41,566 nt of DNA from Guillardia theta CCMP2712 (taxonomy: Eukaryota; Protista; Cryptophyta). The stretch's first letter is position 1; each line of letters starts with the position of its first letter. The notes beneath the pieces were generated by a model that saw only the letters and a list, made by a program, of their open reading frames with translations, was not told where the DNA came from and ran no database searches. Below, piece by piece: positions 1 to 41,566 of this stretch. Position numbers and translations under genes: made by a program. Location: contig NW_005434410.1 of the NCBI RefSeq assembly GCF_000315625.1, positions 1 through 41,566 on the forward strand, read 5' to 3'.

Positions 1-93
1 GGAGGAGGAGGAGGAGGAGGAGGAGGAGGAGGAGAGCATGGCGGTGGAGGAGGATAGTGAGAGCGACAGACACAAGAGAATGTCGCGAGATCA

Positions 94-325
94 AGGAGAT
101 GAAGGAGATGAAGGAGATGAAGGAGATGAAGGAGATGAAGGAGATGAAGGAGATGAAGGAGATGAAGGAGATGAAGGAGATGAAGGAGATGAAGGAGATG
201 AAGGAGATGAAGGAGATCAAGGGATTCATGATGAACCTCCACGGAAGAGAAAGATCCTGCGAACTTCCACCACTCGCATGCCCCGACCCTAATCATCATC
301 ATCATCATCATCATCGTCATCGTCG

Positions 326-360
<35 letters not shown>

Positions 361-373
361 GTCATCGTCATCG

Positions 374-410
<37 letters not shown>
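94..410. repeat. (GAAGGAGAT)n 9-mer (~94-216) and (CAT/CGT)n (~293-410) simple repeats
   Basis: Directly visible. Confidence 0.95.
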
Positions 411-1169
411 TTATCGCCGTCCCCGTCGTCCCCGTCAATCATTTTTACCGTCATCATGAACAAAGACAAAGCAAAAACATAAGAATATCTCAACACAAGC
501 TGACCTGATTGAAATGAATTTGCCGCTAGCACTGTTTGCAAAAATGTAAAATTTCAGCAATGCGCTTTAAAACTTGAGACGATCCGCAGACACAAAATAT
601 TGTAAAGGAGAAACAAAAATTGAAGAAAAGAATAGAGGAAAGAATTGCTCTTGCATGTAAGACATCAAGAAATGAATTCAGGTTCAGAAATCAACACAAA
701 GATATCAGAAGTATTCACAAGATTGCATGTATCCTCCAAAGTTTCCTTACCGGCACGTTGCCGAGCCAATGTTTCCTCTTGTTTGTTCCGACACTCAAGA
801 AATTTCAACTGGGAGGGTTTCAGCTTGACAGAAATTTCTGCAATGATACAAGAACGTCTCACCTTGGCAAGTTTGTAGGTGTTGCAACGTTTCCGGAAAT
901 CAATCTTCATGAGATGATTCAGACGTGTTGATGTTGATGTTGATGTTGATGTTGATGTTGATGTTGATGTTGATGTTGATAATGGTGTTGGTGTTGATGT
1001 TGATGTCGATGTCGATGTTGGTGTTGATGTTGATGTTGATGTTGATGTTGATGTTGGTGTGTACAAGCTCACCTTGAGACAGGACGACAGAAACTCTCTA
1101 GCTTCTTCACTAATGTCTTTAGGAATTTCCGGGTCTTCTTCGATCTGTTTGGAAGCTTTAGACCTTGTT

Positions 1170-1246
<77 letters not shown>

Positions 1247-4200
1247 ACAGGCCATCAATTTCTCGAAAAGCACTTGATGCACGAATTGATTACAGAAACA
1301 CATAGAACGACAAAATAATTTGAGATCAACAAAACCAAATTGAGATATTACGTACGAACTTTGCAAATCACAACATAGAACACAACAAGTCAGAAAGATG
1401 AAATGATTATTCCAGAAGCAGATCATCAGAAGAAAACGACAGAAGACAAACAAGAAGAATCAAGAAGCAGACAACATGAATCAAGTCTACCTGTGAAAGC
1501 CGATACAACTTGTGGACTTTAAGCTGATCATCGCTGTTGTCATCGAACGGGAGCTCCAGGGTGAACATCTCATGTACAATACACCTTTTGATCGAAATTT
1601 TCAACCATTGCGCTCTCAAACATGTCAAACATCACCCGAGACCCCACACATCACTCTGACGGTGAAGCTCTTTTTCTCTCAGCAGCTGTCATGACATGTC
1701 ACGCCAACTCTTCTCGACATGTTCTTCACCTCCGGCGCGATGTACCCGGGAGTTCCTTGGAGGTCACCACGGTAGGTGTCTTTGATATTCAGCGACTGAA
1801 AAGCGCGTGAGATAAGATAGGTAGACAGGTATGAATGAGGGAGACGATGATTTTGTTGTTGATGATAATGGTGGTGGTGGTGGTGGTGGAGGAGGAGGAG
1901 GAGGAGGAGGAGATGATAATGATAATGATAATGATGATGATGGTGCGGATGATGATAGAGATGATGATGGAGATGATGGAGATGATGATGATGATGATGA
2001 TGATGACACTGATGATGATGATATGCATCAATTCAGAAGGACAGAAGGATGAAAATGGCAAAAGGGTGAACGGGTGGAGCAAGACGATTCACCGCTCCGA
2101 AGTCTGCCAATTTCATAATTCCTTCTCGTGATATTAGACAATTTCCACTCTTGACATCCCTACAGCACTGTGAGTCAAGAAGAATGATAGCAGAAGGAGG
2201 ACGAGAGGGAGTGGGAGGGAGGGAGGGAGCAGGTGAAGCAGGTGAAGCAGAGGAAGAGGAGGAGAAGGAGGAAGAGGAGGAAGAGGAGGAAGGCTAAGGA
2301 GCAAAGGGGTGTGGAGGGTTTGAGGGGAGTAAGGAGGAACTAGTACCGATGCATCATCCCATGTCTGTGGAGGTAGGATAATCCCTTTGAAAACGTTTCA
2401 GCAAAGAGGGAGAAAAGAGGGCAAGAGGAGACTACAAGAAACGGCGCAAGTAGGAGGAGGAGGAGGGGAGGAAGAGGAGGAGGAGAAAGAGGGGAGGGGA
2501 GTGAGGGCAAAGGGGAATATCAAGAAGGAGGGAGCAGTGGGTACAGGAGGCTTCGAGGAAGAAGATACCTCGGTGAGATCTCTTGTGAAGGCTCGGATCA
2601 CTTGCTCTTCCAGCTTGCCGGCGACGTCCAGGAGGGATGAGAGACTGTCGCTGAATGAGGGGAGGGAGGAAAGAAAAGACTACATGAAGGGGAAGACAAA
2701 GGAGCTGGAGAGAGAGCGAAAGTTGGGAAGGAGAGGAAAAAAGACAGGAGCAGGAGCAGGAGCAGGAGCAGAGGAAGGGGGAGAAGCTGAAGCAGAAGCA
2801 GAGGGAGGGGGAGAAGCAGTTGGTGGTTGTTGCCCTGGCACTAGAGGTGGGAGGCTTGAACCTTCCAGCTTGACAATATTCCATGACAATGTAGAGCTGA
2901 TCTTGTATGATGTTCGCTCCTTTGTACTTGACGATGTTGGGATGCGACAGGCGCTGAGATCTCCACCATGAGGAGACGAGACCTCCTCCTTCCTCTCCTC
3001 ACTCACCTGGAGAGTTTGTAGCTCGTGCTCGAGCTGAATCAGGTGACTGGATTTGGTCATTCCCTGCTTGCAGGTTGAGACGACAGCACGAGGCATGTGG
3101 AGGAGTTGCCTGAAGGTACGTTGTCTTGATCGCGAACTCTTCCTTGGTCTTCTTGTCGTAGCCCTGAGGATCACGGGGTGAGGTCTGAGAGACTCGAGGC
3201 GGCAGGAAGGAAGTTCGGCAGAAGTTTGAGAAGATCGAAAGAAGTTTGAGAAGTAGTGCAGAAGTTTGAGATGAAGGAAGAACAAAACGTGGATGGCCGT
3301 GAATACGGCAAGAACACGAGGAGCTGACCTTGTAGACGCAACCGTATGTTCCGCTCCCAATCTGCAACATCCAACGTCTCAACGACGGTAGCAGCCCCTC
3401 CCGTTCGATCTCACCATGACGTCCGATTTCCTCCAGGTCTTGATGTTTGATTTCTTGCCAGCGACTTCAAAGAAAATTAAACAATCTGAATACACGGAAG
3501 GAGGAGGAGCAGCAGCAGCAGCAGCAGCAAGGAGGAGGAGGGAAGAAGGAGGAGCCAACACAAGAAAGATGGGTTACACATCACTTTGACACAAGTGATA
3601 TGTAGACCCAAGAACAACATCGTGAATCACTAAAGCTACAACCGTACACTGGCATACAACAGCAACAAACATCCCACGACTTGCCTGTCAGCGAATAGAC
3701 ACTGTCGGAGCGTTTCACAGCCTGCTTCATCGTCTCCACTTCATCACCCACCTGCAAGGAGGAGAGGAAGGAACTTCAGCACGCACCCTGCTGGGCTGTC
3801 CAGGCACTCACGAGAAGCACGAGCGACTTGACTTCATCGTTGTCGAAGTATCCATCGTTCCCTCGGATGAGCTCCTCGCTCACAGTCGCAGAGACTGTTG
3901 GAATGATGCTCTCCTGATTCAGGTTGCTCTCCGGCCCCTTCACCCTCAGCAGCCAGTTCCTCCTTAACGTGGTATACACTCGCGGCAGCACGGCGATGGA
4001 GAACAGTGACAGCCCAGTCTTCCACACAACTCCAACCTGCCGAAGACTCAGAAGCTGCTGAAGTCATTGACCATCTCCTACGTTCTCCTCCATCAGATTG
4101 ATGGTCTTCAGGAAAGTTGCTGCTGTAAAGTCAGAGATCGCTGCCGGAAGCTGCGATTTACAAACCCGAATCCATGTGAAAGACGTGCAGAGTCTGCGAC

Positions 4201-5152
4201 GCAAAAGACGTCAGAGATCCTGCGAGGTGCAAGGGACGGGGGAGGGAGGGTACTTACCATGTAGACATTCCGGAGGTAGTTGATGAGTTTTCCCCAGATC
4301 AGGAGGAGAATCCAGGTTTCATGCTCCCAGAACTCTCGGAAGACAACATGTCCGAACAAGATCTGATCAAAGCCCATCATTGTGTTCGTCAACAACGGTC
4401 AAGTGATACAAGACCTGCAGGAGAACATAGATCTGCAGGTACTTCTCATGACTCGATCCGACCCTGTGAGAGTTCTGTAGAAGGAATCGTCAATCCTACG
4501 GAAATCCTCGGTAAGAGGAGTTCTACCTCTGCAAAGATTGTCCAGATAGCAAACAAGGTATTCTTGCACCTCAACAGCCACCTGATGCCATGAAATCTCG
4601 TCGATGTCTACATCACAACCATGAGGACGTGGTCAAAGTGCATTCAAGGCTCTGCCAGCATACTTGGATGTTGGTGAGACCGAGGAGGAGGATGCAACAC
4701 ATCGACAAGATCGTGTTCGAGGCTGGCAAGAAGAACTGCAGGAGGAGAGCTTATCATCAGAGCACCGAACGGAGAACAACTCAGACGGATAGCAGCCGTG
4801 CTCACCTCTTGGTTCCACAGATGTTTTGTTTGAATTGGTTGATTCGCACTGCTCAGCTTCGCATCATACTCGACTATCAGATGGATGATGTAGGCCTTGA
4901 CGATGATGTCGCAGATTGAGACAACTATTCCCCACAGACAGAGGTGTTCTTCCATGCGCATGTCAGTCTTGGCCCGTGAACGAGTAGACTCTTCTCACCT
5001 TCAAGCCAGGTGTTGCTATCCAGATCATCTCTGAAAGCTGCTTCCATCTTCTCATCCAGGAATTTCGCGAACGTGAAGCTTCGGCTCAGTTTTTTTCTCT
5101 CTTTCTGCGAGAACTCTTGCGCGGTTCGCGCTTGCTCCGCGTCACTTGTCAT
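234..5152 (-). CDS. Multi-exon Ser/Thr protein kinase (STE/MAP3K-like) with N-terminal multi-pass membrane region; 3' end uncertain, may run off the window
   Basis: Manual splicing gives all kinase motifs in order: TWRKSDVM|IGSGTYGCVYK (~3440-3330), EEFAIK (~3130), RLSHPNIVKYKG..LYIVMEYC (~2955-2870), GLSYLHRHGMMHR|DVKSGNCLISREGIMKLADFGA (~2390-2095), LQGTPGYIAPE (~1760-1730), CIVHEMFTLELPF (~1585-1545), PEIPKDISEEAREFLSSCLK (~1130-1075). ATG at 5152; hydrophobic exons at 3900-4960. Confidence 0.88.
926..1246. repeat. Intronic (GTTGAT)n (~926-1058) and (ATG)n (~1170-1246) microsatellites
   Basis: Directly visible; they lie between kinase exons. Confidence 0.95.
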
Positions 5153-6569
5153 CTTCGGCCTGCTGGGAAGGAAGCTGGGAAGGAGGGGGTTGCAAACAAC
5201 GAGTGGAGCTCAATGGAATTTCAGAGCAGCGGCCAGCATATCTGCCTTGCGAGCAGAGAGCGGGTTGTTCACATTAAACGGTTCACTGCACAAGTTGAGG
5301 TGTCCTGACAGGCAGCCCTCTGCACAAGAAACACGAATCATGCGTGACCGTGATTTCCAACACACACGGAATTGAAAATCTCCTCCCCTCTCCTATCCAA
5401 CCGATTTCGCCACCACCCACACACCCTGGCCTCTTCTCCCTCTCACCCATCATCTTGGTACAATTCAGCCCCACATGGATCGAGCATCACCCACGCGCTG
5501 TCTCTATCTCTACATTACTCATCGTCTCACTACCCTCAGTGTTCTTTGGATCAGACCGCAAACGCAAGCAAGCACGGACATAAGGGATCAACAAAGATTC
5601 CTTGCATTGCTCACAGATTTCTTCATCCTATTCACTTTCTTCTACCCTGTCCCATGCTCTTGCACAACTTATTCCTTCTTGTGCACTCATTGGATTTCGT
5701 TGCACCCTCTCCTCCCTTTCCTTGCATCAAATACCCCATCCCTCCTTCTCTCCCTCTCTCCGCTCTCCCTTGCGCTAATCTCTCTGATCTTCTCTTACTC
5801 TCCCTCCTGTTCGACTCCTTTCTCTCCCTCCTCCTCCTCCTCTCCCTCGCTTCCCTCGCTCACAACTCTTCCTGCATGGCTGGCCCGCCATTTCTTGTTT
5901 TAAACATATGTTCCTTTGGTCTACCCCCACCCCTACATTTCCAGAAAACTCACTACACCCCTACAGGGATTGAACCGCTCTGGCCGCCAACATTCACTGG
6001 AATGACAAGAACATTTTAAACTGGGGGTACTAATTTTAAAAAAATGTACTGCGGGATGAGCGAAGGGTGTTTTGGCGGTGGGGAACAGGGGGGTGGGGGT
6101 AGTACAAGACCACGTATCTCCGATGCGGAGGATACCAAACGATGTCTTTCCTGCATTGACAGGCGGGAAGTCGAGGAGGCGGGGGTTTTAACAGAGCACG
6201 AGGGCGGGCGGGTGATGGAGGAGTGAAGAGTCCAGAGCGTCAACCAGGCAGGAAAGTGACGGGGAGGGAGGGAAGGGAGGAGAATCTCCTGATGGGAGAG
6301 CGAGGGAGGAGGAGGCGAGGAGGAGGAAGAGTCCAGAGCGCCAATTAGGCACGAAAGTGCTCCCAGACAAGTTGTGTCTACGAGGGTAGACAAGTTCTCC
6401 TTTTTTAATTTTTAAGCCAAGTGACTTCCCACGTCTGTGTTCAAGATGGTGCGAGTGAGGAAGAAACTTGTGCACGGGAGAAGCCCTGGAGCAAGGAGGA
6501 CAAGATGGAAAACAGGGATGGAGGCAGCCGGGCATTAATGCGCTGGTGAAACATGAAACTATACGAACT

Positions 6570-7331
6570 GCCAATCGATGAATCGTGTATGTCATGAAGG
6601 CATTGACAAGTTGTCGAGATGTCAAGAGAATTTTGAAGCGGGAAAGGACCTGAAATCAAAGAATGATCATTGTACAGAATGCAACTCCCATGTTTCAAGA
6701 AATCTTTGACCTCGAGTTCTCGGCAGGTCATGAAAGTGAACTTGAGGAGTTGCAGAAACATGTCAAAATTGTCTGCAAAATCAACAAGTCTCATTCGTTT
6801 CTCTTAGGTAACGCAATGCATCAAAATGCTGTTCAAGGCTGGTGAAGTGTGATACTTGCTTCCAACAGCCTTTGGCCTCTGTGCCTCTCAGTGGTTCTGT
6901 ATGATTTCAGTCGCACAATGTCACATGTAAGCTCGACTGTGATGTTGGGCATGCGCGCGACGACTTGGGAACATGTGAAAGGGAAACAGACATGACAGGA
7001 GGAATTGTAGCCAAAATCTCGATCCTCGCCAGCTGCACAATAAAATCTACAACTTTCTCTTCCAGCAGGGGAGGGTGACAGGCACCACAGCATTGTTTCT
7101 TCAGATCCCATAGGTAGCTGAAATGAGCTCGGCCATCCATACGAAGGAATCTCACTGAGCGTGAGGAGACAGAAAAACAATTCACCACCCTTTTCAACGA
7201 TCACGGCAAAAATCGGGAGGCTACCACCTCCTACAACCAGTACAACAACAGCTCCAATATGGTTTTGATCGAATTTTGTGACTCACGGATTGTTCAGAGC
7301 CATCATTCTTCAAAAATTTGATAGAATCCAT
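6570..7331 (-). CDS. Putative multi-exon gene of unknown function
   Basis: Complex non-repetitive sequence with short GT..AG intron-like spacing and protein-like segments (GGSLPIFAVIVEKG|VRFLRMDGRAHFSYLWDLKKQCC; DNFDMFLQLLKFTFMTCRELE; VLSRFKILLTSRQLVNAFMTYTIHRLA). No domain recognised and no clean model assembled. Confidence 0.3.
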
Positions 7332-7584
7332 CGTAACGTGATATGCTTGTAAATCACACATATTATCATTGACATTATTCTCACTCCAGTTACACTCTAG
7401 CTCTCACCCTGCGCTCCTTAACTGACCTGCTTCTATCCCCCATCCTCCTCTCCCCCCCCTCTTCCTGACGGCAAAGTCATGCTCTTCCTTCTAGTCCCAT
7501 GGCGTGAGGAACACTGACGCCTCCCGGAAGATGCTTTCGGCTGTCCATGGAGAGTGGACCGGGAAAGGGCTGGGAGTCCTGGGC

Positions 7585-8577
7585 TCAAGACTCAGAGGAG
7601 CACCTGGCCCTCTTCGATCCGTCCCACCGGTCGAAGCTGCTGCTACGAGAGAGAGAGACAGGACGAGACTCCGGCAGCTCCTCCGACTCCTCCAGCTCCT
7701 CATACAGCTCAGGCGACGTGGCCAAGACCCTCGGCTGCTTTGGCACTTGAGGTAGCGGCATCAGCTTCTCCTCGGGCTCGGCCTCAAGGGAGGGCATGCG
7801 CCACGCCTCGTCCGTGTAGAGCTGCTGCATGTGCTTGTCGTCCTCCTCACACTTGCTCTCATTCCGCCCATCGCTGCGATCCACTAGCCCGTGAACTACA
7901 CGCGAGCTCCCCTCCATCTCATCCTCCATCTCCTGCTGCTGCCCCACCTCCTGCTCCTCTGCTGATGGCAAAGCACCATGCAAGACCGGCCCTGGCCCAT
8001 GCTCTGCCGCGCCCTGCCTGCCAACATCCGGCGTCGCGTTCTTGTACTCATCGAGCAGAGGCGAATCTTTGCTAGAGCGCTTCTTCTCCCAGCGCTCGGG
8101 GTCGAAGGCCCACTCCATGGACCACATGAAGTCTGCCTTCTGCTGCTGGTCGGCTGAGGCATAGCGAGTGTTGACCTTAGGGCGTATGCCGAGGATGTTG
8201 AGGAAGCGGTAGATGATCTGAGCGTGGTTGGTGTCCCCGCTGCTGCTCCGGTTGGCATCCTTCCAGAAATCATTGGTCTTGACCATGTCGATCATGGCGT
8301 CGTGGAAGTATGGCTGCGTCACTTGAATCTCGCTGAAGCCCAGCATGCAGTTATCATCTCTCCGTATCACAGTCACAAGGCCTGCGGATGCGAGGTTGCG
8401 CAGCAAAGCAGCGAGGGAGACCAAGCGCTGTCTTGGAGAGGGTCGGAGGTGGTGTAGGGGAGGAGCAGGAGGAGCAGGGAGGAAGGTAAGAGCAGAGGGA
8501 AGAGCAGGACTAGTGGGGGACTCGCTGGGAAGGGCGAGGTAGGCAGAACCGAAAGTTGCGGACGTCGGGGGAGGCAT
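7585..8577 (-). CDS. Unknown protein family, tandem copy 1 (C-terminus truncated by a 4-nt indel)
   Basis: Single-exon ORF (track 7585..8727). ATG at 8577 best matches the start of copy 2. Shares HLRxSPRxRLxS, NCMLGFSxI, DTNHAQIIYRFLNxLGIRP and FMWSMEWxFDPERW with 9736..10746. Confidence 0.7.
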   Translation of the reverse strand: MPPPTSATFGSAYLALPSESPTSPALPSALTFLPAPPAPPLHHLRPSPRQRLVSLAALLRNLASAGLVTVIRRDDNCMLGFSEIQVTQPYFHDAMIDMVKTNDFWKDANRSSSGDTNHAQIIYRFLNILGIRPKVNTRYASADQQQKADFMWSMEWAFDPERWEKKRSSKDSPLLDEYKNATPDVGRQGAAEHGPGPVLHGALPSAEEQEVGQQQEMEDEMEGSSRVVHGLVDRSDGRNESKCEEDDKHMQQLYTDEAWRMPSLEAEPEEKLMPLPQVPKQPRVLATSPELYEELEESEELPESRPVSLSRSSSFDRWDGSKRARCSSES

Positions 8578-9540
8578 GGGGTAGGAGCAGAGGAGGGTGG
8601 CTTGAGTTGGGTTGTACGAAATTGAGAACCTCGGGTGGGCACTCCACTTATGAAGTTCGTAGAATTGATAGGGGGTAGGGTAGAATTCGCATCCTCCAAG
8701 GGTGGGTGAGAGCATTTTTGCCTCCAACAGGGTAGGTAGTCTTCAGGTACCCCTAAGGACCAACAGGGGGTATACAATAATCTACGCACCGGTAGCAAAA
8801 AGCAGCGTTCTGATTACCCCCATGAGGGTGGTGGATGAGAGAAGGACGGTGGGGGTGTAGATCAAAGGTACGGTAGGGGTGGGGGAAGCGATGGGAGTAC
8901 AAGTGATGGGGCAGGGGTATACATGGGCAGGGTGCGTGAATCAATGGGGTAGACTGTCATATAGCCGAAGGGGTAGTGAAACATGGATTTATCACGGGTA
9001 CTAGCTAGGATGCATGGGTAGAGGGTAGTTAAGTAAAGGAAGCCAATCAGGGTGGGGTAGGGGAAGAATCAAACATATTTGTGGGAACAGAGGCGAATCT
9101 CGGAGGTAGGGTAGGGTGAGTACCCAATGGTATAGACAGAGGGGGTGATTGTAGTCATATGTACCGGTACCTCACAACCCTCCCTCAGTACCCCAGTAGA
9201 AACATGGAGAAGATTGCATGTGGGGCGGGAGGGAGAGGAGGAGGGAAGGATGGGAGGAGGCGGTTGCTGCATCTCTCAGGTCGTAGTCGTCGAGCATGCT
9301 CGCAGTCACGCTTCATCCGAGCATGATGGCGCTCATGGGGTAAGAAGGACTCGCAAGGATCACGCGCTCCGAGCCTGGTACGGTTAGCGATATCATATGC
9401 TTTATTTTAGGTCATTGTGTGTAATACAATTTCATCATTATAACTTCTTTCATACAATCTAACTCTGCGCTCCTTAACTGACCTGCTTCTATCCCCCATC
9501 CTCCTCCTCCCCGCCCCCCCCACCCCTCCTCTCGCGCGCG

Positions 9541-9710
9541 NNNNNNNNNNNNNNNNNNNNNNNNNNNNNNNNNNNNNNNNNNNNNNNNNNNNNNNNNNNN
9601 NNNNNNNNNNNNNNNNNNNNNNNNNNNNNNNNNNNNNNNNNNNNNNNNNNNNNNNNNNNNNNNNNNNNNNNNNNNNNNNNNNNNNNNNNNNNNNNNNNNN
9701 NNNNNNNNNN
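9541..9710. other. Assembly gap (others at 17461-17560, 31891-31990, 34194-34459)
   Basis: N runs. The two exactly 100-nt gaps are probably unsized placeholders. Confidence 0.99.
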
Positions 9711-9735
9711 NGACGGCGGAGTCATGCTCTTCCTT

Positions 9736-10746
9736 CTAGTCCCATGCCGTAGGGAACACAGACGCCTCCCGGAAGATGCTTTCGGCTGTCCATGGAGAGT
9801 GGACCGGGAGAGGGCTGGGAGTCCTGGGCTCAAGAGAGGAGCACCTGGCCCTCTTCGATCCGTCCCGCCGGTCGAAGCTGCTGCTACGAGAGAGCGAGAC
9901 AGGACGAGGCTCCTGGTAGCTGATCTCTCTGAAGATTTCGCAATCTCGAACTACATTGTCTATGCTTTCTTTCTTGCGCAGCTCGTCTGTCTGACACTTG
10001 GCATTCAACATGCTTTGGGCACCATCAACACCATTGTCAATGCAGCTAAAGGCGGCCTCCTGTTCCTTGGCGTTTTCATCCTTTGCTGCAGCCCCGTCCG
10101 CTGCCGGCTCTTCCTCTGCCGCGCCCTGCCCGCCATCGTCTGTCTGGATGCCCCTGTACTTCTTGTGTAGAGGCGAGTCGTTGCTAGAGCGTCTCTCCTT
10201 CCAGCGCTCGGGGTCGAAGACCCACTCCATGGACCACATGAAGTCGTCCGCCTTCTGCTCCTGGTCGGTCGAGACGTAGCGGGTGTTTAGCTCAGGGCGT
10301 ATGCCGAGGCTGTTCAGGAAGCGGTAGATGATCTGAGCGTGATTGGTGTCCTCTTTTTCGTTGCGCTCCGTTTCGCTCTTGACTTTGGTAGTCTCGCGGC
10401 GGGGTTTCTTGCTGATTCTTCCCTGGTTGTTCTTTGTCTCTGGTTGTTTTCTTTTCCTGTTGGCATCGAACCAGATTTCATCGGACTTGACCATGCGAAT
10501 CATGGCATGATGAAATGCGGGCTGCTTCACTCTGATCTTGCTGAAGCCGAGCATGCAATTCTTGTCTACGCTGATGTACGTGATGATCTTTTGGGAAAGA
10601 AGGCGCTGCATCACTGATGAGAAGGAGAGAAGGCGCTTCCGGGGGGAGTCGCGAAGATGGTGAATGGGAGGGGAGGGAGGGCTCGGCAGAAAGTCGGAGA
10701 CAGGCGGAGGTTGAGCGGAGACTTCAGCTGTCGGCGTGGGAAGCAT
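9736..10746 (-). CDS. Unknown protein family, tandem copy 2 (336 aa, intact)
   Basis: Uninterrupted ATG-to-stop ORF. Protein-level conservation with copy 1, with many codon third-position differences. Confidence 0.75.
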   Translation of the reverse strand: MLPTPTAEVSAQPPPVSDFLPSPPSPPIHHLRDSPRKRLLSFSSVMQRLLSQKIITYISVDKNCMLGFSKIRVKQPAFHHAMIRMVKSDEIWFDANRKRKQPETKNNQGRISKKPRRETTKVKSETERNEKEDTNHAQIIYRFLNSLGIRPELNTRYVSTDQEQKADDFMWSMEWVFDPERWKERRSSNDSPLHKKYRGIQTDDGGQGAAEEEPAADGAAAKDENAKEQEAAFSCIDNGVDGAQSMLNAKCQTDELRKKESIDNVVRDCEIFREISYQEPRPVSLSRSSSFDRRDGSKRARCSSLEPRTPSPLPVHSPWTAESIFREASVFPTAWD

Positions 10747-11719
10747 GGAAGAGTTAGCCTTGTTTCTCTGGATGTCCTCCCAAAAAAAAAAAATTAAAAA
10801 GGATATTATAAAAGGGTAGGGGTGAAAAAAAACAGGGGGAGGGGGAGGGGGGTGGATTCCTGATTCAAGATAGTCAAGTACCGGTAAAGGTCAACGTACA
10901 CCGGTGCTCGAAATTTAATGTGGGTGGGAGATGGGTAGGTACTCGCTCTATGGATGCAAATGCGTATATACCTAGTAGGTGGGGGTAGGTACTCTGGATG
11001 TCCTCCCAAAAAAAAAAACAATGCTGAAGTCAGGGGTAGGGGTAGACTAGGCACTCTCCTGTTTGGATGCCTGAAAATGGGGTGATCTGACAGTCAATCG
11101 TACCGGTACTTTGGTAGCCACCAACTTAGCGTAAAGAGTGCTGATTACAGGGGTGGGAGGAATTTCATTATCTGCAACGGGTAGGTACTCTTGTGATTTA
11201 ATTGATATAGGTGGGGTAGTGCAAATTGTGTGCATACACCCTTAATTTCATACCACATATGACCGGTCAGACAAAAATATGGAGTGCCAAGTTGCGGGGT
11301 AGCCCACTGTGGTGGAATAGGTGGGGGTACTTTACAACTCAAAGGCCTTTAGAGTGGGGTACTTGGACAGGTGGCGGGACATTGGAACGATATTGAACGA
11401 GGGGTGATCGAAGTAGAAGGGGTGCTATGTAGAATGCAATGAAATTGAAGACAAAAAGGTGGGTAATATCATGTAAAAAGGACGGGTTCTGCTCAACACG
11501 ATTGATCCGATCGAGTAGGTGGGGTCAGTAAGGATGAACCATCGAAGGGGTGGGGTACTGTGTCTCGATTCTGTAGTGGTGTATAGCGATTCACGAGGGA
11601 GACTAGCGGACGACGAGGACAACAAAGAGCAAGATCTGCGAAGTATCCTGTAACTATCACACATCATCGTATATCAAACAACAGAAGATCGAGAAGAGCT
11701 GTCTAGATCGACAGAGCAC

Positions 11720-14097
11720 TTGCCAAGACCACAGACACCTAAGTATTCGTCAGCTGCAGAACCACTTGAGGAAGAAACAACAACAACAAAACTAACAACG
11801 TTTGCACAAAACTCATACGCATCGTCCAAAATACATTCATCGAAACAAACAGAGGAACACCCGAACAACATGTTGGCAAAGGAACAAGATGTAAACAAGG
11901 TATCGCATCTAAACCATCAGTATGAAAACGAACATAATGAAAACAAGAAGGTGAAGAAGCCGCCAGGCTCTCTCCCCTGCCATCCCTTCTCACAAGTCAT
12001 GACCTCGACGGACATGCTCTCCGACGAGCTGCATCTGCATCAAGACCCCTGGAGCAGCACGTATCGTGCCGTCCTGGGCTGCGAAGAGAAGCTGCGACCA
12101 GTGTGCGTGCAGGTGCTCAGAGCTGACGGAGTGCCGGGAGACTCCAAGGCCGAGGTCGAGGACTTGATCGAGAACCTGGCGGAGGAGGCGGAGAAGATGG
12201 CAGGTCTTTCGCACCCCAACATCGCGCAGGTCGTGGGGTACGCCAAGGACGAGGACGCGAGGATGGGATGCCTCGTCATCGACTGTCACGGAGACGTGGG
12301 GAGCAGGAGCGTGCTGGTAGGGATCAGCTTCCAGGGCAGGCTGATGGACTGCGGGCTCTTCCGACTGAAGAGGGGCGGGAGGTCCACAGGAGGAGCCGCG
12401 GGGAGCGGGAGGGAGGGGGAGCTGCTGGTAGAGCTACTGACGGGGGTCGTGCGAGGAGGGGAGGAGGAGGGCGGGGGGAGGGCGAAGTGGGGAGAGTTGG
12501 GAGGTTTGGGGGAGGGGAGGGAGCTGGAGTGGGACAGCCGTGCAGGATGCTGGGGGGAGGGATGCAAGGAAGGGATGATGGGGGTGCTTGAGAGCTGCTG
12601 GAGGAGGAACAAGGGCCCGGGAGACACGCTCGCAGCCGTGTCGTCGAGGATGCGAGGGGTTGAGAGGAAGTACTGCCAGCCAACGAGGGAGGAGGCGCTG
12701 CTGCGGCAGATGGAGGAGGCGAGGGAGGAGCTGGAGAAGCTCAAGCTTGAGGGAGAGAGGAGGAGGCTACAGGGGAGGGTGAGGGCGGGGGAGTGTCTGG
12801 TGTGTCTGGAGGAGGCGGAGGAGGGAGTGGTGTGCTCGTCGTCGGCTCACTTCATCTGCTCGGAGTGTCTCCCGCAGGAAGTGGGGCGAGTGCTGGAGCT
12901 GGCAGAGACGGAGGGGGGCATCAGGCGAGGTTCGGGGAGAGGAAGGGGAAGATCGCCTGCGTAGCTCCAGGATGCGGGGGCGTGTACACGGACAAGGACC
13001 TGGCGGGGGCGCTGACGGCGGAGAAGTTCGAGAGGCTGATGGAGTGCCGGAGGAGGAGCATGAGGAGCGAGGTGTTTGCGGAGGTGATGGGGAGGATGAA
13101 GGACCTGAAGCTGGAGGGGGAGGAGGCCGCGACGAGGGAGCTGATCCGGCTGCAGCATCCGGATGCCCTGCAGTGTCCGAGGTGTCATACGGGGCCGGTG
13201 CTCCCGGAGGGATGCTCCGACCTTGGTATGCACCACCAGGAATGGTTCAAAGGAGCAATGTTCAGCAACGCGTGCAGGGCTTGCGGCTTCTTCGATCGCG
13301 ACCGGAACAACTGGGAGAAGTGGGATGGGAGGATGACAGGGCAGAGGGAGCAGGGGAGGCAGGGGGGAGCAGCAGCAGCAGCAGCAGGGGCATTTGGAAG
13401 GACACAGCTCAGGACAAGGCTGAAAAGGAGAGTCGTCATTAGGCATGATTCAACAGAAGAAGAGGATGAGGAGCAAGATGAGGACCAGGACTGGTACGAC
13501 GTTGTGAATGAGATCATTGAGCAAGAGTTGCATGGGGGATTGTATGACGACGGCGACGACGACGGAGACAGCGACGACGACGGAGATGAAGACGATAACC
13601 ACAACGACAACGACAACGACGAAGACGGATACAGCGACGACAACGGAGACGGCAACGACGATGGAGACGGATACGGAGACGACAACCACAAAGACAACAA
13701 CTACGAAAGAGAAGGAGAAGGAGATGAAGACGAAGACAGCGATGACAACAAAGGAGACGACAACGATGACAGAGACGAAAATGAGGACGATGACCACAAA
13801 GACAGCGACGACGGCGACGACACAGACGGAGACGACGACGAGGACAGTACCGACAACGAAGACAGTACAGTCGACGAAGACAGTACCGACGATGACGGAC
13901 CTGAACAAGAGCAGGATGGTCGTCCTGCAGTTCTAGGAGGTGCAACTCAGCCTGTTCCTGTTCGTCAAGAGCAAGACCATCCTCAGATTATAGGGGTGTG
14001 CAAATCGACCGGCCAGGTCTGCAAGAACTGCCTGAACGACAGAGGATGCCGATGGGCGTATCAACCAGACAAGTGGCCGGGACATGTGTCATGGTAA
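11720..14097 (+). CDS. Pelle/RLK-like pseudokinase + coiled coil + RING/RBR-like Zn fingers + acidic tract + C-terminal Cys4 module (copy A; one apparent frameshift, two in-frame deletions)
   Basis: ORFs 11720..12964 and 12793..14097 join if the G6 run at 12913-12918 has one more G (ETEGGHQARFGERKGKIAC). Motifs: LSHPNIAQVVGY, HGDVGSRSVLV, RLMDCGL, CLVC..CSSSAHFICSEC..CVAPGC, CPRCHTGPV..GCSDLGMHH..NACRACGFF..WEKWDG. First ATG at 11870. Confidence 0.75.
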
Positions 14098-17000
14098 AAT
14101 ATGAGCATGAGAGGCGGTGGGTGAGGATGTTCTTGTTACTTACTAAAGGCCACAAACACCATTGTGACTGTGCTCGATGAAGAAATGACATCTCGTCGAT
14201 GGAAATAACAATCTTGTTGAGACAAGGGAAGCATCTGGTCGTTTTCTTCCTCCTCCCGCTCTCCCGCTCCCTTCGGTCCCATCCCCTCGCTCGCTTCGCT
14301 TGTCCTACCTGCATGCGCGTAACAGACCCGGGCGCATTGGAGTTGTCCAAGAGCTCCACGTTCATTATTGTTTTAATCCATCGTGGTACAAAAATAATTG
14401 TTAAAAACCAACAAGGTCTGGTTCATTTTACAAATACAGTAATAACTTTTCTATGAAAACAATGTATAACTTTATATTTTTGTACTGCACAAGAGAATGA
14501 AGTATATTTATAGACATCCGCATTATTGCGTTTCCTAATCGCCGCCATGGCAGGCCCAGTGATCAGACGAGGGGAGGGGATGCAGAGGTGGCGGCAGGGA
14601 GAAGATGGCTAGTGAGGAGCTCCTTGTACGCTGAGAGTCGTGCCATTGTGGAGATGTATTTTGAGCTGTTGGGAAGCGAGCTAGTTAGAGTCGCCCGGAG
14701 GTTTATCTGCCGATTGCATATACAGTATAACGACAATGCACTGAGAGTTGTGTTGGAATTGCAGAGGTCTCACAGATGGTTTCATTTCGTGTGTCTTTGA
14801 AGGGTTGCGGCCCTCATTCGGTGATGTTATCAGTGTGAAGATGTATACGACATAGATTATCATGAAAGTAGAAGATGTTCCCTGACTCACTCGCAGAAAA
14901 CATTGAGCGCAAGGATGAAGAGGATCAGGTTTGCTTGCAAACCATGCATTGATGCAAGACAGAAGTGTGACAGCTTCCAGCCATGCGCGAGGTGAGGAGA
15001 GAGGGAGAGAGTATGCTTCTGTCTATGCCATGCTCGTGCAGATGATGATGATAATGATGATAACGGTGACGATGTCGAATATGATGATGCTGAGGGAGGG
15101 GAGGGGAGAATGCTTACAGTTGCGTATCATGTCTTGTGGCATGTGGTCGCTTGCGGCTGCGTATCATGTCTTGTGGCATGTGGTCGCTTGCGGATGCGTA
15201 TCTTGTCGAGTCACTGAGTGGTGTCGCTGCCTTCGCCTGCTGTAGTCTCGAGCGTGTCTCGGGCTCTTGCATCTTCTTGCCAGCTGCTGATTGACGTGTG
15301 AGTCAATGGTGACGGTTGTTGTCATGGGGGTGCAGGTGCGTCAAGCACAACATGGCAGGGCGTTGCGTGAGACTGAGAGAGACGAAGCCCTCGAGGACCA
15401 GGAGCTTGGTCGCGTGCGTTGTGTGCAAGAGATCCAAGGTCAAGTGCGACGAGGGCCGACCCTGCTCCGCTGCAGGCGTCTGGAGAAAGCGGAGCAGTGC
15501 GTGTACGAAGACATGGAGCTGATAGTCACGGACGACGGGATGCGAGAGGTGGAGCAAGCAGACCTTGCACTGGCGCATGAGAGGAGGCGGATGGGAGAGC
15601 TGCGGGTGGAGAGACCGCTAGACTTCTGGATCCGAAGCGTGTCGTTCGACAAGCCGTCAGCGCTGCGGGAGCAGATGAACTCGATGGGGTGGCCGGATCG
15701 CGTGCTGGCGAGGCACTGGGAGTTCGGCTTCAGCGCGAAGGAGCTCATGAAAATCTTTGTCTGTCTTCCTCCCTACCTGCAGCAGGTAACGCGACGAGCG
15801 CTGCATGCGGTAGAGATCATCATGGCAGACAAGATCGAGAAGCAGAGTCGGAGAGTGGAGGACCACCTGCTGATGGGGGGAGGCGAGACGGAAGTGAAGC
15901 CAGACTTGGAGGTAGACCGAGCATTCTACGACCAGCAGACCTTTGGGTTGATCAAGCAGCATCTGCATCCGTCGACGGGGCAGCGGGCCCATGTGTTTGT
16001 CTCGGACAAGACATGCAAGCTAGTCGGGCTACATGTGGAGGAGATGCTGGCGAGGTTAGCGAACAGAGAGCTGTCACTAATGAGCACGGAGTTTTCCTAC
16101 TTCTGCTACGTGATGTTCGGCACCTGGTCCTTCGCAGTCAGGCCGGGGCAGCCGATGACTTTGTTGTTAAGACTTCGAAATTTCAGCAACGAGATGGGGG
16201 CAGGGTGTGCGTTCACACGGGTAATTCAGCAGCAGGAGTTCGATAGCTACGGCAGGGTGAAGGCTATGAAGACATTCCTTGTACCGGTGAGTCAGGAGGG
16301 GAGAGGAGAACACAGGCAGCTGGAGAGGCGCTGATCTAACACTTGCTGCGGGGCAGGTGGAGCGGGGGGAGTACGAGTCAGCTGTGATGCCGTGGGAGGG
16401 TTCGAGTACGAGAATACAGATGCACTTGAACGCTGGACGAGACTACGAGGCATGGAAGAGCGACTTCGTGTCAGACTTGTACGCGGTGAGAATGGAGAGG
16501 GGTGGAAGGGGAAGGGAGAGGGGAGAGCTTTGGGCGCCAACGTGCTGATGGGAGATGTGGTGGCTGCAGGACGAGACGATCATTGGCATGCAGAAGTCGA
16601 GGGAAGGGATGCAGCGGCTGTACGCACTAGCGGAGGATCTTGAGAGGATGTACCAGCCGTTCCTGGAGCTGGCGGAGAAGATCCTGCATGAGAGGATGGG
16701 GCAAGAGACTGGGAGACCGTGGGTGGGAAGCGACTGCAATGCGATGGGGGGGGAGAGAGAGGAGAGGAGGACAGAGGTGTGAGAAGCTGCTGGTTGTTTG
16801 TCTCGTGGTTGTGTCATGATGAGTTTGTGCAATATCTGTTTATTCTCTACGTCAACCTGGTTCTTAGTACATTTGTAGCTCAGAGGCGTCCAGGCTCCCC
16901 ACTTCAGGCCCCGGATCTCAGTCTACCGGGGTTAAAAACCACTACATGAACCCGGGGCCCGATGGGCCGTGACGGGCTGAAGACGATCGCACTGGATGAC

Positions 17001-17314
17001 CGGGGATACCTAGAGGCCCGGACTCGGCCTGGGAGGGCAGCTGGGCTGACCGAAGAGCCGAGCAGCCGGCGGAGGCAGTCAAAGTACCTGATACTCAGAT
17101 GTGCCCGGGCCTGCCTTGCCCGGCCCACCGACACCTCCGGTTGGTGGAGCAGAGCTGGCAGGCCCGGCCAGTAGTGACGCAGGCCCCGATGATGCCCCGG
17201 CGCTGAGCCCGAGCAGCCGGCTGAGCGTCAGGCACGCGACCCATAGGAGGCATGAAGAGATACTCCACGTCCACTTCTCTCCTCCAAGCAGGCACTGGCC
17301 CTGACAAGCCCTCA

Positions 17315-17364
<50 letters not shown>

Positions 17365-18396
17365 AGAAGCTGTAGCTGTCGGCGCCCCCTGCCTCCCCTC
17401 GCTCCCTCCTGCCCTGTCATCCTCCCATCCCACTTCTCCCAGTTGTTCCGGTCGCGATCGNNNNNNNNNNNNNNNNNNNNNNNNNNNNNNNNNNNNNNNN
17501 NNNNNNNNNNNNNNNNNNNNNNNNNNNNNNNNNNNNNNNNNNNNNNNNNNNNNNNNNNNNACCCCCATCATCCCTTCCTTGCATCCCTCCCCCCCAGCAT
17601 CCTGCACGGCCTGTCCCACTCCAGCTCCCTCCCCTCCCCCAAACCTCCCCACTCTCCCACTTCGCCCTCCCCCGCCCTCCTCCTCCCCTCCTCGCACGAC
17701 CCCCGTCAGTAGCTCTACCAGCAGCTCTCCTAGAGCCCTCACCTCTGCCTCCTCGTCGTACTCCTCTCCTCCTCTGCCCTTCAGCCTCCCTCCCCCTCGC
17801 CCTTCCGTCCCACTCCCCGCGGCTCCTCCTGTGGACCTCCCGCCCCTCTTCAGTCGGAAGAGCCCGCAGTCCATCAGCCTGCAGTGGAAGCTGATCCCTA
17901 CCAGCACGCTCCTGCTCCCCACGTCTCCGTGCAGACTCCCGCCCGCTCCTTCCCCGTGGAGGTAGCTTAGCGCCCCCACCAGCCCCGCTGCCTCCCGCAC
18001 TCGAAGCCTCCACGTGAAGCTCTCCGACTCCTTGTCGCTCCTCAGCACCTCCTCCAGCAGCCCTCTCCCGCACGGCCAGTCGATGATGAGGCATCCCATC
18101 CTCGCGTCCTCGTCCTTGGCGTACCCCACGACCTGCGCGATGTTGGGGTGCGAAAGACCTGCCATCTTCTCCGCCTCCTCCGCCAGGTTCTCGATCAAGT
18201 CCTCGACCTCGGCCTTGGAGTCTCCCGGCACTCCGTCAGCTCTGAGCACCTGCACGCACACTGGTCGCAGCTTCTCTTCGCAGCCCAGGACGGCACGATA
18301 TGTGCTGCTCCAGGGGTCTTGACGCAGAAGCAGCTCGTCGGAGAGCATGTCCGTCGAGGTCATGACTTGTGAGAAGGGATGGCAGGGGAGAGAGCC
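11964..18396. repeat. Long inverted duplication: arms ~11964-13390 (+) and ~17320-18396 (-)
   Basis: ggctctctcccctgccatcccttctcacaagtcatgacctcgacggacatgctctccgacgagct at ~11966 is the reverse complement of ~18331-18396. Similarity continues to the (GCA)n tract in both arms. Confidence 0.92.
14605..16782 (+). CDS. Transcription factor with two tandem Zn(II)2Cys6 binuclear clusters (apparent 1-nt frameshift in cluster 2)
   Basis: Cluster 1 CKPCIDARQKCDSFQPCAR|CVKHNMAGRC spans intron 14992-15335. Cluster 2 CVVCKRSKVKCDEGRPCS(R)CRRLEKAEQC needs +1 nt at ~15467. Then a long exon to ~16287 and two further exons ending at TGA 16782. Start is either 14605 (spliced) or 14915. Confidence 0.82.
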
Positions 18397-18498
18397 TGCG
18401 ATATGCTTCTTGTCTTTATCCTCCTCCTCCACCACCACCACCTCCTCCTCCTCCTCCTCACCATCATCATCATCGCCTACTCCGCAACGTCTCGGCAT
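17095..18498 (-). CDS. Pelle/RLK-like pseudokinase-RING/RBR-like gene, inverted copy B (middle hidden in N-gap)
   Basis: Nearly identical to copy A from GSLPCHPFSQVMTSTDML onward. Retains FTWRLRVREAAGLVGALSYLH. Resumes after the gap at the RDRNNWEKWDG-coding sequence and ends GACVTTGRACQLCSTNRRCRWAGQGRPGHI. Frameshifts in G-rich sequence beside the gap. Confidence 0.72.
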
Positions 18499-18573
18499 TT
18501 TTCCAGCTTGGTGGCTCCCCTCATCCCCCTCCTACACTGTAACTCCTGCAACTGAAGCAGCAACTGAAGTTGA

Positions 18574-18607
18574 CTCGTACTGATTTTAACTTAACTTTGA
18601 GTAAAAG
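18574..18607 (+). repeat. AT-rich dispersed motif, copy 1 (ctcgtactgattttaacttaactttgagtaaaag)
   Basis: Reverse complement of copies at 19629 and 20273. A partial copy ttgtcctcgtactgat lies at 18637-18652. Confidence 0.9.
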
Positions 18608-18659
18608 AACTTGGAAGTACCGTACGTACTCAGTCGTTGTCCTCGTACTGATTACGATG

Positions 18660-19023
18660 CTGCCGTCAAGACGCCTGCTGCAGCTCCAGGAGGTGCGAAC
18701 TGCTCAAGGCTCCGAGATGAAATGGTGATGACTCCGTAACGGCTTCAAACGGCTCTTGCCAGTACGCACAGGCCGGCCCGGCTGGAAGCGCAACGGCTGG
18801 GAAGGGAGCTAGACATCTATGACCTCAAGGCAAGTCAATGGCTTCGTCAATCCAGCAGCACCGTGTCAGTGTGAGACCCTCACGATCTGATACTGACAGT
18901 GCTTCAGCTGAGCTCACCTAACAAGGAGTACGGTCGCACTCAGCGGCATCTCAAGTGGCACCCGCAGGCTCATGGTCCCTGCGCCTCTATCAAGCTCACA
19001 TACGACGAGAGCCTTGCAAGGTA
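18660..19023 (+). mobile_element. Possible heavily decayed Ty1/Copia reverse-transcriptase fragment
   Basis: Across frames: (A)VKT..LQ..LQEV (~18662-18695), RPGWK (~18775), IYDLKASQW (18815-18841) and DPH follow the order of Copia RT DVKTAFL..PPG..YGLKQAxRxW..DPC. Contains stops and indels; judged by eye only. Confidence 0.3.
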
Positions 19024-19179
19024 GCCGCTGGCGATCAGACCTTCCCATGCGGGCTTCTCCTCCCTTCCGGGCCTGCTGTCCTTGCTGGCATGCTGATCGG
19101 ACCCGCCGTCTGTGCTCGCTCAATATGCCGCTTCCCCTGCAACGCGGCAGTCAGGCTTGCATGCCAGGCTGATGCGGCT

Positions 19180-19620
19180 GCCTCAGTCCCGGCGACTCTG
19201 TGACGTGCTCGCATATCCCGGGCCCGCTTCCCGGGCCCGCAGTCACGCCCTTGCATACCGTCGTACCGATCGGACCCGCCCGTGCTCGCAAATGCTCCCT
19301 CCGACCCCGGGCCGCAGTCCTTGCACCCGCGGCCCGTGCTCGCGCCCGGGGCCGGGCCCCGGCCCCGGGAGGAGTGAGGAACTTTTGAAGGCTTCGAGTC
19401 AACCGGGTGACCGCCGGCCCGGGGCCCGTGACAGCCTGTGACCGTACCGTGACGATCCTGACGATGAGTCATGGGCCGATCGGTCCGGTCCGGGCCGGGC
19501 GGCCGGGCGGCCCGGGCCCGGCCGACCGGACTCCGGGACGGGCCGGGTGACGTACGGATCATCGGATCGGACGGCGGCGGTCACTGCGGAGTCACTCGCT
19601 ACCGGGTCACCCTCAGTGCG
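19180..19620. other. Very GC/CpG-rich island dense in short palindromes (CCCGGG, GGGCCC, CGATCG, CGTACG, CGGCCG)
   Basis: Directly visible compositional anomaly. All overlapping ORFs are low-complexity R/G/P/A. Confidence 0.7.
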
Positions 19621-19628
19621 GCTAGCTT

Positions 19629-19667
19629 CTTTACTCAAAGTTAAGTTAAAGATCAGTACGAGGACAA
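19629..19667 (-). repeat. AT-rich dispersed motif, copy 2
   Basis: ctttactcaaagttaagttaaagatcagtacgaggacaa on the + strand. Confidence 0.9.
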
Positions 19668-20261
19668 TCAGGAGAGTCGAGGAGGCTTGACCCTGACACT
19701 GTCGCACAGGCCAAACGGCGAGAAGAGAAAAGACAGCGAGAACCAAACCTAAACCTGCCGACTGCTGTCCCCCAAACTTAACTGATACCTTCACTTAACG
19801 GCGCGCTGGACAATCCCCCCGCGCCGCCATGCCAGCGATGTCGCGGTGGCCGCCGCCGAATACCGGGATGCACCCGCGATGATGGCAGCGTACTACCGGA
19901 CAGGGAGGCCTTGAGCTGACGAAAGATCCTGGACCGGATGCGTTTGCAAGTCGGATCACCTGAGACGTCTTGCGAGGCCGAGAGACCATCCAGCGCTGCC
20001 GTTTCCTTGTTCGCCGAGCGATCCGCCAGCCACCACAGAAAGCGCAACGCATCCGATACGGTCCTGCAAGAGGCCATCAGTGCTGGCGATGATGGGAAGA
20101 AAGGCCTTTGGCGGGACGTGCTGAGCATATGCATTACGATGCCCTCGGATCTTCCGCTGTGCTGCCGCTTGCAGTTTGCTCCGAGCGAGGTCCGGTATTC
20201 CATCATTGTCAAACACATGTGACATGCTGAAGTCCAGGATTTAACCCATGCCATCCGCCTC

Positions 20262-20309
20262 CAGTAGCCATCTCTTTACTCAAAGTTAAGTTAAAAATCA
20301 GTAGCCATC
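20262..20309 (-). repeat. AT-rich dispersed motif, copy 3, flanked by an 11-bp direct repeat
   Basis: cagtagccatc-tctttactcaaagttaagttaaaaat-cagtagccatc. Confidence 0.9.
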
Positions 20310-20727
20310 AGTTGTGGAAGTTCAAAGCTAGGCTATCCGTAACATATGGGGTGGGGTATTGATCAGGAGATAGGTAGGGTGGGTGGGTCCGATTTGTCTC
20401 TTCAACTCGCCGTTCATGGCAGGGAAGGTAAGAAACAAGGAAAGACGGGGAATGCTGGGAAGAGATGAGTGAGAGATGTGGCAACGGAGGAGGAGGATGC
20501 CATCTTGCTAATGCACTACATGCTGTAAGAGTGTGTTGAGCGATGAAGTTAGCGAGTATGGGGTGTAGAACACGATTGCAAGGCCTGATCATACCACTCG
20601 AGAAAGGTTTTCTCGATAGCAAAAGGCATCATAACTATTGGTCAGTGTGTCCTCATTTCCTTGGCATACTTGATACATAGTTGTGATCTGTGTGCGTGAG
20701 CGTCCGAAGTCGATGTGAGCACCTGAC

Positions 20728-21996
20728 ATGGCTTATCAACAGCTCTTCCCTGCAGTTGCTGCTTGCGCAGCAGTCATCGCCACTGTTCTCGTCATCTCTA
20801 CCCTGAGGCCTAGACAGGTCTCATACCCACTTGCTGTTCGTTTCCATCTGATCGCTCCTCTCAGTCATCGGTCCTTGCCGCCAACTCGATCTGGGCTGAG
20901 ACTGGCATGACGCCTCCTGTCCCCCACCCCAAGGTCGCTGGGCATGCCCACCATGCGCCAAGACCGCACACCCTCACCGCTGAGGAGTATGAAGGTGCGG
21001 GGATGCTCAGAGTGTGTTGACGAGCTGCCTGTAACAAGAGGAGCTACAGCGATGCACAAGAAGGCGCCCCAAGTCGTTCATGGCAGCAACCGCCTGTTCC
21101 GTGCAGGTGGGGTGACCAACCACTCCAAAGTCGCTCTGACGCCCCTGTGCTCAGCTGCAAAGTCCTGGCAGAAGTGGGAGAACTCCTACTTCCACCCCGC
21201 TGCTGGGATCCCGCTGAACCTCAAGACCCGCACCGGGCTGTATGCCCAGCATACCAAGGTAGGAAACAGCTCCTTCCCTATGAGGTCCTGAGAGCGCTCC
21301 TTGGTAGGTGATGCCCAAGAGAGCCAAGAACGTGGATTCCTGGGAGAATTCTTACTTCCAGCCCATCGGCAAGGGAGCTCAGCCCACTGCCGAGCAGAGG
21401 TGTGCGCGATGAACTGCAGTCGAGGTCCCTTTGCAGTCTGAGGGGATCGTTGTAGGATGGCGCATTTCTCCGGCGCCAAGGGAGCTGTTGCTCACAGCAA
21501 GGTGGCCAACCTCCGCCAGAAGGCTGCCTTGCGCTGGCAGAAGTGGGAGGACTCGAACTTCGGCCACACTCAGGCAAGATGGAGGACGAATTCCCTCGCA
21601 GCCCGTTTGCTGACTCCGAGGCCCCCCAGCAACAAGTTGCGCGTGCTCGCCTCCCTGAGTCTGAGGAGCCGGCCAAGGTGCGGTGGCATGCTTGCTCATA
21701 GTTGGCTCAGCGGCTGAACGCTGTGACAGATGGCAGCGAGACGAGGATCGACCAAGCACAGCAAGAAGCAGAGCATCGTCGACAAGTTGGTCTCTGACAG
21801 CTGGGTAAATTCACCCTGATGATGACGTTTCACTTGTTTCATGACGACATGTCACATTTATCACTTCAATCTCTTGATGACATTTCTCGTTCAAACTCGC
21901 TGTCCTTCATGACACATGTTCTTCCAGGTCAACCATGCTGAGATCGACGACCAGCACAAGCGTCAGCCAGTGAGGTTCATCGACACTCTCAATTAG
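20728..21996 (+). CDS. Small secreted or signal-anchored protein, 8 exons, three WE(N/D)SxF repeats
   Basis: N-terminal hydrophobic AVAACAAVIATVLVISTL. Seven short introns splice into one open frame ending ..QPVRFIDTLN-TAG at 21996. Repeats: KSWQKWENSYFHP, NVDSWENSYFQP, LRWQKWEDSNFGH. Confidence 0.78.
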
Positions 21997-22806
21997 ATTC
22001 AAGTACAGCGATCAAACTCCATCTCTGGTACCTCAATCACCCCGACCCTAGCGCGTTCCTCGACACGAATGCTCTTTGTGAGGAAGCGGCTTTTCGACGC
22101 GATTGAACAATCCCATCTGACGCACGATTTCAATTCCATTCCTGCTCGGCTCGTAACGATGGTTTCCTCCTCTGCTCTTGTCCCCTAGCTGAAAAGCACA
22201 TCCTGTCGCATACTAGCTCCTAGTACCTGTGTGTTTCTCGCGGCTCCTCTCCCCCATCTCTTTGTGGGGGTATATCATCTCCTCCTCCTCCTCCTCCTCC
22301 TCCTCCCCTACACCATCGTACCGTTCTCCTCCTCCTCCTCCCCTACACCATCGTACCCTTCACCTCCTCCTCCTCCCCTTCCTCTCCCTCCTCTCCTCCC
22401 CCATCCCTCCTTGCTGCATCATGCATTGGCCTTGACCGCCCTTGTCAAACTCTGTTCCTGCTTCACCACCCCATCACATTCCCACCCACCCCCTCTGCTT
22501 ACATCACTTATTGTGGTCCTACAACCCGTCTCACGTACCAAACCAAACACCCCCTACCCCCTCCTTTCAAGTCCCCACCCCTCCCACTTCCGGACTCCGG
22601 CACAATGGCGCCTGGGCCCAACAGCCACCTGCGTCGTGCGCCATGACAGAGGGACGTAGCAGACATGAACATCTCAGTCCTCTCCTCTCCTCCTCTCCCT
22701 CCCTCTCCTCCTAGGTAGATTCTCCTGACAAGCCTCCCCTGCCGCAGTGGCTCCTGGACATCTCAACAGCTGTACATACGGGACAACCACCGTCCCTTCC
22801 ACGACG

Positions 22807-25800
22807 ATGCGCCTTCTCCTCTTTTCCCTCCTTCTCTTCAGCTCCCTCCCCATGAGCGTGACGATCGAGCTGTATCCGGAGCTGCTCGGTCTTGCTACTC
22901 CCAGCTCGTGGGTGTCTGCCTCGGGCTGCATTGACCATTCTGAATGTAAGCAAAACGAGTTCTGCAAGATTACCTGGTGCAACTCCTGGGAAGGATGGTT
23001 CTACAAGTGCGGAAACTGCGTCCCGTGCTCCCAGTGCCTCTGCAACGAAGACAGCATCACGCAGGCCTGCCCCTCTGACAGGTGCCCCGCTCAGCCTGCC
23101 GAGTCCGTACGCTACCTGCAGGGCAGGTTCAGCAGCACGCATCCGATACCTGGAACCAACTACTCGTGCGTGTTCGCCATTAAGTTCGAGGGCCTGCTGT
23201 TCGAGCACGTGCAAGTCGCTGTAGAGAACAGGAGCAACGTCGTCACCCCCACCACCATCCCTGTCGCGACATGCGCGAGGTTTCAGGGCAAGGGGATATT
23301 CAACCTGTCCCAGACGAGCCTCTCCTTCTTTTACACGGAAGGTAAGGCGATCCCCTCCTCTCCTCGCAAGCATGCTCTTGTCCTCTCCCCTCCTCTTGAG
23401 CATGCTCTCGTCCTGTCCTGTCCTCCCGAGCAGTTGCTTGACTGACTGGCTGACGTCTGCTCAGGGGACTACAAACCCTTCCAATGGCACAAGGGTAGCT
23501 TCTGGAACAACTGCTCCGCTGGTTTCAGAATCTTCCTCACAAGCCCTACCGGCCTCCCTCTCAACTACTCGCTCACCCCCGCCCCTGGAACGAGAGCTGC
23601 ATGGCATGACGCCAGCGTGCAGCCTGTGTTGGGGAGCGCAGGAGCGATCGTCGGGACGTGGAAGTCGCGAGCGCTCTTCGAGGGGACGTACTGCGAGCTA
23701 GTCACTGAGATACTCCCCCTGCAGGGTTCCAACTTCCACCAGCACAACTTCCACCTGCTGAACTGCAGCTCAACCAAGCGCGGCTTCACTCTCACTAAGG
23801 TCGGCAGAGACCCTCCAGCTGGTAAGAGTACGGCAAGGAAGCTGTTGAGCGAGGGTGGCAGCACCAACGGAGACGCTGGGGCCGCAGGGGGGATGGAGAG
23901 CAAGAGCAGGAAGGGGGTAGAGGGAGGAAGAGATCCTGATGCATCAAGGTCGAGCGTGCAGCTACGAGCGACCACCACGATGCCAGTCGAAGTGATCGAG
24001 GCGGCGGCAGAGGCAGGAGGAGGGAACGTAACGTCAGGAGCGATCCAGGTCAGCACGCCAACTTCCTCCTCCCCTGTCTACAGGACGTGGCTGATCAAAC
24101 CGACAAGCTCGCCTAGACTAATCGGTGAGAAATTGATGCGGCATCTGCCTCCTCCTCTGATCCTTCCCTCCTCCAGCTCTTCAGATCTCCATGACAGGGT
24201 CGCTCTTGGCTTCGGACTACATCAACATCTCTGCTGCCCTTCCTGCGGCTCTCAACGCCGACCTCTCTTGGTCCACGACCCTCCTTCCTGGTGTTCAGTG
24301 CGGGACACCTTGCACTTCGCAAGCTACAAGTGCCTACCCAACCTTCTGCAGAGTTCAGACCTGCAGGAAGGTAGCATACAGTCGGGGGCTTTCCAAGGCT
24401 TTCCTCACGAGCTCCAACTTCAAGAACGGTCAGATCGTGAACGTCACATATAGGGCTACAAACCTGGAAGAGGCTGACATCGGGCTGCTGATCCAATCTC
24501 TCGTCTCCAGCCCTTCAGCTAGTTTCACCTTCACCTTCACAGCCTACTCCAAGAACGCCGTCTGCCAGATCGGCCAGTATACTGAGCCGTCCAAGCTGGG
24601 TCTGCGGTGGACCATTCCCCCGTACCTCACCAAGAGCCTTGCAGAGGCGTGGGTTGTTGACTACGTCAACCAGACCTCGGCCACGTTCTGGTCGGACTGC
24701 AGCGACTGTGCGCAAGGCAACACGACCTTGTACTTTGCGGACAACGGCGGGGAGCAGGCATGCGGGACAATCTGCCCGGCAGGGATGTACTCGGCAACTG
24801 GGTTGAACCCTTGCTTAGACTGTCCTGTTGGGACTTACCAACCTGTGCGCGCTGGAACCAAGTGCATGCCCTGCCCCTCCTCCTACTCGACGGCAGACAA
24901 GAACGCGATCTCCCGCGACCAGTGCTTCTATGCCATCGTGCTGCTGGAGAGAGTGTGGAGGAGCGGGCAGATACTCAAGTTCGTGGTCTACTGGCAGTTC
25001 ACCACCAACATCGCGTTCCCTCCCAACAAGGTCTCCATCTACAAGGACGGCAGACAGCTCGCCTGGTTTTCGACTGTCCTCTACCCTGACCCTGCTCCAA
25101 GTGGCTACAGCGGGTCCAACACCCTCGAGTCAGAGTCGGCCGGCCTCGGCAACTACACGCTGCTGCTCTATAGCTCCATGGACAACTTCTCGAACCCGGC
25201 GATCAACGTGGCGGGAGGCGCCATCGTCGCGTCGTACACCTTCCTCATCCAGAACGAGATCCTCACCGACTCCTGTCTCGGCAGCGACCCCCTCACCTGC
25301 ATCCCAGCTGACGTCGGCAAGAGCATCAACTCCTCCGGCGTCCTATGTTCCAGCGGCTACCTTGCCCGCATCCTCAACCTCCGCTTCTGCCCCCCCTGCT
25401 CCCCTGGGAACGCTGGTGTGCTCTTCTGCGCCCCCTGCCCTGTCGGCTTCTACGCTGACACCGCGGGCCTCTCGAGCTGCACCCCCTGCCCCGTCATCAA
25501 CGGCATTCCCTATGCCACCGCCTTCGAGGGCGCTGGGGCCTCTTGCTCGGGTCAGGCATGCTGCCAGCCCTGCCCAACTCTCATCCAGCTGGGCTTCAAC
25601 CCTATCCAGTGCCGGCAGAACACAGCACAGGCCACGACGGCAGCCCCGACAACGGCAGCCCCGACGACGAGGCCTGTCACGACCACGACCCGAGCTGCAG
25701 TAATCGAGACTACCGAGATTGCTACGACTCCTGCTCCAACCACCACCGCAGTGCTCGCCACCCCAGCGCCGGTCGCCTTCTGCGGGGACGGGGTGAGGCA

Positions 25801-28800
25801 GGAGAGGGAGACGGGCTGCTGGTCGGCAGCGTATGGGGGGATGAGACTCTGCGAGGATCCGGCGATCATGCTGGGGAACGACCTGAGGTGGCACTTGAGG
25901 GAGGAGTGTGACGACGGGAACAGGATCGATGGCGACGGCTGCTCGGCCAACTGCACGGTTGAGCTGGGGTTCGGCTGCTTTGGAAGCTCGCCGGATGTTT
26001 GCAGGTATCCGACCAGGAGCGACCAGTTCCTGACCATGGCGGCGCTGCTGGGCAGCTTGTCCGGGATCTCCTCAGCTGAGACCGTGCTGGCCAACACGAC
26101 GGATGTGGGGAGGCTTAACTTGCACCTCTTCGAGATGCTGGGGTTGCAGGCGACCTTTCGAGCGATCTACCAGACGTCCTTGCAAGATCGGCTCACCAAC
26201 GAGGCCGCAAACGTGGCCCTGAACCCCTTCGGCTGCCCCTGCCAGCAGGGGTACCAGGAGATCATGGAGCAAAGCGGGAGGGTGGGGGTCCCAGCTGGGG
26301 TCTTCGTGAACTCCGGCAGATGCCAGTGGCGGGTCGCCCCGGTCAACGCGAGCACAGTCACCCTCTACCTCCAACACCACATGAGGAAGGTTGAACTGCT
26401 GATGCTGCGACGTCCTGCCTTGTGCTCTTGCTCTCCCTCGCTCCCCTACTTCCTCTCGCTCCCACCTCCCTCCCTTCTCCTGCTCCCTCCCTCTCCTCTC
26501 TTCCTGATCTCCCCCACCCCTGACTCCACCCGCTTTCCTTCCTCCCCTTGCTATCTCCCCGCCCCCCCCCCCCCCGTCCTCCCTCCCTGTCTCCGCTGCT
26601 CTGCTCTCCTCGCTGACGCCTTGTGTGTACCTTCAGAACGAGTGGCTGGAGATCATGGACAGCGGTATCTACCCCCAAGACCAGCAGGTCCCCAGCAGCA
26701 ACTGCTACCCCTGCAAATTCGTGGGCAAGTCCAACGTGTCAGCAGTCACAGTCCACGTGATTACCTTCTCCCTCCACCTGCGACTGACTCCTGACGGCCG
26801 ATGGCAGGTCGGTAGCTTCTTCACTGCCACCTTCTACTACAGCGAGATGAAGGAGGTGGAGCAGCGGTACTCGTGGGAGGACGTGTTCAACCTGACCTTC
26901 TTCGCCAACGGCACCAGCTCGTTCCCCGACACGCTCCCCTACCTCCTCGAGGCGGTGCGGGAGGCTGCTGACGTCAACATGACCAACACTTCTGGTCAGC
27001 CTCCTCCCCCAGCTACGACCCCACCAGACTCGCTGGTCATGAAAGTCGGGGAGGCGGTAGATAGCTGGACTTACCCCTGCCAGTTCGGCAGTACCAATGG
27101 GACGCAGCCACTGGGGGTGACCGAGTTTCTGTTCCGGCGGCACGAGGACAGCTGGGAGGATTTCACGGGGGAGTGGGAGGGGCAGACGTACGCGGACGGG
27201 AACAGGGACGGCCTGTTTGACAACGTCGGGAGGGTGAGGTGTGGTGAGGTCGGGTTTATCAGACAGCAAGATCAAGTGTACCAGCCCGATCACTGCATGA
27301 CGCTGTGCGTTCAGGATGCTGCCTGCTCGTTCGCAAGCTACAACGACAAGTTCTTCACCTGCATCCTCCTCCGCTCCTGCCAGCTGGAACCGTCGTTCAA
27401 CGCGCAGGACCCCATCATCTACAAGAAGAAAGAGGGGGTCCACAACCTGCTGTGCATGCTCAAGGTCTCTGTGGTGGGCCTTCGAATCTCGGTGCACGTG
27501 CATGGATGCGACGGCAAGGAGGATGGAGTGCGGAGGAGCGCGCACGAGGGCTGGGCGACGGGATACATCTTCCCCCTGCCGGTGAGGAAGAGGAGGGTTG
27601 GGAGCAGGAGCAGGAGCAGGAGCAGAAGCAGGGGCAGGGGCAGGAGAAGGAGCAGTAGCAGTAGCAGTAGCAGTAGCAGGAGCAGGAGCAGAAGCAGGAG
27701 CAGTAGCAGTAGCAGGGGCAGGGGCAGAAGCAGGAGCGGGAGCAGGAGCGGGAGCGGGAGCAGAGGGAGCTATGGTGGAAGAAGAGCTAGAGATGGAGAG
27801 AGGAGAGGCGGAGAGGAGAGGCAGGGAGGAGAGGCTGACAACGACGACAGGACGGAGCCACTCCTTGCAACCAGGGAAGGGACCCCATCCCCTGCCGTTT
27901 CATCGACCCGATCTCGAAGTTCCAGTACTGGGGCTACGTGCCCTTCAGCATTGTGTTCTCCTCCTCCTCCTCCATCTTGGCGGTCGGGGACGTGTACAAT
28001 GCCATCCTGACCCGCTCGCTCAACGACGTCATTGACGTCTTCCAGCTGTCTGTATCGAGGGAGTGGCAGCTGCAGATCTACATGCCCCTCTCCCTCGTCA
28101 ACTCCCAGAACTACCCGCAGGTCAACAACGTCCTCTTCCCCTTCGTCCAGCAGCCCTCCAATGCCACCCTATGGAACCTTAAGCCCACATCAGCGGTGAG
28201 GGTGGGAGGAGGGTGGAGGGTGGAGGGAGGAGGGAGGAGGGAGGAGGAGGGTAAAGGGGGTAAGGAGGACAAGGCCGAAGGTGGACTCGTGAAGCGAGAC
28301 AAGGGAGAAGAGAGGGAAGTAGTAGGATGAGGATACTGGGTGTTTGGAGGAGGGAGGAGGGAGGAGGGAGGAGGGAGGAGGGAGGAGGGAGAGGAGGACC
28401 AGGAGGGAGGAGGGAGAGGAGGACCAGGAAGAGGAGGAGGAGGAGGACTAGGAAGAGGAGGAGGAGGACCAGGAAGAGGAGGAGGAGGACTAGCAAGAGG
28501 AGGAGGAGGACCAGGAAGAGGAGGAGGAGGACCAGGAAGAGGAGGAGGAAGGCTCAGTGCTGACGGGAGGGAGCAGGCGGAATTAAGGTTCCAAGTGCAG
28601 GAGATCGATCAGAAGGGTTTCCTGCAGCAGCTCAACGTCTACAGGACCTGCAACGACTCCTTATCGACCCTCCGCCAGTTCGCCAGCAGGACTCCGGACT
28701 GCCTCCTCATCTTCTCCAGCATCTTCCGAGCTGACGGGACCATCGGGCCCAGCAGGGTCGACTCGGCAACCATGGACAAGATATGTCAGAGCTCCTGCTA

Positions 28801-29174
28801 CCAGGACTTCAAGGCTGTGAGTTGCACCTCCCTCCGTCCCACTCATCCTCCCGTCCTCCCGTCCTCCCGTCCTCCCGTCCTCCCGTCCTCCCGTCCTCCC
28901 ATCTACCCATCTCCTCCTCGTCCCCACGTCCCTCCTCTCCTCCTCTCCTCCTCTCCTACTCCCTCCTCCCCTCTCCGTCTCGGTCTTCCTCCTGCTCTCC
29001 GACTGATTGACTGCTCTGCTAGACGCTGGAGGCCTCAGCTCTCAAGTGCTCTGCCGCCTGGAAGTCAACGGACTCTTCTTTCTTCTCCTTCCTGCCCGGC
29101 CTCTCCATCCCGGTCGTCAACGAGCAGTCGATCATGACGAGGAGGATACTGGGGAAGGTGAGCCAAACAGAGGC

Positions 29175-29217
<43 letters not shown>

Positions 29218-31297
29218 ATCGCTCTTACCTCCTTCTATTCCTTACTCTCCCCTGCTTCCAAGATGTCCTGTTTCATTCCTCCGCGTCCTTGGCCTCATCC
29301 CTTTTCTTTCTCCTCCTCCCCACCCTCTCCCGTTCCCTCTTCATTCTCTTCTTCCTCTTCCTCTCCCTCTCCCTCCTCTCCCTCCTTGTCCTCCTCGTCC
29401 TCGTCCTCTCCCTCTCCTTCCTCTCATCTTCTCCGCAGCTGCTTGATCTCACGGACGCTCTCTTCAACATCTCAACAATCTGCTTCGGCAACGAGAAAGG
29501 GCAGCGCTGTGTCCAGCCCCTGCTTGAGAGCAGGTCGGAGCTGGGCTCTTGCCCAGTGTCCTCCCTCCTCTCCTCCCCCTCCTCCTCCTCCCTCTTCTCC
29601 TCCGTCCCCTCACTAGCGGAGGAGATTCAAAACCCTCCCTTCAACTTTGCAGGCTCTCCCACCTGCCCCTCCACCTGCTCTTCCAGCCTGAACGCGTTCT
29701 TCATCCTCGACGGCTGCTGCTCCTCCACCGTCAACGAGGCGACGAGGAGCTGGTGGGACTTGGTTGGCCACGACCTCTCCCCCTCCTTCATCTTGCAGGA
29801 CCCCAGCAGGAGGGGCAACTTGTTCTTCCAGAAGCCGCAGGCCTGCGGCGGGAGCTACGTCTCCATGGACTGTGCCGCGGGGCAGTGCGGCAACAAGAAC
29901 CTTCCTGCTGTCTGCTGCAACGTCACGTGCGCGGGAGGAGGAGTCAAGAGCTACCTGAGCGCGTGCTCCTGCTCCTGCCCCGAGAAGCTCACGGGCAAGC
30001 TCTGCAACGAGTCGAACACGCACGTCCTTGCTGAGTTCAACATCATCGGCATCAGCGTTAGTGACTTCTCGTTGGAGGGGAACCAGGTCAGTCGCTCTAC
30101 CCGCCCCCTCCTCTCCCTGCCCGCTCCTCCCTGCTTCTTCCAACATTCCTACCTCTCCCTGTCCCCTTTCTTCTCCCCTTGTCGCTGTGGGCTGGTGCCC
30201 TCTCTCCAAACTTCACTGCCCCCTCCTCATCTCCCCTCCTCCCTCCCCTCTCCTTCCACATCTCCCTCTGCTCCCTCGTCTCTCTCTCCCCCATTTCTTC
30301 CCCCCCCTCCCCTTTCCTCACTTTCCCTCCAGGCGTTGTTCATGGCCATCTTGGCTGAAGTCGCCGGCGTCGACCCCAGCAAGGTCGAGATCGACAGCTT
30401 CGTACCTTTTCCACGTCGCCGCAAACTTTCTCACCTCGGCCAGCTCTCCCCCAGCAGCAGCCTCCCTCCCTCTCAGCTCCTCCAGACCGAGCAGCAGGGG
30501 GTCACGATCAGGTTCCGCGTCATCATGCCGTCGGAGAGGGAGGCAGTGCGTGTCGCTCAGATCGTCGTCGAGGGTGACAAATCTCAGTCTCTTGTCGATA
30601 AGCTGAAGGTGCCATCCCCCTACCCCCGCCCTCCCTCACGCTCTCCCCGCAGGCCCTCGGTGACGTCACGCTCAGCCTCGCCTTCCTCCCCAAGGCCTTC
30701 GCAGCCAACGGGGGTCAGCTGTGCGACGACATCCTGTACAAGTGCAACGTGACGGGAGGAGCGACGGCCAACGGCACCTCCTCCTCCTCTTCCTCCTCCT
30801 CCTCCTCCTTCAACGTCCTCCACGTCGTCTATCCGCTCGTTGGCGTGCTAGGAGGAGCGCTGGTGCTCTGCATGGCCTACCCCTTCCTCGTCAAAGGCTG
30901 CGGGTGGCTGAGGCCCCGAGCAGACGCGATGTGGAAGAAGCTCGACGTCGAGGGGCGGGTGGAGGCGTACAGGGAGGACATGCGGATCTCTACACAGGAG
31001 AAGGAGAAGAAGAAGAAGAAGAAGCAGCAGAAGACGTTTGTGGAAGATCGATGGTCCCTCAACAACGTTTTCAGCAGCGGAGCCACAAGCTCGGCCAAGC
31101 AGCACCAGCACGAGGCCCCCAAGGCCTACATCATGGTTTCCGGCAAGGCCATGTGGCCGTCAGCATCGATATGGAGCCCCGAGGATCACGGAGGAGGAGG
31201 AGGAGAGACGATCGGGTTCATCGAGAGCTCGGCTAAGCCACAGCACATCACCTTTGACCTGGGGCAGGTGGAGGAGGGAGAGAAGGGGAGGAGATGA
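22807..31297 (+). CDS. Very large Cys-rich type I membrane/cell-surface protein (ephrin-receptor-like/GCC repeats, Thr-rich stalk, Myxococcus-type Cys repeat, CUB-like, PAN/apple-like, EGF-like, TM, cytoplasmic tail)
   Basis: Signal peptide MRLLLFSLLLFSSLPMSVT. CPAGMYSATGLNPCLDCPVGTYQPVRAGTKCMPCP; CPVGFYADTAGLSSCTPCP; FCGDG..EECDDGNRIDGDGCSANCTVE; CQWRVAP..VTL..WLEI; HCMTLCVQDAACSFASY..CIL; CSCSCPEKLTGKLCN; TM VVYPLVGVLGGALVLCMAYPFLV. Exons checked join in frame over GT-AG introns. Could be more than one gene. Confidence 0.8.
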
Positions 31298-31497
31298 AGG
31301 GGATGATGATGAGGATGATGATGATGATGATGAGGATGATGATGATGTAGAGGCGTGAGGTCGGAAGATATTGAGATGAGATGTGCTGTTTTCATCTCTA
31401 CCATTTGTTTCATGTTGATCTGAATGTTAAAGTTATAAAATGACTGAAGTGGAACGAGACGCCATCCTCCTGCTCCTGCTCCTGCTCCTCCTCCTCG

Positions 31498-36039
<4,542 letters not shown>

Positions 36040-37149
36040 GGCCTCAAGTTACTCTCCACTGGTGCTCAGGTTGTTCCGCACAACCAGCGCCTAGCCCAGC
36101 GCAGCTTCTGAACCACCCGCGTGACCCTCGGTCCTCATGGCAGCGCTGGGCAAAAACGAGTCGAAGGCGTGCTAGAGAGCACGGGAGGAGAGAGGAAAGT
36201 AGAAAGTTGATCGATATCTGCTGCCTAAATCGCTTCTATCATGCACACATTCACTCCTGCCTCCTGCTTATTCTGTTCCTTACCCTGGTCCTTCTTCAGC
36301 TCCTGTGCTCATTCCCTGTCCTCAATCTGTCTCTGTCCCTGATCAGCTTCTCCTGCTCCCATTCCCTGCTCCTCCACGCCTACGCTCGCTCTGCCATCCC
36401 CTAAGAAGCGGCCCTCATCCCCATCAACATACATCATCGCCCTCATATCCTTCGGGTCCCCTCTTCCCCACATCCGCCCACCTCAAATGAAATTTCCCAT
36501 GGTTCGTGTAGTAATATTCGAAAACACTCGATTCCACTTATGCAGGAACCGTACGCGACTCTTTCAGTAGTAAACCATAGCTGGAAAGTGTCGGGTGGTG
36601 GGGTACTTTTGGTGACTTCTGGGGTGCGGGGGTAGTGTCAGACGATGCCTTTTTGATTGTGACATGGGTAGGGTTAGTTATCTAGGGGTACTTTGGTAGT
36701 AAAATCAGAGGAGTGGTGGGGTAGTAGGTACACCAAATGGAAATTCTAGATGAAGATTGCTAGGGGTGGTGCATCTGTGGTGCAAAAGGTGCGCAGGGGG
36801 GGTGGTGTAAAAGATAATTTAGATGAGGGAGGAGTTTGATCTTGAGATGAGGGGTCCTATAGGTCAATCTAGGGGGTGGTAGTGTTCACGGGGAATTTCC
36901 GGATCACCGAGGGGTGGGTGGTAATGAATTGGGGTGGGTAGACAAGAAGCTGGGGGGGTAGAAAGTTATAAATAGGGTGGGTCCAGACCCAGAGAAAGCA
37001 TGACCCATGCAATATTTTCAGTACCCTACCATAGTCAGGTTATCAATTATAGAAAATACCGGTACTATCATCACCCCCACCCCTCTTTTCGACCCCAAAC
37101 ATTCCGATGACCGCGGACCTGCTAATTCTATCAGCGTCCATCCCATTCC

Positions 37150-37525
37150 CCCCCCCCTGCTACCCCTGCTGCTCCTCTCCCTCCCTCCCTCCCCTCCTCC
37201 CCCTCCTCCCCTCCTCCCCTCCTCCCCAACCCAATCTCCCTCCCCTATCTCCCTCCCTGTCTCCCTCCCTGTCTCCCTCCCTCTCTACTCCTTCCCTGTC
37301 TCCCTCCCTCCCTCCCTCCCTGTCTCCCTCTCTACTCCCTCCCTGTCTCCCCTCCCTGTCTCCCTCTCTACTCCCTCCCTGTCTCCCTCCCTGTCTCCCT
37401 CCCTGTCTCCCTCTCTACTCCCTCCCTGTCTCCCTCTCTGCTCCCTCCCTGTCTCCCTCCCTCCCTGTCTCCCTCCCTCCCTCGTCCCTCCCTATCTTCG
37501 TCCCTATCTCCCTCCCTCCCTCTCC
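37150..37525. repeat. Polypyrimidine (CTCCCTGT/CTCC)n tract upstream of the cyclase
   Basis: Directly visible. Confidence 0.9.
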
Positions 37526-37865
37526 TTCATAATTGCTTGCACGCGTATTTCCCATCTGCTCAGAGTGCCACTGGATTCACTTCTTAACGAGCCAAACCCT
37601 GCACGAAGGCTAATCGACTCTCCTTCTCCCACTCTCAGCACCAGCACAAAGGCCGCTGAGCCTGTGATCCAATCCCAACTTCTGCTGCTGGCATTTCCTC
37701 CCGCCCTGGGCAGATCAGCAGGCGGGACTAACTCGAATCTCAACAGATGCCGGTCCATGGACGAGCTTTGGATTAATTCCTTGACAGCTTTCCAATCAAA
37801 TTCATGCACGCTGCTGAGACGCTTGCATCGCCCGTTAGCTTGAACCTCTGATCACCTTGTCAACA

Positions 37866-40850
37866 ATGCGGCAAAGGGATCAGGTCTTTGCCAACCACGG
37901 CATCCCTCTACTGTGCGAGGAGGCAGACGAGCTTGCGTTTCGACTGCAGTACAACAGGTACCACAAGAAGACCATTGAAAGGATCATGCTTGGTACCTCG
38001 TGTACATATAGTATGTTTGCAGTGAGCTTGCTGTTAAGTGCCGAATGTCGAGCACAGAGTTTTCTCTGTCTTGCACAAGCATTCTTGTTTTCCGCCAATT
38101 CGATCCTCTGTATTTTATTCTTTGCAGGGCTGGCCTTGCCGTCCTTTGAGCCTTACGTCAACCGCAGCAGAAACAAAGACATCCTCTTCACAGTCTGGAA
38201 CACCCTGGCGTTCATGTTGGAGATCGCTCGGAAAACCATAGCGGACCTCCGGAGATCTGAGACCCCCATGATGCTCTCTCCGCACGTGAACATGACGATT
38301 GACTACTTGCATGGCGTCCCTTGGACTTGGAGCTGCTCGGACTCCAACCCAGTGGACACAGCTTGGAAGCACCATACTGTGTTCTCCTTTGAGGACGCGC
38401 AATGTACAAGTCGACTGCTGACCAACGAAAGCATTTCTGTCTTCCTCTTCGTCGGATTTTTCATCCCCCTGACGGCGGGGATCGATGGCCAGTCGGCCGC
38501 ATGGCTGTGCGTGACGGAGGTCTTGTCGTACGTGCTGAGTGGACTGTGTGTTGGCCATGAGCTGGGCTCGATGGTGCACGTGGTTGTTCTGCTTGGCACC
38601 TTCACCCTCGCAAACATCCTGATCTGCAACTCGAGGATCAGTGCGGCTCGAGAGCGGTTCATGCGCGAGAAGGGCCTGAAGGCTTCGACGGCGCAGACCC
38701 TCCAGCTGCTCTGCACCATGATCCCGAGGTCCCTACACACCAAGTTGAAGCATGAGAAGCAGAAGCTGTTTGTCGGCAACACGATGGATCACTGCACTAT
38801 CATGCACCTCAGGATCTCTCCCGCGGCATCGGAGGACGTGTCACGGCGGCCTCACGACGTGTTCAACCTCGTCGACAAGGTCTTCTCGGACTTCGACTCG
38901 CTCGTCGACGCCTTCGGCATGTTCAAACACTACCACTCAGAGGACGTCTACGTCGTGGCTTGTCCGCGTGCTGCGTGTCCCTTCCAGGCCCCTGTCAACC
39001 ATGCGGCGTACGTGTCGATCTCGGCCAAGAAGATGATCATCCTTGCTCAGCAGCTGATCGAGCGCTCGAAGCTCTACCGCTCCCCGTCGGGAGAGGTGCT
39101 ATGGGCCAAGGTCGGGATCCATGTGGGGGAGGTGGCGGGTGCGGTGATCGGCCACCAGAGGAGGTTCTACTCGCTGTTCGGCAGCACTATCCATGACTGT
39201 CGGAGGCTCTGCGACGCGAGCGAGGCGGGGCGGATCCTCTGCTCAGAGCAGCTGGTGGAAATCCTCAGGAAGGACGTGAGCACCTGCCTCATCTATCACA
39301 GGAGTGAGGCTGGTGAGAGCCAGCTGGGGTCGGCGTACTTTGTGGAGGTGGACGAGGAGAACTCGCTGGACCTGGATCCTGAGTCGCTGTACTCCTCCTC
39401 GACCTCCAACATCCCTCGCCGAGAGGAGGAGCACCCCATGTCGCTGCAGACCGCCTCCAGCGCCTCCAACGCCACGACATCGTCGGGAAACGCGATGGAT
39501 GCAGAAACAAGCGTGTCGGATGCCAGCAACTCCAACACGACCTGGAGGATTTTCTTGCAGGAGGATCAAGAGGAGGACCTTGTCGAGAAAAGCAAGAGGA
39601 GCAGGGAGGCCCTCCATCACGTCAACTCGACCTGGTGCGAGTTCGCCGACGTGGCAACGGAGGCGAGCTTCCTGGAGAGCCGAGCCATGAACGTGTTCAC
39701 CCGCACCCTCATCGGCATCTTCTGCAACAGCGTTGTCTTCCTCTCCTCTCTTCACGCCCTCAAGGACCTCAGGATCTTGCAGGTGGAGGAGTACCGCCAC
39801 GTCAGCTGGAGGATCTCCTTCATGCAGTTTGCGGGCTTTTCTGTTCAGCTGATGATTCTTCTCTGCGGCCTCGTGGCCTACTTCAGCCACCTCCGCTTCT
39901 TCCACTCCGGGTCGGTCAAGACTGCCGCGAGCCTCCACTCGTGTGTTGTGTTCTGGCAACGCGCTCTCGTCCTCTGCAACTTCGTCTTCCTCGCAGCTCT
40001 GGTCCTCTGCGGCATCTGGATCAACACGACGGGATCTTGCCTCCTCTTCTTCCCGGTGTTCAGTGCCAGCAACCTCCTCCAAGCTGGGTGCCAGCTGAAG
40101 GAGCACACCATCATCATGCTGATCACGACCGGGCTGACCGTTGTGCTGATCTACTGCTGGATCCCCGGCATGTCCCTTGTCGCCATCATCTTCACCTACT
40201 TCGTCCTCTACATGAGCAACAGGGCGCTCAAGGAGTTCAACTGGGTGGAGAGGGAGCAGTGGAGCGCGTCCCAGCTGATCAGCGCAGAGAACAAGGCCAT
40301 CCTGCACATCCTCAACGACCTGTTCCCTCCCGACATCGCGCACGAGATCGTCAGCACAGGAAGGATCACCACCAGACTCCGCAGGGCCGTCGTCCTCGTC
40401 CTCGACATCTCCTGTTTCTCCCAGCTGACTGCCCAGCTGACCCCCTTGCAGGCAGCTGAGCTCTTTCACCTCCTCTTCTCCCGCCTCGACAGCGTCGCCT
40501 CCTCCTTCCGAGCTGCCTTCAAGGTTGACTCGCACAACGAGACGTACAGCTGTGCCGCCTGGGCGAAGCCGGGGGAGGAGCAGAGCATGTGCAAGAGGAT
40601 GGAGACGATGGGGAGGAGGATGGTGGCGGAGGTCATGGAGGTGGCGAGGGAGAAGAAGGTTGATCTGCATGCCACCGTCGGCATCGCCATGGGAGGGTGT
40701 GTAGCTGGAGCGATAGGAAGGCTCCAGCAGCGATACCAGCTGAAGGGAGAGGCGATGGAGGAGGCGAGGCGGCTGCAGGCGTGTGCGGGGAGAAACGAGG
40801 TCAGGATGGGGGAGGCGGTGAAGAAGTTGGTAGGGGAGAACGAAATGTAA
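37866..40850 (+). CDS. Membrane class III nucleotidyl cyclase-like protein (TM block-C1-TM block-C2), degenerate active site
   Basis: Uninterrupted ~994-aa ORF with two hydrophobic helical clusters. Cyclase motifs LVDKVFSDFDSLV..KVGIHVGEVAGAVIG..YSLFGST and VLVLDISCFS..LFSRLD..VGIAMGGCVAGAIG..YQLKGEA. An upstream exon cannot be excluded. Confidence 0.88.
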   Translation: MRQRDQVFANHGIPLLCEEADELAFRLQYNRYHKKTIERIMLGTSCTYSMFAVSLLLSAECRAQSFLCLAQAFLFSANSILCILFFAGLALPSFEPYVNRSRNKDILFTVWNTLAFMLEIARKTIADLRRSETPMMLSPHVNMTIDYLHGVPWTWSCSDSNPVDTAWKHHTVFSFEDAQCTSRLLTNESISVFLFVGFFIPLTAGIDGQSAAWLCVTEVLSYVLSGLCVGHELGSMVHVVVLLGTFTLANILICNSRISAARERFMREKGLKASTAQTLQLLCTMIPRSLHTKLKHEKQKLFVGNTMDHCTIMHLRISPAASEDVSRRPHDVFNLVDKVFSDFDSLVDAFGMFKHYHSEDVYVVACPRAACPFQAPVNHAAYVSISAKKMIILAQQLIERSKLYRSPSGEVLWAKVGIHVGEVAGAVIGHQRRFYSLFGSTIHDCRRLCDASEAGRILCSEQLVEILRKDVSTCLIYHRSEAGESQLGSAYFVEVDEENSLDLDPESLYSSSTSNIPRREEEHPMSLQTASSASNATTSSGNAMDAETSVSDASNSNTTWRIFLQEDQEEDLVEKSKRSREALHHVNSTWCEFADVATEASFLESRAMNVFTRTLIGIFCNSVVFLSSLHALKDLRILQVEEYRHVSWRISFMQFAGFSVQLMILLCGLVAYFSHLRFFHSGSVKTAASLHSCVVFWQRALVLCNFVFLAALVLCGIWINTTGSCLLFFPVFSASNLLQAGCQLKEHTIIMLITTGLTVVLIYCWIPGMSLVAIIFTYFVLYMSNRALKEFNWVEREQWSASQLISAENKAILHILNDLFPPDIAHEIVSTGRITTRLRRAVVLVLDISCFSQLTAQLTPLQAAELFHLLFSRLDSVASSFRAAFKVDSHNETYSCAAWAKPGEEQSMCKRMETMGRRMVAEVMEVAREKKVDLHATVGIAMGGCVAGAIGRLQQRYQLKGEAMEEARRLQACAGRNEVRMGEAVKKLVGENEM

Positions 40851-40918
40851 GCAGGTGAAGGGGAGGGGAGGGGATGACGATGGAAAGGTTAAGATGTAAA
40901 ACAAGGTCGGTCACATGG

Positions 40919-41029
40919 TTAAATTTTCAATGATGGTGAATGAATACTCAATGATGTACATGTAGATCTCAAGGGGTAGATTGCCCCCCCCCTTTCCCCC
41001 CTCCTGCTCCTGCTCCTGCTCCTGCTCCG

Positions 41030-41067
<38 letters not shown>

Positions 41068-41566
41068 GACTGCGGTTGCTCAGCCTCCTGATCCGGTTGC
41101 TGCTCCTGCTCCTGCTGCTGATCCCGTTGTTGAGCCGGACCCTCCTCTGGTAGCTGCTCAGCATGGGCTCTCGGCCATGCATGCGATGCGGGACATCCTC
41201 GGACCCAGGCTCTCCGCCCAGCTCTCCGGCCTTGGGGGCCATCGTGGGATGAGGGTGATGATGACGGGGGTCAAGGTGAGGTGAAGCCTTGGTGGAAGCT
41301 ACTGGATCATCCTGCGAAAACAAATCAGCTGGGGGGGAGGAGACGCACAATGCATGCTCGAGTTCTGTTAGAGCAGCATGGGAAGAGCAGAAACGTGGTC
41401 AGGAGCATCTTGACTTTTCTTTTGTTCGCTATCGTCCAAAAGTTCACTGGATATTTCCTCCCATCCGCCATGTTCGGTTGTTCTCTTCCTCCACATCTTT
41501 CCCTCCTTCGCGCTACACAGCTTCTGGTACTTCGCCTTGTGCTTCGACTCTCGCCCTCTCTGACCT
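40919..41566 (-). CDS. 3' part of a gene entering from the right edge, unknown product
   Basis: Open frame RESKHKAKYQKLCSAKEGKDVEEENNRTWRMGRKYPVNFWTIANKKSQDAPDH, then an intron-like stretch, then ORF 40919..41350. No domain recognised. Confidence 0.35.

What the first reader, a model, noticed from the sequence alone, without database searches (positions are those of the whole stretch)
11720..18498. Pelle/IRAK-like pseudokinase fused to an RBR-like E3 module
Seen: the kinase fold has FTWRLRVREAAGLVGALSYLH (copy B), which resembles the RLK/Pelle LxWxxRxxIAxxxAxGLxYLH motif. The Gly loop is missing, VAVK reads VCVQ, HRDxKxxN reads HGDVGSRS and DFG reads DCG. After a coiled coil come a RING1-like finger and, with no obvious IBR between, a CPxC..GCSDL..HH..CxxC module whose GC Cys sits where the RBR catalytic Cys would be. 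Established: Pelle/IRAK/RLCK kinases act with E3 ligases in innate immunity, and pseudokinases such as ZED1 and IRAK-M act as decoys or scaffolds. Inference: a one-polypeptide pseudokinase-sensor/ubiquitin-ligase, possibly an undescribed algal defence or stress module.
Basis: partly seen in the sequence, partly recalled or inferred. Interest (0 to 1): 0.72.

Follow-up and report, generated by a model that had tools for sequence, protein, structure and literature searches.

The report
Dead kinase fused to RBR-derived ligase
Two inverted copies of a Guillardia theta gene join a catalytically dead IRAK/Pelle-like kinase to a parkin-type RING finger and a small one-zinc domain that looks like a cut-down RBR catalytic domain; this ligase unit is widespread in protists but undescribed, and neither copy can be read intact in this assembly.

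Summary
The window is a whole scaffold of Guillardia theta CCMP2712.

- **Copy B** (minus strand, 18498-17095) has the complete kinase-like domain. Its ligase part lies in the N gap.
- **Copy A** (plus strand, 11870-14097, public model GUITHDRAFT_149006) has the ligase part. It lacks 48 and 23 codons of the kinase and has a 1-nt frameshift inside RING1.

**Kinase.** Its nearest solved relatives are plant RLK/RLCK and IRAK1/4. The Gly loop, the beta-3 Lys and the catalytic-loop Lys and Asn are lost. DCG is normal for this family, not decay.

**First finger.** It is a parkin-type RING1, followed by a helical hairpin and no IBR.

**Second module.** It is a one-zinc domain. Its first knuckle and an invariant spare Cys align with the Rcat of a canonical paralog (hhalign probability 87%). 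Fold searches gave no significant match.

**Family.** RING1 + hairpin + module finds 1359 cluster representatives, among them oomycetes, dinoflagellates and cryptophytes. About a third of the long ones carry a kinase.

Nothing points to a defence role. Expression could not be tested.

The parts
11870..14097 (+). Copy A, public model GUITHDRAFT_149006. Two reading frames: 11870-12964 and 12793-14097.
11966..12670 (+). Copy A kinase-like remnant. V-C-V-Q at 12101-12112, H-G-D... at 12287-12310, D-C-G at 12347-12355. In-frame deletions relative to B at about 12285 (144 nt) and about 12418 (69 nt). It keeps the family motif D-x-R-A-G-x-W at 12533-12553.
12686..12781 (+). Charged helical (coiled-coil-like) linker between the kinase and RING1
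   Evidence: the same position in relatives
12794..12975 (+). Parkin-type RING1. Ligands 1-6 at 12794-12868 are in the kinase frame. Ligands 7-8 at 12958-12975 are in the other frame.
12913..12918 (+). Run of six G where the frame changes inside RING1. The public model hides this with a 41-nt GT..AG 'intron' that removes RING1 ligand 7.
12991..13155 (+). Helical hairpin that replaces the IBR. Model helices are residues 18-24, 27-57 and 61-72 of the piece that starts at 12940.
   Evidence: pLDDT 91
13174..13329 (+). One-zinc Rcat-like module. Knuckle 1 at 13174-13185, invariant spare Cys at 13213-13215, invariant His at 13231-13233, knuckle 2 at 13273-13284, W-x-x-W-D-G at 13312-13329.
13330..13986 (+). 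Copy A tail: short poly-Ala, then about 150 codons of D/E/N-rich low-complexity sequence. Copy B has no counterpart.
13987..14097 (+). C-terminal four-Cys motif and stop. It is shared with copy B and with a third gene on contig C78.
17561..18498 (-). Copy B, N-terminal part: acidic N-terminus and the complete pseudokinase domain. About 17690-17600 reads out of frame relative to copy A and the family (four single-G indels).
17461..17560 (.). Assembly gap. It stands for the equivalent of A 12586-13292 (about 707 nt). Frame continuity across it is undefined.
17095..17460 (-). Copy B after the gap. 17460-17409 is the end of the zinc module and is identical to A 13293-13344. Then come two extra G, a poly-Ala repeat, and the C-terminal four-Cys motif at 17193-17098 in a different frame.

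Best explanation
The locus holds two inverted paralogs of one G. theta gene. Their core, from the kinase to the zinc module, is 96-100% identical block by block (99% over the longest block), while the N- and C-terminal tails have diverged. The gene belongs to a large, undescribed protist family of ubiquitin ligases derived from RBR ligases. The family's unit is a parkin-type RING1, a helical hairpin in place of the IBR, and a C-terminal one-zinc domain. That domain keeps the first zinc knuckle of Rcat and, ten residues after it, an invariant cysteine that zinc does not need, followed by an invariant histidine.

Proposed mechanism, inferred and not shown: RING1 binds E2~ubiquitin, ubiquitin passes to the spare cysteine as a thioester, and from there it goes to a substrate.

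In many relatives an active-looking RLK/Pelle/IRAK-type kinase sits upstream on the same chain. In this gene that kinase has lost its Gly loop, beta-3 Lys and catalytic-loop Lys and Asn. It can therefore only act as a docking or regulatory pseudokinase.

Copy A is damaged (two in-frame deletions and a frameshift). Copy B is probably the better copy, but its ligase part is unassembled.
For: - Organism and public model.
- Inverted copies and their differences.
- Kinase class: the best PDB matches of copy B are a plant lectin RLK (E 5e-10), PBL2, IRAK4/1, BIK1 and BRI1. For paralog L008, all 53 PDB matches below 1e-20 are RLK, RLCK or IRAK.
- Catalytic residues lost against a family alignment that keeps them.
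- RING1: the family profile hits parkin RING1 at E 1.6e-5. The window's frame-2 piece matches the first half of the family RING1 at 95.8% probability, E 7.5e-9.
- No IBR: the AlphaFold model has pLDDT 91 and a helical hairpin.
- Module: 12 invariant columns in 75 sequences, including the spare Cys and the His.
- Homology chain: family versus the L008 ligase part at 98.2% probability, E 5e-14. The L008 C-terminus matches ARIH2 RING2 at E 4.9e-4. Its family profile matches the CUL9 Rcat at E 0.0068. Module profile versus that Rcat profile gives 87% probability, E 4e-6, over the knuckle, nine residues and the Cys.
- Same kinase type on both ligase types: the L008 kinase versus the Aphanomyces P0010 kinase, E 7.7e-78.
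- Family size: 1359 representatives at E<=1e-3.
- Kinase fusions: 22 of 65 long representatives carry Pkinase.
- Transcripts that carry both parts.
Against: - Fold searches do not place the module with Rcat. The best Foldseek hit is parkin at E 0.44 with TM 0.25. The VIA-align best is Z 2.1. The Atlas top row is RNF216 at TM 0.42.
- The profile match to Rcat covers only 22 columns, and the second zinc site of Rcat is absent.
- No thioester chemistry has been shown for any family member.
- Neither copy is readable as one intact ORF.
- No ortholog of the pseudokinase part was found, and no transcript-derived protein of this gene appeared in the protein searches.
Confidence: 0.6

Rival explanations
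1. Both copies are decaying pseudogenes of a kinase-ligase gene. The degenerate kinase motifs, deletions, frameshifts and low-complexity tails are erosion, and no protein is made.
For: - Copy A has two deletions in the kinase core and a frameshift in RING1.
- Copy B reads out of frame over about 30 codons of the C-lobe and again after the zinc module.
- No ortholog of the pseudokinase was found.
- No transcript-derived protein was found.
- The activation segment is replaced by G/R-rich low-complexity sequence.
Against: - Copy A keeps all 12 invariant residues of the zinc module and all eight RING1 ligands.
- Both copies keep the C-terminal four-Cys motif at the protein level although the tails have diverged (53% identity). 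This argues for past selection on both.
- All single-base indels of copy B lie within about 130 nt of the gap, where read quality is usually poor.
- The one frameshift of copy A lies in a run of six G.
Confidence: 0.3
2. The C-terminal zinc module is not catalytic. The protein is an ordinary RING ligase in which RING1 promotes direct transfer from the E2, and the zinc ribbon binds ubiquitin, substrate or nucleic acid.
For: - There is no significant structural match to Rcat. The nearest VIA-align matches are a rubredoxin and an anti-CRISPR protein at Z about 2.
- Only one zinc site is present.
- The similarity to Rcat is limited to 22 columns.
Against: - An invariant Cys and an invariant His are not needed for the single four-Cys zinc site.
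- The Cys has exactly the knuckle-to-Cys spacing of the canonical Rcat in paralog L008, and it sits in the same place of an otherwise collinear kinase-RING1-hairpin architecture.
- From established knowledge: parkin-type RING1 domains work with a downstream catalytic Cys and do not activate the E2 directly.
Confidence: 0.3
3. The damage is an assembly artefact. Reads of two near-identical inverted copies were collapsed into copy A, leaving a gap in B. The frameshift and the single-base indels are consensus errors, and at least one intact gene exists.
For: - The part missing from B exists only once in the assembly.
- The B indels lie in G runs next to both gap edges.
- The A frameshift lies in a run of six G.
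Against: - The 144-nt and 69-nt differences are clean in-frame deletions inside otherwise well-matched sequence. They are hard to explain as base-calling errors.
- No read data could be examined.
Confidence: 0.35

Closest known systems
RBR ubiquitin ligases (parkin, ARIH1/2, HOIP, RNF216, CUL9)
   Same: The RING1 is detectably homologous to parkin RING1. A downstream zinc knuckle is followed by a Cys at the Rcat spacing. A paralog in the same genome (L008) has the same layout with a canonical Rcat.
   Different: There is no IBR; a helical hairpin takes its place. The C-terminal domain has one zinc site instead of two. After the Cys the sequence is unrelated to Rcat: a conserved D-L, H-H-G, then N-x-C-x-x-C-x-F-F and W-x-x-W-D-G. 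No significant fold match was found.
RLK/Pelle/IRAK kinases, including pseudokinase members such as IRAK-M and ZED1 (these names are from general knowledge)
   Same: The nearest solved relatives are RLK, RLCK and IRAK. The alpha-E/catalytic-loop signature resembles the RLK/Pelle motif. Catalytic residues are lost, as in known pseudokinases.
   Different: There is no death domain and no receptor ectodomain. The domain is fused in cis to a ligase. The relatives use D-C-G in place of D-F-G. Placement by a phylogeny was not tested.
Kinase-ligase partnerships: IRAK/Pelle with Pellino, PINK1 with parkin, and plant KEG with kinase and RING on one chain (general knowledge)
   Same: A Ser/Thr kinase is functionally coupled to a ubiquitin ligase. 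KEG also combines both on one polypeptide.
   Different: Pellino and parkin are separate proteins from their kinases. KEG has a plain RING-HC N-terminal to its kinase and no Rcat-like domain. No functional data exist for the present family.
G. theta paralogs L002/L003 (receptor-like: Ephrin_rec_like repeats, a membrane span, then the same ligase unit) and L004 (CCCH fingers plus the same unit)
   Same: They share the RING1-hairpin-one-zinc unit.
   Different: Their N-terminal domains differ and none has a kinase. Their open reading frames are intact.

Membership tests
Protein kinase superfamily, RLK/Pelle/IRAK family (TKL group) | Protein-kinase domain detectable by profile | tested here: met
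   Copy B: PF07714 at E 6.6e-11, 42.4 bits against a cutoff of 23.1. Copy A alone falls below the threshold (15.6 bits).
Protein kinase superfamily, RLK/Pelle/IRAK family (TKL group) | Closest relatives are RLK/Pelle/IRAK rather than other kinase families | tested here: met
   PDB ranking for copy B: lectin RLK, PBL2, IRAK4/1, BIK1 and BRI1 come ahead of Aurora, MLKL, LIMK and RIPK1. For paralog L008, all 53 matches below 1e-20 are RLK, RLCK or IRAK.
Protein kinase superfamily, RLK/Pelle/IRAK family (TKL group) | Monophyly with RLK/Pelle/IRAK in a kinase-domain phylogeny | not tested
   No reference kinase sequences could be obtained. Only rankings of best hits were available.
Active protein kinase | Gly-rich loop, beta-3 Lys, catalytic-loop Asp/Lys/Asn, and the Asp of DFG | tested here: not met
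   Aligned with 14 relatives that keep these residues. The Gly loop is lost, Lys is replaced by Gln, H-R-D reads H-G-D, the catalytic-loop Lys is Gly and the Asn is Ser. Both Asp residues are retained. D-C-G is the family norm.
RBR (RING-between-RING) E3 ligases | RING1 of the RBR type | tested here: met
   Family profile versus parkin RING1, E 1.6e-5. zf-RING_14 scores 32 bits against a cutoff of 26.6 in L004. The window pieces align to both halves of the family RING1.
RBR (RING-between-RING) E3 ligases | IBR domain between RING1 and RING2 | tested here: not met
   There are no Cys or His ligands between RING1 ligand 8 and the module. The AlphaFold model shows a helical hairpin at pLDDT 91. 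Pfam finds no IBR.
RBR (RING-between-RING) E3 ligases | Rcat/RING2: a two-zinc domain with a catalytic Cys after the first knuckle | tested here: inconclusive
   The first knuckle and the Cys align to the canonical Rcat profile of the L008 family (87% probability, E 4e-6, 22 columns). The second zinc site is absent. Fold searches are not significant.
RBR (RING-between-RING) E3 ligases | Ubiquitin thioester on the Rcat Cys | not testable with these tools
   This needs biochemistry.
   Copy A carries the 12 invariant columns of the 75-sequence alignment and both RING1 halves, but a frameshift lies between ligands 6 and 7.

The most novel reading that the evidence does not exclude
The RING1-hairpin-one-zinc unit is a new, minimal class of cysteine-relay ubiquitin ligase. 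It would derive from RBR ligases by loss of the IBR and of half of Rcat. It is often wired in cis to IRAK/Pelle-type kinases or pseudokinases across oomycetes, dinoflagellates and cryptophytes. That would make it a single-chain counterpart of the kinase-ligase pairs of animal and plant innate immunity.
Probability: 0.4. Interest if true: 0.75.

Novelty: new variant of a known kind. Interest (0 to 1): 0.55.

Why it matters
RBR ligases are defined by the RING1-IBR-Rcat triad. This family would relax that definition if the spare Cys is catalytic. It has more than a thousand sequence clusters. It keeps RING1 and only the first knuckle plus the active-site-like Cys of Rcat, and it has no Pfam model for the C-terminal domain. 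It would give a very small catalytic domain to study.

Its frequent fusion to IRAK/Pelle-like kinases in protists bears on how kinase-ligase signalling pairs arose. For this locus the practical points are narrower. The public gene model hides a frameshift with a false intron that removes a zinc ligand. The better copy is interrupted by an assembly gap.

Tried and rejected
No reads were laid, and I did not try the step by any other route. Expression, the frameshift and the gap are therefore untested.
- Foldseek and VIA-align on the 137-aa model were dominated by the helical hairpin. The module folded alone gave no significant match.
- The Atlas feature search suggested giant-virus and haptophyte clusters at score 0.87, which is only a lead. 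A scan of viral contigs confirmed no viral relative (one search failed for lack of a conserved stretch). I dropped the viral lead.
- Literature searches found no description of this unit or of kinase-RBR fusions in protists. The Phytophthora kinome paper (PMC3019232) lists IRAK-like TKLs but no RING fusion.
- Alignment A2 contained a piece of the window in the wrong frame. I redid it.
I obtained the coordinates instead from a ruler print of the translations.
I searched the pieces apart and used the public model P0001 only by its id.
- I considered that the 144-nt and 69-nt segments of B might be introns. I rejected this because they encode conserved kinase core motifs and lack GT..AG ends.


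Full report
**What is in the sequence**

The window is a complete 41.6-kb scaffold of Guillardia theta CCMP2712. The plus-strand gene is the public model GUITHDRAFT_149006 (P0001, 728 aa). The finding covers two inverted copies of one gene, separated by about 3 kb.

Copy A runs from 11870 to 14097 on the plus strand. It occupies two reading frames, 11870-12964 and 12793-14097. Copy B runs from 18498 to 17095 on the minus strand and is interrupted by 100 N at 17461-17560.

The shared core is 96-100% identical block by block, 99% over the longest 322-nt block. It spans A 11964-12585 against B 18398-17561, and A 13293-13344 against B 17460-17409. The N-terminal tails are unrelated. The C-terminal tails have diverged but end in the same four-Cys motif (53% protein identity). 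This is the pattern expected of an old duplication whose core was recently homogenised, or of partly collapsed reads.

**The gap, tested first**

The flanks of the gap in B align to A 12585 and A 13293. The gap therefore stands for about 707 nt. That stretch encodes the end of the kinase C-lobe, the coiled coil, RING1, the linker and most of the second zinc module.

The 467-aa ORF that reads through the N run is meaningless. After the gap the ORF frame is not the frame of the zinc module. No other contig of the 87-Mb assembly holds a second copy of the missing stretch.

All four single-G indels that put B out of frame over about 30 codons (about 17690-17600) lie within about 130 nt of the gap. 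So do the two extra G just after the gap. Poor read ends are a real possibility there.

**Damage in copy A**

Relative to B, copy A lacks 144 nt (B 18076-17932). Copy A also lacks 69 nt (B 17799-17731, in the activation segment and towards alpha-F). Both deletions are in frame.

Copy A also changes frame inside a run of six G at 12913-12918.
- The frame-2 piece upstream aligns to the first half of the family RING1 (95.8% probability, E 7.5e-9).
- The frame-1 piece downstream starts with the last Cys pair of RING1.
- The break is therefore a 1-nt shift between RING1 ligands 6 and 7, not an intron.

The public model bridges the break with a 41-nt GT..AG 'intron' that deletes ligand 7. I searched the pieces apart.

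**The kinase**

Copy B matches PF07714 at E 6.6e-11. Its best solved relatives are a plant lectin receptor kinase (E 5e-10), PBL2, IRAK4, IRAK1, BIK1 and BRI1. These rank ahead of Aurora, MLKL, LIMK and RIPK1.

The intact G. theta paralog L008 (810 aa) gives only RLK, RLCK and IRAK among its 53 PDB matches below 1e-20.

I aligned copy B with L008 and 13 kinase-bearing relatives from oomycetes, dinoflagellates and environmental data. The relatives keep the Gly loop, V-A-V-K, H-R-D-x-K-x-x-N and G-T-P-G-Y-M-C-P. All of them have D-C-G. The window copies differ as follows:
- the Gly loop is lost;
- the beta-3 Lys is replaced by Gln;
- H-R-D reads H-G-D;
- the catalytic-loop Lys is replaced by Gly and the Asn by Ser;
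- the P+1/APE region is replaced by G/R-rich low-complexity sequence.

The pseudokinase call therefore holds, but D-C-G is not part of the evidence for it. I could not build a phylogeny because no reference sequences were available. No ortholog of the pseudokinase part was found by the word-based search.

**The ligase part**

A search of the genome itself found three paralogs that carry the same second module behind a RING: L002, L003 and L004. A Logan protein, P0002, carries kinase, RING and module together.

*RING1.* A five-sequence profile of RING1 + linker + module matches parkin RING1 at E 1.6e-5 and nothing else significant. Pfam zf-RING_14, the parkin RING1 model, passes its threshold in L004.

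*Family size and partners.* The same profile finds 1359 cluster representatives at E<=1e-3 in the 1.84-billion-protein library, and 633 at E<=1e-10. Named members come from Aphanomyces astaci (one is annotated as a TKL protein kinase), Pythium insidiosum, Polarella glacialis, Apocalathium, Amphidinium and Hanusia phi. Of 65 representatives of 430 aa or more, 22 carry Pkinase. Others carry UBA, Arm, CCCH, ankyrin, NYN or PDZ domains. At least 15 of the hits, excluding the query genome's own sequences, have kinases clearly similar to that of L008 (E down to 7.7e-78). MMETSP transcripts carry kinase and module on one mRNA.

*No IBR.* In the AlphaFold model of the window piece 12940-13350 (pLDDT 91), RING1's last Cys pair is followed by a helical hairpin and then the small zinc module.

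**Is the second module an Rcat?**

In 75 aligned sequences the invariant columns are these:
- the two Cys of a C-P-x-C knuckle;
- a G-P pair;
- a Cys ten residues after the knuckle;
- a Leu;
- a His six residues after that Cys;
- an Asn;
- the two Cys of a second knuckle;
- two Trp.

Four Cys suffice for one zinc. The spare Cys and the His are too few to build a second site.

Paralog L008 has the same kinase-coil-RING1-hairpin layout but ends in a canonical Rcat. It matches ARIH2 RING2 at E 4.9e-4. Its family profile A7 matches the CUL9 Rcat at E 0.0068. Some A7 members also have a Pfam IBR.

The family profile aligns to the L008 ligase part at 98.2% probability (E 5e-14), running through the knuckle and the Cys. 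Module-only versus Rcat-only profiles give 87% probability (E 4e-6) over 22 columns: knuckle, nine residues, Cys, x, x, Leu. Beyond that point the sequences are unrelated.

The structure searches do not confirm the relationship.
- Foldseek: the best hit is parkin at E 0.44. On the longer model the best hit is HOIL-1L at E 2.7.
- VIA-align: Z no higher than 2.1, to a rubredoxin and an anti-CRISPR protein.
- Atlas shape search: the top row is RNF216 at TM 0.42, and three of the top four rows are RBR ligases.

I read the module as an Rcat derivative that kept the first zinc knuckle and the active-site loop and replaced the rest. I put about 60% on homology and about 50% on a catalytic Cys.

**Mechanism**

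Shown:
- the domain order;
- the conservation pattern;
- homology of RING1;
- loss of kinase catalytic residues.

Inferred: RING1 recruits E2~ubiquitin, ubiquitin is relayed through the spare Cys with the His as base, and the kinase, or here the pseudokinase, supplies regulation or substrate docking in cis. Nothing in the data points to defence or stress.

**Status of the locus**

Neither copy can be read as one ORF. Two points favour past function. The ligase part of A keeps every invariant residue, and both copies keep the C-terminal motif despite divergent tails. Four points count against present function: the deletions in A, the frameshifts, the lack of orthologs, and the lack of transcript-derived proteins.

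**Earlier notes of this scan**

Note s1-433804, on another gene of this genome (the L002/L003 type), reached the same reading of the ligase unit. I arrived at mine from my own searches before I saw it. Note s1-446757 mentions a further kinase-ligase gene, which I did not check.

**Verdict**

This is a new variant of a known kind. Interest 0.55.

Noticed in passing
window 13987-14094 (+), 17193-17098 (-); L016 1111-2010 (G000:C78): A C-terminal four-Cys motif that ends in R-W-A ... P-G-H closes both copies and also an unrelated 299-aa proline-repeat protein on contig C78. Its match to copy A's motif is 56% identical at E 1.5e-6, and by eye it is closer still to copy B's. It may be a small zinc knuckle or a C-terminal signal. 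Pfam has no match.
   Followed up: partly
window 15291-16334 (+), especially 15316-15522: A Zn(2)-Cys(6) binuclear-cluster-like ORF lies between the two inverted copies (Pfam Zn_clus E 7.3e-5, 23.2 bits against a cutoff of 21). The cluster motif appears split over two frames, so there is a short intron or a frameshift.
   Followed up: partly
window 12929-12969: The public model GUITHDRAFT_149006 places a 41-nt GT..AG intron here. It hides a 1-nt frameshift and deletes the seventh zinc ligand of RING1. The model is probably wrong.
   Followed up: yes
window 11964-13344 versus 18398-17409: The core of the two copies is 96-100% identical block by block, while the N- and C-terminal tails are unrelated or only 53% identical. 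This suggests gene conversion between inverted paralogs, or collapsed reads.
   Followed up: partly
L008 (G000:C33), ORF 406-2838 (-): An intact 810-aa paralog with an active-looking RLK/IRAK-type kinase, RING1, a hairpin and a canonical Rcat but no IBR. Hanusia phi has a 75% identical ortholog. Diatom relatives of its Rcat carry CCCH, RRM, RING1 and IBR domains. It looks like an intermediate between classical RBR ligases and the one-zinc family.
   Followed up: partly
L002 and L003 (G000:C103, C60): Two similar receptor-like genes: Cys-rich Ephrin_rec_like-type repeats, one membrane span, then the same RING1-hairpin-module unit.
   Followed up: no
window 24191-26794, 26625-28010, 32297-33538, 37857-40850: Ordinary neighbouring ORFs: Ephrin_rec_like repeats, a PAN domain, Gpi1, and an adenylate/guanylate cyclase domain. 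There is no sign of transposons around the locus.
   Followed up: no
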